Positions 1 to 64,000 of a stretch of DNA of 64,000 nucleotides are shown in pieces. Within the stretch, counting starts at the first letter, position 1; the number at the start of each line of letters is the position of its first letter. The DNA comes from Cyanobacteria bacterium auto_48_18 (GTDB lineage Bacteria; Cyanobacteriota; Vampirovibrionia; Obscuribacterales; Obscuribacteraceae): assembly GCA_036170915.1 (NCBI GenBank), contig JAVHQC010000026.1, positions 79,404 through 143,403 on the forward strand. The letters are read 5' to 3'. The position numbers and the translations under genes are program-made. The notes beneath the pieces are model-generated. The model was not told where the DNA came from. It was given only the letters and a program-made list of their open reading frames with translations, and did no database searches.

Positions 1-2
1 CT

Positions 3-119
3 GTTTTTGCCAATAAGTTGAAAATCGTGGCTGCCATGCGTGACATCAAAAGCGGTAAAGTCACTTTTCTTGGAGAATATCCACAGCCAGTAACGGTTGT
101 CACTCCAGGGCGCAAGTGA
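3..119 (+). CDS. 3' end of a probable beta-class carbonic anhydrase (truncated by window edge)
   Basis: Frame 3 is open from the edge: VFANKLKIVAAMRDIKSGKVTFLGEYPQPVTVVTPGRK*. KLKIVAAMRDIKSGKVTFL resembles the beta-CA C-terminal strands. Not in the ORF track. Confidence 0.5.
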   Translation, partial: VFANKLKIVAAMRDIKSGKVTFLGEYPQPVTVVTPGRK

Positions 120-614
120 TCAGCTATTTTCCTGGTTGTCTTGCTTTTCCTGTTCCAAAACCGGCACTGGCGGCAATATCTCCTTAATTTCGGCTATCAG
201 AGCTTCCGCATCGAAAACTGGCATACTGAGAAAAACGTCGGCTCCCATGGCCAGGCCGGCTTTTTCGGTGGAAGCGTTGATTTTTCTACCCATTGGACCC
301 GGCGCCAGTGCTAATGTCATGAACATGGTTTGTTTATGCAGGGGATCTTTTCTTAGCCTGGTTAAAAAATCAAATAAAGACTCATCTTCCAGGTAGGCCG
401 CACAAATTATTACGTCAGCGTGATTCTTTCCATCTAAAAAAGCGAATGCTTCGGCGATTGTATAAGCACCGATAACCGAGTGCCCGACCTTTTTACAGGC
501 CTCTTTGAGCAGTTCCACATTTTCAATATTGTCCATAATCAGGATGCGAAAAGTATCTTTTGCAGGCAGCCTGTTTTCTATATTGGATGGCTCTATGGGC
601 GGTTCGACAGTCAC
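120..614 (-). CDS. Single-domain receiver (REC)-fold protein, atypical (pseudo-receiver)
   Basis: RILIMDN...GHSV...ADVIICAAYLED...GADVFLSMP follows the REC pattern but lacks the phosphoacceptor Asp and conserved Lys. Confidence 0.75.
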   Translation of the reverse strand: MTVEPPIEPSNIENRLPAKDTFRILIMDNIENVELLKEACKKVGHSVIGAYTIAEAFAFLDGKNHADVIICAAYLEDESLFDFLTRLRKDPLHKQTMFMTLALAPGPMGRKINASTEKAGLAMGADVFLSMPVFDAEALIAEIKEILPPVPVLEQEKQDNQENS

Positions 615-688
615 TGCTTTACCTCGTGATGCAATACTGAAATGGTATCAAATCTGGTGATCGACATTTAGGTGGTGGAACTTCGCAG

Positions 689-1147
689 CTAAGTCAAAAC
701 AAACGGACATTTCTGGCAGAATGCTTTGGCAAAATGTACTTCTAGCCCGTCCATGTCTATTCCGACCTGCACACGGCAGCGTAGCGTGTTGCCGCACTGC
801 GGACAATCAAGTTCTTTTACACCTTTAAGAATGGAATCGGTCAGGTCTGCCAAAATAGCGTTGTAGCGCTCTGGATCGTTGGTGGGTTCGAGCCTTGGGC
901 GTGCTTCCACCTCTTGAATAATAATCGGGTCGACGGCCAGGGCACGAGCTAAAAGCTGCCTATCAGTAGAAGAGAGCCAGGTCTCGAGACCCGATTCCAG
1001 GTCTTCAATGCGCTGTTTTGTGAATCGTGATTCTAAGGCCAGATCTTTAACAGTCAGATTCTTGCGTTCTCGCAATTCAACTAATCGCCGTGCCAGAGTT
1101 GGTGCCAATTCGCTAGTTTCTTTTGCTCTACTATTTTTTGAATTCAT
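689..1147 (-). CDS. XRE/Cro-like helix-turn-helix protein with C-terminal zinc ribbon
   Basis: LARRLVELRERKNLTVKDLA...IEDLESG HTH, followed by CPQC...CQKC. Confidence 0.8.
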   Translation of the reverse strand: MNSKNSRAKETSELAPTLARRLVELRERKNLTVKDLALESRFTKQRIEDLESGLETWLSSTDRQLLARALAVDPIIIQEVEARPRLEPTNDPERYNAILADLTDSILKGVKELDCPQCGNTLRCRVQVGIDMDGLEVHFAKAFCQKCPFVLT

Positions 1148-1230
1148 ATTTGACTCGAGGCAGACGTGTTGCTGTAAATTATAACTCCATCGGCTGCCTG
1201 GTTTTTTGGTTTTGTCTTTTGAGGCTGAAT

Positions 1231-2430
1231 ATGCTCGATTTTATCAAGCTCTCTCAACTTGTAGGTCAAGTCGGCGCCGACAGTATTGTAGAAAAACAAG
1301 ACTTTGAGCGCACAATGCAACGAGCACTGGCTGCCTTCCACACCGCTCAAAACGCTGCTCAGCAGTTTGAAAACCGACTGTCAGAAAATGCACCATGGGT
1401 CTTATGGCCAACGGCTAAGCCACTTGAGCCGCTGTCGGTGCGCGAAATCGTACCAACGATTGAAACCAGCGCAAAGAAATGGACTGTGGTGGCCGTAGAC
1501 GGCTCGCAAATTATGCCTTCTCATCATGAAGTGCACAATTGCTATTTGCTCAACGTGGGCCTGGCTCGTATTTCTTATGGGCTTGCTCTGGCACCGCTAC
1601 TTTTGAGTGAGCCCCGTCTGCACGCTCGGCCAGACGATCTCTATCCGCTAGTCGACCGTCGGCGCGTTCATATCGACGAGCTTTATGTTTCGCTCGAGCG
1701 TGGTCTTTTTGAACTCGAGCTTTTGGCAGAGCAGGCGTGTTCTGCAGCCAGCCATGGTGAAAGTGTACTAGCCATGTATGACGGTTCCCTGATTCCCTGG
1801 TCTGTAGAAAAAATGAGCAGCAGTTATCAGGAAAGCTATTTTGCGCGCGTTGAAGCCGTGATGGCGAAGCTGAGATTGGCAAAGGTACCGATTCTAGGAT
1901 ACATTAGTCACAGTCGTAGTGCCGATCTGATCAATTGTTTGCGCGTTTCCATCTGCCCTTATGAAATCAGCCATTGTCGTCAGAATTGTGCCGATATTAA
2001 CGAGGAAGATTTTCCATGTTCTCAAGTCTGGCCACTGAGCGATCGCAGTTTATTCGGCAAAATTCTTGCTTTGAACGAACGTTCAAGCGTTTTTGTCAGT
2101 GGTGCCTCTGCTGTTAAGTTGTTGCCTCTTTGCGACACTACTTGTTTTGTTTACTGGCGCGGAGCCAGTGAAATTGCCCGGCTTGAATTGCCACGCTGGG
2201 TTTTTGACGACAAAATTATGTTTGCTTTTGCCCTTTCAGCTATGCGTACTCAAGTGGAGAAGGGTCAGGGCTATCCTGTAGCCCTTGCTGAGGCGCACCA
2301 TCTAGCTGTAATTAAAGGGCCAGATCGCGATCGTTTCTTCCAAATGATAACTGACAGAATGGTCAGCCTCGGCGTTGGGCAAGTACGTGTGAGCCCGAAA
2401 GAGAGTCAGAAGCGTAGAGGATTTGTCTGA
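1231..2430 (+). CDS. nurA: NurA-family nuclease
   Basis: VAVDGSQI, YDGSL, GYIS, ARLELP and GYPVALAEAHHLAVI motifs. ATG at 1231 preferred over the track start 1123, which overlaps the divergent gene. Confidence 0.85.
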   Translation: MLDFIKLSQLVGQVGADSIVEKQDFERTMQRALAAFHTAQNAAQQFENRLSENAPWVLWPTAKPLEPLSVREIVPTIETSAKKWTVVAVDGSQIMPSHHEVHNCYLLNVGLARISYGLALAPLLLSEPRLHARPDDLYPLVDRRRVHIDELYVSLERGLFELELLAEQACSAASHGESVLAMYDGSLIPWSVEKMSSSYQESYFARVEAVMAKLRLAKVPILGYISHSRSADLINCLRVSICPYEISHCRQNCADINEEDFPCSQVWPLSDRSLFGKILALNERSSVFVSGASAVKLLPLCDTTCFVYWRGASEIARLELPRWVFDDKIMFAFALSAMRTQVEKGQGYPVALAEAHHLAVIKGPDRDRFFQMITDRMVSLGVGQVRVSPKESQKRRGFV

Positions 2431-2731
2431 CGATTTGAGCACTCTTTTTTTTCGGGAGTATGCGTCTAAGGCCTCATTTAGTACCTGAGTTAGTACTTAA
2501 ATGGGTATAGACACTATATAAGCGTGCTGCTAAATTATTAGCTACGACTAATTGTGCTCAAACCCATAAGGCTATATAGGACTTTAAGTAGCAAGCTGGG
2601 TAGAAATCAAGAAGCCGCAGCAAGAATGACGGGTGTGAAAATTGATTTCCAACGTACTGCTCTTCGTGAAAAGTTTAGGCACTTCCGTTACGCTCAGTAA
2701 GGGTGGGTTGATTCTTCCTGACTTTTTCGAT

Positions 2732-3235
2732 ATGGGTCGCAACAAACAAAGATTGACCCGCATGCGTGTGCAATCTCATCAAGGTGCATTCGATCTCGAC
2801 GATGCGCGCAGAATGGCAGACACTGGGCGAGAAGATAATGTTCTCTGTCGCGAGCGTCAAAAAGAAGCGATGCTGCATTGGTTTGGCGATACTCACCGCT
2901 CTGAAGTCGAAGATATAGAGCAGCGAATCAATAACGTCGAGCGCAGTCGTCGTGCGGGTATGCCGCAGATTGAACCTCTGCCGTCAATAGAAGATAGTTT
3001 TCTTGCCTGGACTAATGAAGACGAGTATCTTTTTGAATCTAAGATCAAAGAATCGTGGAAAGATTTTGAAGATGATCACACAGGCTTAGTATTGGCTTCT
3101 AGTTATTGCTACGAAGATGATGAACTCGACGCCGAGATGCTCGAAATTCTTCTGACTCAAGAAGAGAACCGCAAATATCTAGCACCGGAAGAGGCCGCGC
3201 CAATAGTTGTTAACTCCAGCTACTGGATAGACTGA
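2732..3235 (+). CDS. Hypothetical protein with basic N-terminus and highly acidic C-terminal half
   Basis: Open frame (track start 2642; first ATG 2732). No recognisable motif. Confidence 0.5.
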   Translation: MGRNKQRLTRMRVQSHQGAFDLDDARRMADTGREDNVLCRERQKEAMLHWFGDTHRSEVEDIEQRINNVERSRRAGMPQIEPLPSIEDSFLAWTNEDEYLFESKIKESWKDFEDDHTGLVLASSYCYEDDELDAEMLEILLTQEENRKYLAPEEAAPIVVNSSYWID

Positions 3236-3251
3236 TTGGTTATGCTTAAGC

Positions 3252-4715
3252 ATGCGTGATTTGTTGCGCTGGAATGGCACCATTGATAGGGCTCCATATG
3301 TTAAGTGGGGCCTCTCGCTTATGGTGCTCAAATACTTACTCGACCAGCTGATCAGTCATCTTTTCTTTCATCGCAGCTGGTCTATTTTTGAATATTTTGC
3401 TCCTGCAGCGGCTGCTCATCGGCTTGAATCTGACGCGGTATTTTTTCTTACTATTCTGGCCGCTTCCCTGCCTTTTGCCTATATCGGTTGTGCACTGACT
3501 GTGCGACGCTTACGCTCAGCCAATTTGCCTGTCTGGCTGGTGCTATTTTTCTTCCTTCCTGTTATCAATCTGATATTTTTCAAAATTATTTGCTGGATGC
3601 CTTCAGTAGTCGAGCAGCATCCGATGCTTTTGGAGAGTACTGCTGTCTCACAGATTGCCAATTCGCAAGACTATGAACATCTGAGGGAGGCTGATTATCC
3701 GGTTTCTGAAAAACTGCTTTTTGCGCGTTTTATTCCACGCACTAAGTTCTGGTGTCTTGTTGCTTCCATTGCCTATCCTGCAATCATTGGCCTGGCTGCC
3801 GGTTTCCTGGCAATGCAAACCCTCGGTACTTATGGCTGGGGGGTATTCGTGGCCCTGCCCTTTGTTCTTTCTACGCTTTCGGTTTTAATATATTCGTACT
3901 GGCAGCCTCGTGCCTGGTTGCAGTGCTTGCAAGTGGCCTGGGCGGAGCTTATATTCATGGGCCTGGTTTTACTTTTACTTGGCCACGAAGGGGCAATTTG
4001 CCTGATCATGGCTGCACCTCTTACATTTGGTATTGCCCTGGTGGGTGCTTTTCTTGGCTATCACATTCAACCACATACGCCTGATAAGCCTGGGCCTTTA
4101 CCGCAGTTACCTGCTATGTTCCTCGGTTTAGGTCTGCTGTTACCTGCTTTCGTTTATCTCGAAGCGGCATCTGCAAAAGATTTACCGGTCTATAAAGTAT
4201 CCAGTACTCTAGATGTTGCAGCACCACCTATGGTGGTATGGAAGAATGTTGTCGCCTTTAGCCAGTTGCCTGAACCTAGTCAGCGGCCTCAAGATTTGTT
4301 ATTCAATTTGGGTGTGGCCTATCCTAAATGTGCTCGCATCAAAGGTAGTGGCCCTGGTGCAATTAGGCATTGCGTCTTTTCTACCGGTACTTTTGTTGAG
4401 CCCATAGCGGTTTGGGATGAGCCAAGAAGACTGGCTTTCAACGTTACCTCGCAAGCTTTGCCTATGCGCGAATTATCGCCATATAGCGGTTTGCATCCGC
4501 GGCACCTTGATGGCTATCTCAAATCAAAACATGGCGAATTTTATCTGACGGCCCTGCCTTCAGGTGGCACAAGGCTGACCGGCACCACCTGGTATACAAA
4601 CGATATGGGGCCTCAGCCCTACTGGCGAATCTGGTCTGACGGTATAATTCATTCCATTCACTTCCGCGTGCTCGAACATGTACGCCATTTGTCTGAAAAT
4701 AGAAGCGATACGTAA
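3252..4715 (+). CDS. Multi-TM membrane protein with DUF805-like N-terminus and C-terminal SRPBCC/START-like domain
   Basis: WNGTIDRAPY...ALTVRRLRSA (DUF805-like); several TM helices; VSSTLDVAAPPMVVWKNV...GAIRHCVFSTGTFVEPIAVWDEP...GGTRLTGTTWY. Confidence 0.75.
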   Translation: MRDLLRWNGTIDRAPYVKWGLSLMVLKYLLDQLISHLFFHRSWSIFEYFAPAAAAHRLESDAVFFLTILAASLPFAYIGCALTVRRLRSANLPVWLVLFFFLPVINLIFFKIICWMPSVVEQHPMLLESTAVSQIANSQDYEHLREADYPVSEKLLFARFIPRTKFWCLVASIAYPAIIGLAAGFLAMQTLGTYGWGVFVALPFVLSTLSVLIYSYWQPRAWLQCLQVAWAELIFMGLVLLLLGHEGAICLIMAAPLTFGIALVGAFLGYHIQPHTPDKPGPLPQLPAMFLGLGLLLPAFVYLEAASAKDLPVYKVSSTLDVAAPPMVVWKNVVAFSQLPEPSQRPQDLLFNLGVAYPKCARIKGSGPGAIRHCVFSTGTFVEPIAVWDEPRRLAFNVTSQALPMRELSPYSGLHPRHLDGYLKSKHGEFYLTALPSGGTRLTGTTWYTNDMGPQPYWRIWSDGIIHSIHFRVLEHVRHLSENRSDT

Positions 4716-4724
4716 TTTTTGTAG

Positions 4725-5336
4725 GTGGAAACTATGCATGATTTAGCCCCCAGAAAAGATGTTGATCAGAAACCCCTGCCGTCTCTGAACACTGGGCGTT
4801 GTATCATCCGCCTGGCGCAAGATGCCGACGTAGATGCGGTGCTTGCCTATCATGTTGAGAATCGCGCTCACCTGGCAGACGGCGGGCCTGCATGGCCATC
4901 CGATTACCTGACTCAAGATTATTGGCTCAAACAAATCAAGCAAAACCTGGAAGATTTCCATGATGATAAAGCGGTGAGATTTTTCTTGTTTGATCGCGCC
5001 AACCCTGGTGTCGTAATTGGTGTCGCCAACCTCAATAATATTGTGCGCGGAGCTGCCCAATATAGCAATCTCGGCTATTCCATCGCCGCTGACCGTCAGG
5101 GTAAAAGCATAATGAAAGAGGCGCTGCAATCAGTGACCTCTTACGGTTTTGTCGCTCTGAACTTGCACCGCATCATGGCTAACTATCAACCTGGCAATCA
5201 ACGAAGCGGCTGGTTACTACGTAGTCTTGGTTTCACGGTAGAAGGCTACGCTCGTGATTATTTACTCATCAACGGTAAGTGGTGTGACCACATACTGACA
5301 TCTATGCTTAACCCCAACTGGGCAGTCAAAGAGTAA
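4725..5336 (+). CDS. rimJ: RimJ/RimL-family GNAT N-acetyltransferase
   Basis: LGYSI...QGKSIMKEAL...LNLHRIMANYQPGNQRS...GFTVEGYARDYLLINGKWCDH. Confidence 0.85.
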   Translation: METMHDLAPRKDVDQKPLPSLNTGRCIIRLAQDADVDAVLAYHVENRAHLADGGPAWPSDYLTQDYWLKQIKQNLEDFHDDKAVRFFLFDRANPGVVIGVANLNNIVRGAAQYSNLGYSIAADRQGKSIMKEALQSVTSYGFVALNLHRIMANYQPGNQRSGWLLRSLGFTVEGYARDYLLINGKWCDHILTSMLNPNWAVKE

Positions 5337-5445
5337 TTTTTTGTCCTTGCTCTTGTGAACGGTTGTGACTGCTGGCGCCTTAGGTGGACCAAATCGATTT
5401 TTATCCTGATAAGATTGATGGTGCCTGCCAGTTGACCTTATTGAG

Positions 5446-6642
5446 GTGTCTAAAGTGTCTGCCGTCATAGAAAAAGCAATTTCTGCCAATCATCCGCTGG
5501 CAGATGTGGCGCAAAAAGTTTATAGCGGTGAGCGTATCACTCGCGAAGATGCCATAAGGCTTTACCAGTCTGATGACCTGGCAGCGGTGGGTGCTCTCGG
5601 TGAATATGCGCGTCGACTCAAAGCTGAGCCTGGCCACGAAAACTACGTCTATTACATTCACAACATGCACCTTAATCCAACCAATTTTTGCGTTGAGACT
5701 TGCCGCTTTTGTTCTTATGCCAATCCTGACGAGCGCGGCAAGGCGTATACCTGGGGAGTAGATAGGGTTTTAGAAGAGGCCGGCAAAGGTGCAGCGCTCG
5801 GTATCAATGAAATTCACATGGTCGGCGGGCTCAACCCGGCTTGCGATCTTGCTTATTATGAGGAAGTGCTGCAACAGATCAAAGCTCATTTCCCGCATAT
5901 TCATATGAAGGCCTTTACCGCTGTTGAAGTTGAATATTTGGCCAATCTTGACGGTATTACCTACGAAGAAGTTTTGCAGCGTTTGATTGCCAGTGGCCTT
6001 GGATCGATGCCTGGTGGTGGTGCCGAAATATTTGATGATGCGGTGCGGGAGCGTATGGCAGTTAAAAAAACACCAGCGCCGGTATATTTGGAAATTCACG
6101 GTATTGCTCACAAACTTGGTATTAAAACCAATGCCACCATGCTCACCGGAATTTCAGAAACAATAGAAAACAAAGTCGATCACATGTTGCTCTTGCGTGG
6201 CCAGCAAGATATTAGCGGCGGCTTCCAGTGTTTCATTCCATTGAAGTGCTATTACGACGGCACTAATATTCAAAGTGAAGTGACCGAGCCAACAGCGTCT
6301 GACCTTCTGAAAGATGTAGCGATTTCGAGAATTCTACTCGATAATTTTCCGCACATTAAGGCTTACTGGATTCAACTGGGTGTGCAGCTGGCTCAATTGG
6401 CTCTTTCATTTGGTGCTGATGATCTTGATGGCACAATTTTGGAAGAAAAAATCACTCATGCGGCTGGTGCTAAAACACCATTGCAGCTAGCTGAAGAGAA
6501 GATGGAGCAATTAATTGCATCGTCAGGGTACAAGCCGGTTGTGCGCGATACCATTTACAATATTCGTCAGGTTTCAAATCTTGAACCTGCGGTTTTAACC
6601 GAAAGTTTTAGCGAAAGATTGAACGCTCTTACCCAAAGCTGA
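5446..6642 (+). CDS. mqnE: Aminofutalosine synthase MqnE (CofH-family radical SAM)
   Basis: CVETCRFC radical SAM motif, SMPGGGAEIF, and HIKAYWIQLG...GADDLDGTILEEKITHAAGA. Confidence 0.85.
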   Translation: MSKVSAVIEKAISANHPLADVAQKVYSGERITREDAIRLYQSDDLAAVGALGEYARRLKAEPGHENYVYYIHNMHLNPTNFCVETCRFCSYANPDERGKAYTWGVDRVLEEAGKGAALGINEIHMVGGLNPACDLAYYEEVLQQIKAHFPHIHMKAFTAVEVEYLANLDGITYEEVLQRLIASGLGSMPGGGAEIFDDAVRERMAVKKTPAPVYLEIHGIAHKLGIKTNATMLTGISETIENKVDHMLLLRGQQDISGGFQCFIPLKCYYDGTNIQSEVTEPTASDLLKDVAISRILLDNFPHIKAYWIQLGVQLAQLALSFGADDLDGTILEEKITHAAGAKTPLQLAEEKMEQLIASSGYKPVVRDTIYNIRQVSNLEPAVLTESFSERLNALTQS

Positions 6643-6643
6643 G

Positions 6644-8362
6644 TTAGAGAACGATTTGACCGATGCTTCCATTGCGGTCAATTAAAAGCTGAATTGATTG
6701 GCCGGGTCGCTTGCTGCCCATTAGCTGTTGGAAGTGTTTGTCGTTTTGAATTACTACTCCGTCGACAGCTCTGATAGTGTCGCCTCGTTGCAGGCCGCAT
6801 TTTGCCGCTCTGGAAGCGATACCAATGGTGGTGACTAGAACACCTTCTTTACTCTTTTTCGCGAGGATGCCGAAGCTTGATGAAGCCGGTGGTGCATTTT
6901 TATCACCGCCTAAAAGGCCATTGCTGTTGGCATTGTTATTGACGAACACAGCATTGCCGTTGCCGCTGTTGTTGTTGTTGTTGTTGTCTTCGGACTTACT
7001 GCGCTTTTTCTGTTTTTTCTGATTGGGTTGGTCTGAATTCTGTTGTTGTTGATTTGGCTGTTGATATTGCTGATTAGGCTGTTGATACTGCTGATTTTGA
7101 AATTGCTGATTTGGCTGTTGATATTGCTGATTAGCGTATTGCTGATTTGGCTGTTGATACTGTTGATTTTGATATTGCTGATTAGGCTGTTGATACTGCT
7201 GATTTGAGTTTTGTTGATAAGCCTGCTGATTATTAGACTTTTGGTTGCTATTGCGCTGGTTGCGCCCAGATTGCTGATTATTTTGTTGGCCAGATTGCTG
7301 ATTATCTTGATCTTGCCAGGCACGCTCGGCGTTGGTACGTTCGATTTCTTCTGCTTGTAAATTTCCTTCCAGTTGCGCCACGGCCTTTTGATAACTAGGC
7401 TCGTCAGGGTTGAGCTTTTTTGCCTGACGGAAAAAGTCTAGAGCCTGCACCGGATTTTTCATGGCCAGATAGATTGTGGCAATGTTGAATTTGATTCGCG
7501 CTTGATTAGGGGTCTTTCGATCAAGTTGCTTATACAGATCTAGAGCCGAGATAAATTCGCCTCTGCTATAAGCACCAGATGCCTCTTCGGCCAGCTGACG
7601 CAACTCCTTCTTTTTACCGTCATCCTGTCCCTGGCTCAGCGCTTTCTTTTCCACTAAGCGGACGGCTTCTCGATATTCAGGCTTAGTGGGAATAATTTCG
7701 AGCGCTTTTTTATAACTTGATAAAGCATCGCCAAATTTGGCCATTCCTTCGTAAGCAACACCGAGGCTGAAATGCGCTTCAGCGCTATCTGGAGACAACC
7801 GTACCGCCTGTTCAAATTTTTCAATTGCTTCTGGCTTTCGGCCCTCTTTCCACAATCGAATGGCATCGGCCGACATTTGGTTTACTTCTTCATCGCGCGC
7901 TGCCATAGCGCGTCGTCTCGCCCTGTCTGCCTCGTCTTCGCGCTTGAATTGTTCGTCCTGTTGAATCTGCTCAGGGGTGCGAGCGGCAGGTGTGTTAACC
8001 GTGGCACTGCCTTTGTTGTTGCCATTATTACTATTGGTCCCTGCGGCCGGTCTTTCCACAGGCTTGGCTACTTGCAAAATATGAGCCATGCGCTCACTCA
8101 ACGAACCTTCGGCAGCTTCACCAAAAACTCGTTTTTCAATTCGGGCCAGTCTCGTTTCTACGCTGTCGTCATCGTAGTTTTTGAAAAAGAAGTTTTGCTC
8201 CAGCAATTTCAATTTGCCGGTTTCATCTTGATTAAGCGAGCCCTGAGCAAGAGCACTGTGTAGACAGCTGTTAGCGCTCAGCCAAAGACTGAAAGAGAGT
8301 GTGACCAGAACCGCCACGCCCCCTCGAAAAGATTTTAGATATTTCTGCGTTTTTTGCACCAT
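6644..8362 (-). CDS. Exported TPR protein with Gln/Asn-rich repeat linker and C-terminal PDZ domain
   Basis: Signal-like N-terminus (ATG 8362; track start 8413), TPR helices (AEAHFSLGVAY), and PDZ (SRAAKCGLQRGDTIRAVDG). Confidence 0.8.
   Translation of the reverse strand: MVQKTQKYLKSFRGGVAVLVTLSFSLWLSANSCLHSALAQGSLNQDETGKLKLLEQNFFFKNYDDDSVETRLARIEKRVFGEAAEGSLSERMAHILQVAKPVERPAAGTNSNNGNNKGSATVNTPAARTPEQIQQDEQFKREDEADRARRRAMAARDEEVNQMSADAIRLWKEGRKPEAIEKFEQAVRLSPDSAEAHFSLGVAYEGMAKFGDALSSYKKALEIIPTKPEYREAVRLVEKKALSQGQDDGKKKELRQLAEEASGAYSRGEFISALDLYKQLDRKTPNQARIKFNIATIYLAMKNPVQALDFFRQAKKLNPDEPSYQKAVAQLEGNLQAEEIERTNAERAWQDQDNQQSGQQNNQQSGRNQRNSNQKSNNQQAYQQNSNQQYQQPNQQYQNQQYQQPNQQYANQQYQQPNQQFQNQQYQQPNQQYQQPNQQQQNSDQPNQKKQKKRSKSEDNNNNNNSGNGNAVFVNNNANSNGLLGGDKNAPPASSSFGILAKKSKEGVLVTTIGIASRAAKCGLQRGDTIRAVDGVVIQNDKHFQQLMGSKRPGQSIQLLIDRNGSIGQIVL
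7020..7320 (-). repeat. Coding tandem repeats, QQYQQPNQ(Q/N)-type
   Basis: Recurring gctgttgata[ct]tg[ct]tgatt units on the + strand, in frame within the TPR-PDZ gene. Confidence 0.85.
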
Positions 8363-8492
8363 AGGGAATCGAATTTTTTTTCCTGGAATCGCTCTTGTTA
8401 ATGCTAGCATCATGTTTGGTATTGGGCTGCCTGATACGTTTTAAGTACGCTAGGCACTCGTCGCGGTTGCACCGAGAGGTCGTATATCTGAT

Positions 8493-9650
8493 ATGCATCT
8501 TAACGAAGATCCCCTGAAAAAGTGGGGCGATGACGAGTTAAAGTACTGGATTGCTATAGACCTGTGCACCGGTTGCGGCTTCAGGGCAGCACGTTTGTTG
8601 CAGGTCTATGAACGCTTTGAGACCATGAAAACTTTCTGGCACGCCAGTGCCTCTGAGCTCAAAGAGATGGGCGGCTACCCTTATGTGCTCGGATGGATTG
8701 ACGACACTTTAATTGAAAAATTTATTGCCAAGCGCGCCCAGATTGATCCTGATTCGCTCATGGCACAACTTGAGGCGGCTAGGGTAAGAGCCTATCCTCT
8801 GGCGCATCCACTTTATCCATTCAATCTGCGCAATATTCATGATCCTGCCCTGGTGCTGTATGCCAAGGGGCATTTGACCATGGATGAAGTGGTTCATGGA
8901 GTTGGAGTGGTAGGTACGCGCACACCTTCCAGCTATGGACAAAAGTTGGCTAAAGAATTTGGGCGTGAACTTGGACAGGCCGGTGTAACCGTAGTTAGTG
9001 GAATGGCTGTGGGTGTCGATTCGTTTGCCCATTACGGTGCCATCGAAGCTGGTGGCAGAACTGTTGCGGTAGTTGCCTGCGGGCCTGACGTCTGCTATCC
9101 CAGTTCGAACAAACCCTTGTATGCAAAGCTCACCGAAGATTCCAAAGGTTTGGTTCTTTCAGAATATTTCCCTGGTATCAAACCTGAGAAGTGGCGTTTT
9201 CCAGCGCGTAACCGCATTATTTCTGGTATCAGTCAGGGCTTGCTTGTAATTGAGGCCGGAAAAGCGTCTGGGTCTTTAATTACCGCCAGGCAAGCATTTG
9301 AGCAGAACCGACAGGTCTTTGCCATTCCCGGCCGCATAGATCAACCAATGTCAGAAGGCACCAACAGGCTCATAGCAGACAATCTGGCACAGATGGTAGT
9401 GAATCTCGATGAGATTATGAATGCAATGAACTGGGTAACCAGCTCAAGGCCTCGTAGCGAGCCTGTGGTGCTTGAATTATTCGGCAGTGAAAAGGAAGTG
9501 CATGAGCTTTTGTCTAATGAGCCAGTGCATTTTGATCAATTAACCGAAAAGACAGGCCTCAATGCGGGCCCACTTTCCAGTACTCTGACAATGTTGGAAT
9601 TGGCCGGCATTGCCGAAAGGTTGCCGGGTGATTGGTATGTGCGCAAATAA
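8493..9650 (+). CDS. dprA: DNA-processing protein DprA
   Basis: VGTRTPSSYG, VSGMAVGVD, FPARNRIISG, SGSLITA and VFAIPGRI motifs; C-terminal winged helix. Confidence 0.95.
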   Translation: MHLNEDPLKKWGDDELKYWIAIDLCTGCGFRAARLLQVYERFETMKTFWHASASELKEMGGYPYVLGWIDDTLIEKFIAKRAQIDPDSLMAQLEAARVRAYPLAHPLYPFNLRNIHDPALVLYAKGHLTMDEVVHGVGVVGTRTPSSYGQKLAKEFGRELGQAGVTVVSGMAVGVDSFAHYGAIEAGGRTVAVVACGPDVCYPSSNKPLYAKLTEDSKGLVLSEYFPGIKPEKWRFPARNRIISGISQGLLVIEAGKASGSLITARQAFEQNRQVFAIPGRIDQPMSEGTNRLIADNLAQMVVNLDEIMNAMNWVTSSRPRSEPVVLELFGSEKEVHELLSNEPVHFDQLTEKTGLNAGPLSSTLTMLELAGIAERLPGDWYVRK

Positions 9651-9800
9651 GCCATTGAAGATTTAACCTTAGGTTCCGGCTGATAATCTGGTGTGCTGGT
9701 GTACGTGCTCACACCCTGGGTAAGTAGTAAAAGGCTGATACTCTGGCAGTATTACCGTTATGATCTTTTTTTGGAGTCACGAATTGCCTGGCATTACTAA

Positions 9801-10838
9801 ATGAAGCTTTGTTTGCGGTGCAATAACTATTATGGCGACGAAGTTTCTACTTGTCCGCGAGATAAACTCGCCCTCGAACCTGTGGGAAAAGACCCATTAA
9901 TTGGCGCTCTCATTAACAATAAGTATGCCGTTGAGACAGTTGTGGGCAAAGGGTCTAGCGGTATTGTTTACCGGGCGACCAGGCTGCTCATGGGTGGTGC
10001 GGTGGCGGTAAAAGTTGTGCACAGCTATCTTGGCGCCGATCCCAAGAGCATGGAAAAATTCTCCCGTGAAGTGCGAGCTCTAGAGCAGCTCCGTCATCCC
10101 AATATTGTTAATCTGTGGGAATCTGGTGTCACCGATGACGGCCAACCCTACCTGGTGATGGACTATTTGCAAGGTACACCGCTTTCGTCATTAATTGCGG
10201 CGGAAGGTATTTTATCGGGCTCGCGAGTGTTGGAAATCACTCGGCAAGTATGCGCTGGCTTGCAAGAAGCGCACAGTCAGGGCTTTGTTCATCGTGATAT
10301 TAAGCCTGAGAATATAGTTCTTGATTCCACCAGTGAGCAAGATTTTGTCAAGGTATGCGACTTTGGTATTGCCTATACTGTCTTTGAAAACGGCCTGAAT
10401 ACCATCAGCAGACCTACTACTGTGGCGGGTTCGCCAGCCTACATGAGCCCCGAGCAATGTCGTGGCCTTCCCCTCGACCACAGAACCGATATCTATTCGC
10501 TGGCTCTGGTAGTCTTTGAGATGCTTACAGGCAAGAGACCTTTTGAAGCCAAGACCTCAAAGGAGTTTATGGTTAAGACTGTAAACGACAAAATGCCTCT
10601 AATGTCTACTTTGCGTCCAGATTTAGGCATTCCTGAACCAGTAGACTTGGTGGTGGCGAAGGCATTGCAGAAGAATCCAAAAGACAGACACGCTTCAGCT
10701 GTGGATTTCGCTAAAGAATTGGCCCTGGCTTGCCAGGCTGCCGACTTCTCTTCCGTTAAGGGAAGTAATCAAAAAGATGACGGCAGGTTGCAAAACCCAA
10801 GCCAGCGGGTAAATGAGCGTACGAGGGGTCCCCAGTAG
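9801..10838 (+). CDS. Ser/Thr protein kinase (soluble) with N-terminal Cys-rich ribbon
   Basis: GKGSSGIVY, VAVK, HRDIKPEN, DFG, GSPAYMSPEQ; N-terminal CLRC..CPRD. Confidence 0.92.
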   Translation: MKLCLRCNNYYGDEVSTCPRDKLALEPVGKDPLIGALINNKYAVETVVGKGSSGIVYRATRLLMGGAVAVKVVHSYLGADPKSMEKFSREVRALEQLRHPNIVNLWESGVTDDGQPYLVMDYLQGTPLSSLIAAEGILSGSRVLEITRQVCAGLQEAHSQGFVHRDIKPENIVLDSTSEQDFVKVCDFGIAYTVFENGLNTISRPTTVAGSPAYMSPEQCRGLPLDHRTDIYSLALVVFEMLTGKRPFEAKTSKEFMVKTVNDKMPLMSTLRPDLGIPEPVDLVVAKALQKNPKDRHASAVDFAKELALACQAADFSSVKGSNQKDDGRLQNPSQRVNERTRGPQ

Positions 10839-10919
10839 TCAAAGGTCTTACATTTGAGCTTTGATTTAGTAACCTATCTGTGAGCACTGGAAGACCAGGG
10901 TCGTGAGAGGAAGAAGAGT

Positions 10920-13900
10920 TTGAAGGACGAGCTGCCAGATTTAACACCTTACTTGAGTAAGAAAGGTGGCAATAGCCAGAGCAAAGGGTCTGATAATCCT
11001 CCTGGTAAGGCTGATATTTCCTCAAAACTTTCTGCTCTTGTGAAGAAAACGGGGTCGTTTAATGCCGTCAGTGACGAGGCTAATGCCGATGCTGAAGCAA
11101 ATCTTGTTGCCAGCGACGATAGTTTAGAAGCGCCCATCAGTCACGAACAAAGTTACCAGTCGGGAGCCGCTACCGGCACTGCGCCAGGGTCTTCGCCTGC
11201 GGCTGCTTCATCTGCCTGGGCCAATATCGGTGCTGAAGCTCAAGCCGCGTCCGCACCTGCAGCTGCTGATAATAAAAAAGAAGCCTGGATGGTGCAGAAT
11301 CCAGAAACTATAGACAATAGACAAGACACATCTCCGGAGCCGTCAGCGCCATATGAACAAGCTGCGCAGCCTGCAAGTGGCAGCAGCTCGTCAAGTTGGG
11401 AGCAGATTGATTCGTTTTCTGCTTCAGCACGCACCGATATAGACAAGGAAGACGAATTTAACTCGCCACCACAGGCGGTGAATGAGTCGGCCGGAACTTC
11501 TTCTTCCGGCGCATCAGGCTTTGGTGCCTCCGGCACATTTTCTACTCGTCCAGGGGCTCGACCTGGTGCTGGTCTAGATAAATTCAAGGCTCCGCAAGCG
11601 CGGCCAATGAATACACTTTCATCAGGTGCCAGCCCAGTGCTCAAGACACCACCGAAAGAACCAGGGCGTGCGCCAGCACCATATGGCTTTGCTGCCAATG
11701 AAGCGCCGAAATCAGCACCGGCAAAACCAACTACTGCTGGTCAACCTGCTTCAGTCAATGCCAGTTCTTCAGGCAGCAATATCATTGCCCAGCCAGCAAA
11801 GGCTCGCACTGGCGAACAGACGAAAGATGTTCGCAAGGAAGATGTTCGCAAGGAAGAAGCTCGTCGAGCTGATCCGCCACCGTCGTGGCCTGCCCAACCC
11901 ACCTCACCTCCACGCGTGACAGAAAAAGTCGAACCTCAACCTGCTCCAGTTAAGGCCGGACCTCCCACAACTACACCTTTTTCACAGCCCTCTCAAACTC
12001 CACCACCGTCGGCACCTCCTGCTGCACCGGTAGAAAGTGAAGCGCAAATTCTTGCCCGAGCCTTTATGGAAGAAGCCAAAGCACTTGAAGCTGAGCGGCC
12101 TGAGACGAGGTTTGAAGACCACCAGTCGGCTCCTGCCGAAGCAGTTTCGAGCACCAATCTTGGTGCACTGTTTGCCGCTGAAAAATTGTCAGAGTCTGAG
12201 GCGGCTGGCGAAAGTAGTTCTGCCCCAGAGATATCTCCTTCTCCATCTCCATATATGATGGATGATGAGGCGCCGAAACGGTCGCTTGGATTTGGTAATC
12301 TGCTGGCAACTGCTGCCGCTGATCCATCTCAATCGTCTAAGCACAGCACGCTGGCAGATTTGATGGTGCCCACTGGTGAGCACCAAACATTGTTTGCCCC
12401 TGATCGCCGAACTGAGCAAGGTGAAGATCAGCTCTCACCATTCGACGAAGTTCCAGCTCAACCAAGCGATGAACCGATAAGACTTGATAATTCAGTGGCG
12501 GCAAGTGCTCCAGCGTTTTCTGCGCTTTTCAGCACCGAAATTGTCACCTCTGGGGACGACTTTAGTAAAGGATTTCCGCCGCAAGACAATGATGATTTTA
12601 ATAGCGGTGGCGATTTAGGCACCGATCAGTTCTCCTTTGGTGCTGAGCCGGTATCTGCAGAAACCCCTATGGCGTCAAGATCAGATGTAATCAGCAAGTT
12701 GATGGAAGCCGTCAACCAACCGGCACCAGCGGCTCAGTCGGTAGATAATGCGCACGGTGACAGCGATATGCCTGATGATTTTTCGGGTAATTTTGCTAAC
12801 AATTTCACCGGAACCGGAAATGATGCACCAAATAATGATTTTACTACTGATAATTTCCCTGAAAGTAATTTAGACGACATGCGCACGGCCGACACCATGT
12901 TTGGCAGCGGCGGGTCAAACAAAGGTAGTCACGAAGAACTTGCTGCCGCTGACGCCGTATTTGGTGCCGTGGCCGACCTCGGAGCCCCTGCTGAATCTGA
13001 ATTTAGCGCTGCGTCGACTGATTTCAACTCAGAGCCTAAATTTGAAACTAGCTCTCAAGCCAAACCTGAGGCACCAGTACCGGTGCTCGACATTGACGCC
13101 TTGCCAATGGCGTTTGGTGATTCCACCAATTTTGAACAAATTCGTTTGGAAGACATCAAAGCTTACAAGAAGGCGGCAAAACTCAAAGCAGCTGAAGAAG
13201 CTAGAGCCGCCGAAGCGGCGAAGAATGCCAGTGCGGGCCAGGCCGCCCAAACAGATAATGCTGCAGAGGCTGCGCCTAAACTATCTTTGACCGAGATGAT
13301 TGATCAGGCCAACGCCGCCAAGCTTGAGCAAGTTAACGATAAAGCACCCGAAGGTAGAAAACCAGCTGGTGCCCAATCGTCGCTATCTTCATTGCTTGCG
13401 GGTGGTGATGATTTAGACGAAGTTGCTGCACCTGCTGCAAACACTGCACCTGATGAAGACGAAGAAGATAGTCTCGGTGGGGCGATTTCTGACGCGCTAG
13501 ATAAACTCTTGAACGACGCACAACCAGAGGGCGATACTAAATCTAGTGTGGTCTCAGGCGGCCTTTCAAAACTTCTCTCCAACAGCTCCGACCAATCACA
13601 GAGAGACTTGGTAGCACCAGCAGCTGCGTCCGCGGCTACGTCGATGGACAGAGTGCCTGCTGCGGCCGATGAACCGATGACTAATACACAAGCAAATAAA
13701 GTTGACGCTCTTTCGCGTCTATTGGAAGTAGCAAGTAAAGCACCACACAAATCTGCTGAAGATAAACGTCGCCCCAGCGATTCTGCTTCTAAGCTTGCCG
13801 CTGAAATCAACAAACCACCAGGCAAAATCAGCAGGCAAGTAGATGTTCTCAGTGCGCCTGATTATCTTAATCAAGGTAAGAACGCAGAGCCTGTGCCACC

Positions 13901-14846
13901 ATCATTCGGTGGTGGTCCATCGCCTTTTACATCACCATTTACCTCGCCTTCGGCCACACACAACAGACAAGCAAGCCAGGGGGCTGACCCGTTGCCTACT
14001 AATCCTTATGCGTCACCTTCCGAAATGCCGCAAGCGACTATTTCAAATGATGCGGTCAGTGCAAGAATTGCTGCTCTCAATCGCAAACTGGAAGAAGGCA
14101 GTCGCTCACCCACAGCTTCGGCCATGAATATTGAAGCCATGAATCAAGCGCAATCTCAATCTCAAATGGGTACGGCCACAGGAACAGGTAGCTCACCTTC
14201 TGTGAATAGTTTGAGTCAACTGCCATCACAAGTTGATGACTCACCTTCTACTCGAGCTGAGCTTGTTAATCGCATTTTGGGCTCGGCAAAAATATCACAA
14301 CATGGTACCAAGATACCTGATACTGCCAGTAGAACCGTGGCAGATGCAGTGGTTAGTGCTGATCAAGTCAATGCTATTCGTTCTGCCAAAGGTGCCAAGC
14401 CTGGTCGTGAAAATGCTCCTAATCGGCCAAGGGCGCGAGTCTCACGCATGCCCGGTTTTGATCCTAGACCACTAATTGCCATCGCTATTGTCCTCTGTGT
14501 GCTAGGTGGTGGTGGCTATTACGCTATTCAAAATAACATCATCAAACTGAACTTCCCTGCGATAAAACCCAGTGTTGAAGCCAAACTCACGGTTGATCAA
14601 ATGATCAAGTCTGGTGATCTGGATCGAGCGCGCGAAGTTTTAGAAGCTAAAGTCAAAAGCGGAAAAATCACCAACTCGGAAGCTGAAAAGCTCTACAACG
14701 TCTACTATCAGCAGGCCGACAAAATTGGCGGTGATGATGCCAGTGAAGCACTTAAGTTATTAGACAAAATCCCCAGCCGATCTAAGAAGTACAAAGATGC
14801 TCAAAAGCTTGTGCGTAAGCTTAAGAAGAAGGTGAAGAAGAACTGA
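10920..14846 (+). CDS. 1308-aa low-complexity (A/S/P/D/E-rich) protein with a C-terminal TM helix and short helical domain
   Basis: Long open frame; TTG start after a purine-rich SD (gagagg); TM LIAIAIVLCVLGGGGYYAI near the C-terminus. Confidence 0.8.
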   Translation: MKDELPDLTPYLSKKGGNSQSKGSDNPPGKADISSKLSALVKKTGSFNAVSDEANADAEANLVASDDSLEAPISHEQSYQSGAATGTAPGSSPAAASSAWANIGAEAQAASAPAAADNKKEAWMVQNPETIDNRQDTSPEPSAPYEQAAQPASGSSSSSWEQIDSFSASARTDIDKEDEFNSPPQAVNESAGTSSSGASGFGASGTFSTRPGARPGAGLDKFKAPQARPMNTLSSGASPVLKTPPKEPGRAPAPYGFAANEAPKSAPAKPTTAGQPASVNASSSGSNIIAQPAKARTGEQTKDVRKEDVRKEEARRADPPPSWPAQPTSPPRVTEKVEPQPAPVKAGPPTTTPFSQPSQTPPPSAPPAAPVESEAQILARAFMEEAKALEAERPETRFEDHQSAPAEAVSSTNLGALFAAEKLSESEAAGESSSAPEISPSPSPYMMDDEAPKRSLGFGNLLATAAADPSQSSKHSTLADLMVPTGEHQTLFAPDRRTEQGEDQLSPFDEVPAQPSDEPIRLDNSVAASAPAFSALFSTEIVTSGDDFSKGFPPQDNDDFNSGGDLGTDQFSFGAEPVSAETPMASRSDVISKLMEAVNQPAPAAQSVDNAHGDSDMPDDFSGNFANNFTGTGNDAPNNDFTTDNFPESNLDDMRTADTMFGSGGSNKGSHEELAAADAVFGAVADLGAPAESEFSAASTDFNSEPKFETSSQAKPEAPVPVLDIDALPMAFGDSTNFEQIRLEDIKAYKKAAKLKAAEEARAAEAAKNASAGQAAQTDNAAEAAPKLSLTEMIDQANAAKLEQVNDKAPEGRKPAGAQSSLSSLLAGGDDLDEVAAPAANTAPDEDEEDSLGGAISDALDKLLNDAQPEGDTKSSVVSGGLSKLLSNSSDQSQRDLVAPAAASAATSMDRVPAAADEPMTNTQANKVDALSRLLEVASKAPHKSAEDKRRPSDSASKLAAEINKPPGKISRQVDVLSAPDYLNQGKNAEPVPPSFGGGPSPFTSPFTSPSATHNRQASQGADPLPTNPYASPSEMPQATISNDAVSARIAALNRKLEEGSRSPTASAMNIEAMNQAQSQSQMGTATGTGSSPSVNSLSQLPSQVDDSPSTRAELVNRILGSAKISQHGTKIPDTASRTVADAVVSADQVNAIRSAKGAKPGRENAPNRPRARVSRMPGFDPRPLIAIAIVLCVLGGGGYYAIQNNIIKLNFPAIKPSVEAKLTVDQMIKSGDLDRAREVLEAKVKSGKITNSEAEKLYNVYYQQADKIGGDDASEALKLLDKIPSRSKKYKDAQKLVRKLKKKVKKN

Positions 14847-14847
14847 G

Positions 14848-16389
14848 ATGAAGCTCTGTCTTCAGTGTAACACTCACTTCCAAGGTGACTTTGAGCAATG
14901 TCCTGACGACGGTGCCAAACTCATTGCAGTGCCTGATGATCCGGTCATCGGTAAGGTTTTGGGAGAGAAATATCGCATTCTTTGCCCTGTGGGCAAAGGC
15001 TCAATGGGTGTTGTTTACAAGGCCATACAAGAGTCTACAGGCCGTGAAATGGCAGTCAAGTTGCTGCACCATTTTCTTGGCACAAATTCTGATTCGGTGA
15101 AGAGATTCCACCGCGAAGCCAAGGCAGTCAGTCGGCTCAGTCATCCTAATATCATTCGGCTTTATGATTTCGGTGTCATGGATGAAGGGCAACCTTATAT
15201 CGTCACTGAGCTACTTAATGGTGTCACCCTGTCTGACATTTTACGTAAACGAGGTTTTGTCAATCTCAATCAGGCCCTGCCTTTATTTGAACAAGTTTGT
15301 GCTGCCATCGGTGAAGCGCATCGCAGCCGAGTAATTCACCGAGATCTCAAACCTGAAAACATCGTCATGGAAGAAGTTGATATCAACGGCAATTTAGATG
15401 CTCCTGATCTAATCAAGAAAAATGCCATCCGCGTGCTCGACTTTGGTGTGGCGAAAATGTGGACCGAATCTGGTGCCACTTCTGCTTCACTGACAATCGA
15501 AGGCAAAGTCTGTGGTTCTCCAGCTTATATGAGCCCTGAGCAATGTCGTGGCGTAGACGTCGACTATCGTACCGATATCTATTCTATGGGCGTTGTCTTT
15601 TTTGAGACGCTTACGGGTAAAAGACCATTTGCAGCGGATGATTTAATGGCTTTGATGTTGATGCACGTCAATAATCAAGCACCATCTATGGGGTCAGTCA
15701 ACGAGAAAGTGACTTTTCCTAAAGAGATCAATGACGTAATTATGAAGGCCATGGCCAAGAACCCTAACGAGCGGCAGCAAAGCGCCGAAGAACTTTGGGA
15801 AGACATTCAAGCGGCGTGCAATGGTCGGCAGAAAACAGTCACTGTGGCTCCACCAGAGAACTGGATTCCGTTTCAAGGTAAAGGTGGCCTGGTATTTCGC
15901 ACCACTGAAGACGGCACAGCTTCACTGGAGACATCGGACAGCTATTCAACCTTGAGCAATCCGAATGCCATTCTTGATTGGATTCCACCGGTACCTTCTA
16001 CCGACAACACTAAAAACCGTAAGGGCAGCAATAAGACCATGATGGTGGTACGCGCCCTCTTTCTTGGTGTGCTGGTAGTAGCTGGTTTCTATCAATTTAG
16101 TGTTTACCTCAAGGCCAATGACGAAGCTAAGAATGCTTCGATCTTGATCAGTCGTGGCAAGTGCGAAGAAGGCGTAATTGTGCTTGAGCGCTTGCAAAGA
16201 GAGAATAAACTACAACCTGAATATAACGAAACTCTGGCTGACGCTTATGTTCAGATGGCGATGCAATATGCAAAAATTGGCAACTACAACCGTTCAGTAG
16301 ACTTGCTTAAGAAAGTACCAGCAAAGGCCAAGGCTGCCACGCAGGCCCAGCAATTACTGAGGCGCTATTCGCCCCGCATACGCAGTTAA
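14848..16389 (+). CDS. Membrane-anchored Ser/Thr protein kinase with N-terminal Cys-rich ribbon and C-terminal TPR-like domain
   Basis: GKGSMGVVY, MAVK, HRDLKPEN, DFG, GSPAYMSPEQ; TM VVRALFLGVLVVAGFY. Confidence 0.92.
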   Translation: MKLCLQCNTHFQGDFEQCPDDGAKLIAVPDDPVIGKVLGEKYRILCPVGKGSMGVVYKAIQESTGREMAVKLLHHFLGTNSDSVKRFHREAKAVSRLSHPNIIRLYDFGVMDEGQPYIVTELLNGVTLSDILRKRGFVNLNQALPLFEQVCAAIGEAHRSRVIHRDLKPENIVMEEVDINGNLDAPDLIKKNAIRVLDFGVAKMWTESGATSASLTIEGKVCGSPAYMSPEQCRGVDVDYRTDIYSMGVVFFETLTGKRPFAADDLMALMLMHVNNQAPSMGSVNEKVTFPKEINDVIMKAMAKNPNERQQSAEELWEDIQAACNGRQKTVTVAPPENWIPFQGKGGLVFRTTEDGTASLETSDSYSTLSNPNAILDWIPPVPSTDNTKNRKGSNKTMMVVRALFLGVLVVAGFYQFSVYLKANDEAKNASILISRGKCEEGVIVLERLQRENKLQPEYNETLADAYVQMAMQYAKIGNYNRSVDLLKKVPAKAKAATQAQQLLRRYSPRIRS

Positions 16390-17825
16390 TCTAATTGATT
16401 TTGCAGCGCTAATATTGTTTCTTTGACCGCTGCCGCCGACACTGGTCGCTCTTCTTCGTTTTGTGCCGTCAGCTTTTGCACCAGTTGGTCAAGACCGGTT
16501 GACAGTGATGCCGTCATCTGTTTTGGTGATGACTGCGAAAGTGGTTCAGGATCACGACCAGTGAGCAGATAAAATATGGTAGCGCCAAAACCATAGAGGT
16601 CACTGGCCGTGGTGGCATGGCCACGAAACTGCTCAGGTGAAATGTAACTTTGCTTGCCTACCAAAGTACCTGTGGCGGTGCCAATTAGTTCGTTGGCCGC
16701 GCCAAAATCGATTAGCTTGATTTTGCCCGCTGCAGTTATAACAATATTATCTGGGGTTACGTCGCGGTGCACCACGGGCGGTTCTTGGCTGTGCAAATAG
16801 TGAAAAATCGTAGCCAGTTGAAGGCAATATTCCAGTACGTCAAGTTCGTGACTGGGCCCTTCCAGTTTAACTTTCTGCCGCAAATTCTGGCCACTGATGT
16901 AGTCGAGCAAAAGATAATGGCGGCCGTCTTCAATAAAATGATCGTGCACTTTGACTATGCCCTGATGGTCTAATTTAAGCAGCAGTGCCGCTTCTCTGCT
17001 AAACATTTCCTGGGCCTTCATTTTTAGAGCCTGATTAGCTCCTGGTGGAATCACTGATTCTTTTAAGACGCGCAAACTGGTGTTCGATTCTTGCACAAGA
17101 TAAATGGCAGACCAGCCACCAAATGCCAATTGACGGATTACTTTGAGCTTGTTGTCTTGTAGCCTTTGACCCGGGCTGAGGGGCATGTAAGCGGTGGCAC
17201 TGTAGCGATTAGATAATTCGTCTTCCCACATTTGTGTATAACTAAGTAGATTGCTGCCTGGCTCAGAGGCGCTATTCCACAATACTTCTTTTAATTGCTC
17301 GATGCGAGTGTCGATGGAGCCAGCCGGAAGCCAATTAGAGGCGCTTACAAGCAAATATTCAATATCGCTCGCCACCAGACTTTTTAAACTTAGAGTAACG
17401 GTGCCTTTATCTGTGGCCAGGTGCAAATTTAGTGAAGCGGGATTACTGAGATCTTCTCCCTCGATGGTGACCCTGCTTATCTGTCGCCAGGGTACAAATC
17501 GTTCAAAGCGATTGGAAAGACTGTTTAAGGCCGGCACCATTAGCCCTTCTTCGCTAATGACAAGATTGCTGTCTTCAAATAGACCAGTTAGCGTTGCGCC
17601 GATCATAAAGATCATGGCCAGATAAAATGATAGAGCCGCTGCACCGGTCAATGATTCTCTTCCACCGCTGAAAGCTGTGGTCAGAACCATAACTATTACT
17701 AAGAGAGCTAAGATGATAGGGGCGAGAAAACCCCACAGCGGCATGCTCATGTTGCAGAGCCACAAGCATATTTTTGCTACGACTGAGTCATAAATGATAA
17801 CTTTTTCTTGCCCCTGGCCAGCCAT
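16386..17825 (-). CDS. Membrane kinase type A (2 TM + PH-like + C-terminal Hanks kinase), copy A1
   Basis: AFGGWSAIY, VLKE, HRDVTPDN, DFG, GKQSYISPEQ. Confidence 0.88.
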   Translation of the reverse strand: MAGQGQEKVIIYDSVVAKICLWLCNMSMPLWGFLAPIILALLVIVMVLTTAFSGGRESLTGAAALSFYLAMIFMIGATLTGLFEDSNLVISEEGLMVPALNSLSNRFERFVPWRQISRVTIEGEDLSNPASLNLHLATDKGTVTLSLKSLVASDIEYLLVSASNWLPAGSIDTRIEQLKEVLWNSASEPGSNLLSYTQMWEDELSNRYSATAYMPLSPGQRLQDNKLKVIRQLAFGGWSAIYLVQESNTSLRVLKESVIPPGANQALKMKAQEMFSREAALLLKLDHQGIVKVHDHFIEDGRHYLLLDYISGQNLRQKVKLEGPSHELDVLEYCLQLATIFHYLHSQEPPVVHRDVTPDNIVITAAGKIKLIDFGAANELIGTATGTLVGKQSYISPEQFRGHATTASDLYGFGATIFYLLTGRDPEPLSQSSPKQMTASLSTGLDQLVQKLTAQNEEERPVSAAAVKETILALQNQLD

Positions 17826-19840
17826 CAGTTGGCTCCCTCCGTGCGGCTCAAATAATTTCGCATTTCGCTAATGGTGGCAAAACGTTGATTGAGTTCCGGC
17901 TCTGTGGTCGTGGCAATAAATTGATCAAAAGCTGAGCTTACAGAGGGAATAACTTTTTGCGGATGTGAGCATCTCAGCGCCTCTGGTTCAGTGGCTGTGA
18001 GCATAAAATGCAGAGTCGCTCCCATGGCATAAAAGTCGCTCTGGGGGCAGGGATGACCGCGAAACTGTTCTGGTGGCAAGTAGTTCTGTTTACCGACTAT
18101 GGTGGCCTGAGCTTTGGTATTCTCGGCAGATTCTAGAGCTACATCGAAGTCTAGAAGTTTTATCTGGCCGTGTTCGTTTAGTAAAAGATTGTCTGGGGTG
18201 AAATCTCTATGCACCACAGCTGGTGTGCGCTCATGCAAATAGCTCAAAATGTCGAGCATTTGACCGGCGTGGGCCTTGACCTCTTGCTCGCTAATCGCGC
18301 CCTGGGCCAACACCTTTTCTCTCAATGTTTGACCTTCTATATATTCGAGCATGAGAAATGCTCGGTGGCCTTCGATAAAGTAATCGTGTAGTTTGACAAT
18401 CTGCGGATGATCTAGACTTTTGAGCAGTCTGGCATCGCGCTCAAAACGTTCTGTAATGCGCTTTCTAGCGCTATCAATAAAGATGGGCAGAATGATTTCC
18501 TTTAAAACGACTGTGCTTAACTGCAAGCTTCCGTCGCTGGCTGTTAGTTGTCCTTGAGCTAGATAAGTTACTCCCTGACCGCCGCTGCCTAACTGCTTGT
18601 CTATCACCAGCTGATGATGCGCAAGTTTGTCACCAGCTTGAAGAGGCGTGAGCTGATTTAATTGTGGCGCTGCCTCCAGAGAGGATAACCAGAGTTCTGT
18701 ATAAGTGATTTCACTTGCCGGAGTAAATAGTTCAAGCACTGCAGGATCAATCACAGCTCCACTACCCCACGCTTTTAAGGCTTCGAGAAATTGTGCTCTT
18801 TTGCCTTCGTTAAAGGCTTGCAATGGAATGATAATTGGCAACCTGTCGGATTTGGAATTGACTTCAATAAAGCCTCCCTTTGAGGCTTCCTTTCCGTGAG
18901 CAAAGAGATTGATAGAGCTAATATCACTCCAGCTGATGCTGTCTTGCGCTACCGGGCCGGTAGGCACGTGCAATTGGGGAGTGATACCAGCTTTGCTAAT
19001 TACCACACTATCTGGCTGCATCCATTTTTTGATCAAATAAAACAAACTTAGAATTACTGTCAGCACGAAACCAAAAAAGCCAATGGCTGGATCTAATTTG
19101 CTGAAAAATTCGCCAAGCAACCAGAATGTGCCCGTATATATAGCTCCCAGACCGTGCAGTGCAAGTGACAATGTGGGAATTTTTTCCCCGATCATAAAAC
19201 CGAGGGCGATCAGGCCAAAACCTGTCCAAAAGATAGTCCAGGCCCTGAAAAAGCCCACATCAAAAATGACATCATACTTTGACATGTACGATAAAACTTT
19301 GGTCAACCGATAGTCGTTAACCATTACTAGTGTCAGTTGCCTTTCGTCCACGGGCACAATTTGAGCAGCACCAATTGCTTCCATCTCAGCTTTAGTCAAC
19401 AGCGCCGTTCTTACAGCCTGGCTAATTTTTGCGTTTTTCAATTTCTGGGCAAAAAGAGACCAGAGCATTTCGGCACTTTCTGACGAAAGGCCGAGCAGTG
19501 AAAGTTTATAGATCTGATCGCTACCAACTGTTTTGAGACACAGTTTTTGCTTATTCAGTGTCAGTGACTCGATATCGCTATATTTGCAAATGGGCCGGAA
19601 GATACCAGGCAATTTGAGTTTTTCTTTCTCAAAAATTATTTGATTACATCGCAATTGCAGCAAACCATAGAGGCATGAGGCGGCAATTGAGAGAGCCAAA
19701 AGCGTAAATTCAGGCGAGGTGGTAAAGCACAAACCAGGCAACATGATTAACCAGATAGGCATAGACAAGAGCAGCAGTCGCTGCTGAAACTGCTCCATGC
19801 TGCCGTTTAATTCAATTTTAGTTGCCCTGTATTTATTCAT
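17825..19840 (-). CDS. Membrane kinase type B (two TM/PH-like modules + atypical kinase), copy B1
   Basis: GSGGQGVTY, VLKE, HRDFTPDN, DFD, GKQNYLPPEQ. ATG 19840 overlaps the upstream stop (ATGA); track start is 19858. Confidence 0.85.
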   Translation of the reverse strand: MNKYRATKIELNGSMEQFQQRLLLLSMPIWLIMLPGLCFTTSPEFTLLALSIAASCLYGLLQLRCNQIIFEKEKLKLPGIFRPICKYSDIESLTLNKQKLCLKTVGSDQIYKLSLLGLSSESAEMLWSLFAQKLKNAKISQAVRTALLTKAEMEAIGAAQIVPVDERQLTLVMVNDYRLTKVLSYMSKYDVIFDVGFFRAWTIFWTGFGLIALGFMIGEKIPTLSLALHGLGAIYTGTFWLLGEFFSKLDPAIGFFGFVLTVILSLFYLIKKWMQPDSVVISKAGITPQLHVPTGPVAQDSISWSDISSINLFAHGKEASKGGFIEVNSKSDRLPIIIPLQAFNEGKRAQFLEALKAWGSGAVIDPAVLELFTPASEITYTELWLSSLEAAPQLNQLTPLQAGDKLAHHQLVIDKQLGSGGQGVTYLAQGQLTASDGSLQLSTVVLKEIILPIFIDSARKRITERFERDARLLKSLDHPQIVKLHDYFIEGHRAFLMLEYIEGQTLREKVLAQGAISEQEVKAHAGQMLDILSYLHERTPAVVHRDFTPDNLLLNEHGQIKLLDFDVALESAENTKAQATIVGKQNYLPPEQFRGHPCPQSDFYAMGATLHFMLTATEPEALRCSHPQKVIPSVSSAFDQFIATTTEPELNQRFATISEMRNYLSRTEGAN

Positions 19841-21282
19841 CTTAGTTGCCACTGCCAACCTTGCCTGATTGCAACTATTTGCTCTTTTACGGTTTTAGCA
19901 GACTCGGGTCTTTTGCTCTGGTCTTGATCAGTAAGTTGTTGCACCAGCTCATTGAGCATTTCGTTGACAATTACGAAATCTTTTGGCGAAGAGGGGCTGA
20001 GCGCCTCTGGCTCACGGCCAGACAGCATAAAATGAATAGTGGCGCCAAGGGCATAGAGGTCACTAGATGTGGTGGCGTGGCCGCGGAACTGCTCTGGGGC
20101 AATGTACCCTTGCTTACCTATTAATGTGCCCGTGGCGGTGCCGACAACTTCGTTAGCTGCGCCAAAGTCAATTAGCATTACTTTATCGACGTTTACCACA
20201 ATATTGTCGGGAGTTAAATCGCGGTGCACCATAGGTGGTTCAAGCCGGTGCAGGTAAACTAGAATGTCTGCCATTTGCTCAGCGTAGTCTAATACATCGA
20301 GCTGATGCAGAGGCCCCTGCAGTCTCACCATCTGGCGTAGATTCTGACCGCTGACGTAATCAAGCAATAAATATTGTCGATTGTCTTGCTTAAAGTGTTC
20401 GTAGACGCGCACAATTTTAGGGTGATCAAGTTTCATCAATAAATGTGCTTCGCGAGCAAACATGGCTTCAGCTTTGAGTTTTAGTTCACTGTTAGCTAGT
20501 GGTGGTAAAACACATTCTTTCAAAACCTTCAGTTTCGTGTTCGACTCTTGCACCAAATAAATTGCTGACCAACCGCCAAAAGCAAGTTGCTTTATTACTT
20601 TGATGTTGCCATCCAACAGCTTCTGATGCGGACTTAGAGGAATGTAGGCAGTGGCGGAAAAGCGGTCGTTTAATTCGTCTTCCCACATTTTTGTAAAGCT
20701 TAAAGATTCAGCCGGTTCGAGATTGTCGCTATTCCATAAAGATTCCTTTAGCTCCTGCAGACGCAGGTCTTGAGCTTGAGACGGCAGCCAGTTGCTTATA
20801 CTGACGAGCAAATATTCCACGTCATTGCTAGTCATGCCACCAAGACCAAGAGAGATTTTGCCTTGCTCAAGTAGCATTGTTAGCTTTAGCGAGTCTATAT
20901 GGTCAATTTCTCCGGCGAGAGTAATACTTTTAATTTCACGCCACTCTATAAAGCGGTGTAGTCTGTTACTCAGGCTGGTTAGAACAGGCACGGTTAAACC
21001 ATCTTCGCTCACAAGTATTTGATTATCTTTGAGGGAGCCGCTAAGTATGGTGCCCAAGACGAAAAGAATAGTAAGGTAAAAACTAATACTTATTGATGTT
21101 AGTAACGATGACGGTTGAAATCCGTTCGCAGGGGAGAACAACACCAATGTGGCCCCGACCAATGCAGCCATCACTGCCAGTGCCGGAGCAAGTAGACCCC
21201 ATAGAGGCATGGTTAAGTTACAAAGCAATGTTCCAAGTCTGGCAGGCATCGACTGGTAGAAAATTGTTTTCTCTTGACTCAT
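19837..21282 (-). CDS. Membrane kinase type A, copy A2
   Basis: AFGGWSAIY, HRDLTPDN, DFG, GKQGYIAPEQ; clear paralogue of 16386..17825. Confidence 0.88.
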   Translation of the reverse strand: MSQEKTIFYQSMPARLGTLLCNLTMPLWGLLAPALAVMAALVGATLVLFSPANGFQPSSLLTSISISFYLTILFVLGTILSGSLKDNQILVSEDGLTVPVLTSLSNRLHRFIEWREIKSITLAGEIDHIDSLKLTMLLEQGKISLGLGGMTSNDVEYLLVSISNWLPSQAQDLRLQELKESLWNSDNLEPAESLSFTKMWEDELNDRFSATAYIPLSPHQKLLDGNIKVIKQLAFGGWSAIYLVQESNTKLKVLKECVLPPLANSELKLKAEAMFAREAHLLMKLDHPKIVRVYEHFKQDNRQYLLLDYVSGQNLRQMVRLQGPLHQLDVLDYAEQMADILVYLHRLEPPMVHRDLTPDNIVVNVDKVMLIDFGAANEVVGTATGTLIGKQGYIAPEQFRGHATTSSDLYALGATIHFMLSGREPEALSPSSPKDFVIVNEMLNELVQQLTDQDQSKRPESAKTVKEQIVAIRQGWQWQLR

Positions 21283-23318
21283 AATGCGTTACTTTCCGCA
21301 AGTTTTTCTGTAATGATCTTGATTTGTTGCAGCAGTTCTTCTGCACTGCCGAGTCTTGCGGCTAGCTCAGGCTCAGTGCAGCGCGCCACCAGTGCATTGA
21401 GATTGTCTGAGACTGCAATCAGGTTTTGCGGACGGCTTACCGTGAGTGGCTCGGGTTCACAACCCGTCAGCAGATAGTACGCTGTAGCACCCAGAGCATA
21501 AATGTCGCTTTGTGGGCATGGGTGACCTTGAAACTGCTCAGGGGGAAGGTAATTTTGCTTGCCTGCAAATGTACCTCTTGCCGTTGTTTCTTGATCAATG
21601 TTAGTGGCGACATCAAAGTCTAAAAGCTTGATCGTGCCGGCATCGTTTATGACAATATTGTCTGCCGTAAAATCGCGATGCACTACAGGTGGTGTACGGC
21701 TGTGCAGGTACACCAGAATCGATGCCATTTGCTCAATCAAGCCAATGACCGTATCTTCCGTTAGAGGGCCTTCAGTCAGTACTTTTTCTTTCAAGGTGGT
21801 GCCTTGAATATATTCGAGCATAAGGAAGGCTCGCTGACCTTCAATAAAATAGTGATGGAGTTTAACCACTTGAGGATGCTCGAGACTCTGTAGTAATTTC
21901 GCATCATGCTCAAAGCGTGCGGTTATGCGTCTTTTAAGCGGTTCGTTGTAGAACGGTAAAATGAATTCTTTGAGCACTATTTTATCTTCAAATTCGGGGC
22001 AATTGGCAACATAAGTAACTGCCTGGCCTCCGGCAGCCAGCTGCGAAGCGATAACAAGGTCATGGTGGGCAAGCTTACTTCCGTTTTGAAGAGGGCTGAC
22101 TGCCTGCAGTTCTGGTCTTGACTGCAGCGACGAAAGCCATAACTCGGTGTACGAAGTATCTGCCCTGTTCATCAAGGCTAGAATTTTGGCATCAACTTCA
22201 ACTCTTTGCCCCCAGGCATTAACGGCTTCAAGAAAGAGCTGGCGGTTGCGGCTTGCTGTCAAAGTTCGCACTGGTATCTGTATTGGTGGACGATCGATGT
22301 TCGGAGTTACTTCGATAAAGCCGCCTGTGCCACTGCTTCGCTGACCGAATAATTTGATTGAGGCAATAGATTGCCAACCCAGATGTTCTTTGGGAACGGA
22401 GCCAGTGGGAGTACTTAGCAGGGCCGTAAAGCCTAAGTGATCGATAAAAAGGCAATCTGGTTTTGTAAACCGCTCTATTAAGCTATACAAGCTCCACACA
22501 ATAAGGCAAAGCATACCAACTACCCCAGTCAGCGAGAGGAGCAAAAGAAACTCTGCACTGAAGTAGTGGCTGAGCACCTTGTTAAAAGTTTCGAATAAGT
22601 CTGAAAGGCTGTATAGCAAGTGATTAAGCACAGCTCTCCGAGTCGTAAAAGTGAAGGCAGCGGCTAAGCAGAGTATGAGCCAGAGTCTGCCCATTGACCG
22701 ATCAAATCCTCTAAAAGCAACCATGAGATAAGACAAGGCTTGCGAATACATGCTGTGAGCTTTTAAACTGAGTGTCAGCTGTAAATTGTTGTCGCTTTGA
22801 TTTTGCGCTGCGAGTTCAGAGCTTATTGCTATCCCTTTTTGCGGTTCGACCTCACCAATCCAATTTTTAAGGCGTTCTCTAACTTCAGGGGCAATGTGCG
22901 CATTTTTAAATCTGGTGGCAAAAATAGTCCAGAGCTTAGCTGCGTCTTCCCGTGATAAACCACCGAGAGTAATCTTTCTCAGGGCTTTGGCGCCGGCACT
23001 GAAGCGGAGTGCGTTATGTGCATCAAGCTCAATCTCTGTAATCTCGCTATAGAGATAAGTCGGTCTGAAAGTGCCTGGCAATCTCACGCAGTCGTGCTCA
23101 AAGATTATTTGATGAGTGTTTAATATCCTGTAGGCCACATAAAAGCACAGACAACCAATTAAATGTGCAATGGTGAAACCAAGAGAAGAAAAAAGCAAAA
23201 AAGATGCAAGCAACCAGAGCGGCGCAGAAAGTACGAGAAAGTTCGACACAAATTTCTCACCACTGTCGGTGAGATCTATTCTGCATTCAGGCAGTCGATT
23301 TTTCTTTGACGTAGGCAC
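21279..23318 (-). CDS. Membrane kinase type B, copy B2
   Basis: AAGGQAVTY, HRDFTADN, DFD, GKQNYLPPEQ; clear paralogue of 17825..19840. Confidence 0.85.
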   Translation of the reverse strand: MPTSKKNRLPECRIDLTDSGEKFVSNFLVLSAPLWLLASFLLFSSLGFTIAHLIGCLCFYVAYRILNTHQIIFEHDCVRLPGTFRPTYLYSEITEIELDAHNALRFSAGAKALRKITLGGLSREDAAKLWTIFATRFKNAHIAPEVRERLKNWIGEVEPQKGIAISSELAAQNQSDNNLQLTLSLKAHSMYSQALSYLMVAFRGFDRSMGRLWLILCLAAAFTFTTRRAVLNHLLYSLSDLFETFNKVLSHYFSAEFLLLLSLTGVVGMLCLIVWSLYSLIERFTKPDCLFIDHLGFTALLSTPTGSVPKEHLGWQSIASIKLFGQRSSGTGGFIEVTPNIDRPPIQIPVRTLTASRNRQLFLEAVNAWGQRVEVDAKILALMNRADTSYTELWLSSLQSRPELQAVSPLQNGSKLAHHDLVIASQLAAGGQAVTYVANCPEFEDKIVLKEFILPFYNEPLKRRITARFEHDAKLLQSLEHPQVVKLHHYFIEGQRAFLMLEYIQGTTLKEKVLTEGPLTEDTVIGLIEQMASILVYLHSRTPPVVHRDFTADNIVINDAGTIKLLDFDVATNIDQETTARGTFAGKQNYLPPEQFQGHPCPQSDIYALGATAYYLLTGCEPEPLTVSRPQNLIAVSDNLNALVARCTEPELAARLGSAEELLQQIKIITEKLAESNAL

Positions 23319-23363
23319 ACACAGTTGAGGAGCTCTTAAAGGTAATGCCCGCAGGAGATTTAT

Positions 23364-24200
23364 TCAAAACTGGCCCTGGTCGGGCAGGCTAAAGAGTTTT
23401 CGAGCATTCTGGCTCACTTGAGCAGCAAGCGTTTCTAGCGTGGACTGCCGCAAACCGGCAAGCTTCTCTGCGGTAAACCACACATAGGTGGGTTCGTTGC
23501 GCTCGCCGCGTACTTTTTGTGGCGAAAGAAATGGGCAATCGGTCTCCACCAACATGCGATCTTCTGGCACCAGTACAGCAGCTTCCTGAATGTTTGTGGC
23601 TTTATTGTAAGTAAGAATGCCTGAAAATGAGACATAAAAATCTAGAGCGCTAATGGCTGGCAAATGCTCAGGGCCTCCAGTAAAGCAGTGAAAAACTCCT
23701 CGCACTTTCCCCTGGCCGGCGGATGTGAGCAGTTCAAAAGTATCTTCCCAGGCGTCGCGACAATGGACAATTACTGGTTTGTCTAAAGCAACGGCAATTT
23801 CAATTTGCTCTCGAAATGCGGTCAGCTGCTCATCTCGTGAGCTATTGTTGTAAAAATAGTCAAGGCCGCATTCACCCACTGCGACCATTTTAGGATGCTT
23901 CAGCGCCTCTAAGACTTTCTTTTTGTGATCGTCGCACCAGAAGCGAGCTTCATGGGGATGCTGACCGGCGGCACCATAAACATTTGCTCGGCGCTCGATT
24001 AATTCGAGCAACTCATCAAGCCCTTCTACAGCCACAGCGGGATTGATCAAGGTGCGAACGTCCATGGCCGAGGCCCTGTCTAAAATTTGTTCGCGCTCTT
24101 CTTGGAAATATTCTTTGACCACATGGGCGTGGCTGTCGATAATGCCACCGGCGCAGCGAGGTATATTTACTGGTTCTCTGGTTTTAGCTTGTTTTGTCAT
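23364..24200 (-). CDS. tatD: TatD-family hydrolase/DNase
   Basis: IDSHAH, GQHPH, VGECGLDY, VHCRDA, FHCF, ETDCPFL. ATG 24200 preferred (track start 24242). Confidence 0.93.
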   Translation of the reverse strand: MTKQAKTREPVNIPRCAGGIIDSHAHVVKEYFQEEREQILDRASAMDVRTLINPAVAVEGLDELLELIERRANVYGAAGQHPHEARFWCDDHKKKVLEALKHPKMVAVGECGLDYFYNNSSRDEQLTAFREQIEIAVALDKPVIVHCRDAWEDTFELLTSAGQGKVRGVFHCFTGGPEHLPAISALDFYVSFSGILTYNKATNIQEAAVLVPEDRMLVETDCPFLSPQKVRGERNEPTYVWFTAEKLAGLRQSTLETLAAQVSQNARKLFSLPDQGQF

Positions 24201-24298
24201 TTGCCATATAATTGCGGTAATTGCGAATTGCCTTTTGAGCAATATAGAGTAGAGTAAGTTTTAGGAAGATCGACAATTCCTAATTTTCGAGCTAAATC

Positions 24299-25249
24299 AT
24301 GATTTTTAAACACCTTACCAAATTATTTGCAATTACCAGCGGCCTTGTTTTAATTAACGGCTTTTTCGGCGCCGCTTACGCCCAGCCGTTAAAAGGCGGC
24401 GTGCTGCAAGAAGATATCAATAGAATTCCCACCCCAACCCTGAATCGCAATGATATTCAGAACAGCGGAGACCCTTTTCAAGGTGCTGCTGGTGACAACA
24501 ACCCGGTAGACATGTTGCAATTGCCTCCTGGCAGTATGGATGTGGAAAAGTTGCGGGCGCCTGCCCCTCCGAAAAAGCCTTTTAAAGTGAATGCCGAAGA
24601 ACAGGGCCAGGGTGACTTTAATGGCCAGCAAATGATGCCCATGCCTGAGCAAGTGCCTAATAATCCACCGCCGCAACAACGGCAGCCCTTCCAAAATAAT
24701 ATTCAGCAAAACAACGACCCTGACGGTTCGGCTGCCATGCAACTTTTGTGGGATGCCTGGCACAAGCGTGTAGCCGAGACCATCTACGTGAGATTCAATA
24801 GTCTTGCGCAAATGGCTTTTAAGCGCAGCCAACCCTTAGCCTGTCAAGTCAGCTATATGGTGGCTCGCGATGGCCGGGTAGGTAATGTGCAGCTGCTGCA
24901 AAAAAGCGCTAATCCTATTTTTAACACCATGCTGCTTGGTGTAATTAATTCTATGAACGGTAATCCGGTTCTTGAATATCCTCCCAATTCCCGAAGACAG
25001 TTTGTAGAAAAGACCGGCACATTCACCTGGAATTATGGACAGAATGGCTTTAAATTTACCACCGGCGATAAAGAGACCATTCCCGGGCAAGGTCAGCAGC
25101 AAATGCGTCCCATGCAGCAACAAATGCAGCAGCCCATGCAACAACAAATGCAGCAGCCCATGCAACAGCAAATGCAGCAGCCTATGCAACAACAGATGCA
25201 GCGACCTATGCAAATGATGCAGCAGATGCAACAAATGTTCGGCAGGTAA
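24299..25249 (+). CDS. Exported protein with Pro-rich linker, TonB-C-like domain and Gln/Met repeat tail
   Basis: Signal peptide (AAYA/Q); CQVSYMVARDGRVGNVQLLQKSANPIFN resembles the TonB/TolA C-terminal fold. Confidence 0.6.
   Translation: MIFKHLTKLFAITSGLVLINGFFGAAYAQPLKGGVLQEDINRIPTPTLNRNDIQNSGDPFQGAAGDNNPVDMLQLPPGSMDVEKLRAPAPPKKPFKVNAEEQGQGDFNGQQMMPMPEQVPNNPPPQQRQPFQNNIQQNNDPDGSAAMQLLWDAWHKRVAETIYVRFNSLAQMAFKRSQPLACQVSYMVARDGRVGNVQLLQKSANPIFNTMLLGVINSMNGNPVLEYPPNSRRQFVEKTGTFTWNYGQNGFKFTTGDKETIPGQGQQQMRPMQQQMQQPMQQQMQQPMQQQMQQPMQQQMQRPMQMMQQMQQMFGR
25094..25237 (+). repeat. 24-bp coding tandem repeat (QQQMQQPM), 4 units plus degenerate flanks
   Basis: cagcaacaaatgcagcagcccatg-like units at 25115, 25139, 25163 and 25187. 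Confidence 0.9.
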
Positions 25250-25260
25250 GTTTTTCTAGA

Positions 25261-26718
25261 ATGAATGGTCACGCATCAATCAATGCTGAAGTAATTTCGA
25301 AATTGATTGCAATAGTCGGTGGCGATTATGTGCTCGATGACAAAGTCGATATTGGCCTTTACGATTGCGACGCTGAGACTTTAGATAAAGCCGCGCCTGA
25401 CCTGGTGGTTTTGCCGGCCACAACAGAACAGGTCGCTGCCGTTATAAAGGTTGCCGCTCAACACCATATTCCTGTTTCTCCTCGGGGCGCTGGTACGGGC
25501 CTATCTGGTGGTAGCACTTGTGTGCGTGGTGGCATCAGTCTGGTTTTGACCCGCATGAATCGCATTTTGCATATCGATCCCCTTGAGCGGCTGGCATTAG
25601 TAGAAGTTGGTGCCACCAATATGTCGGTTTCGCAAGCGGCGGCCAAGCACAATTTGTATTTTGCACCAGACCCCAGCAGTCAGGTTGCCTCAACTATTGG
25701 CGGCAACATTGCTGAAAATGCCGGCGGCCCTCATACGCTTAAATATGGCATGACCACCCACCATGTTGTGGGGCTAAAAGTCGTTTTAGCCGACGGTAGC
25801 ATAGTCACCCTGGGTGGTGCGGCCAGAAGCAGCAACGAAATTGATTTGACAGGATTTTTCATTGGTTCGGAAGGCTTGCTCGGCGTGGCCTGTGAGGCTC
25901 TAGTGAGGCTAATACCAAGACCAGAAAAAATTCAGACTCTGCTTGCTTATTTTGACACTGTGGCTGGTGCTGGTCAGGCGGTATCAGATATAGTGGCAGC
26001 CGGTGTAATTCCTGCGGCCATGGAAATGATTGATCGTCTCACCATTAATGCAGTCGAAGATTATCTGGGCATTGGGCTCAATCGCGAAGCAGCCGCTCTT
26101 TTGATCATAGAATTAGATGGCCCTGCAGCCGGTATTACAGCTCAGCGAAAACTGGTTGAAATAGCCCTCGAAAGAAACAAAGTGCTTTCAATGCGCTGGG
26201 CTGTAGATGCCACTGAAAGATTGGTTATCTGGAAAGCCAGGAAAACATCTTTTGGCGCACTGGGCCGCATTGCTCCCCATGGTTATGTGCTCGATGGCGT
26301 CATTCCGCGCTCACGACTGGCTGAAGTGATCGCAGGCATTGAGGCCATAGGCACTAGACTGAATTTGACCATTGCTAATGTCTATCATGCTGGAGACGGT
26401 AATCTACATCCGTGCATGCTCTACCATCGCGAAAACGAAGATGAAGTCAGGAGAGTGATGTTAGCCGGCAAAGAAATTTTGGAACTCTGTCTGATGATGG
26501 GTGGCACTTTATCTGGTGAACACGGCATCGGCATTGAAAAAATGATGGAAATGCCGCTTGCCTTCAGCGAAGTAGATTTGGCAATGATGGCCAAGCTAAA
26601 AGAGGCATTTGATCCTGCTGGAATTCTCAACCCCGGTAAGGTCTTGCCTAATCTAAAAACTTGTGGTGAATCAGGCGCAAGACCGCTTTTAAGACATAAG
26701 ATCATGGCTGGTTGTTGA
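25261..26718 (+). CDS. glcD: FAD-linked oxidase, glycolate oxidase subunit GlcD family
   Basis: RGAGTGLSGG, PDPSSQ..STIGGNIAENAGG, GSEG, HAGDGNLHP, SGEHGIG, LNPGK. Confidence 0.85.
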   Translation: MNGHASINAEVISKLIAIVGGDYVLDDKVDIGLYDCDAETLDKAAPDLVVLPATTEQVAAVIKVAAQHHIPVSPRGAGTGLSGGSTCVRGGISLVLTRMNRILHIDPLERLALVEVGATNMSVSQAAAKHNLYFAPDPSSQVASTIGGNIAENAGGPHTLKYGMTTHHVVGLKVVLADGSIVTLGGAARSSNEIDLTGFFIGSEGLLGVACEALVRLIPRPEKIQTLLAYFDTVAGAGQAVSDIVAAGVIPAAMEMIDRLTINAVEDYLGIGLNREAAALLIIELDGPAAGITAQRKLVEIALERNKVLSMRWAVDATERLVIWKARKTSFGALGRIAPHGYVLDGVIPRSRLAEVIAGIEAIGTRLNLTIANVYHAGDGNLHPCMLYHRENEDEVRRVMLAGKEILELCLMMGGTLSGEHGIGIEKMMEMPLAFSEVDLAMMAKLKEAFDPAGILNPGKVLPNLKTCGESGARPLLRHKIMAGC

Positions 26719-26838
26719 GCCACAGCTGCGGGCCCAATTTAGCTTTCGCAAGGTTAATGAAAGATTCAAAAGGCCACAATGGTATAAGGAAGCAATCAGT
26801 TTGCTGTGGCATCCCTAGATTACTAACATCGACCGGTT

Positions 26839-28461
26839 ATGGAAGAAATCAAGAACGAAAGTGAAAAAGCCAGCGGCTCTTTCTTACCTAATTTCAGCAA
26901 AGATTTTCTTGCATCCGTAGTGGTGTTCATTGTGGCGCTGCCGCTATGTATGGGTATTGCTATTGCGTCTGGTGTCGATCCTGCCAAGGGCATCATTACT
27001 GGCATCATCGGTGGGCTTGTGGTTTCCGCAATTGGTGGCAGCCCCTTACAAGTCAGTGGTCCAGCGGCAGGTCTTGCTGTGCTGGTGCTCGAGCTAATAC
27101 GCGAATATGGTATTGAAAAGTTAGGCTTGATTGTTTTCCTGGCCGGCTTAATCCAAGTAGCTGCTGGTCTATCTCGCTTTGCACCTTGGTTTAGAGCGGT
27201 ACCGCCAGCGGTAATTCACGGCATGCTTTCGGGTATCGGCCTTTTGATTATGGCTGCTCAGTTTCATGTGATGGTCGATGATACGCCCAAGGGCAGCGGC
27301 CTGCAGAACATAATGTCGATTCCGATGGCGGTATACAAGGGCCTCAACTGGGTCGGAGGTGAAAGTGCTGACACTACCCACCACACTGCGGCCATACTAG
27401 GCGTATTGACAATTACATTGCTGGCCCTCTGGCAACGCTTTGCTCGGGGAAAAATGCGCGTACTGCCGGGTTCACTGGTGGCAGTAATAACCACAACCGC
27501 AGTGGCCTATTGTTTTCATATGGTCGTGCACTACGTAAGTATCCCGAACAATTTGCTTGGGGCAATCACTCCACCCAAACCCGCTGATTTTTCCTGGCTT
27601 TTGAGTTGGAACGTATTTTTCGATGCATTAGCCATCGCCTTTATTGCCACTGCTGAAACTTTGCTTACATGCAGTGCCATCGACAAAATTCATACTGGAC
27701 CGCGCACAAATTTCGACCGAGAGCTTATTGGCCAGGGTGTCGGCAACACCTTGTGCGGATTGGTTGGCGGCTTACCGTTGACCGGTGTAATGGTGCGCAG
27801 CGGTGTCAACGTCAACGCCGGCGCTAAAACTAGAATGTCTGCCTGGATGCACGGGCTCTGGATTCTTATTTTTGTGGCAGCTTTTCCTCATATGCTGGAG
27901 CTGATTCCTACTTCCGCTCTTGCTGCTTTGCTTGTGTTTACAGGCTTTAAAATGATCAACTTTAAAATCATCGACGAATTAAAAGTCTATGGGCGCACGG
28001 AAGCAGCAATTTATGTGATCACTATTATTTTGATTGTCTGCGTTGATCTATTAACCGGTGTGATAGCTGGTGTGATTCTGTCGGTTGCCAAACTACTTTA
28101 TATCTTCTCCAGGCTTGATATCAAAATTACTGTCAGCCCTCACGGCAATCGCACTGATGTCTCACTGAATGGCGCTGCAACATTTTTGAGCTTACCGAGA
28201 ATTGCTGAAGCCATTGAATCGGTGCGGCCAGATACTGAGCTTCATGTGCACCTGGAAGATCTGCAATACATAGACCATGCTTGCCTCGATACAATGATGG
28301 GTTGGGATAAGCAACATAGATCGACCGGCGGCACTTTGGTAATGGACTGGGGTACTTTAGGCACAGTCTTTAAAGAGCGTCGCGGCGGCGATCGTGAGCT
28401 TGCCACTCGTGAATTTAGAGCGGTGCGTACAGAAGAGACTGAAGCCAGCGGTCATAGTTAG
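26839..28461 (+). CDS. SulP/SLC26-family anion transporter with STAS domain
   Basis: ASVVVFIVALPLCMGIAIASG, QVSGPAAGL, RELIGQGVGN and C-terminal YIDHAC. Confidence 0.92.
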   Translation: MEEIKNESEKASGSFLPNFSKDFLASVVVFIVALPLCMGIAIASGVDPAKGIITGIIGGLVVSAIGGSPLQVSGPAAGLAVLVLELIREYGIEKLGLIVFLAGLIQVAAGLSRFAPWFRAVPPAVIHGMLSGIGLLIMAAQFHVMVDDTPKGSGLQNIMSIPMAVYKGLNWVGGESADTTHHTAAILGVLTITLLALWQRFARGKMRVLPGSLVAVITTTAVAYCFHMVVHYVSIPNNLLGAITPPKPADFSWLLSWNVFFDALAIAFIATAETLLTCSAIDKIHTGPRTNFDRELIGQGVGNTLCGLVGGLPLTGVMVRSGVNVNAGAKTRMSAWMHGLWILIFVAAFPHMLELIPTSALAALLVFTGFKMINFKIIDELKVYGRTEAAIYVITIILIVCVDLLTGVIAGVILSVAKLLYIFSRLDIKITVSPHGNRTDVSLNGAATFLSLPRIAEAIESVRPDTELHVHLEDLQYIDHACLDTMMGWDKQHRSTGGTLVMDWGTLGTVFKERRGGDRELATREFRAVRTEETEASGHS

Positions 28462-28629
28462 CGTCTGGGTAAAATCGAGTTAGTAATCTACTGACTTTAC
28501 CGCTGCACTACCTGTGGTGGCAGCGTCAATGTTGTCGCTAATTTCAATCGTATTGACTCTGGTTTCAAAATTAGCAACTCAGCAACAACTGAGTAATATC
28601 CTTTCGTCTATGAGCAGCAGGCAAGGGGA

Positions 28630-28902
28630 ATGGACATGGACGAGTTCGATTTTAGAGATAATCAACGCAATCGCCAAACGAACAACAGTGATTTGCGTAA
28701 TGAGGCGCAGCAGTTGCTGCAAGCGCTATCTCAGGCCGCGAGCACGGCAAGTTCGCTCGGTAAAGCTACAAAAATGCTTGCGATGCTGTCGTCTCTGCCG
28801 CTACCTATACAAAAGGCTGAAGACCAACTCTGCCTTACTACAAGCGGGCTTTTGCCTCAAATACAGCTGATAGAAAGCTTTGAGCCTCTACAGTTTGTTT
28901 AA
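28630..28902 (+). CDS. Small hypothetical protein
   Basis: 90-aa ORF preceded by an SD-like aagggg. No motif recognised. Confidence 0.4.
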   Translation: MDMDEFDFRDNQRNRQTNNSDLRNEAQQLLQALSQAASTASSLGKATKMLAMLSSLPLPIQKAEDQLCLTTSGLLPQIQLIESFEPLQFV

Positions 28903-29082
28903 CGCACTAGTGATTTTATATCTATTTGGTGTTCATGCTGCCCCTGCTGAAGGCATTCTATATAGATTAATTGTGCGTGAAAATATGCTGATAAACGGGT
29001 ATGATCCGGCTGTGAGGTGTTGCGTCCAACCGAAGCTGTCAGCTGCATCAAGCCACTTTTAATCCCTTATGAGGTTCACTGC

Positions 29083-30876
29083 TTGCACGGAAAAGTTGAT
29101 TTAGGCAAAGCTAAAGGTCTTAAACAGTCCGAGATTAAGAAGCTAAATCGGTTATTGCAGCAGCGTATACCTAAAGACAAAATCATCACCATCGAGTTGG
29201 CCGATTCTGTTGCTGAGCTCTCGCACGAAACTGGTTATCCGCTTTCGCTTGTGGTCAATCGCCGTGGTCAGGTAGTAAATGTTACTGTCGGTCAGCCTTT
29301 TGAAGTGGACATGCCTGAACTGCGTGGTGTGCGAGTCGGACCCGGCCGGCTTTGCGGCCATCGCATTATTCATACCCGCCTCGACGACCGCAAAGCGGCC
29401 AGTGCTGAGCTCAAAAGCCAGGGGTCAAAAGATACAAGCCAGGGGGCCTCACCCAATAAAGCCAATCCTGAAAAAGAAATTGTTTCCAAAGAGAACTTAC
29501 AGTGTCTCGCTCGCAATCGCTTAGATTTGTTGGCGCAAGTGGGAGTTAATCCCGCCGGTACGTTCAGTCGCAGCAAAGGTGAACAGTCGAAGATAGCCGA
29601 TGTGGTTCACATTGCTCATTTGCTCCCCGGTCGCGATGCCGAAGGCAAAATTTGGAAAATTATGCCTGGGTCAACAGCTCGGCGTGCTCAAGACGATAAT
29701 TTTGAAGAGCTGATCAGTGCCCTTGAGCAAGAATTTCGCACACAGGCGCCAGGTCTGGCGGTTGCTGAAGGCGAAGAGCGTGCTTATCTAATTGGTCTGG
29801 TAAGCGATGGTACTGATGCCTGGCAGGTTGAAGACGACCTGGACGAGTTGGCACAACTCTCTAGAACTGCGGGAGCCACTGTTTGCGGGCGTCTGATGCA
29901 AACGCGGCAACAGCCAGACCCTAAATATTTCTTTGGCTCAGGCAAAATGCAGGAAGTCGCCCTTCACATGCAAGAACTGGGCGCAACGCTGCTTGTGGTT
30001 GATCAAGAGTTGACTCCTAATCAGAAGCGCAATATTGAAGAAGTGGTTGGCGTTAAAGTTATTGATCGCACTGAGTTGATTCTCGATATTTTTGCCCAGC
30101 GTGCACAAACCAAAGAAGGAAAATTGCAAGTCGAACTGGCACAAATGAAATATTTATTGCCGCGGCTGATCGGTAAAGGCGACAATCTATCAAGGCTGGG
30201 GGGTGGAATTGGCACCAGGGGCCCAGGAGAAACCAAGCTCGAAATCGATCGCCGGCGTATTCGCGAAAAAATCACTCTGCTTGAAACCGACGCAGAGCGC
30301 ATCGGCAATTATCGAGATGTGCAGCGTAAAAGACGCATCAATGAACATTTGCCGGTGGTGGCACTGACCGGTTATACAAACTCCGGTAAATCGACTTTGC
30401 TCAATGCCTTGACCAAAGCCGACGTTTTCACTCAAGACAAATTGTTCGCCACTCTAGATCCAACAACAAGACGAACTACTCTTCCTGATCACAGCCCTGT
30501 GCTTGTGTCCGATACGGTAGGCTTTATCAAGAAATTGCCCACGTCTTTAGTGACGGCTTTTCGCGCCACTCTTGAAGAAGTTGCAGTGGCCGATGTTCTT
30601 GTGCATGTTGTCGATGCTTCGCATCCTAATGTGTTGGAACATATTAGCGCTGTGCACGACGTTCTCAGTGATCTCGGCGCCGTAGATAAACCGATGATTA
30701 CGGTTTTGAATAAGGCCGATATTGTGCGCAAGGAAGATCTGGCATGGTTAGTTGCTCAAGTGCCTAATCCGGTGGTGGCATCTGCAAAAATTCGATTTGG
30801 CTTGGGCACCATTTTGAGCAAAATACAAGAAGTGATTTCAGAGGTTTGTCCCGAGCGGCAGAAATACAGTGCCTGA
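29083..30876 (+). CDS. hflX: GTPase HflX with long N-terminal extension
   Basis: GYTNSGKSTL, DKLFATLDPT, DTVGFI, NKAD, GIGTRGPGETKLE. TTG 29083 follows SD gaggt (track start 29017). Confidence 0.93.
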   Translation: MHGKVDLGKAKGLKQSEIKKLNRLLQQRIPKDKIITIELADSVAELSHETGYPLSLVVNRRGQVVNVTVGQPFEVDMPELRGVRVGPGRLCGHRIIHTRLDDRKAASAELKSQGSKDTSQGASPNKANPEKEIVSKENLQCLARNRLDLLAQVGVNPAGTFSRSKGEQSKIADVVHIAHLLPGRDAEGKIWKIMPGSTARRAQDDNFEELISALEQEFRTQAPGLAVAEGEERAYLIGLVSDGTDAWQVEDDLDELAQLSRTAGATVCGRLMQTRQQPDPKYFFGSGKMQEVALHMQELGATLLVVDQELTPNQKRNIEEVVGVKVIDRTELILDIFAQRAQTKEGKLQVELAQMKYLLPRLIGKGDNLSRLGGGIGTRGPGETKLEIDRRRIREKITLLETDAERIGNYRDVQRKRRINEHLPVVALTGYTNSGKSTLLNALTKADVFTQDKLFATLDPTTRRTTLPDHSPVLVSDTVGFIKKLPTSLVTAFRATLEEVAVADVLVHVVDASHPNVLEHISAVHDVLSDLGAVDKPMITVLNKADIVRKEDLAWLVAQVPNPVVASAKIRFGLGTILSKIQEVISEVCPERQKYSA

Positions 30877-30894
30877 ATAGGCCAGTGAGGCGAA

Positions 30895-32043
30895 GTGGTA
30901 TCAAGTAACTCGGTTGAAGCCAATGAACTCTTGCGCAGAGCATGTCTGAAGCGCGAAGTGGAAGATTTTGCTGGCGCTTTGGCAGATCTGCAAGCTACAG
31001 GATTGACTGAAGGCGAGCCGGGTTTGGTACTACTGGCGGTGCAGGCGCGTTGCGCTGAGAGAGATGGCAAAGATGCTGTTCGTCATTACGTTGATCAAAT
31101 TGAGGTACGTTACAAAGAAATAAAAGCGGTCGCTGCTATTCCGACCATGCTTATCTTCCGTGCCATGTGCGAGCTTGGTCGTGCTCATGCTGCAGCGCAT
31201 GATAATGAGCTGGCTGGTCAGACCTTTAGAACGGCTTTAGGCCTGGCCCAGGATGAGTTTGGTAAAGATAGCCTGGAGATGATCTATCCGGCTATTTGTC
31301 TGGCCATGCATCATGAAGAGCAGAAAAGCAATCTTCTGGCTCTAGCACTGGCCCGAGATGCCGTTGATAATTTAAGGCACCGTACCGCTCAGGTCAAAGA
31401 TCCATCATTGTTGCTGGCTGGTTTGCTGACTATAAGCAATTGCGCTTTTCTTGAACATCGGTACGCTCTGGCTTTGCAAGCCGCTGAAGAGGCTCTAGAC
31501 CTTGTAAGAATGCATTCACTCTCGCCTGACACCGGCGATCGTCTGCAGAAGTGCATAATTGTCAAAATGTTGGCATTGAATAAACTCGATCGCCACCAGG
31601 AAGCCAAAGATACTGGCGAAGTTTTTGTTGAAAAATTAGAAGCGAAATATGGTCGTTATTCGGCCAGATTGCTAGAACCGCTCTGTCACATGGCCTCTAT
31701 CTACGACCGCCTTGGTGCCCGCAGCAAATCTGCCAAGGCTCTGGATCAAGCTCTAGTAATTGTTAGTCAAATTGTAGAGGATCGTCCTTTTGAAAATATT
31801 GAGCATATGAACGAAGACGGCATCAAAGTTGAAAGCATGCCTTTTAAAGAGTATGAAGTACTTAACCGGCTTTCAGAAAGCTATATTTTGCAGGGCAAGT
31901 TCGTTGAAGCCTTTAAGCTTTACCCAGCCTCAATGCGGGCGCGCTATACCACTTATGTAGCCTCATCCACTAATATTGTTGATATGATGGCAAAGCGCTT
32001 GCAAGAATTCGACGAAGAAAGACAGCGCAAGCAAAAATATTAG
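30895..32043 (+). CDS. TPR-like helical repeat protein
   Basis: Repeated amphipathic helices (ALGLAQDEFGKDS, LEAKYGRYS). Confidence 0.65.
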   Translation: MVSSNSVEANELLRRACLKREVEDFAGALADLQATGLTEGEPGLVLLAVQARCAERDGKDAVRHYVDQIEVRYKEIKAVAAIPTMLIFRAMCELGRAHAAAHDNELAGQTFRTALGLAQDEFGKDSLEMIYPAICLAMHHEEQKSNLLALALARDAVDNLRHRTAQVKDPSLLLAGLLTISNCAFLEHRYALALQAAEEALDLVRMHSLSPDTGDRLQKCIIVKMLALNKLDRHQEAKDTGEVFVEKLEAKYGRYSARLLEPLCHMASIYDRLGARSKSAKALDQALVIVSQIVEDRPFENIEHMNEDGIKVESMPFKEYEVLNRLSESYILQGKFVEAFKLYPASMRARYTTYVASSTNIVDMMAKRLQEFDEERQRKQKY

Positions 32044-32051
32044 CTCTTCGC

Positions 32052-33440
32052 TTAAAAGCGCAGATTGCCAATGCCCCGGTAGAGCATACGATTGACACTG
32101 CGATTAAGTTGTCTGGAGACTTGCTTGCCGGTTTGCGATACTATGCGTGGTGCCCGCATAGGGTGATGAACAGCGGGTCTTCGCACCTGTTGCTGGGGCA
32201 CGAATACATTACTGCCGGTATTGTTTAAAGTGCCACTGCCGGTGCTACCAAGGTTTGGATTAAAGACAGCGCCTTTTTGCGGCATGACTGTCTGCATCAT
32301 ATTCATAATTGCCGGCATAAAACCAGCCGCGGATCCCTGACTGAAAGCAGGCATAGCCTGCCCACCACCATTTGCGCCCATATTCATACTGGCGCCGTTG
32401 CCCATATTGCCCATATTGCCCATGTTGCCCATGTTTCCCGAAGACTGTACTCCGCCCTGCAATTGTTCTTGCTCAAGTACGTCCCCTAGCAGTGGTGCTT
32501 GCCCAGTAGCTTGCTGTTGACTTTGTCCTGCAGGCCTGAACGAGCTGGGTGGAAAAGCTGGTGGGCTACTGTTGTTATTGTTGAAATTATTACCGCCATT
32601 ACTATTGTTATTTGTTACCGGCGTATTCCATTGCGACTGGTTAGTTTGTTGTGGTGGCTGATAGTTGCCCACACCCTGGCTGGAAAAGGCACCAGCATTA
32701 TTATTATTATTATTATTATTATTGTTTGCTTGTGGCTGTGATCCGCTGTTCGGAGTAACCCACCCCGATGTGCCCATACTGCTACTTTGATTGGCACCGC
32801 CCATGCCACCACTTACTCCACCGCCCATGCCACCACTTACTCCATTGCCTATGTTACCGCTGTTACCACTCATATCACTGGTATCAGTCGTGCCACCAGG
32901 TGTATTCCAGCCTGATGAGCCGATTTGACCACCAGAATTTGAATTGCCTTGGCTATAATTTGCCGGTGCTTGCGTGTTCGTCACCCAACCCTGACCACCT
33001 TGCTGCGTGTCTTGGGTAGATTGATCCATGTCGCCACTGGGTTCTACCCAATCGCTGGCGCCTTGCTGGCTGCTCTGCTGTTGGGCACCATTTCCACTAG
33101 TGCCAGAACCCATCTGCTGCCATTCAGATTGCCCCACAGGCTGTTGTCGTTGTTGAAACTGTACAGGTTGCTGAGTAGAAAATTGAGGTGAACCTTGCTG
33201 TACATTTGGCTTCAGAGGTGCTAATTTGGCCACCGGCTTTTTCACTGCCACCGCAGTTTTTTTAACAGCTGCCTTATTATTTAAGAAGGCACCTGGCGGT
33301 TGATTTGCCCAAGTCTGGCTGTCATTGAACGGATTCTGAGCATTTACTGCTTGTACTGTCAGGCAAGACACTGCCAGACAAGATACGGTCAGAGTGGCAG
33401 CCATAGCCATGGTGCCTGTATGTAATTTGGACCGCTTCAT
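32052..33440 (-). CDS. Secreted low-complexity (G/N/Q/S/M-rich) protein with basic C-terminus
   Basis: Signal peptide ending AVNA/Q; poly-N and MGN repeats; regularly spaced Trp. Confidence 0.75.
   Translation of the reverse strand: MKRSKLHTGTMAMAATLTVSCLAVSCLTVQAVNAQNPFNDSQTWANQPPGAFLNNKAAVKKTAVAVKKPVAKLAPLKPNVQQGSPQFSTQQPVQFQQRQQPVGQSEWQQMGSGTSGNGAQQQSSQQGASDWVEPSGDMDQSTQDTQQGGQGWVTNTQAPANYSQGNSNSGGQIGSSGWNTPGGTTDTSDMSGNSGNIGNGVSGGMGGGVSGGMGGANQSSSMGTSGWVTPNSGSQPQANNNNNNNNNNAGAFSSQGVGNYQPPQQTNQSQWNTPVTNNNSNGGNNFNNNNSSPPAFPPSSFRPAGQSQQQATGQAPLLGDVLEQEQLQGGVQSSGNMGNMGNMGNMGNGASMNMGANGGGQAMPAFSQGSAAGFMPAIMNMMQTVMPQKGAVFNPNLGSTGSGTLNNTGSNVFVPQQQVRRPAVHHPMRAPRIVSQTGKQVSRQLNRSVNRMLYRGIGNLRF
32697..32723 (-). 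repeat. Perfect (AAT)9 microsatellite encoding poly-Asn
   Basis: (att)9 on the + strand. Confidence 0.95.
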
Positions 33441-33448
33441 CTTAGCTC

Positions 33449-34537
33449 CTAACGATTGATCATACGATTGATGAGCAGATTCATCATTCCGCCGTTGTTG
33501 TTGTATCCGTATGGGTTGCCGTAGCCATTCATGCCGCCCATGCCGTTCATCATGCCGCCCATGCCGTAACCATTCATGCCACCCATACCGTTCATCATGC
33601 CGCCCATACCATTCATACCACCAAAGCCGCCTAAGCCGCCCATACTCCCCATCATGTTGTTGCCGCCGAGCATGCGGCCCATCATGCTGGTATTGTTACC
33701 CATCATGCCGCCCATCATGCCGGTGTTACCACCCAACATGCTGCCAGCCGCACGCGCAGCCATGACAGTACCTAAAGTTTTTACCAGCGCCGAACCCACA
33801 GCCGCAGCCTTACTCGGCTGTCCAGGGGCTTCGGCTGTTGTAGCCGTCGGGGTTGCGGTATTGTCGTCAAACTCAGTGGGCCAGTTTGGATCGGCCGCCG
33901 CAGGTTGAGTAGCCGCTGGTTGCTGGTCAAATTGATTTTGTTGCACCGAACCTTCTACAGGTGCATTGGTAGACTGTGGTGTGAAGCCACTATTCTGTTG
34001 GTATCCCTGACCTTGGTAATTTCCTGAGGGTTGAAATCCTTGAATCTGGCCTAGCGGCCCACCTTGAGGCTGAAAAGCTGGTGGCTGCTGACCCTGCTGA
34101 GCCTGTTGAAACTGCTGAGATTGATATGCCGGTTGCTGATAGCTTTGCTGCGGATTTCCTTGATAACCTGGTGGTGCCTGCACGGGCTGCTGGAAATTGC
34201 CAGGCTGCTGATAGTTTTGGGGCTGAAAATTCTGGCCCTGATTAGAATAATTTGGTGCCACTTGCGGTGGCGCCCCATTTTGCAAGGGTACAGAAGAGTT
34301 TGAATTTTGGTATTGATTTTGAATCTGATTTTGATTGACTTGTTGTTGGCTCTGGTTAGTGCTTTGCACAAAGCTACCTGGTGGTGCGTTACCACCTTGA
34401 GCAAGAGTCGGTGCGGCCAAAGTAATGCTCAAGCCAATGCCAGCACTGAGACCGATTGCCATTATTTGCAGCGAAGCGCTCGTCATTGAAACGAGCGCCT
34501 TGCGGATTGCTACTTTCGCACTTTTGCTATTTTGCAT
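33449..34537 (-). CDS. Secreted low-complexity protein (Q/P-rich N-half, G/M/N-rich C-half)
   Basis: Long signal ending PTLA/Q; QQP repeats; GGMMNG repeats. Confidence 0.75.
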   Translation of the reverse strand: MQNSKSAKVAIRKALVSMTSASLQIMAIGLSAGIGLSITLAAPTLAQGGNAPPGSFVQSTNQSQQQVNQNQIQNQYQNSNSSVPLQNGAPPQVAPNYSNQGQNFQPQNYQQPGNFQQPVQAPPGYQGNPQQSYQQPAYQSQQFQQAQQGQQPPAFQPQGGPLGQIQGFQPSGNYQGQGYQQNSGFTPQSTNAPVEGSVQQNQFDQQPAATQPAAADPNWPTEFDDNTATPTATTAEAPGQPSKAAAVGSALVKTLGTVMAARAAGSMLGGNTGMMGGMMGNNTSMMGRMLGGNNMMGSMGGLGGFGGMNGMGGMMNGMGGMNGYGMGGMMNGMGGMNGYGNPYGYNNNGGMMNLLINRMINR

Positions 34538-34574
34538 ACAGGCCTCATTGCCTTTTACTTGTGACCTATATTTG

Positions 34575-35795
34575 TTATCTGCTGATAGACAAACTGCTGG
34601 TGCGTACAGGCTTCAGGCTGGCGATTTTCTCTTTCAAGCAGGAGATGGCCACTTTCATTTGCTTGTCTTTGTCTGGCTCGTTAATGTCTGGAATGACGCC
34701 CACTTTATTGATATCAGCACCAGCAGCAGTGAGGTAACGGCTCACGGTGATATGAATGGCAGCTCCACCTGGTAGGCGGTTAATTTCTTGAACCAGTCCT
34801 TTGCCGTAAGTAGACTTACCAACAAGAACTGCACGGCCGTTATCTTTGAGTGCGCTGGCAAGAATTTCGGAAGCGCTAGCCGACTCTTCATCTACAAGAA
34901 GTACGATAGGCTGATGGGTAGCTGGTTCACCTGAAGCAATATCAGTGTGACGGCCATGGCGGCTGACAGTACTGACGATGGCACCACCCTCAAGAAGCAT
35001 GTCTGAAATTTCCAGAGCGTTCGAGAGCAACCCGCCTGGATTGTCGCGCAAATCAACGATCAAGCCGTCAGCGCGTGAGAGTTTGCTCAAGGCAGCTTTA
35101 AATTCACGGGAGGCATCATTGGAAATAAAAGTTGAGAGATTGATGTAACCAATGTTGTTCGGCATCATTTTCGAGCTGACAGCATGAATGACAATTTCCT
35201 GACGGGTTATGTTGACCGTGCGCACTGTTGTGTTGCCTTCGCCTTTGAGGCTTAGTTGCACAGGACTTCCGGCTTTACCGCGGATTTTGTCGGCGGCTTG
35301 CTCAGGTGTCATGCCTACTGCAGATGTTCCGTCAATTCCGACAATTTCGTCTTTGCAGCGCACGCCGGCCAGTTCAGCCGGTCCGCCGTCAATGGTGCGT
35401 GTGACTACAAGGCGCTGCAAATCTTTTGTCTGTTGAAGGTTAATGCCGATGCCAACTATGCGTGCATCGATAGCATCATTTTCGTCCTGGAAAGCGCGTG
35501 GATCTAGGTATCTGGTGTAAGGATCGTTCAGACTCTCGAGCATCACTTTGATGTATTTTTGAGCGTCAGCCGGTGTTTTGATTTGGCTGTCAAATTTGTG
35601 CTCGAACTCGTTCCAGTTTTTGCCGTTGAAATTGCCGTCGTAGTAATTCTCGTGCACCAACTGCCAGGCGCGGTGATAGGTATCAACCGGCAAGGCACGA
35701 TGACCTGACGCTGGCTGTTGGTAGACCGAAGTTAAGGTCAAACAAACAAGCACGACAATAGTAGCTATGCGCTTCAACTGGCTCATAGAGAACAC
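34575..35795 (-). CDS. ctpA: C-terminal processing protease (S41 family, PDZ)
   Basis: LNDPYTRY, GIGI PDZ, DLRDNPGGLL, SASASEI, TYGKGLVQ. Confidence 0.93.
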   Translation of the reverse strand: MFSMSQLKRIATIVVLVCLTLTSVYQQPASGHRALPVDTYHRAWQLVHENYYDGNFNGKNWNEFEHKFDSQIKTPADAQKYIKVMLESLNDPYTRYLDPRAFQDENDAIDARIVGIGINLQQTKDLQRLVVTRTIDGGPAELAGVRCKDEIVGIDGTSAVGMTPEQAADKIRGKAGSPVQLSLKGEGNTTVRTVNITRQEIVIHAVSSKMMPNNIGYINLSTFISNDASREFKAALSKLSRADGLIVDLRDNPGGLLSNALEISDMLLEGGAIVSTVSRHGRHTDIASGEPATHQPIVLLVDEESASASEILASALKDNGRAVLVGKSTYGKGLVQEINRLPGGAAIHITVSRYLTAAGADINKVGVIPDINEPDKDKQMKVAISCLKEKIASLKPVRTSSLSISR

Positions 35796-35923
35796 CTGAA
35801 TATGAAAGTAAGACCGAACCGTTTACGCCTCACCCGAGGGAAGCATCACTATGTTCGTATCTCTTTTATTCCCACCAACAATGATTTTCATCGCCTGAAG
35901 ATTAAACGTTTGCGCTTGGCAAC

Positions 35924-37549
35924 CTACTTTTTTGCATTTTCATTGTTTTTTTTATGAGCCGCATCTTTGAAGCCATATTCCGCCCATCGGCTCGCTACCT
36001 GATCCTTAACCTCTTCAGACATGACAATGGGAGTGGGCCATTCGCGCTCAAATCCTTCTGATTTCCACTTGCGAGTGGCATCGATGCCAACTTTTGAACC
36101 ATATCCCATTAGTGGCGAGGCATGGTCGAGTATATCTACCGGCCCTTCCACGAACATCATGTCGCGCTTGGGGTCGGTATTGCCAAAAACGTGCAAGGCT
36201 ACCTCTGAGAGATTGTGCACGTCTACGTCTTTGTCTACAACGATGGCAAACTTGGTGAACATCATCTGACCCAGGCCCCAGATGGCACTCATTACTTTGC
36301 GAGCATGGCCGGGAAAGCGTTTGTCGATGGCCACAATCACGCAATTATGGAATACCCCTTCCCAGGGCAAATTCATATCTGTAATCTCAGGCACCAGCAT
36401 CTGCACCATAGGCATAAAGATGCGCTCGGTGGCTTTGCCTAAAAAACAGTCTTCTTGAGGCGGTTTGCCTACGATAGTGGTTTGATAAATCGGGTTTTTT
36501 CTGTGGGTTACAGCAGTGACATGATAGACAGGAAAAAGCCCGGCCAGGCTGTAAAAGCCCGTATGGTCGCCAAAAGGCCCTTCTCGCTTCAGATCTTTCT
36601 GGTCCACATATCCTTCTATAACAATTTCGGCTGAGGCCGGCACTTCGAGGTCGATGGTTTTACATTTGGCCAGGCGTACCGGGCTCTGCCTGAGGAAACC
36701 GGCAAATATTAACTCGTCTATTTCGGGTGGTAGCGGTGCTGTGGCAGCATAAGTAATCGACGGATCAGCGCCGATTACTACAGCTACCTCCAGTCGGTTG
36801 CCCGGCTTTTCGTATTGTTCTTTTTCAAAGAAAGTGCCGTAATTTGGCGGCTCGCTTGGTTGCCCCGCCGGTGAATCGGGGTGAAGAGCGGCACCATTGC
36901 CCGATTGAGTTGCATTCGTGATTGAATCTCGCCTGGAGTTTTCGAAATTTTTGGCGCCGTCATGATGTTTATGCCAGTGCATTCCGGTGGTGGAATTATC
37001 GAATTTTTGCAGCCGATACATACCCACATTGCGGTTGCCGTTGTGCGGATCTTTAGTAATGATCGCTCCCATGGTAATGAATGGACCACCGTCTTCTGGC
37101 CAGCAGGTAATGATTGGAATTTTGTCCAGCATCGGATCATTTGGGTTGGTGATCACGACTTCCTGACAGGGTGCCGGACCGCTAACGACTTTAGGGGGAA
37201 ATTTTCCCACTTCCATAATTGTGGGAAGGAAAGCCAGTTTAGCCATAAAACTTTCAGGCACTTTTGGCTTGATGAAAACGCGAATGCGGTCGGCGATGGT
37301 GTCGAGGTCGTCGACTTCAAGCGACAGACACATTCTTTTCATCGAGCCTTGCGCGTTGATGAGCACCGGCATGTCATAGCCAATAACGTTTTCAAAAAGG
37401 ATAGCTTTGTTTTCGCTGCCTGGCAGTTTGCTTACTCGGTCAGTGATTTCGGCAATTTCAAGATGAGCCGAGACCGGTACTTTGATGCGCATTAGCTCGC
37501 CAGCCTTGTCTAAAGCTTCGATGAATTCGCGCAGATCGTTATAAGCCAT
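35924..37549 (-). CDS. UbiD-family decarboxylase, menaquinone (futalosine pathway) type
   Basis: AYNDLREFI, WPEDGGPFIT, NVGMYRLQ, EGPFGDHTGFY, MSAIWGLGQMMFTK, GSKVGIDAT. Confidence 0.9.
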   Translation of the reverse strand: MAYNDLREFIEALDKAGELMRIKVPVSAHLEIAEITDRVSKLPGSENKAILFENVIGYDMPVLINAQGSMKRMCLSLEVDDLDTIADRIRVFIKPKVPESFMAKLAFLPTIMEVGKFPPKVVSGPAPCQEVVITNPNDPMLDKIPIITCWPEDGGPFITMGAIITKDPHNGNRNVGMYRLQKFDNSTTGMHWHKHHDGAKNFENSRRDSITNATQSGNGAALHPDSPAGQPSEPPNYGTFFEKEQYEKPGNRLEVAVVIGADPSITYAATAPLPPEIDELIFAGFLRQSPVRLAKCKTIDLEVPASAEIVIEGYVDQKDLKREGPFGDHTGFYSLAGLFPVYHVTAVTHRKNPIYQTTIVGKPPQEDCFLGKATERIFMPMVQMLVPEITDMNLPWEGVFHNCVIVAIDKRFPGHARKVMSAIWGLGQMMFTKFAIVVDKDVDVHNLSEVALHVFGNTDPKRDMMFVEGPVDILDHASPLMGYGSKVGIDATRKWKSEGFEREWPTPIVMSEEVKDQVASRWAEYGFKDAAHKKNNENAKK

Positions 37550-37658
37550 ATTAAAACTCCAGTTACAGATTCAATTCTAGAACTTGCAGCGGTCAGAAGA
37601 CATATAAAGAACTCGATTGTTATAAAGGGTTTGATTGAATGCACGGTTTACAAGTGAG

Positions 37659-37667
37659 TGCTAAGCT
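37659..37667 (+). promoter_or_regulatory. Extended -10 promoter element (TGcTAAGCT)
   Basis: TGn plus TAAGCT upstream of an SD-led small ORF and the structured region. Confidence 0.4.
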
Positions 37668-37703
37668 GGAAGATGGTCATATTGATATGTATGAGGTCTG
37701 ATT

Positions 37704-37802
37704 ATGCACCGCGTTTTTGCTTGTTTCTTTTGCCTGATGGCAGCTTCGTGGTTAGGTTTTCAATGTTTGACTGCTTGTATGCTTAATCGGCCTGGTGCCT
37801 GA
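37704..37802 (+). CDS. Putative 32-aa hydrophobic Cys-containing peptide (MHRVFACFFCLMAASWLGFQCLTACMLNRPGA)
   Basis: SD gaggt 37693-37697, 6-nt spacer, ATG 37704, TGA 37800-37802. Below the ORF-track size cutoff. Confidence 0.35.
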   Translation: MHRVFACFFCLMAASWLGFQCLTACMLNRPGA

Positions 37803-37959
37803 CTTGTTCACAAGTAGATATGCAAAATATATCTATATTCCTCTAGCTAGATCATTTGCCTGGTTCAGGTGCTTGGCTATCGAATGTCGTATCGAAACCC
37901 GCATCATCAGCTAGCTTGAGTGGATGCTGTGAATATACAAAAGATCTTCATCGGGGGAC

Positions 37960-37987
37960 TTCACAGCAATGCAATTTTCGCTATACT
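37960..37987 (+). promoter_or_regulatory. Sigma70-like promoter TTCACA-N16-TATACT
   Basis: -35 at 37960-37965 and -10 at 37982-37987. No gene lies downstream before the terminator. Confidence 0.45.
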
Positions 37988-38164
37988 AATTACATAAGCG
38001 GTGAGCACACACCAATAAATAAGTTGTGTGCTTTGAGCCGAGGGGTTAAGTGGAAACTTCAGGTCTGCGCAGACCGGAAACTGTAGCGATACCCGCTGAC
38101 TGTGGATTCTGACTTGAAGCAGTGAGAAATATCGAGCCTACGCAATAGGCAGTCAGACGATAGT

Positions 38165-38206
38165 AAAAACACCGCCGCAGATTTATCTGGGTGGTGTTTT
38201 TATTTT
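38165..38206. terminator. Bidirectional intrinsic terminator
   Basis: aaaaacaccgcc...ggtggtgttttt stem flanked by an A-tract and a T-tract; follows the stop of the minus-strand PDZ gene. Confidence 0.8.
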
Positions 38207-38227
38207 GAGCATTTACTGGGCGCACCA

Positions 38228-39154
38228 CTAGTGGTGTCGTTTCTCTAGGGGCGTATAGCTGTCGTTACGCTCTTCCAGCTCGGGTATCATTGTCGCTGGT
38301 GAACTATACAGGTCTGCAATAGGTTGCTTTGCTTGCTCGAGCATGGTGGCAATGCTTGCCTTTAGTTGCTCTTCACTCATGGCCCCGCGGTTGACATTGG
38401 TGCTGGGAATTATGCCGCGATTGCCGGGGATAAAAATATAAACCGGTTTGCTCTGCACTCGAAAATGATGAGCAAGATCGGCATACTTTGGGTCTCCCAC
38501 TGCGCTACTAATCAGTGAAATTGCTTTGAGTTCTGATTTGTCTTCGGCAGATTTACTACTGTGATCACTGATATACGCTTTTAGCGTCTCATTCGGTCCG
38601 GCCTCGCGATCAAAAAATTCGATCACTAGTGGTGCACTATGTAATTTGTGCAAAATTAAACTGGTGTACGAAAAATCGTTTTCTTTGGCCATGGCATCGC
38701 GTCGCAATAAAAAATCATGACGATTAAGACGACTCTGGGCTAGCAGATATTTGGTATCAGCTTCTTTGGGTAACTCAGATATTTTGGTGCGCATCAAATT
38801 GCGATAATTGACGACATTATCAACATGTGATTTTACCGCCACCAGCACAGCCGAATCTGGCGGGCCGCAAAGGTCTTGGTTGATTTCAAAATCTCCCATC
38901 ATTGATGCATTGCGAGCGTCGATGGAAATTATCTGATCGTCTTTTTGAATGCCTGCTAAAAGGGCCGGCGATTCTTCCATGACGCGAGTAATTACAGGAT
39001 ATTCTTGGTCAAGAAAAGCAAACTGCAGCCCAACTACACCAACGCTTGGAATTTCTACTTTCGCTTCTTCCGGTTTGCTCAAAAGCAGTGGCAGCACCAC
39101 TACCGTTACGGAAAGAAGCGCTAGAACAATAACAATCACCAGGCCTGGCCGCAC
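38228..39154 (-). CDS. Membrane-anchored PDZ protein with thioredoxin-like C-terminal region (no CxxC)
   Basis: N-terminal TM; GVVGLQF...SPALLAGIQKDDQIISIDA; PLVIEFFD...LAHHFRVQSKPVYIFI. Confidence 0.7.
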   Translation of the reverse strand: MRPGLVIVIVLALLSVTVVVLPLLLSKPEEAKVEIPSVGVVGLQFAFLDQEYPVITRVMEESPALLAGIQKDDQIISIDARNASMMGDFEINQDLCGPPDSAVLVAVKSHVDNVVNYRNLMRTKISELPKEADTKYLLAQSRLNRHDFLLRRDAMAKENDFSYTSLILHKLHSAPLVIEFFDREAGPNETLKAYISDHSSKSAEDKSELKAISLISSAVGDPKYADLAHHFRVQSKPVYIFIPGNRGIIPSTNVNRGAMSEEQLKASIATMLEQAKQPIADLYSSPATMIPELEERNDSYTPLEKRHH

Positions 39155-39336
39155 TAGAAACCTCTCGACACAGCCCTAATGACGTTCCACAGCCTCTGTC
39201 AGTTCAAACATATAACTTGCAATATGCGCAAAATGGCTTTAATACTTGATTTTATCTATATTGGGGAACAAATAGCCCTTTTACTCGCCTCTAGCCATGC
39301 GCGTGCCTTGAGCATGCGCGTAAAAAGGAGCCTATT

Positions 39337-39873
39337 ATGAACGACAAAATTGATCATCGGCACCCGCAGATAATAGGGCATTATCTCGAAGCCGGATCTT
39401 TGGCAATCGTACCGGAGCGTCTTCGCCAACTGGCTGAACACGAGCATCCGCAGGTTAGAGCTAGAGTAGCTGAAAATCCTAATACTGAGAAAGATCTTTT
39501 GCTCAGACTGGCTGGTGACAGCGATTGTGATGTGCGCTGCGCCGCTGCCAGCCACACAGGCAGACACATGGAAGTTTTAGAGCTGCTGATGAGAGACGAA
39601 AATCCAACCGTGCGTTTTGTGCTGGCAGAAGATGCTAACTGCCCCGAAGAAATTCTCGAAGCCTTACTTTATGACAGCAATCCTTATGTGTGCGACAGAG
39701 CCAATCGCACAATTAAGAGGCTGAGAACTGCGGGTTTTGGCAGAAACATGTCTGCAGCGGCACCAGGGTTTCCTGCGCGAGCGACGATTAACCCAACAGC
39801 ACCTAATATGCCTGACGCACCATATATTCCAAAACGCTCATTTAAAAAAGAAAATAGACGGGCGATCGGTTAG
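39337..39873 (+). CDS. HEAT/LRV-like repeat protein
   Basis: LAEHEHPQVRARVAENPNT, LAGDSDCDVRCAAA and LMRDENPTVRFVLA repeats; SD aaggag. Confidence 0.8.
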   Translation: MNDKIDHRHPQIIGHYLEAGSLAIVPERLRQLAEHEHPQVRARVAENPNTEKDLLLRLAGDSDCDVRCAAASHTGRHMEVLELLMRDENPTVRFVLAEDANCPEEILEALLYDSNPYVCDRANRTIKRLRTAGFGRNMSAAAPGFPARATINPTAPNMPDAPYIPKRSFKKENRRAIG

Positions 39874-39949
39874 GAGTAAAACTTTCGAGCACTTGGTATA
39901 ACTGCACGGTACATAATCGTGTCGTGTTCTTGCACAAGTGGAGTTACCA

Positions 39950-40267
39950 ATGTCTCTCTTCAAACTATTGAATAATATTCCAGCCTCAACGTGCCTGGCT
40001 GCCGTGATCATCAGCATCAGTTCCACCCTGACATTGGCAGCTCAGGCTGATGATGGCAGTTTGACCAAAAGAGCCACCATTAACTGCGAAAAAGCTGAAA
40101 GTATTGCTCTTGAAAAATATGCCGGCGCTACAGTGAAAGAAATTAAACTGGACGGTGACGATCTGCCTCTAGTCTGGGATATTGAACTCAGACAAGATAA
40201 ATGGCATATACATATGGAAATTGATGCTAAATCTGGTGATATCGTCCGAAACGATAAACACAAATAG
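39950..40267 (+). CDS. Exported PepSY-domain protein
   Basis: Signal peptide; INCEKAESIALEKY.GATVKEIKLD...WDIEL...IDAKSGDIV. Confidence 0.8.
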   Translation: MSLFKLLNNIPASTCLAAVIISISSTLTLAAQADDGSLTKRATINCEKAESIALEKYAGATVKEIKLDGDDLPLVWDIELRQDKWHIHMEIDAKSGDIVRNDKHK

Positions 40268-40378
40268 ATTTAACCGTGGCGCTTAAACACTTATTTCAAT
40301 CGGTGTAAAAGAGCTTTTTTGCTCAGCCGATTTTAGCTATGCTTAGGGAGTAATTTCTGATTTTCCCGGGGCAGGCTT

Positions 40379-41620
40379 ATGCGCATCCGGCTCATCCATT
40401 CGAGCCTATGTTTGATCGCTATAATCATTGTTAGTACCGGTGTTAGTACCGGTGTTAGTACCGGTGTTAGTACCGGTGTGAGTTCCGGTGTCAATGCCGG
40501 GGCGGCCATGGCAAACGATATCAGCCGCCCAATTTTGCTAGATGCACCCAAGAAGCAAGGACAAACCGAAGCTGAGCGTCAGCACAGCGCCTGGCAAAAT
40601 ACCACCCAGACCGGGCAACAAGCACTGGCAGTGGGAGATTTGGTTGGCGCCCAGAGCGCATTTCGAGAGGCTCTTGATGCGGCAGAAAAATTTGGCCGCA
40701 AAGATTCGCGAGTAGCAGTCAGTCAAAGCAACCTTGGTCAGCTGTATAAAGCTCAGGGTAATTTTGAATTGGCTGAAAAAGCTTCGCGAAAATCTCTCGA
40801 ATTGATTCGCGAAAATGGCTTGAAAGACAACTTTGGTTTCGCAGTCGAGCTGAGCAATCTGGCTGGAATATTGAAAGATCAAGGCAAATATGGCGAAGCG
40901 AAGCCACTGTATGAGGGCGCTCTGGCGATTTTGACCGAAGTGCGCGGTGCCGAGTCGGTAGAAGTGGCCACTGTTTACGACAATTTAGCAGTGCTTTATC
41001 AGAAACAGGGTGACTACAAAGCGGCTGTGGCAGTGCAACTCAAGGCCACTGCCATTTACGAAAAAAAGTTAGGAGCCGATAACGCTGATCTGGCCATTGG
41101 ACTGGGCAATCTGGCCGAAAGCTATCGGGAGCTAAATCAGGGAATTAAGGCCCAACCTTTATATGAACGCTCTCTTGCGATCATGCGCAAGAACTATGGC
41201 GAGCGACATCCGGCTGTAGCCACCGCACTGGATAACCTGGCCGGTTTCTATGTCAAAGAAGGCAAGCTCAAAGAAGCTGAAGACCTGCAACTAAAGGCAC
41301 TCGAGACCTTCCGCGAAACGCTCGGTGGTAGGCATCCTGACGTGGCAATTTGTCTAGATAATCTTGCTGATCTGTATACGCGCCAGGGTAAAACTGAACT
41401 GGCCCTGGAGAAAAGTGCAGAGTCTTTTGAAATTGCTGAAAAAACTTTGGGCAAAGAACACCCGCTCTCAGTGGGTATTAAGCACCGCATGGAAGACCTG
41501 AAGATGCAGGATCTAAAACAGCAAGATCTGAAGTCGAAAGATTTGAAGACAAAAGATCTGAAGACAGAAGATCTGAAAATGCAAGAAACAGAAAAGCAAG
41601 AAGCTCAATCAAAAATCTGA
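40379..41620 (+). CDS. Exported TPR protein (42-aa kinesin-light-chain-like repeats)
   Basis: VAVSQSNLGQLY, VATVYDNLAVLY and HPAVATALDNLAGFY repeats. Confidence 0.88.
   Translation: MRIRLIHSSLCLIAIIIVSTGVSTGVSTGVSTGVSSGVNAGAAMANDISRPILLDAPKKQGQTEAERQHSAWQNTTQTGQQALAVGDLVGAQSAFREALDAAEKFGRKDSRVAVSQSNLGQLYKAQGNFELAEKASRKSLELIRENGLKDNFGFAVELSNLAGILKDQGKYGEAKPLYEGALAILTEVRGAESVEVATVYDNLAVLYQKQGDYKAAVAVQLKATAIYEKKLGADNADLAIGLGNLAESYRELNQGIKAQPLYERSLAIMRKNYGERHPAVATALDNLAGFYVKEGKLKEAEDLQLKALETFRETLGGRHPDVAICLDNLADLYTRQGKTELALEKSAESFEIAEKTLGKEHPLSVGIKHRMEDLKMQDLKQQDLKSKDLKTKDLKTEDLKMQETEKQEAQSKI
40429..40500 (+). repeat. 12-bp tandem repeat tgttagtaccgg, 4 perfect plus 2 degenerate copies (VSTG), in the signal region
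   Basis: Units at 40429, 40441, 40453 and 40465; degenerate units at 40477 and 40489. Confidence 0.95.
41492..41581 (+). repeat. 15-bp coding repeat (xDLKx), 6 copies at the C-terminus
   Basis: EDLKM QDLKQ QDLKS KDLKT KDLKT EDLKM. Confidence 0.9.
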
Positions 41621-41626
41621 AGTGAT

Positions 41627-41869
41627 TTAGTTCAGGTCACCGTAAGGCGGCAAGCGCAACTCTAAATTGGAGAGCCAGAGCAGAAGCTCCAGCTGTCTTT
41701 CACCAAATACGTTGCTATTCACTGATTCATTTTGTAGTTCTTCAATCTGGCTATATGCCGCAGCTGATGCAGCAGCGGCTGACACAGCAGTTTGCAGCGA
41801 ATTCAGAGCCTGTGCATGCCCCGGCTTCGAATACATACCACCATTGCCATTAAAAGCAAATTCCGACAC
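41627..41869 (-). CDS. Small hypothetical protein
   Basis: 80-aa ORF, GTG start after SD gaggag. Confidence 0.5.
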   Translation of the reverse strand: MSEFAFNGNGGMYSKPGHAQALNSLQTAVSAAAASAAAYSQIEELQNESVNSNVFGERQLELLLWLSNLELRLPPYGDLN

Positions 41870-42020
41870 CAGTCACTCCTCAGTAGATCTGTTGGCCAGA
41901 TAACAATGACAGCTTAGCTCTTGTGAACCAGAATTTCATGTAGCCTGTCTCATAGCCACATGAAGTTTTTTTCGAGAAAGGCTCAAATTGGCTGTAAGCA
42001 TCCCAGGCGCGCAATTTTGC

Positions 42021-42614
42021 TTAAGGGAGCGGGCTCACTTGTGTTGCTAGATGATTAAGGAAGCGCTGCCAGGCCTGACCACGGTGCGAAAGGCTGTTTT
42101 TCACCGCAGGCTCTAGTTGGGCGGCGGTTTGACTGCCACCCAGGGGCACAAAAAGCGGGTCAAAACCAAAACCGTTGGCACCATGCTCTTCTGTACTGAG
42201 CGTGCCCTGCCATCTTTCTTCGCAGGTGAAAAGCACTTCACCTTCGCTGTCTACCAGGGCAATGGCACACACAAATGCTGCTTGTCTTTGTGGTGCTGGT
42301 ACATCTTTTAATTCCAACAACAATTTTTTGCGGCGGTCGCCGTCTGTGCCCTCGGCGTATCTGGCCGAATGAATTCCCGGCCGGCCGTTCATGGCTTCCA
42401 CAGCCAGGCCAGAGTCGTCGGCAATGGCCGGTAAGTGACAGAGCGCGGCAGCGGCTCGGGCCTTTATCAAGGCGTTTTCGATAAAAGTGGTGCCGGTTTC
42501 TTCTGGGTTGAAATCTGGTGGTGCCAAGATCAAATCTAGATCAGGCGCCTGTTGGCTAAGCGCTTTAAATTCCGCTAGCTTACCGGGATTGCTGGTGGCT
42601 AGCACAATTTTCAT
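42021..42614 (-). CDS. rdgB: RdgB/HAM1 non-canonical purine NTP pyrophosphatase
   Basis: ATSNPGK, EETGTTFIENALIKA, ADDSGL, PGIHSAR, GFGFDPLF, SHRGQA. Confidence 0.95.
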   Translation of the reverse strand: MKIVLATSNPGKLAEFKALSQQAPDLDLILAPPDFNPEETGTTFIENALIKARAAAALCHLPAIADDSGLAVEAMNGRPGIHSARYAEGTDGDRRKKLLLELKDVPAPQRQAAFVCAIALVDSEGEVLFTCEERWQGTLSTEEHGANGFGFDPLFVPLGGSQTAAQLEPAVKNSLSHRGQAWQRFLNHLATQVSPLP

Positions 42615-42617
42615 CTT

Positions 42618-45029
42618 CTATTTGTCCTTCTTCTTTTTATTGGCACTAGCGCTCGCTTTAGGCCTGGCTGCGGCAGCTTTTTTAGTACCATTGCTGCTGC
42701 TTGAATTACCGTTGCCATTGCTACTGCCAGAGCCGTTGCTATTTTTGTTCGCTGCTTTCAGGCTGTCTTTAGGATTAGCATTGGCTTTGATGCTTTTGAT
42801 GCCGTTCACTCGTGGAAGCGGAGTGGCGCCAGGAACGCGTTTGCGGTGGTCTTTGCGGTGCACGCGAATGACGTCTGAAATTTGTGAAATGGCTTGTGAT
42901 ACTCGGGCCAGTTGCTCGATGTCTAACACGTCGAGAATCAAGAAGATGGTGGCAGTTTTCTTGTCGCGGTGAGTATCAACGCGCAGGTCGCGTAGATTGA
43001 CTTTGTGATCAGAAACTTTTTTCAAGATATCGCCGGCGATACCAACTCTGTCGAGGCACTCAACTTGCAAACCTGCCGGATACTGAGTGTTGCGCTCCAT
43101 CGACCAGTCAACAGCCATACGCCTGCCTTCTTCGATTTTAGCAAGCATATTGCAGTCGGCTCTGTGCACAGCAATGCCGCTGCCACGAGAAACTACCCCG
43201 GCAATTTCTTCGCCAGGTACTGGTTGGCAGCATTTAGCCAGGTGGTGCAGAAGACCTCCGAGACTAGAGATGTTGCTTGGTTTATCAGGCACCATTTGTG
43301 GAATGGTGTAGCCTTTAAGAGCAAGTTTTTCAGCATTGTCGACTTCGCGAATGCGATTGACTACCTGTGCCACCGAGAGGTCGCCGTAACCAACTGCTGC
43401 AAGAATATCTTGGGGATCAGAAATGTTGAGCCGCCTGCCGGCCTCTTTTAGCTTATCTGATTTGAGAAACTCATCTAGATTGCCTTTACCCAATTCAGCT
43501 TCAAGCATCTGCCGGCCTTGCTGAATGTGTTCTTCTCTGTGGTGCTTCTTAAACCACTGACGAATGCGGTTTTTGGCACCATGAGTTTTAGCAAAATTGA
43601 GCCAGTCCATTTTGGGCTGACCGTTTTTGCTGGTGAGAATTTCGACGATGTCGCCGTTTTTCATAATAGTGTTCAGTGGCACAATGCGTTCGTTGATGCG
43701 GGCTCCCACACAGCGGTGGCCAACATCGGTGTGCACACGATAAGCGAAATCGATAGGGCACGAGCCGTTAGGAAGATCGAGCACGTCACCGCGCGGACTG
43801 AAAACAAATACTTCGTCGGCGAAGAGATCCATCTTCACTTCTTCGATGTATTCACCTGAGTCTTTAAGATCTTGCTGCCAATCAACCAGCTGTCTCAACC
43901 AGGCTAATTTTTTATCGGTGGAGCCGTCAGCTTTGACTGCTTCACCAGCTTCTTTGTAGGCCCAGTGAGCGGCGATACCATATTCGGCAATATGGTGCAT
44001 ACGCTTAGTGCGTATTTGAATTTCTACAGGTTTGCCTTTAGGGCCAATCACAGCTGTGTGCAAAGACTGGTAGCTGTTGAATTTAGGCATGGCAATATAA
44101 TCTTTAAAGCGGCCTGGAATCGGCTTAAAGATTGAATGCACCGTACCCATTACTTCGTAACACTTTTGCGTATCAGGATCAGATTCTAATTCGCAGAAAT
44201 TTTTATCAGGATTGCTGTCGATGATAACCCGCACTGCCAGTACATCGTAGAGTTCTTGAAAGGCCTTTTGCTGACTTTTCATTTTGCGCCAGATACCAAA
44301 AAAGTGTTTTGGTCTGCCGATGATGTCTGCCTGAATACCGCGACTTTCGAGGTCAGCGCGCAGCTTGTCGACTACCTGCGCTAAATGCTCAGCGCGATCT
44401 TCACGACTGTCTTCTACCAGACGTTCTATTTCTAAATATTCGTCCTGGTGTAAATAGCGCAGCCCGAGGTCTTCTAGCTCCCATTTCATCTTACCTAAAC
44501 CGAAACGGTTGGCTAGAGGAGCAAAAATTTCTAGAGTTTCTTTGGCTTTTTCCGCTTGTTTATGCGGTGCCATATGTTCCATGGTGCGCATGTTGTGCAG
44601 TCGGTCAGCCAGTTTTACCAGCACCACACGTACATCTTCGGCCATTGCCACGAGTAACTTGCGGAAATTTTCGGCTTGCCGCTCTTCTTTAGAGCTGAAG
44701 CTGAATTTTCCCAGTTTGGTGACACCTTCGACAATTCTTCTGGTGTCGACGCCGAATCGATCTTCTATTTCTTTTGGCTTTACATCACAGTCTTCGAGCA
44801 CGTCGTGCAGCAAGCAAGAAGAAACAGTGTCAATGTCGGCATTAATGTCAGCCAGTATGCAGGCCACTTCTACCGGGTGAATGATATAAGGGTCGTCAGA
44901 TTTGCGCATTTGCCCGTCGTGGGCAGCATAGGCAAAGTCGTAAGCTTTATGAGCAATCGCGATCTCTTCTGCCGGACGACCCTGTCTTTCTAAAATGTCA
45001 AATAAGGGCTGACCGATCTGATCTTTCAT
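42618..45029 (-). CDS. spoT: Bifunctional (p)ppGpp synthetase/hydrolase (long RSH; HD, SYNTH, TGS, ACT)
   Basis: HDVLED, VKLADRLHNMRT, RFKDY, YQSLHT, AEYGIAAHWAYK, DFAYRVHT, AKCCQPVPG. Confidence 0.95.
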   Translation of the reverse strand: MKDQIGQPLFDILERQGRPAEEIAIAHKAYDFAYAAHDGQMRKSDDPYIIHPVEVACILADINADIDTVSSCLLHDVLEDCDVKPKEIEDRFGVDTRRIVEGVTKLGKFSFSSKEERQAENFRKLLVAMAEDVRVVLVKLADRLHNMRTMEHMAPHKQAEKAKETLEIFAPLANRFGLGKMKWELEDLGLRYLHQDEYLEIERLVEDSREDRAEHLAQVVDKLRADLESRGIQADIIGRPKHFFGIWRKMKSQQKAFQELYDVLAVRVIIDSNPDKNFCELESDPDTQKCYEVMGTVHSIFKPIPGRFKDYIAMPKFNSYQSLHTAVIGPKGKPVEIQIRTKRMHHIAEYGIAAHWAYKEAGEAVKADGSTDKKLAWLRQLVDWQQDLKDSGEYIEEVKMDLFADEVFVFSPRGDVLDLPNGSCPIDFAYRVHTDVGHRCVGARINERIVPLNTIMKNGDIVEILTSKNGQPKMDWLNFAKTHGAKNRIRQWFKKHHREEHIQQGRQMLEAELGKGNLDEFLKSDKLKEAGRRLNISDPQDILAAVGYGDLSVAQVVNRIREVDNAEKLALKGYTIPQMVPDKPSNISSLGGLLHHLAKCCQPVPGEEIAGVVSRGSGIAVHRADCNMLAKIEEGRRMAVDWSMERNTQYPAGLQVECLDRVGIAGDILKKVSDHKVNLRDLRVDTHRDKKTATIFLILDVLDIEQLARVSQAISQISDVIRVHRKDHRKRVPGATPLPRVNGIKSIKANANPKDSLKAANKNSNGSGSSNGNGNSSSSNGTKKAAAARPKASASANKKKKDK

Positions 45030-45187
45030 CGCTTCTGCTTATAGGGGTGAATATTAATTATACCCAGCGTGTCAAGCCCTAGCCGCCTGTGTGATGCTCC
45101 TGCGGCCACTTGTAACGGATCAAGAGATTAATGATCGGCTCAAACCACTCGGGCAGCCGTTTTGGCGGTTTTCAAGTTGCTTGAACC

Positions 45188-46039
45188 CTATTTGTTGGAC
45201 CAGGGCGTGCTGTTAAGGTCTTTGGGATAAGGACTGGCGGAACCGCCCCAGTAGTTTTTCTGCGGTTTGGTGAAGTCATTGCCGCTGTTGAAGCTGTTTG
45301 GACGCTTGAAGTCGACATAGGCTTTCGGTGTGGCAGCGGGAGCCGGGCTGGTGCTGGTGTAATAATTGCCGGCTGCAGTGGGATCAGGGGTAGGGGCATT
45401 GTAATAACTGCCGGCAGCTTTGCTGGGACCGGCTGGGATAAATGTATAGCCTGGGCTGGCGATGCGATTAATTGGAGAGGAGTATCCATATCCGAAGCCA
45501 GGGTTAAAGCTAGAACCGAAACTAGAACCAAGACCATAACCGGAGCCAAGGCCATAACCGGAACCAAGGCCATAACCGGAGCCGTAACCTGGCCAGTAGC
45601 TCGAACCAAAGGCGCCGTAACCTGATCCAGAGCCAAAGCCCGTGGTACCAATGTATGGAATACGAGGGCGCACCAGGCTGGATAAACTGCCCAAACCCGG
45701 CAGGCCTGGTATTCCAGGAATACCGACACCTGGAATGCCTATGCTAGGAATGCCTATACTAGGAATGCCTACGCGGGGAATAAATCCGCTGCCAGCTCCC
45801 ATAAGTGAAGAGAAACTGGTATAGCCACGCCCGGGCTGGTAGGTGTTGAAAGGCGACTGTCCTTGAATAAGAACTTGGTCGCCAGATAGATTAACTCCGG
45901 GCGAAAGCGGTTCGGCTTGCCCCTGTGCATTTAACGGGTCATTAAAATAGCCTTGACCGTGGGCAGGAGCAATCATAAGAATTATTGCCGCAATGCTCAG
46001 TGAACCCGCGTATAGACCGCGCCATTGCCTTATATTCAA
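45188..46039 (-). CDS. Secreted G/S/P/Y-rich low-complexity protein
   Basis: Signal ending PAHG/Q; GIPSI and GSGYGL repeats; C-terminal NYWG...PYPKDLNSTPW. Confidence 0.7.
   Translation of the reverse strand: MNIRQWRGLYAGSLSIAAIILMIAPAHGQGYFNDPLNAQGQAEPLSPGVNLSGDQVLIQGQSPFNTYQPGRGYTSFSSLMGAGSGFIPRVGIPSIGIPSIGIPGVGIPGIPGLPGLGSLSSLVRPRIPYIGTTGFGSGSGYGAFGSSYWPGYGSGYGLGSGYGLGSGYGLGSSFGSSFNPGFGYGYSSPINRIASPGYTFIPAGPSKAAGSYYNAPTPDPTAAGNYYTSTSPAPAATPKAYVDFKRPNSFNSGNDFTKPQKNYWGGSASPYPKDLNSTPWSNK
45528..45772 (-). repeat. Coding repeats: 18-bp GSGYGL x3 and 15-bp GIPSI x3
   Basis: ccaaggccataaccgga-like and ggaatgcctat-like units on the + strand. Confidence 0.8.
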
Positions 46040-46149
46040 GATCTACCTCATCAGTCGCTGCTTCTATTTTACTACTCTACAGTCAGGGCTTTTAGGGAAC
46101 AGTGCGCCCTTGTCTGCGTCTCTAGATTTACGCAAGCAAGGGGTTCACA

Positions 46150-46770
46150 ATGAAAAGTCATCTATCTATATTAGCGCTGGCTCTCGTTGTAGCTTGCAAT
46201 GGTTTCGGCGAAGCTCAAGCCAAATCGTCCAAGAGCACTGCACGCGGTATCACCTCCCAGTTGAAAGGTTCAGAGATGACTTCAGCCGAAGAAACAGTAG
46301 ATGGTAAAACTTACCACATAGGAAAAATTATAGTTTCAGCTTCACCAGCTGATGTTTTCGCTGTGCTCAGCGATTATCCTAGTGCCACTAAGCTTTTTAC
46401 CAATTTGAAAAAAAGCAAAGTTGTAGCGAGCAATGAAGCGAACCACACCCATGATGTAAGTTTCAGTCTTAAAGGAATGGGCGGTATGTGGAATTTTGAC
46501 TACGTTTTGCGTATGAAAGAGACCGCTCCTTCATTGATCGAGTTTCATCGACTCAGTGGTGCGTTTAAAGCCAACGAGGGTTATTGGAAAATTGAGCCTC
46601 TAGATACTATAGGCAAAAAGACTCTCGTTACCTATGCAAAACACGTTGACGGTGGCATGCTGCCCCAAAGCATAGTCACTAAACAGGTCAAAGAAGCTAT
46701 GCCCACCGTGATGGCCAATCTCAAAGCAGGCGCTGAATCTAGGGCCGTTCATGTTTCGCTGAAACAATAA
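46150..46770 (+). CDS. Exported SRPBCC/START (polyketide-cyclase-like) protein
   Basis: Signal peptide; ASPADVFAVLSDY...SGAFKANEGYWKIEP...TLVTY. Confidence 0.8.
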   Translation: MKSHLSILALALVVACNGFGEAQAKSSKSTARGITSQLKGSEMTSAEETVDGKTYHIGKIIVSASPADVFAVLSDYPSATKLFTNLKKSKVVASNEANHTHDVSFSLKGMGGMWNFDYVLRMKETAPSLIEFHRLSGAFKANEGYWKIEPLDTIGKKTLVTYAKHVDGGMLPQSIVTKQVKEAMPTVMANLKAGAESRAVHVSLKQ

Positions 46771-46793
46771 CTATAGTCGGCTCGACTGTTCTA

Positions 46794-47249
46794 CTAGAAC
46801 GTTTTAGTTCTTGTAGTTACCGCGTTCCATGTATAGACCTGAATTTTCCAGACACCGTCTTCTTGGTACATCACCACATCAAGGGTGCATGGGACATTTC
46901 TGCCAGTCATATCATCAGAGGCAATAGCGGAACCTTTCATTTTGCAGGTCTTGCCGTCCATTACTTCTACCAAGATTTTGGGCTGGTACACATAGCCACG
47001 CTTCATCACTTTGAGTTCAGCAGCTGCTCTGGTGCCCGACATTTCATTCAAGGGAATACGCCTTTGCTTTACCCAGTAGTTAGCCACTGGAGTGAGTTTG
47101 GTAGCGTAATAGAGCGACCTCACATACTGATAAAAAACTCGAGTCGGTTCGGTATCGCAATAAGCCGGAGTGACAGTTGTTAGAAGCAGCAAAGTAAGCG
47201 AGCTAAGTACTAAAAGCAACCTTATCGCAATAGTTTTTGACTGATTCAT
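46794..47249 (-). CDS. Exported hypothetical protein (possible NTF2-like fold)
   Basis: Signal peptide; VMYQEDGVWKI terminal strand. Confidence 0.6.
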   Translation of the reverse strand: MNQSKTIAIRLLLVLSSLTLLLLTTVTPAYCDTEPTRVFYQYVRSLYYATKLTPVANYWVKQRRIPLNEMSGTRAAAELKVMKRGYVYQPKILVEVMDGKTCKMKGSAIASDDMTGRNVPCTLDVVMYQEDGVWKIQVYTWNAVTTRTKTF

Positions 47250-47267
47250 TGTCTGTCCCTTTTATTA

Positions 47268-48239
47268 TTATCTGCTTGAAGCGAGAGTATTGTTTTTGCG
47301 CGAGCTATCTTTTCGTGAGTACACTGGCGTTAACCAGTGGCGATATTGTTCAACCTCACCACGACATATTTTGATGTATCTGTCTTTGATGGTTGTTGTA
47401 ATCGGCCCTGCAACTCCTGTTCCAACTGGCCTTCTGTCAATTTCTATAATTGGTGCAATTTGGGCACCGGTTCCGCAGAAGAATAATTCGTCGGCGATAT
47501 AAAGCTCGCTTCTATCAATCGCCCGTGATTCCGCCTTAAGTCCAAGTTCTTCTTGAGCCATTTCCATAATGGTGCGGCGAGTCACACCTTCTAAAATATT
47601 CTCGTATGAAGGGGTGGTGATTAATCTGCCGTTCTTAACCATGAATACATTCATAGCAGAACCTTCTGAGACGTGCCCACTTTCGGTCAAAACGATACAG
47701 TCATCAAAGCCGGCCATGACTGCATCTGTTTTAGCAAGAGCGGTGTTTGCATATGCGCCAACAATTTTTGCTCTGGCTGGAATGGCGTTGTCTTCCACCC
47801 TTCTCCAGCTTGAGACCTGCACTTTCAAGCCGCCTGCACCATGAAAATAGTCGCCGAAAGGAACGGTGAAAATACAAATATCTGATGGATTGTTGTCTAA
47901 ACTCGGACCAACACGATGCACTGTTTTGTACGCTGTGGGCCTGATGTAGGTGTCGGTTCTGGGCGCATTTTTCTTAACCAGTTCAACTACGATCTTGCAA
48001 AGTTCGTCTACAGAATGCGGCACTTGCAGATACATGATCTTCATGCTGTCTACCATACGCTCAAAATGTTCTCTCAAGCGGAAGAGATACATTTCTTCTT
48101 CTTCTTCATTCCAATAGCCGCGAATGCCTTCAAAAACCGCCGTGCCATACATGAAAGAGTGGTTCATGATACTAATGTTGGCGTCTTCAATCGGCACCAT
48201 ATTGCCTTGAAAGAATGCGTACGTCTTTGATTCAGTCAC
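47268..48239 (-). CDS. ilvE: Branched-chain amino acid aminotransferase
   Basis: YGTAVFEGIRGY, AKIVGAY, EGSAMNVF, ILEGVTR, DELFFCGT. GTG 48239 follows SD aaggag (track start 48299). Confidence 0.95.
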   Translation of the reverse strand: MTESKTYAFFQGNMVPIEDANISIMNHSFMYGTAVFEGIRGYWNEEEEEMYLFRLREHFERMVDSMKIMYLQVPHSVDELCKIVVELVKKNAPRTDTYIRPTAYKTVHRVGPSLDNNPSDICIFTVPFGDYFHGAGGLKVQVSSWRRVEDNAIPARAKIVGAYANTALAKTDAVMAGFDDCIVLTESGHVSEGSAMNVFMVKNGRLITTPSYENILEGVTRRTIMEMAQEELGLKAESRAIDRSELYIADELFFCGTGAQIAPIIEIDRRPVGTGVAGPITTTIKDRYIKICRGEVEQYRHWLTPVYSRKDSSRKNNTLASSR

Positions 48240-48258
48240 CGCGGCTCCTTTAAATGGA

Positions 48259-48714
48259 TTATTGAGTTTGCCCTTTGCAATACAAAATTCGATCTTCAAC
48301 AGTTTTTCGCTGGGCTGAGTCAGGTCTTAGCTCAACATAACGCGTAAATGAGTTCGCCGCTTCGTTCCACTCTTTGTCGCTTTCCTGCAAAACTCCCAGC
48401 TCATAAAAACCATCAGCGTAACCAGGCTCAACTTCTGTAGAGCGAAGAAATTCAGTTTTTGCCTGGTCTAATTTACCCAGGCGCTTAAAAGCACGTCCGA
48501 GGCCTGTATGACAGGCTCCGGAGTTCGGAAATTTTTTCATCTTACTGTCAAAAATTGCCGCTGCTTTTTCTGACTCACCAACGGCTAAAAGATGATTAGC
48601 GTCTTTAAGCACCACATCCCAGTTCGGATCGGCTTTAGCAAAGGCTGCTGGTATTGCCACTGCGCACAATACCAGAGCCGAAAAGAGTAAAGCCGAAATA
48701 ATCGCTTTGTACAT
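48259..48714 (-). CDS. Exported TPR protein
   Basis: Signal peptide; CHTGLGRAF and GFYELGVLQ TPR motifs. Confidence 0.8.
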   Translation of the reverse strand: MYKAIISALLFSALVLCAVAIPAAFAKADPNWDVVLKDANHLLAVGESEKAAAIFDSKMKKFPNSGACHTGLGRAFKRLGKLDQAKTEFLRSTEVEPGYADGFYELGVLQESDKEWNEAANSFTRYVELRPDSAQRKTVEDRILYCKGQTQ

Positions 48715-48732
48715 CTGCCTTACTTCTCTCTT

Positions 48733-49809
48733 TTACTTGTGTTTGAGAATGGTGCCTGAAGCATTAAGACTTCTGCTCACCGAGCTGGGGTCGCCGCCCG
48801 GAACAGGTGCGACCACGATGGCAGAAACTTCCATACTCACTTTTTTAACAGCGTCGCCCACTCTGGCACCAGCACCTTTGACGATGCTACCGGTCGATGA
48901 ATCTTTGTCGACTGCGTCAACATTGAGTACAGCAATGGTATTGGTCAGAGTCTTAATTACTTTGCCGGTGTCAGGATCATTAATGGTTTTGTAAGGACGA
49001 AGCACTTGCAGCTTGTCGCCTACAGCCAGACCGTTGACTTTGCCCACGTTGATCGTAATTTGAGTACCAGTGACGTCGGCAATCTTACCTTCCACATTAG
49101 CTGCAGCCAGTGATTGACCGTCGGGCACTTTGTTAGCCGCGGCAATTAATTGCGCGCCCATTTCTTCTACCGATTGCAGAGTCGCTTCACCAGCAATAGA
49201 TGAAGCAAAGTCTGACGAATCCATGTTGACGCCAAAGGCGCCAGAGCTGGATCGCCTTGACTCTCCGGATCCGTGAACAGCGGCAAGAATTTCGGTAGTG
49301 TTGATGTCGATGATTTTGGCATCAACGGCAACTTTTACTTTGCTCTTGCTTGATTTAAAGCCGCCAAGCATTCCACCCAAGCCGCCTACGTAAGGAACAC
49401 CAGGAATGTATCCGGTTGGAAGGCCGCTGGTGCTGACTGTTTTGGTTTCATAACCAAATTGTGTGACGGTACCGGTAATGATGGCATCAACGCTCAAAAT
49501 TTTACCGATTTTGCAAGCGGTGGCTGGGTCAGCGCGGTCTGAAACAGAAAGATTTTGCTCTTTCAAAATGTTATCGAGCATGGCTCTATCAACCACTGAA
49601 TAGGTACCGTCGTTAACCAGCTTCGTGGTCAGCAAGCTAACGATGCCTTTGCCCACATCATAATTGTTGGAATATTGAGTGACTGCGCCATAATCGAAAG
49701 GCATAATGGCGATACGTCTTTTTGTGGCAGCCTCTGCCTTATTGGCGACGTTGCCGGCAACTACAACCAATAGCGCCAGTGCAAGCGCTGCTGTCTTTCG
49801 GAACTTCAT
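48733..49809 (-). CDS. CsgG/HfaB-family protein with FlgT-like C-terminal beta domain
   Basis: RIAIMPFD, LVNDGTYSVVDRAMLDNILKEQNL, KIGKILSVDAIITGTVTQFG; C-terminal ITINVGKVNGLAVGDKLQV. Confidence 0.85.
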   Translation of the reverse strand: MKFRKTAALALALLVVVAGNVANKAEAATKRRIAIMPFDYGAVTQYSNNYDVGKGIVSLLTTKLVNDGTYSVVDRAMLDNILKEQNLSVSDRADPATACKIGKILSVDAIITGTVTQFGYETKTVSTSGLPTGYIPGVPYVGGLGGMLGGFKSSKSKVKVAVDAKIIDINTTEILAAVHGSGESRRSSSGAFGVNMDSSDFASSIAGEATLQSVEEMGAQLIAAANKVPDGQSLAAANVEGKIADVTGTQITINVGKVNGLAVGDKLQVLRPYKTINDPDTGKVIKTLTNTIAVLNVDAVDKDSSTGSIVKGAGARVGDAVKKVSMEVSAIVVAPVPGGDPSSVSRSLNASGTILKHK

Positions 49810-49958
49810 CCATAACTCCTTCTGTAAAGTAAGCCGATTGGCTATGCGTGCTGCGTGGCTCTAAAACTCTGCTTAGAGTCTACTGGATTAACGCCCTTCC
49901 TCTAAATAATAGGGATCATTCAACTATTTATTTTTGCCTAATCTAATGTACTGACATC

Positions 49959-50645
49959 CTAGTGATGCTTTGCAGTTGTGCGCGGTTTGACTTTCGCACG
50001 CACTGTCCTTGAGGCTTTTGCTGCTCTGGCCTCAAACTCATCTATGAGACGACGTACATCTTTAAAGTGAGGGGTGTCGGGAGTGATTGGTCTTAGTAGT
50101 CCAATTGCTTCATCAAATTGTCCTGCATCGGCTAGAGTTTGGGCCCGAATAATGCGTTCTCGTGTCTGCATTTCAATCATGATTGCATTCTGTAGTGGCC
50201 CCACTACTCTTTGTGAAGCTGAGTTGATAACGTCACGGGCAGCGTTATCGACCAGCTTCTTATTGAGCTGAGTAGAACCTCCCACTGAAAAATCTTGATT
50301 ATATTTTTGCACTGCTACGGTATTCAAAATCTGACCACCAGCTGTTTTGGTGATCACCGAGCCGTTGTAACGAATGGAGCCCGAATTGGGGTCCAGCTGC
50401 TCCGTGATGTTGCAGACGATATACCAGTCAGGATTAACAGTACTCACCGCAACGTCGCCGATATTGTTGAGTGAATTGGTGATTCTATCTACAACTTCTT
50501 GCTCAATGCCGCTGCCGCTAGCCGAGACCACCGCCACACGCACCGGGGGTGCTGCCCACACCGAGGTGATTGAATAGGCGCAGGTGGAAATCAATGCGGC
50601 GGTTAGCATGAGCATTTTTACCAGGTATTGCTCCAGGTATTTCAT
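49959..50645 (-). CDS. Exported hypothetical protein with C-terminal TPR-like helices
   Basis: Signal peptide; alpha/beta domain; GQFDEAIGLLRPITPDTPHF. Confidence 0.6.
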   Translation of the reverse strand: MKYLEQYLVKMLMLTAALISTCAYSITSVWAAPPVRVAVVSASGSGIEQEVVDRITNSLNNIGDVAVSTVNPDWYIVCNITEQLDPNSGSIRYNGSVITKTAGGQILNTVAVQKYNQDFSVGGSTQLNKKLVDNAARDVINSASQRVVGPLQNAIMIEMQTRERIIRAQTLADAGQFDEAIGLLRPITPDTPHFKDVRRLIDEFEARAAKASRTVRAKVKPRTTAKHH

Positions 50646-50660
50646 TTGTATATATTCTCC

Positions 50661-51104
50661 TTAAGCGCCTTTATCCATGGCTTGATTGGCTAAACGATCG
50701 GCTTCCTTATTGTATTCACGGCGAACATGTTCGATGTTGAATTTTTTAAACTGACGCTGCAACCTTTTCGCTTCATTAAAGAGTGGCATCAGACCTTCGT
50801 TTTTGCAGCGGTACAGACCTTTGATTTGTTTGACAATCAGTTCAGAATCCATACGTACTTCCACTTCTGAAAAGCCCATAGCTAGCGCTTTTTCTAGTCC
50901 GATGAGCAGGCCTGTGTATTCAGCCACATTGTTTGTGGTGATGCCGACAAATTGAGATAAGTTGGCAAGAATTTCGCCGCTTTCGCTCTCAGCTTTTATT
51001 ACAGCACCACAGCCTGAGGGGCCAGGGTTACCGCGCGAGCCGCCATCGGCGAAAATCACGGCCACTGTGGCGCCTTTTCTTTCGGCTAAGTCGGTTTCTG
51101 TCAT
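50661..51104 (-). CDS. rnhA: Ribonuclease HI family protein
   Basis: ADGGSRGNPG, TNNVAEY, MDSELI, HVRREYNKEADRLAN; TAATG overlap with alaS. Confidence 0.92.
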   Translation of the reverse strand: MTETDLAERKGATVAVIFADGGSRGNPGPSGCGAVIKAESESGEILANLSQFVGITTNNVAEYTGLLIGLEKALAMGFSEVEVRMDSELIVKQIKGLYRCKNEGLMPLFNEAKRLQRQFKKFNIEHVRREYNKEADRLANQAMDKGA

Positions 51105-53824
51105 TATTTTTGACCAACTCCCAGATGATCTGATACTAGTGTTTTGAAGCGGCTTAGAGCTTCCGAAACTTTGGTTGCATCCTTCCCGCCAGCAGAAGCA
51201 ATATCTGGTCTGCCACCACCTTTGCCGCCGACAATGGTGGCAATTTCACCAACTACTTTGCCGCTGTTGAATCCTGCTTTCACCATATCTGGTGATGCTG
51301 CCACAACCAGAGAAAGAGCGTCGTTCTGGGCCGAGACCAGCAGACAAATGATATTTGCATGATTGGCTTTGATGTTTTCGGCAATTAGTTTTAGCGATTG
51401 GCCGCTCAAATCGTGAATAACTGCGGCAATCACCGATGTTTGGCCGATTTTTTCAGCTTTGCCCACAATTTCAGCCACGCGGCTGACTGCCAGCTTTTCT
51501 TCCATTGCTTGCATGGCTTTTTCTTTTTGCTTCAGATCAGATTGTAGACGTTCAATTTGTGCCACCATATCTGATGGTTTGACTTTCAGTTTTTCAGTAG
51601 CATCGCCTAAATATTTGAGCTGGTCGGCAATATAATTCCAGGCTCTTGGCCCAGATAGAGCCTCAATGCGCCTTGTTCCTTGCGCTACGCTGCCTTCTGA
51701 AATAATTTTGATTTGCCCTATTTCAGAAGTGTTTGAGACGTGAGTGCCGCCGCAAAATTCTAATGAGAAATCACCCATTTTGACCACGCGTACTACGTCG
51801 CCGTACTTTTCACCGAACATAGCAATGGCGCCTGTAGCCTTAGCTTCGTCGATAGACATCTCTTGTGTGACCACTTCGCTATTGCTGCGCACCCACTCAT
51901 TCATCAGTGACTCTACTTTGGCAATATCTTCGCGGCTGGGCTGTTTATCTAAAGTAAAATCGAAGCGCATGGCATTTGGGCCGACCTGTGAGCCGGCCTG
52001 TACAACCTGTTTGCCGAAGATTTCACGAATAGCCGCATGGAAAACGTGGGCAGTGGAATGGTGCAAGATTGTAGCCAGGCGCCTGGCGCTATCAACCACA
52101 GCGCGCATTTTTTGCCCGGCTTCGACAGTACCAGATATAGTGCGAACCCTGTGCAGGTGCAGGCCTTCATGCTTCTTGGTGTCAAGCACCTGCAGCCGGG
52201 CGTCAGGGCTCTCAAGAACACCAGCGTCACCGAGCTGACCGCCTGATTCGCCATAAAAAGGAGTCAAGTCGAGAACAACGTCAACTTCATCGCCTTCATT
52301 TGCTGAATCAATCAGCTTGCCGTCTTTGAATATGGCAAGGATGCTGCTTTCGTCTTCTTTCTTTGTGTAGCCACTAAATTTGGTGGCGCCATGTTTTTTG
52401 ACGAGCTCGCCAAAAGCGTTGTCGCCGGTCATGACCACGTTGAATTTATTTACCGACGATACTGCTTCATGTTTGCTTCTGGCAGCGGTAAAGCCTTCCA
52501 TATCTACTTTCTTGCCGCGTTCAAGGGCGATTTCAGCTGTTAGCTCCAGTGGGAAGCCGTAAGTGGCATAAAGATTGAAAGCTTCTTCACCAGCGACAAC
52601 ATCGTCTTTGCCACTGAGAATTTCTTCCAGTAAAGCCGAGCCCCGGTCGATGGTTTTCGAAAAGCGTTCTTCCTCTTCTCTAATTACTCTGACAATTTGA
52701 TCTTGCTGGCTGACCAGCTCGGTATACACTTTGCCGTAAATCTCGAGAATTACAGGAACGAGCTTATAAATGAATGGCTCGGTCAAGCCCAAGAGTCGGC
52801 CGAAGCGCGCGGCCCTTCTGATGATGAATCTGAGCACATAGCCTCTGCCCACATTGCTCGTACGTACGCCATCGGCTACAAGGAAGCTGACGCATCTGGC
52901 ATGGTCGGCAATAATTTTCAAATAACTGTCTTGCTTAATGGCCGGGTCTACGTCTGCACCAGTGCCAACTACCCCAAGCATCACTCCGCCCGTATATTGT
53001 TTGCCCGACATCTGGCAAACTTTGTCGAGAATAGGCATGAACAGGTCAGTTTCGAAAGTATTATTCTTTTGTTGTTTGACCAGGGCAATGCGCTCTAAAC
53101 CGGCGCCGGTGTCGACGTTCTTTTTATCTAAGGGTGTGAAATTGCCGTTTTCATCTTTGAAAAGTTCCATAAAGACCAGATTCCAGATCTCTATATATCT
53201 GTCGCCTTCTATGCCCTTGTAACAATAATCTTCGAAACTTTCCGGCCCGTACTGTTCGCCACGGTCATAAAAGATTTCAGAGCAAGGTCCGCAGGGGCCA
53301 GTTGGTCCTGGTGGGCCCCAGAAGTTATCTTTTCGCGACATTCTGAATATGCGATCGATAGGCACGCCTACCTGCTTGTGCCAGATGTCGGCTGCTTCGT
53401 CGTCGGCAGGATTTTGCTCGTCGCCCTTGAAAACAGTGACATAGAGCTTTTCGGGCTCCAGGCTAAGTTCTTTTGTGACAAATTCCCAGGCCCATGGAAT
53501 TACTTCTTTCTTGAAATAATCTCCAAAGCTGAAATTGCCAAGCATCTCGAAAAAGCTGTGATGTCTTGATGTGCGCCCGATATTCTCAATGTCTGAATCT
53601 TTGCCCCCAGCTCTGGCGCATTTTTGCACCGTGACCACCCGGGGTGGGTTTGGAGCTTCTGCCTGACCGAGGAAAATCGGCACAAATTGCACCATGCCCG
53701 CCGATGTGAGAAGCAAAGTGGGATTGTCAGGAATTAAGCTGGAGCTCGCCTTGTGCAGGTGTCCGCGTTTGTCTTTGAAGTAAGAAACGAATTTGTCGCG
53801 AATATCGCTGCCCGAAAGCGTCAT
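51104..53824 (-). CDS. alaS: Alanine--tRNA ligase
   Basis: SAGMVQF, RHHSFFEMLGNFSFGDYFK, GPCGPCSEIF, HHSTAH, EFCGGTHV, GGKGGGRPD. Confidence 0.98.
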   Translation of the reverse strand: MTLSGSDIRDKFVSYFKDKRGHLHKASSSLIPDNPTLLLTSAGMVQFVPIFLGQAEAPNPPRVVTVQKCARAGGKDSDIENIGRTSRHHSFFEMLGNFSFGDYFKKEVIPWAWEFVTKELSLEPEKLYVTVFKGDEQNPADDEAADIWHKQVGVPIDRIFRMSRKDNFWGPPGPTGPCGPCSEIFYDRGEQYGPESFEDYCYKGIEGDRYIEIWNLVFMELFKDENGNFTPLDKKNVDTGAGLERIALVKQQKNNTFETDLFMPILDKVCQMSGKQYTGGVMLGVVGTGADVDPAIKQDSYLKIIADHARCVSFLVADGVRTSNVGRGYVLRFIIRRAARFGRLLGLTEPFIYKLVPVILEIYGKVYTELVSQQDQIVRVIREEEERFSKTIDRGSALLEEILSGKDDVVAGEEAFNLYATYGFPLELTAEIALERGKKVDMEGFTAARSKHEAVSSVNKFNVVMTGDNAFGELVKKHGATKFSGYTKKEDESSILAIFKDGKLIDSANEGDEVDVVLDLTPFYGESGGQLGDAGVLESPDARLQVLDTKKHEGLHLHRVRTISGTVEAGQKMRAVVDSARRLATILHHSTAHVFHAAIREIFGKQVVQAGSQVGPNAMRFDFTLDKQPSREDIAKVESLMNEWVRSNSEVVTQEMSIDEAKATGAIAMFGEKYGDVVRVVKMGDFSLEFCGGTHVSNTSEIGQIKIISEGSVAQGTRRIEALSGPRAWNYIADQLKYLGDATEKLKVKPSDMVAQIERLQSDLKQKEKAMQAMEEKLAVSRVAEIVGKAEKIGQTSVIAAVIHDLSGQSLKLIAENIKANHANIICLLVSAQNDALSLVVAASPDMVKAGFNSGKVVGEIATIVGGKGGGRPDIASAGGKDATKVSEALSRFKTLVSDHLGVGQK

Positions 53825-53977
53825 GAGGCCCTCCCTGACCCACTACTGTAAAGTTGAGTCACATAAAGTCGCTGTTCTGATTTTATGTCAGAAACAGTGA
53901 TTATATCTCACCTCAGCTAGAGAGGCTCGGCCTTACATTCGGTTGTAAAAGAGCAGTCATATCTGCTAACCTGAGTA

Positions 53978-54919
53978 GTGCTTTTGAGGCAGGTTCTGAG
54001 GCCATTTCCGTTGAAGCTCAAGAAAGTCCTTGTTGTTCACAAAAAGTCCACTTACCAGATACAAGCAGAAGAACATAAAGAGGCTCGTTTTCTCAAGCTG
54101 ATTGAGGAAGGCAACGAAGTGGTCAATCGTGTTCGTGTTGCGCACGAAGAACACGTAGACACACTTGCTCGCATTGAAGATGAGCTATCTGTGCGCGGAA
54201 TTGAGTTTCAATCATTGAGCCGTTCGCAAGTTGATGAAACGGTAGAAAACGTTGATCTTTGCATTTCAGTTGGTGGTGACGGTACTTTTCTCGATGCCTC
54301 GCATGCTCTAAAAGATATACCGGCTCTGGGTGTTAACTCATCGCGCTCTTCAAGCTTCGGCCACTTTTGCATGGCCAATCGCGAGAATTTCTCTTCAATT
54401 CTTGATCAAATTGAAACTGAAATGATTGCACCTATTAATGTTTTGCGCTTGCAGATTTCTATCAATAATAAACCGGTCAAAGAACTGGTACTAAATGAGG
54501 TGCTGGTGGCTCACAGCTCACCGGCTGCCACCAGTCGTTATTTAATTGCTGTTGGTGACGAGAAAGAAGAGCAGCGCTCAAGCGGCCTCTGGATTGGAAC
54601 CCCGGCCGGGTCAACAGGCTCACTGAGATCAGCCAACGGGCAGATCATGCCTTTACCAGCACGGCAATATCAATATCTGGTGCGTGAAGCTTGTATGCGC
54701 CCAGGGCAATCGTGGCGTTTGCTGGCCGGCGTGCTCAATGAAGACCAAAGTATGCGCATTGTTAGTGAAATGCGAACGGGAGAAGTTTATATTGATGGTC
54801 CCCACATTATTCATACTCTTACACTAGGCGACGAGCTGGTGATTAAACCCAGCCCTCACAATTTGCGGGCCTTTATTCACTCGAGTGTTAATGATGTGTT
54901 TCTCAAGCTAAAGCACTAG
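53978..54919 (+). CDS. NAD(+)/NADH kinase
   Basis: VGGDGTFL, GVNS, LNE, SSGLWIGTPAGST. True start may be TTG 54011. Confidence 0.9.
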   Translation: MLLRQVLRPFPLKLKKVLVVHKKSTYQIQAEEHKEARFLKLIEEGNEVVNRVRVAHEEHVDTLARIEDELSVRGIEFQSLSRSQVDETVENVDLCISVGGDGTFLDASHALKDIPALGVNSSRSSSFGHFCMANRENFSSILDQIETEMIAPINVLRLQISINNKPVKELVLNEVLVAHSSPAATSRYLIAVGDEKEEQRSSGLWIGTPAGSTGSLRSANGQIMPLPARQYQYLVREACMRPGQSWRLLAGVLNEDQSMRIVSEMRTGEVYIDGPHIIHTLTLGDELVIKPSPHNLRAFIHSSVNDVFLKLKH

Positions 54920-54934
54920 TGATTTGGATTTAAA

Positions 54935-56320
54935 ATGACCTCAGAAAAAAATACACTTACTCTGGCTGACCGTGCTGCGGTTATGATTGCCAAATTGGCT
55001 GCTTCCAGCATTCGCAAGCTCAATCTTGGTCTTGGCTCAAATTTACCTGGGCGGCTGGCTCTAAAAGTTTCACCAAATGTGCTCGGTCATTTATCTGGTC
55101 AAACTGCCCGTGGTGTCATAGCCATCACCGGTACCAACGGCAAGAGCACCACCAGCGGTATTCTTTCGTCAATTTTACGCACCGCCGGTTTTACTTTCGC
55201 GCATAATCGCCAGGGCGCCAATTTAGTTACAGGCATTACCGCTTCTTTAATTGAGTCTGCCGACTGGAACGCCAATATCGCAGCTGATCTTTGTTTGTTT
55301 GAAATTGATGAAGCGGCATTGCCACTGGTGGCACAACAAGTAAAAATCGGCAGCGTAGTTGTCACAAATTTATTTCGCGATCAGCTAGACCGTTTTGGTG
55401 AACTTGATACCACTGCTCGTTTGATTAATAAAGGCATTGGTATTAATCAGTCAATGGCAATTTTGAATGCCGATGATCCTAATGTGAGCCAGCTGGCACC
55501 AGAAGTGACACATCTCTTTTTCGGCCTTGATAGCGTAGCTGATGGCGTTGCTGCTGAAGGCAATATGGAGCTTGCCTATTGCGGCAAGTGCGGTAAAGAA
55601 ATCAGCTACAGTCGTGTGTTTTACGGTCAAATGGGTCACTGGTATTGCCAGGGCTGCGATTTTAAAAGACCGGCGCCGACTATTTATGCTACTGATGTGG
55701 AAGTCACCGCGACTTTCAGTCGCTTTAAGCTCTGTATCGACAATAAATCAGAAGAATGTATTTTGCCTCTGCCTGGTCTGTTCAATGTTTACAACGCTCT
55801 GGCGGCAGCAGCTGCTGCGCACCATCTTGGTGCCACCCGTGAAGCCATTCGCGCAGGTTTGAAAGCATACAGTACGTTATTTGGTCGCTCTGAGCGACTG
55901 ACTATTGATGGTAAATCTGTGATTGTTCAGCTGATTAAAAATCCAGCCGGAGCGACTCAAGCGCTGGCATCTTGTATTCGCGATCCTAAAGCCAAGCTGC
56001 TGATTGCCATTAACGATAATCTTGCTGATGGTCGCGACATATCATGGCTCTGGGACGCTGACTTTGAGCAGCTGTCAATTCTTACTAACACTGCCATTAC
56101 AGTGAGTGGACAGCGCGCTGAAGATATGGCGGTCAGACTTAAATATGCAGGCATTCCGGCAGAGCAAATTTCTACTGTGCCGAAGCTGGCCCAGGCTCTC
56201 ACTCAAGCTCTATCGACTATTGGTGCTGATGAAACTTTGTGGCTGATGCCCACTTACACTAATTTGCTCGATTTGCAGAAAATTCTCAAATCAATGGGCG
56301 TGTCTATGAGTGGGACATAA
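54935..56320 (+). CDS. murT: Lipid II isoglutaminyl synthase subunit MurT (Mur ligase family)
   Basis: ITGTNGKSTT, NLFRDQLDRFGE, CGKC...CQGC zinc finger, LIKNPAG, DGRDISWLWDADFE, PTYT. Confidence 0.9.
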   Translation: MTSEKNTLTLADRAAVMIAKLAASSIRKLNLGLGSNLPGRLALKVSPNVLGHLSGQTARGVIAITGTNGKSTTSGILSSILRTAGFTFAHNRQGANLVTGITASLIESADWNANIAADLCLFEIDEAALPLVAQQVKIGSVVVTNLFRDQLDRFGELDTTARLINKGIGINQSMAILNADDPNVSQLAPEVTHLFFGLDSVADGVAAEGNMELAYCGKCGKEISYSRVFYGQMGHWYCQGCDFKRPAPTIYATDVEVTATFSRFKLCIDNKSEECILPLPGLFNVYNALAAAAAAHHLGATREAIRAGLKAYSTLFGRSERLTIDGKSVIVQLIKNPAGATQALASCIRDPKAKLLIAINDNLADGRDISWLWDADFEQLSILTNTAITVSGQRAEDMAVRLKYAGIPAEQISTVPKLAQALTQALSTIGADETLWLMPTYTNLLDLQKILKSMGVSMSGT

Positions 56321-56333
56321 GTACAAAGTCAAA

Positions 56334-57041
56334 TCAAAATTTCATACTGTCGATACTACTGCTTCCGGTGCCGTCTTCCATCATCAGCTCAAACTCATCA
56401 CGCGCTAATTTGTAATTGACTGGTTCTTCAAAAGCACGTTCAGCAAATTTTCTGTCTTCGATTTTAGTGGTGGCTAGTTGCTGCACAGGCCGACCTTTTT
56501 CAAAAGTATAGATTTTAATCGGCAGGCCATAACCACGTGGGCATGAAGTCAGTTTGCAGCACGCGAGCTCTAAGGCTTTGGGTAATCTGCTTTCGGAGGT
56601 TGTCCAAAATTCAGCAATTTTTTCGCGTTTGCCGTTCTTGCTTACCTGCTCGCAGAGATAATGGCTGCAATTGAAGCGGTCAATTTTTTCATTGTTTAAT
56701 TTAGACACCACTTCCTGCACTCCAGCCTTTTTTTCCTTGGCGGTAATTTTCCGCACCGTGATTTTGCTGCCAATATGATCAACAGCGCAGCTATAACGCA
56801 GCTTGTTACTGTCACCATAAAAAGTGAGCGAAGTAAATGGTGGTTTCATGTAAAGCTTCATGCCCATGGCGTCCATGCGAAAGTGTCGGCTGTTCACTAG
56901 TGCCGTGACTGAGCCGAAACGCACACTGTTTTGTTTAATCAAATAGCTTGGTTCGCTGGGCTGCGCCGCCATGGCTAAGTCAGGCAGAAAGAGAACTGAA
57001 ACCAGCAGAAATGACAGGCACTGATAGAAATATAAACGCAT
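56334..57041 (-). CDS. Exported hypothetical protein (DUF4412-like)
   Basis: Signal peptide; EKIDRFNCSHY...EFWTT...GLPIKI...FEEPVNYK. Confidence 0.6.
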   Translation of the reverse strand: MRLYFYQCLSFLLVSVLFLPDLAMAAQPSEPSYLIKQNSVRFGSVTALVNSRHFRMDAMGMKLYMKPPFTSLTFYGDSNKLRYSCAVDHIGSKITVRKITAKEKKAGVQEVVSKLNNEKIDRFNCSHYLCEQVSKNGKREKIAEFWTTSESRLPKALELACCKLTSCPRGYGLPIKIYTFEKGRPVQQLATTKIEDRKFAERAFEEPVNYKLARDEFELMMEDGTGSSSIDSMKF

Positions 57042-57182
57042 ATTTTAAATTATAAGACTATCTAGAGATTAAGAGTTTGAAAAAACCGTGCATTTTTGGC
57101 GCAAATCGGGCAAGACCATTTATGACCGTTAGCCGCATGGCCTTCTTTTGAGAGATAACGACCGATAATTGAGAAAATTGAC

Positions 57183-59282
57183 TTGAGAGATGAAGAATCA
57201 TCGCGAACAGATGCACCCGCGAGCCGCGAGGCGAACGGCAAGCCTCTTTCTTCGGCGGGCCAAAGCGCTCAAGCCGAAATTTCTCAAATGGAAGTTTCGC
57301 AATCAAATATGAGCCAGTATGGTCTTATAGCCGAGCGCTGGGAGTTGCTTGAGCATATCGGCGAAGGCGGCATGAGCGATGTGTTTAAAGCGCGTCATGT
57401 GCTGATGAACAAAATTGGTGCCGTCAAATTTCTCAAAGGAAACCTGTCGACAGACCCGGTGGCTGTAAAAAGATTTCAGCAAGAGGCTCTTGCTTGCGGG
57501 CAGTTGGCCCATCCCAATATTGTTCAAACTTACGACTGTGGTCTTTCTGAAAAAGGTTTCTACCTCATTCTCGAATATTTGGAAGGCACAAGTCTGGCAG
57601 ATATTCTTGATGATCTCTCTTTGCATGCTGAAGACGGGCGAGGCAAACTTTCACTGGAAGATGCAGTGCCAATTTTCATGCAAGTCTGCGACAGTCTTGA
57701 ACACGCGCACCGCAGGGGCATTGTGCACCGTGATATCAAGCCCAGCAACGTTATGCTGGCTTATGCCGAGGGTCACCCAGAAAATACTGTAGTTAAAATT
57801 GTAGATTTCGGCATTGCTAAGTTAGTGGGCCAGGGCAGCTCCGGCACTTCAGATGGCAGTTTAACTCTCACTGGTGAAGTTTTCGGTAGCCCGCTCTATA
57901 TGAGCCCAGAGCAGTGTCTCGGCCGATCTGTTGACGGCCGTTCTGATATTTATTCAATCGGTTGCCTGATGTATGAGGCTTTGGTGGGCAGGAGGGCCAT
58001 TCTTGGTAATAGTCCAACTGAGACCATGATGAAGCATGTGCACGATCTGCCAGACATCAGCGGCCTCAGGCAACTAAGCGATCCAGCGGCCGAGGGCATG
58101 GAAGAAATCATCGCCATGTGTTTGGAGAAAGATCCGGAGAATCGCTATCAAACTATGGCGGAGCTAAAAGCAGATTTAGACGCCCTGCCCCTTGCCAGCA
58201 AAATCGTGCCGGAGCCGCCAAAGCAACCATATGGTGCTAGCTCGCTCTTTGTCTTTAGCATGTCTGTTTTAGCTGTTCTAGTGACCACAATTATGGGTTT
58301 GGCCATTTACTATTTGCTGCCCTTCAATGAGTCTCAAGCGGCCAATGAAAGCATGGCTACGCCTCTTGTACCTCCTCCGTCTGAGGCCGAGAAGCGATTG
58401 ACGATCAACAAAAATACCGGCCAGGTGGCGCCACCAGATCAGCACGATAGCTTCATCGGTATCGCTTCATCAGTGGCCAATGTTGACGCTCTGCGTTTGT
58501 ATAAGCGAGAAATGGAAGCAGGCTACGCCAATTTTGTCGCCGGAAGATTTCTTGCATCAAGCAAAAATTATCAGGAAGCCAAGAGTGGTATCACTAAACA
58601 ACACCCAGAGCGCAAAGACTTAGCGGCCAAGGCGACCCTGGGCTATGTACGCTCAGCTTTCTTTGCCCACCTTGATCCTGCCTATGCCGGTCAGATTAAT
58701 CTGGAAGATTTAGAGTATAAACTAGCAAGCTTGTTACGTGAGGCGCCTGACGACGACTCTATGAAAATTTCAGAAGAAGACTTGACCGATATCAATGAGT
58801 GGAAAGCACGCATCCAGTTTTCGCAGAGAAATTATAATGGTGCCCTTGGCTCAATTGATGAAATGATGGTGCACGATAAAAGAGAAAATTTAGATAGTGC
58901 ACGGTGGCTCGCTTGTGAAGCCGATCTTAAGCGTCTCTTTAGCACCAGTGGTGATGGCAGAGACGAGTCTGTTCCCCTTTTTCAGAAAGCACTTGAACTG
59001 TTAAACAAATTCAAATGCGATGATCAAAAACTACTTGGTGATATCAATTATCGATTGGGTTTGAGTTATCTTGAGCTAAATCCTAAAGATTATGCCGCCG
59101 CCGCACAGGTCTTTAGGGCCGCTGCAGACTATTACACTCGGGCTGCGGCTAAAGCAATTACAAGTGACGATGTTACATTACTCGAGCAGAAAGCTAAAAA
59201 TGCCAGGCGAAAAGTTTTTGAGACCACCAAAGAGTTTGATAGTTTTAGCGCACTATTTTACAAAGTGCAGAATGGTGTCTGA
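57183..59282 (+). CDS. Membrane Ser/Thr kinase with C-terminal TPR-like sensor
   Basis: GEGGMSDVF, GAVK, HRDIKPSN, DFG, GSPLYMSPEQ and a TM helix. Start uncertain. Confidence 0.9.
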   Translation: MRDEESSRTDAPASREANGKPLSSAGQSAQAEISQMEVSQSNMSQYGLIAERWELLEHIGEGGMSDVFKARHVLMNKIGAVKFLKGNLSTDPVAVKRFQQEALACGQLAHPNIVQTYDCGLSEKGFYLILEYLEGTSLADILDDLSLHAEDGRGKLSLEDAVPIFMQVCDSLEHAHRRGIVHRDIKPSNVMLAYAEGHPENTVVKIVDFGIAKLVGQGSSGTSDGSLTLTGEVFGSPLYMSPEQCLGRSVDGRSDIYSIGCLMYEALVGRRAILGNSPTETMMKHVHDLPDISGLRQLSDPAAEGMEEIIAMCLEKDPENRYQTMAELKADLDALPLASKIVPEPPKQPYGASSLFVFSMSVLAVLVTTIMGLAIYYLLPFNESQAANESMATPLVPPPSEAEKRLTINKNTGQVAPPDQHDSFIGIASSVANVDALRLYKREMEAGYANFVAGRFLASSKNYQEAKSGITKQHPERKDLAAKATLGYVRSAFFAHLDPAYAGQINLEDLEYKLASLLREAPDDDSMKISEEDLTDINEWKARIQFSQRNYNGALGSIDEMMVHDKRENLDSARWLACEADLKRLFSTSGDGRDESVPLFQKALELLNKFKCDDQKLLGDINYRLGLSYLELNPKDYAAAAQVFRAAADYYTRAAAKAITSDDVTLLEQKAKNARRKVFETTKEFDSFSALFYKVQNGV

Positions 59283-59328
59283 GAAAAGTGTCTGAGAAAA
59301 TTAGAGAAGCAATAAGGGAAATTAACGT

Positions 59329-61323
59329 ATGAGTCCAAGTGCAAAAAATCCCAAACCGACGAAAGACACTTCACTTTTTGGTGGCGGTGAGAGTCTTGTT
59401 GGTAAAACCATCGATCGCTTTGATATTCAAGAACAGTTGGGAGAGGGCAGTCTGAGCGTAGTCTATCGTGCTCACGATAAACAGTCACGCGGTTCTGTTG
59501 TGATTAAGATTATCCACAAACAATTGCTCTCCAGTATCAAAAATTTGAAGAAGCTTGAGCAAAAGTTGCGAGTTCTGATTACTCTCGATAATCCGCATAT
59601 TTGCTCCTATCGCGACGTGGTCATTGTCGAAGGTCGCGTAATTTTAGTATTGAAACCAATGGTTTTTGAAAGCCTTGAAGATTTGCTTTCTAAGACTGGT
59701 CACATTGGTCCAGATAGAGCGGTGAGTATTTTCAGCCAGGTCTGCCAGGGTTTAGAAGCTGCTCTCAAGCTCGATATTCTTCACCGCGATATTAAACCCA
59801 GCAACATTCTCATTCTCGATAATCAAAAATTTGCCGACGATATTATGGTGATGGATTTTGGTATCGCCAAAATTATTCAAGATGAAAGTGCCGAGCACAG
59901 AACAGATCAGTACATGACCCGCAGCAAAGAAACTTTCGGTAGTCCACTTTATTTGAGCCCTGAGCAGTGTGCCGGTAAGAAAATAGACAACCGTTCTGAT
60001 ATTTATTCACTTGGTTGCGTCATTTACGAATCGCTCACAGGCAAGCCGCCCTTTGTGGGCAAGAACGTGCTTGAGACTGCCTACAAACATATGAATGATA
60101 CGCCGCGGCCGCTTGGACTCGATCCTTCTATGGAGCCTGTAGCAACGCGCTTTGAAGAAGTGGTGGCAAAATGTTTGGCTAAAGATCCCGACAACCGCTA
60201 TCAAGTTCCAGAACAGCTCTATCATGATCTGGAGTTGCTTTTGTCGGCCACTGATACAGAGTGGGCTAATTCAGCCAATGTTTATAAAGAGATGGCTCCG
60301 CGTAAAAAACGTAGCCAACCTGGGGCAAAAGGTGGAAGCAGGCGCTTTTCAGTAGAGTCGGCAATCTGGATTGCCGGAATATTTTTACTCGTGGGCGTAG
60401 TGGCATTCTGGTCGTGGATTATTCTCAAACCGGAAAGTAAGAAGTATGCTCGCTTTGACGATAATCTTTTATGGAACGTAAAACTGCAAGGCAAACCGAC
60501 TCCGGTTGAAGATTTTGGCAACAAAGAAGAGGCTGCTAAAGTCAATTTGCAGAGTATCGAACGTGATATCGGCGTCAATTGCCGTGAGTATGCTGATGCT
60601 CTTTTGGCCCTTGTCACGCTATATCACGAGTCGCAACACTGGAGTGATGCTCTTGCCTATGGTAAAAAGCTCACTGCTGCTACCGAAAAACTAGAGAAAG
60701 ATGGCCAGGAAGGCCCATGCCAGCTCAGTGAATGTTACAGGTTGGTGGCATATTCAGCTTTCAGCGGCAACGCCAATGAAGAAGCTGTACCCGCCGCAGA
60801 AAAGTCGCTAGAACTGGCTGCGGGTAAACAAACTCTGAGTACATCGAATATTCAATGCTTGCGTATTCTTGGTGATATCTATTCGCGTCAGAACAATCTT
60901 ATTAAAGCAATTGAAATTTATAAGCGCTTTTATAATCTGGCAGATATAGAAAAAGAGCAGCATTCATCGTTCTACTGGGATGCTTCCTCTAAATTGGCTG
61001 ATGTACTGCGTCGCGATGGCCAGCTGAAAGACGCCCTACGCTATTACAAGCAAGGCATCGACTGGTGGAAAGCGCACGGAAATCCGGATACTCCCTGGGC
61101 ACCAAAAGCGTTTTATGGCTATGCTCTGACGCTTTATGCCGCTGGCCAATATAAAGATGCTGAACTGATCCTCAAGGAAGCCACTTCGCTGTGCAAGAAA
61201 ATCACCAATTCTGATCCGGCGTTAGCAGGGGCAGTTCGGAAACTCTATATTGATACTCTTTATCACACCAATATGCTTCACGCGCTGTCAGTGCAGTTGG
61301 GTGAAGGCGAGGATAAGCACTAA
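59329..61323 (+). CDS. Membrane Ser/Thr kinase (degenerate N-lobe) with C-terminal TPR-like sensor
   Basis: GEGSLSVVY, VVIK, HRDIKPSN, DFG, GSPLYLSPEQ; TM IWIAGIFLLVGVVAFW. Confidence 0.88.
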   Translation: MSPSAKNPKPTKDTSLFGGGESLVGKTIDRFDIQEQLGEGSLSVVYRAHDKQSRGSVVIKIIHKQLLSSIKNLKKLEQKLRVLITLDNPHICSYRDVVIVEGRVILVLKPMVFESLEDLLSKTGHIGPDRAVSIFSQVCQGLEAALKLDILHRDIKPSNILILDNQKFADDIMVMDFGIAKIIQDESAEHRTDQYMTRSKETFGSPLYLSPEQCAGKKIDNRSDIYSLGCVIYESLTGKPPFVGKNVLETAYKHMNDTPRPLGLDPSMEPVATRFEEVVAKCLAKDPDNRYQVPEQLYHDLELLLSATDTEWANSANVYKEMAPRKKRSQPGAKGGSRRFSVESAIWIAGIFLLVGVVAFWSWIILKPESKKYARFDDNLLWNVKLQGKPTPVEDFGNKEEAAKVNLQSIERDIGVNCREYADALLALVTLYHESQHWSDALAYGKKLTAATEKLEKDGQEGPCQLSECYRLVAYSAFSGNANEEAVPAAEKSLELAAGKQTLSTSNIQCLRILGDIYSRQNNLIKAIEIYKRFYNLADIEKEQHSSFYWDASSKLADVLRRDGQLKDALRYYKQGIDWWKAHGNPDTPWAPKAFYGYALTLYAAGQYKDAELILKEATSLCKKITNSDPALAGAVRKLYIDTLYHTNMLHALSVQLGEGEDKH

Positions 61324-61364
61324 AATTTGAGCTGCCTTCCACCCGGGGGGTGAGAAACAATGGT

Positions 61365-61409
61365 GCCGATTCGCAGAGAAATTTTGCGCAAATTTCTCTG
61401 CAAATCGGC
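61365..61409. terminator. Long hairpin between convergent genes
   Basis: gccgatt-c-gcagagaaattt / tgcgc loop / aaatttctctgc-a-aatcggc (7+12 bp). Confidence 0.6.
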
Positions 61410-61462
61410 GGCTTCAAAAAAGAGACCCCGGCCCGACAAAAACAAAGCACCAGACTAAATGA

Positions 61463-62569
61463 CTACTTAATGCGAGTCAGTTTGTTCACGCCTTCTTGGG
61501 CAATTTTCGAATTAGGCTTGATTTCAACCGCCTTCTGGTATTCCAATAAGGCTGGTGCGTTTTGACCTTGCTTCTCTAAAAACTGTGCATACTCTACGTG
61601 GGCATTAACATCACGGGGTGAGTTTTTCAAAGCTGTTTTAAACTCGGTTTCGGCCTGCTGATTGTCACCCATGCCAGCAAGTGCTGTAGCCAATCTTCTT
61701 CTTGCCGGACCAAATCTGGGGTCGATTTTTAAAGCCTTTCTCTGCTCTGCTGCAGCACCTTTAAAGTCGCCTTGTCTCTCCAATGTCCAACCGAGTCCGC
61801 TTAAGGCGTTAGGATGATTAGGCACCAGCCTCAGTGCGTCTTTAAAAGCCTGCATTGCTTGCTGATTGTCGTTTGATTCCACATAAATATTGCCGAGGTT
61901 GATGTAGGCCTCGGGCAATTTATTGTTGAGCGTAATTGCTTCTTGCTCTTCTTTGATTGCTTGCGCATATTGATTATCTTGAGCGTAGAGCACTCCCATG
62001 TTTAAGTGCGGAGTGGCATCTTTAGGGTTGATTTCGGCAGCCTTCTTGTAAGCGGCAATAGCCTCGGCGACGCGGCCTTCATGTGTGTAAGCGAAGCCCA
62101 GATCGCAATGAGCGCGGAAACTGGTTGGTTTTAAGCGGCATGCTTCTTCGAACTCAGGCACAGCTAAATCGACTCTACCCTGATTGGCGTAGACCTGGCC
62201 AAGCACCACATGTGGTAGGAAATATTTGGGATCGAGCTTGATTGCTTGTTTCGATTCTAGAATCGAAGTGTCGTAATCTTCAAGTGCAGCAAGCACGGCA
62301 CCAAGGCGTTGGTGCGCTTTTGGATTAGTTGGCTCCAGTCTGATTGCTTCTCTAAAGGCGTCGGCTGCTTCTTTCATTTTCTTTGGTGCTTGCGCACCTT
62401 GAGCGTACAAAGACTCAGCTTTTTTCATAGCCTCTGAATCTTCGCCGTCAGCCATGGCCGGCAGATTAGCAGCGCCGAAATTAAGACCGAGGGCGCAAAT
62501 TGCAGCACTCATCAGAGTAGTCTTTAAGGCCGTGCGGCTAGATTGGAAAGTCAATTTCTTATTCCTCAT
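61463..62569 (-). CDS. Exported multi-TPR protein
   Basis: Signal peptide; many canonical 34-aa TPRs (AHQRLGAVL, AYINLGNIY). Confidence 0.9.
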   Translation of the reverse strand: MRNKKLTFQSSRTALKTTLMSAAICALGLNFGAANLPAMADGEDSEAMKKAESLYAQGAQAPKKMKEAADAFREAIRLEPTNPKAHQRLGAVLAALEDYDTSILESKQAIKLDPKYFLPHVVLGQVYANQGRVDLAVPEFEEACRLKPTSFRAHCDLGFAYTHEGRVAEAIAAYKKAAEINPKDATPHLNMGVLYAQDNQYAQAIKEEQEAITLNNKLPEAYINLGNIYVESNDNQQAMQAFKDALRLVPNHPNALSGLGWTLERQGDFKGAAAEQRKALKIDPRFGPARRRLATALAGMGDNQQAETEFKTALKNSPRDVNAHVEYAQFLEKQGQNAPALLEYQKAVEIKPNSKIAQEGVNKLTRIK

Positions 62570-62584
62570 TATGATGGTCAGATT

Positions 62585-63283
62585 CTAGTAGGCAGCTTTG
62601 GCGGGTTCAACACCCTTAACCAGTTCAACACCAGCGGATGTACCAAGTCTGGTGGCACCGGCATCAATTAGAGATTGTGCTTTGGCAGCATCGCGAATTC
62701 CGGCACTAGCTTTGATACCAAGTTTGGCACCGCCAAGTGCCTTTTTGATCAGTTCAATATCGGCTACAGTAGCCCCTTTACCGTCTTTGACAAAGCCGGT
62801 GGAAGTTTTTACCATTGCTGCACCAGCTTTGACACAGCATTCTGTAGCAATTACTTTTTCGTCGTCAGAAAGTAAATCGCATTCGATAATCACTTTGACC
62901 GGATTATCTTTTGCCGCTTTGACTACAGCTTTAATCTCTTCAGTGACAAAATCAACATCGCCAGATTTGAGAGCGCCGACGTTAATGACCATGTCGATTT
63001 CCTCTGCGCCTTCTGAAATTGCTCTCTGGGTTTCAGCAATTTTGATATCGGTTAAATTGGCACCAAGAGGAAAACCAATCACTGTAGCCACAGCTACTTT
63101 TGACGAAGACAGCTCTTTTACAGCTTGCCTGACAAAAGAAGGGTTGACGCAGACAGCATAAAAATTATGTTCTATGGCTTCCTGACAGAGTTTGCTCACG
63201 TCGGCTTTGGTGGCCTGAGGAGTCAGAAGTGTGTGGTCCACATACTTGGCAAAGTCAGTTTCAGGTCCGCTCTTATTGCTCAT
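62585..63283 (-). CDS. deoC: Deoxyribose-phosphate aldolase
   Basis: DHTLL, VIGFPLG, EIDMVIN, KVIIE, VKTSTGF, KASAGIR, RLGTS. ATG 63283 preferred because the track ATG 63313 overlaps a TATAAT box. Confidence 0.96.
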   Translation of the reverse strand: MSNKSGPETDFAKYVDHTLLTPQATKADVSKLCQEAIEHNFYAVCVNPSFVRQAVKELSSSKVAVATVIGFPLGANLTDIKIAETQRAISEGAEEIDMVINVGALKSGDVDFVTEEIKAVVKAAKDNPVKVIIECDLLSDDEKVIATECCVKAGAAMVKTSTGFVKDGKGATVADIELIKKALGGAKLGIKASAGIRDAAKAQSLIDAGATRLGTSAGVELVKGVEPAKAAY

Positions 63284-63343
63284 TTTACTCTCGCTCTTGC
63301 CTAAAGATGGCATTATAGCCGCCTCTGAGGCTGCTTTTAAACC

Positions 63344-64000
63344 TTACTGAAATCTAACGGTGCGGGCGGCACTGCTTGAACTGGTAGATTCCCAGTAAGC
63401 AATGCTCTGGTGGTATTCCTGCAAGCTTTTCACACCCAGAGACCCTGATTGCAAGGCGCCTATGGCGCTGATTGTTGCCCAGGCTCCTGACATGGTGGTG
63501 ACCACCGGTACGTTGTAGTTAATAGCTGCTCGTCTTATGAGCTGGTCATCGCCCCGAGCTGTGCGGCCTGAGGGAATATTTAGAACCAGCTGAATCTCGC
63601 CGTTTTTGATGCGGTCAATTAAGTTAGGGCGACCTTCAGATACCTTGTTAGTGATCATTGCCGGAATACCAGCGGCTTTGAGCACCTGGGCCGTGCCGCG
63701 GGTGGCGATTAGTTCAAAACCAAGCTGGTGGAGATTTTGCGCTACTGCTACCGATTCTTGCTTATGACCATCAGAGACGCTTATAAAGATGCGCCCCTTA
63801 GTGGGTATTTCTTGACCGGCGGCGATCTGGGCTTTGGCAAAAGCCAGGCCAAATTGCGAAGCAATGCCCATTACTTCGCCTGTGGAGCGCATCTCAGGGC
63901 CGAGTGAGATTTCTGCGCCGGCAAAACGCTTAAAGGGAATAACTACGCTTTTCACTGAAACGTGAGGCGGCAAGAGCCTTGGTGCGATACCGAGTTCAGA
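63344..64000 (-). CDS. carB: Carbamoyl-phosphate synthase large subunit, 3' part (MGS domain), truncated by window edge
   Basis: LGPEMRSTGEVMG, AFAKAQ, ATRGT, KVSEGRPN, IRRAA; frame open to 64000. Confidence 0.95.
   Translation of the reverse strand, partial: SELGIAPRLLPPHVSVKSVVIPFKRFAGAEISLGPEMRSTGEVMGIASQFGLAFAKAQIAAGQEIPTKGRIFISVSDGHKQESVAVAQNLHQLGFELIATRGTAQVLKAAGIPAMITNKVSEGRPNLIDRIKNGEIQLVLNIPSGRTARGDDQLIRRAAINYNVPVVTTMSGAWATISAIGALQSGSLGVKSLQEYHQSIAYWESTSSSSAARTVRFQ

Follow-up and report, generated by a model that had tools for sequence, protein, structure and literature searches.

The noncoding RNA poplar-1 and a small coding gene in an intergenic region of an Obscuribacteraceae genome

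Described RNAs and the locus

The Csr/Rsm decoys (CsrB/C and RsmX/Y/Z) are produced from multicopy stand-alone genes with an upstream site and a terminator, and they carry repeated simple sites. Another bacterial RNA, raiA, is similar in size to poplar-1 (Rfam RF03041), the family to which the RNA of the present locus belongs. Poplar-1 was presumably first described by Weinberg et al. in 2017, and the original drawing is reportedly found in the supplement of that work. For raiA, the available part of PMC12968392 reports an abundant RNA whose function is unknown and which binds KhpA-KhpB. Like raiA, poplar-1 is a pseudoknotted bacterial noncoding RNA; however, raiA has a closing P1 helix, whereas poplar-1 is an open row of hairpins that is found in one order only, has a dedicated promoter box and shares no sequence or model match with raiA (the Rfam model of raiA gave no match at this locus). 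With the Csr/Rsm genes poplar-1 shares the multicopy stand-alone arrangement, a conserved upstream site and an intrinsic terminator, but its fold is rigid and covarying, and neither the many loop GGA motifs nor the host CsrA/RsmA of that class was found. Because GGA motifs are few (1-6 per copy, median 3) and CsrA is missing in 25/27 genomes of the order (present in 2/27, and absent from the source genome), poplar-1 is not a Csr/Rsm RNA.

Poplar-1 has remained an orphan family with a near-empty literature. A search for poplar-1, RF03041 or noncoding RNA of Obscuribacter found one passing mention, and the main texts of PMC5737381, PMC13085918 and PMC12510878 do not contain the term 'poplar'. 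In the accessible part of the preprint 10.1101/2025.10.18.683149, poplar-1 is placed among the small RNAs enriched in drinking-water intracellular RNA. We found no paper that states the host order or copy number or that describes the promoter box, full length or kink-turn, and the original supplement may describe the motif.

The window analysed here is a stretch of 64,000 nucleotides from an Obscuribacteraceae genome, in which an earlier note had read the gap between a UbiD-family gene and a PDZ-domain gene as one novel structured RNA of 400-530 nt. The gap contains a 32-codon gene followed by one copy of the multicopy noncoding RNA gene poplar-1, an anatomy in which we place high confidence. 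The features are as follows.

35924..37549, minus strand: UbiD-family decarboxylase gene, divergent neighbour (Pfam PF01977/PF20695/PF20696)
37647..37667, plus strand: conserved promoter-like block with an extended -10 (TG at 37659-60, hexamer at 37662-67), aligned in the window and in 10 syntenic loci
37693..37696, plus strand: Shine-Dalgarno-like GAGG 5' of the 32-codon ORF, from the sequence, with a G-rich equivalent in orthologues
37704..37802, plus strand: 32-codon ORF (P0001), from codon-position variation in 12 sequences
37803..37952, plus strand: regulatory DNA upstream of the poplar-1 promoter, with a conserved box at ~37862-37880, ATAT-type repeats and an A-tract at 37942-44
37953..37961, plus strand: near-invariant GGGG(T/G)A(C/G)TT box at ~-41 to -33, a predicted activator site, from the copy alignment
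37980..37987, plus strand: extended -10 of the poplar-1 gene, with T, A and T invariant at -12, -11 and -7, from the copy alignment
37994..38202, plus strand: full-length poplar-1 RNA, ~209 nt, from conservation limits, alignment A1, model R1 and an RNA-library contig
37999..38040, plus strand: 5' hairpin with a predicted standard kink-turn, from conservation and covariation; its 5' strand lies outside the Rfam model
38032..38167, plus strand: Rfam RF03041 poplar-1 match (115.8 bits, gathering score 110.5, E 2e-26, model 1-141)
38043..38094, plus strand: central hairpin whose 10x10 internal loop is pseudo-symmetric, capped by hairpin 38062-75, from alignment and covariation
38096..38126, plus strand: hairpin with a loop at 38108-14 for which pairing with 38151-57 (pseudoknot) is predicted, from covariation
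38130..38162, plus strand: 3' hairpin with a conserved GCA loop and the bulged pseudoknot strand, from the Rfam model and covariation
38169..38202, plus strand: intrinsic terminator, a hairpin in which the bulged G38177 is conserved, followed by a U tail, from covariation
38228..39154, minus strand: PDZ-domain gene, convergent neighbour

Identity, boundaries and fold of poplar-1

The poplar-1 match was the only one reported by cmscan in 36500-39500 (E up to 10), and poplar-1 was also the only family found in the whole window at gathering level. Its score exceeds the gathering score over the full model, the consensus helices form and covary, and the gene stands alone with a terminator, no fixed downstream gene and a promoter whose activity is predicted. 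Over the RNA, no second Rfam family was found, either in the window (E ≤10) or in 12 loci (E ≤5). This is the known family RF03041, which is now better defined. The statement that no known family matches the RNA was thereby overturned, and the claim of novelty fell with it, as the comparison with Rfam by cmscan had been named beforehand as the check on that claim. On the other hand, the description of a stand-alone, structured, plus-strand noncoding RNA that ends in a terminator is supported by homologue conservation and by the predicted promoter and terminator of its own.

The further statement, which set the RNA apart from RNase P, tmRNA, SRP, 6S and the known riboswitches, also held, as no such Rfam match was obtained at the locus. 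The tmRNA and SRP RNA are located elsewhere in the source genome, RNase P RNA occurs in 29/39 genomes of the order and sub-threshold 6S-like matches in 17/39, and for these reasons poplar-1 is not a stand-in for a housekeeping RNA. The source assembly (86% complete) yielded neither RNase P RNA nor its protein nor 6S RNA, which probably reflects assembly gaps; a replacement of RNase P or 6S by poplar-1 was rejected because relatives with poplar-1 possess them.

Six full copies of poplar-1 occur in the source genome, and a seventh is apparently split over the contig ends C30:130327-130420 and C31:1-55, which suggests that contigs C30 and C31 join. Many copies in relatives also lie at contig ends. 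Among 60 relatives, poplar-1 was detected in 37/39 other genomes of the order Obscuribacterales (34/36 of the same family and 3/3 of the other family of the order) and in 0/21 from other orders, with 1-10 matches per positive genome, often in tandem. G031 and G033, which belong to the same family and are 92% and 86% complete, gave no match with either the Rfam model or model R1, and poplar-1 was not found in two genomes of another order. When model R1 was applied to 150 other genomes of the phylum, with 15 candidates scored per genome, two matches of 19-20 bits were obtained, compared with 170-202 for true copies. In a species collection, a core-pattern scan found at least 148 stretches; among 80 listed matches, most were titled Obscuribacterales, Obscuribacter or Melainabacteria and some carried the names of other taxa. 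In a tree of 93 copies, old syntenic paralogues stand beside expansions within single genomes, in which the promoter-plus-RNA cassette was duplicated repeatedly. The old sites, one at ubiD and one at tRNA-M16 peptidase-dUTPase, have been kept across genera, and ubiD-linked copies occur both in the genus and in other genera.

The limits of the gene were taken from an alignment of 145 copies with flanks, derived from 220 pattern matches of which 173 were distinct. It comprises the GGGG box (G columns conserved at 0.98-1.0), a variable spacer, the extended -10 and a body at ~37993-38205, downstream of which no conservation was found in these copies. The RNA is ~209 nt long by these limits, considerably shorter than the 400-530 nt previously proposed. 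A strict box pattern was matched by 43/65 copies, most of the others having the G variant, and the distance from box to -10 is 29 or 30 nt in 41/43 copies. The source genome has 15 GGGG[GT]ACTT sites, 7 of which precede poplar-1 copies. Readings of the box as an NtcA or alternative-sigma site were set aside, since only a half-site or the wrong spacing was present relative to the consensus sequences. In a hold-out set of 112 metagenome copies picked by the core pattern only, the kink-turn 5' strand and the -10 were present in 99/112 and the GGGG box in 92/112; about 11 of the 13 misses are fragments fused to unrelated sequence. ATAT-type motifs are enriched upstream (37803-37940), at 2.5 vs. 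0.5 per 200 nt in shuffles. A genus-specific DnaA-box-like 9-mer was also seen upstream of the poplar-1 promoter, and control through DnaA boxes was rejected because the strict box occurs in just 3/43 copies.

Contigs from RNA libraries cover the poplar-1 RNA in 5 runs of 4 studies, in which DNA can be present. One of them is identical to 37994-38199, although contigs cannot prove strand, ends or level. The contigs of four RNA libraries (three studies) are restricted to 37984-38215, and in one study two runs gave contigs with loose ends, upstream of 37994 and downstream of 38201-38202, that we take to be adapters. In 4 RNA runs the contigs lack 37549-37983 and the flanking genes, contig absence being uninformative, and a fifth RNA run has only a short distant piece at the ubiD start; contigs of DNA-type runs span the promoter. 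The contig ends agree with the promoter-based start at 37994, which may be read as a weak hint.

A number of RNA fragments fused to unrelated sequence were observed (L185:1-150, L265, L272, L276, L277, L287, L301, L311, L325, L328, L362 and L380), one of which forms the start of an RNA-virus-like contig in a viral collection. The fusion junctions are scattered over ~25 nt, and because of this scatter the fragments are probably chimeras in which an abundant RNA was joined to other sequence in the library or the assembly; the scatter also speaks against the idea that the truncated copies mark integration sites.

For the analysis of the fold, 177 copies were extracted, 65 were kept at <90% identity, and 60 were aligned after five with mis-set 5' ends had been dropped. 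The structure is an RNAalifold consensus plus one pseudoknot (56 pairs in 10 helices). In the 60 copies, 96.7% of cells are paired and double changes occur in 40/56 pairs, a level reached by 0/500 shuffles and compared with 32-37% for slid controls, with the proviso that these controls ignore relatedness and that the nested structure was derived from the counted alignment. From 5' to 3', the helices form the kink-turn hairpin, the symmetric-loop hairpin, the pseudoknot-loop hairpin, the 3' hairpin and the terminator, preceded by a 5' leader of 5-6 nt. Many of the 46 invariant columns lie in loops.

The base of the 5' hairpin fits the definition of a standard kink-turn given in the available part of PMC8191799 and is predicted to be one. 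Its elements are a 3-nt bulge (38032-34), tandem G.A/A.G pairs, a -1b:-1n pair C:G and a 3b:3n pair G:U, the last of which matches neither of the 'good folding' rules in the same part of that paper (3b = C, 3n = G). The CGGUGA of the kink-turn is conserved at 0.99-1.0 in 145 copies, and its distal helix has double changes in 6/7 pairs. At the sequence level, the bulge, the tandem G:A/A:G pairs and the flanking helices are present, including in the 99/112 hold-out copies; the kink-turn was counted in 133/135 copies, a count that is partly circular. As far as the available part of PMC8191799 goes, the four kink-turns among 224 motifs are Actinomyces-1, drum and HOLDH along with RAGATH-18, and poplar-1 is not listed. 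Proteins of the L7Ae family are nearly absent in poplar-1 hosts (L7Ae in 2/39 genomes of the order).

The internal loop of the central hairpin repeats RGAAACnnYA on both strands (38052-61 and 38076-85). A four-pair hairpin with a GGAA tetraloop, which had been quoted in this region, forms in only 9/60 copies and has a pair probability of ≤0.07. The stem of hairpin 38096-38126 has double changes in 8/8 pairs. In the pseudoknot, double changes occur in 5/6 pairs and at least 6 bp can form in 127/133 copies, with a mean of 6.0 within the same copy vs. 4.9 for crossed pairs. The T-tailed terminator that had been placed downstream is real, although a simple terminator scan missed it: 98.9% of its cells are paired and 8/11 pairs show double changes. 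Because of an A-tract at 38165-69, it is likely to be bidirectional and to serve the convergent PDZ gene as well.

Besides, a tandem subfamily (L107:2500-3115, L119, L120 and L181) was observed in which both pseudoknot strands are swapped for an A/U-rich pair and an A-U pair closes the kink-turn, that is, natural compensatory variants.

Both the Rfam model and the full gene contain the same four inner helices. However, the model (141 positions) starts inside the kink-turn and ends before the terminator, so that the full gene adds ~38 nt at the 5' side, ~35 nt at the 3' side and the promoter. The pseudoknot is not in the Rfam structure line, and the original supplement drawing may already show the pseudoknot or terminator. 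An RNA synthesised from the catalogued model would be without half of the kink-turn, and the full boundaries, promoter box, fold and host order should make structure determination and the search for partners easier. Some parts looked by eye like hammerhead, group I P4, SRP or cobalamin motifs, but neither covariation nor Rfam supported this.

The small gene upstream

The earlier note had seen no credible ORF in the gap. The 32-codon ORF at 37704-37802, with GAGG upstream, argues otherwise: across 12 sequences, third codon positions are variable at 27/33 sites, compared with 9/33 for first and 3/33 for second positions, extra synonymous codons number 39 vs. 7 extra amino acids, and the stop (TGA, TAG or TAA) stays at one shared place among orthologues. 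By these comparisons the ORF is under clear coding selection. Its product is hydrophobic by hydropathy, Cys-rich and predicted to contain a single membrane helix, and most orthologues have 35 codons. The ORF was found in 8/10 other genomes of the genus and 0/50 other genomes of the order, always opposite ubiD in the loci found. The syntenic ubiD-poplar-1 loci in the genus share a common block at 37704-37800, and at a Ca. Obscuribacter sp. locus (L063) the peptide is identical. No Pfam family and no Atlas match was obtained for the peptide, and its exact sequence had no match in a collection of 15 billion proteins.

The extended -10 at 37659-67, proposed earlier as the start of a large RNA, is real and aligned in syntenic loci, but it fronts the small ORF rather than such an RNA, and the block 37647-37667 is the predicted promoter of this ORF. 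The 5' half of the supposed RNA is a small coding gene followed by promoter DNA, and the stem pairing 37925 with 37960 lies in promoter DNA, as do the remaining quoted stems of 37789-37968. This locus illustrates how a promoter and a microgene can masquerade as half of a large RNA. Hydrophobic small ORFs are found upstream of 6/91 poplar-1 copies, and 4 of these 6 are the 32-codon gene itself. The ORF probably encodes a genus-specific membrane peptide that is unrelated to poplar-1, an unannotated candidate in its own right. A type I toxin-antitoxin pair of small ORF and RNA was rejected, as both are on the same strand, their pairing is not conserved and so few copies have an ORF upstream.

Proposed modes of action and rival readings

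At 49 poplar-1 loci, the neighbours on either side are on the same strand in 24 cases, on the opposite strand in 22 and absent in 3 (crude ORF calls). No recurring partner family was found among the 71 of 92 neighbours scanned by Pfam, old syntenic sites aside, and the consistent same-strand downstream gene of a riboswitch or cis-leader was not seen at the 49 loci. Since the flanking genes are random, poplar-1 very probably acts in trans. Moreover, neither a conserved ORF nor a long unpaired seed was found in the RNA by copy alignment, from which we infer an action by shape. A dedicated activator may bind the GGGG box and turn on all copies together, and duplication of the promoter-plus-RNA cassette would raise the RNA dose, presumably under selection. 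The RNA would fold compactly through the predicted kink-turn, the symmetric loop and the pseudoknot and might work by its shape; the simplest form of this would be a decoy keeping a protein occupied in trans, and the twofold loop would suit a dimeric partner. By analogy with the multicopy Csr/Rsm RNAs, though with another partner, protein titration of this kind may be the mechanism, a proposal to which we give slightly less than an even chance; against it, a rigid fold with so many invariant columns fits a structural RNP or an aptamer as well. Should poplar-1 prove to be a decoy whose dosage is tuned and whose partner is new, it would represent a lineage-wide regulatory system in non-photosynthetic cyanobacterial relatives of water systems.

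Several known RNA-binding proteins were considered as partners. Hfq was found in 0/27 genomes of the order and TROVE/Ro60 in 8/27, with none in the source genome or among the neighbours, so that the co-occurrence and proximity to Ro60/TROVE of bacterial Y RNAs are lacking here. CsrA, Hfq, Ro60 and L7Ae were all rejected because their occurrence does not track with poplar-1. More speculatively, poplar-1 might be the core of an undescribed class of regulated RNA machines, spread across the order and amplified many times, with its own activator and with a pocket, built from the twofold loop, the pseudoknot and an L7Ae-independent kink-turn, for the sequestration in trans of a dimeric protein or of a symmetric signalling molecule; taken as a whole, this picture is unlikely.

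A different and rather unlikely possibility is that poplar-1 is, like RNAs of the raiA/OLE/ROOL type, a structural or scaffold RNA that occurs in abundance. It would then have a compact tertiary fold that may associate with itself via the symmetric loop, general RNA-binding proteins (for example KhpA/KhpB) would bind it loosely, and it would serve in stress or dormancy instead of titrating a single regulator. Its length and pseudoknotted core resemble those of raiA RNA as presented in the available part of PMC12968392, its loops are highly conserved in sequence, and the fragments fused into unrelated contigs hint at abundance. A KH_KhpA-B gene is present in the source genome, but KhpA/B is widespread (10/14 control genomes), so its presence says little. 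There is also no match to raiA or another Rfam family, and the activator-like box and cassette duplication suggest a regulated dosage.

The loop and pseudoknot could alternatively form a ligand or metal pocket or a catalytic site, making poplar-1 a trans-acting aptamer or ribozyme. The invariant columns in loops and a kink-turn in an order nearly devoid of L7Ae would be in line with this, and the twofold loop might suit a symmetric ligand. Yet no conserved downstream gene and no alternative fold was found, no Rfam riboswitch or ribozyme matched, and the chimeric junctions are spread rather than gathered at one catalytic site, which makes this reading distinctly unlikely.

Base pairing was considered as well, as in the multicopy Qrr RNAs, here possibly with the mRNA of the small ORF through the long-range helix 37765-78/38145-58. 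This helix had been quoted correctly, with 14/14 pairs, 3 of them G-U, and all quoted stems were present at the positions given by a sequence check; the second helix (37789-802/37865-78) exists too, but with 13/14 pairs, one position being U-U. The several copies, the conserved promoter and the U-tailed terminator would fit a base-pairing small RNA, and the nearest orthologue retains 13 pairs with the small-ORF mRNA. However, of the orthologues whose 3' domain is complete, the remaining 6 retain only 8-9 pairs, and in two orthologues the helix is disrupted by synonymous changes. The pairing strand is the pseudoknot strand, there is no conserved unpaired seed, and Hfq is missing throughout the genomes searched; such a role is very unlikely.

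The earlier reading of one 400-530-nt RNA closed by the long-range helix is highly improbable. What speaks for it is that the helix beats 99/100 shuffles (when 37659-37993 was dinucleotide-shuffled, 1/100 sequences could form 14 pairs with the RNA downstream), and that in the source genome and two close relatives, unlike other loci, no spacer or hairpin lies between the small ORF and the poplar-1 promoter, so that read-through over 37674-38202 is possible. Nevertheless, the equivalent helix has ≤9 pairs in 47 other copies, the longest helix averages 7.2 pairs over all 48 copies vs. 7.3 for shuffles, and its pair probability is 0.11 even within the hypothetical read-through RNA; as a conserved structure it is ruled out. 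Its 5' strand corresponds to codons 21-25 of the 32-codon ORF, and its 3' strand coincides with the pseudoknot strand and 3' hairpin 38130-38162, so the proposed closing helix competes with covarying structure. Covariation in homologues, which the earlier note had asked for, is present for the ~209-nt RNA but absent for this helix. The folding signal against dinucleotide shuffles was likewise found for the whole span (z = -3.65 on the plus strand and -2.86 on the minus strand) but is confined to the 3' part: 37659-37993 has a z of -0.79, that is, no folding signal, compared with -5.42 for 37994-38202 and -2.5 once the terminator is removed. In addition, almost every copy retains the internal promoter.

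A selfish non-autonomous mobile repeat or an omegaRNA-like guide scaffold of a transposon nuclease might be suggested by the many dispersed and tandem copies, but it is hardly probable at all in view of the old syntenic copies kept across genera, 71 neighbours without transposase, integrase, reverse transcriptase or nuclease, the lack of a variable guide segment behind so short a 5' leader, and a single viral-collection match that looks chimeric.

Elsewhere in the window, the minus strand at 32052-34537 carries two long ORFs of low complexity in which Gln, Asn, Gly and Met are abundant; they have signal-peptide-like starts and are located downstream of an S41 peptidase gene.
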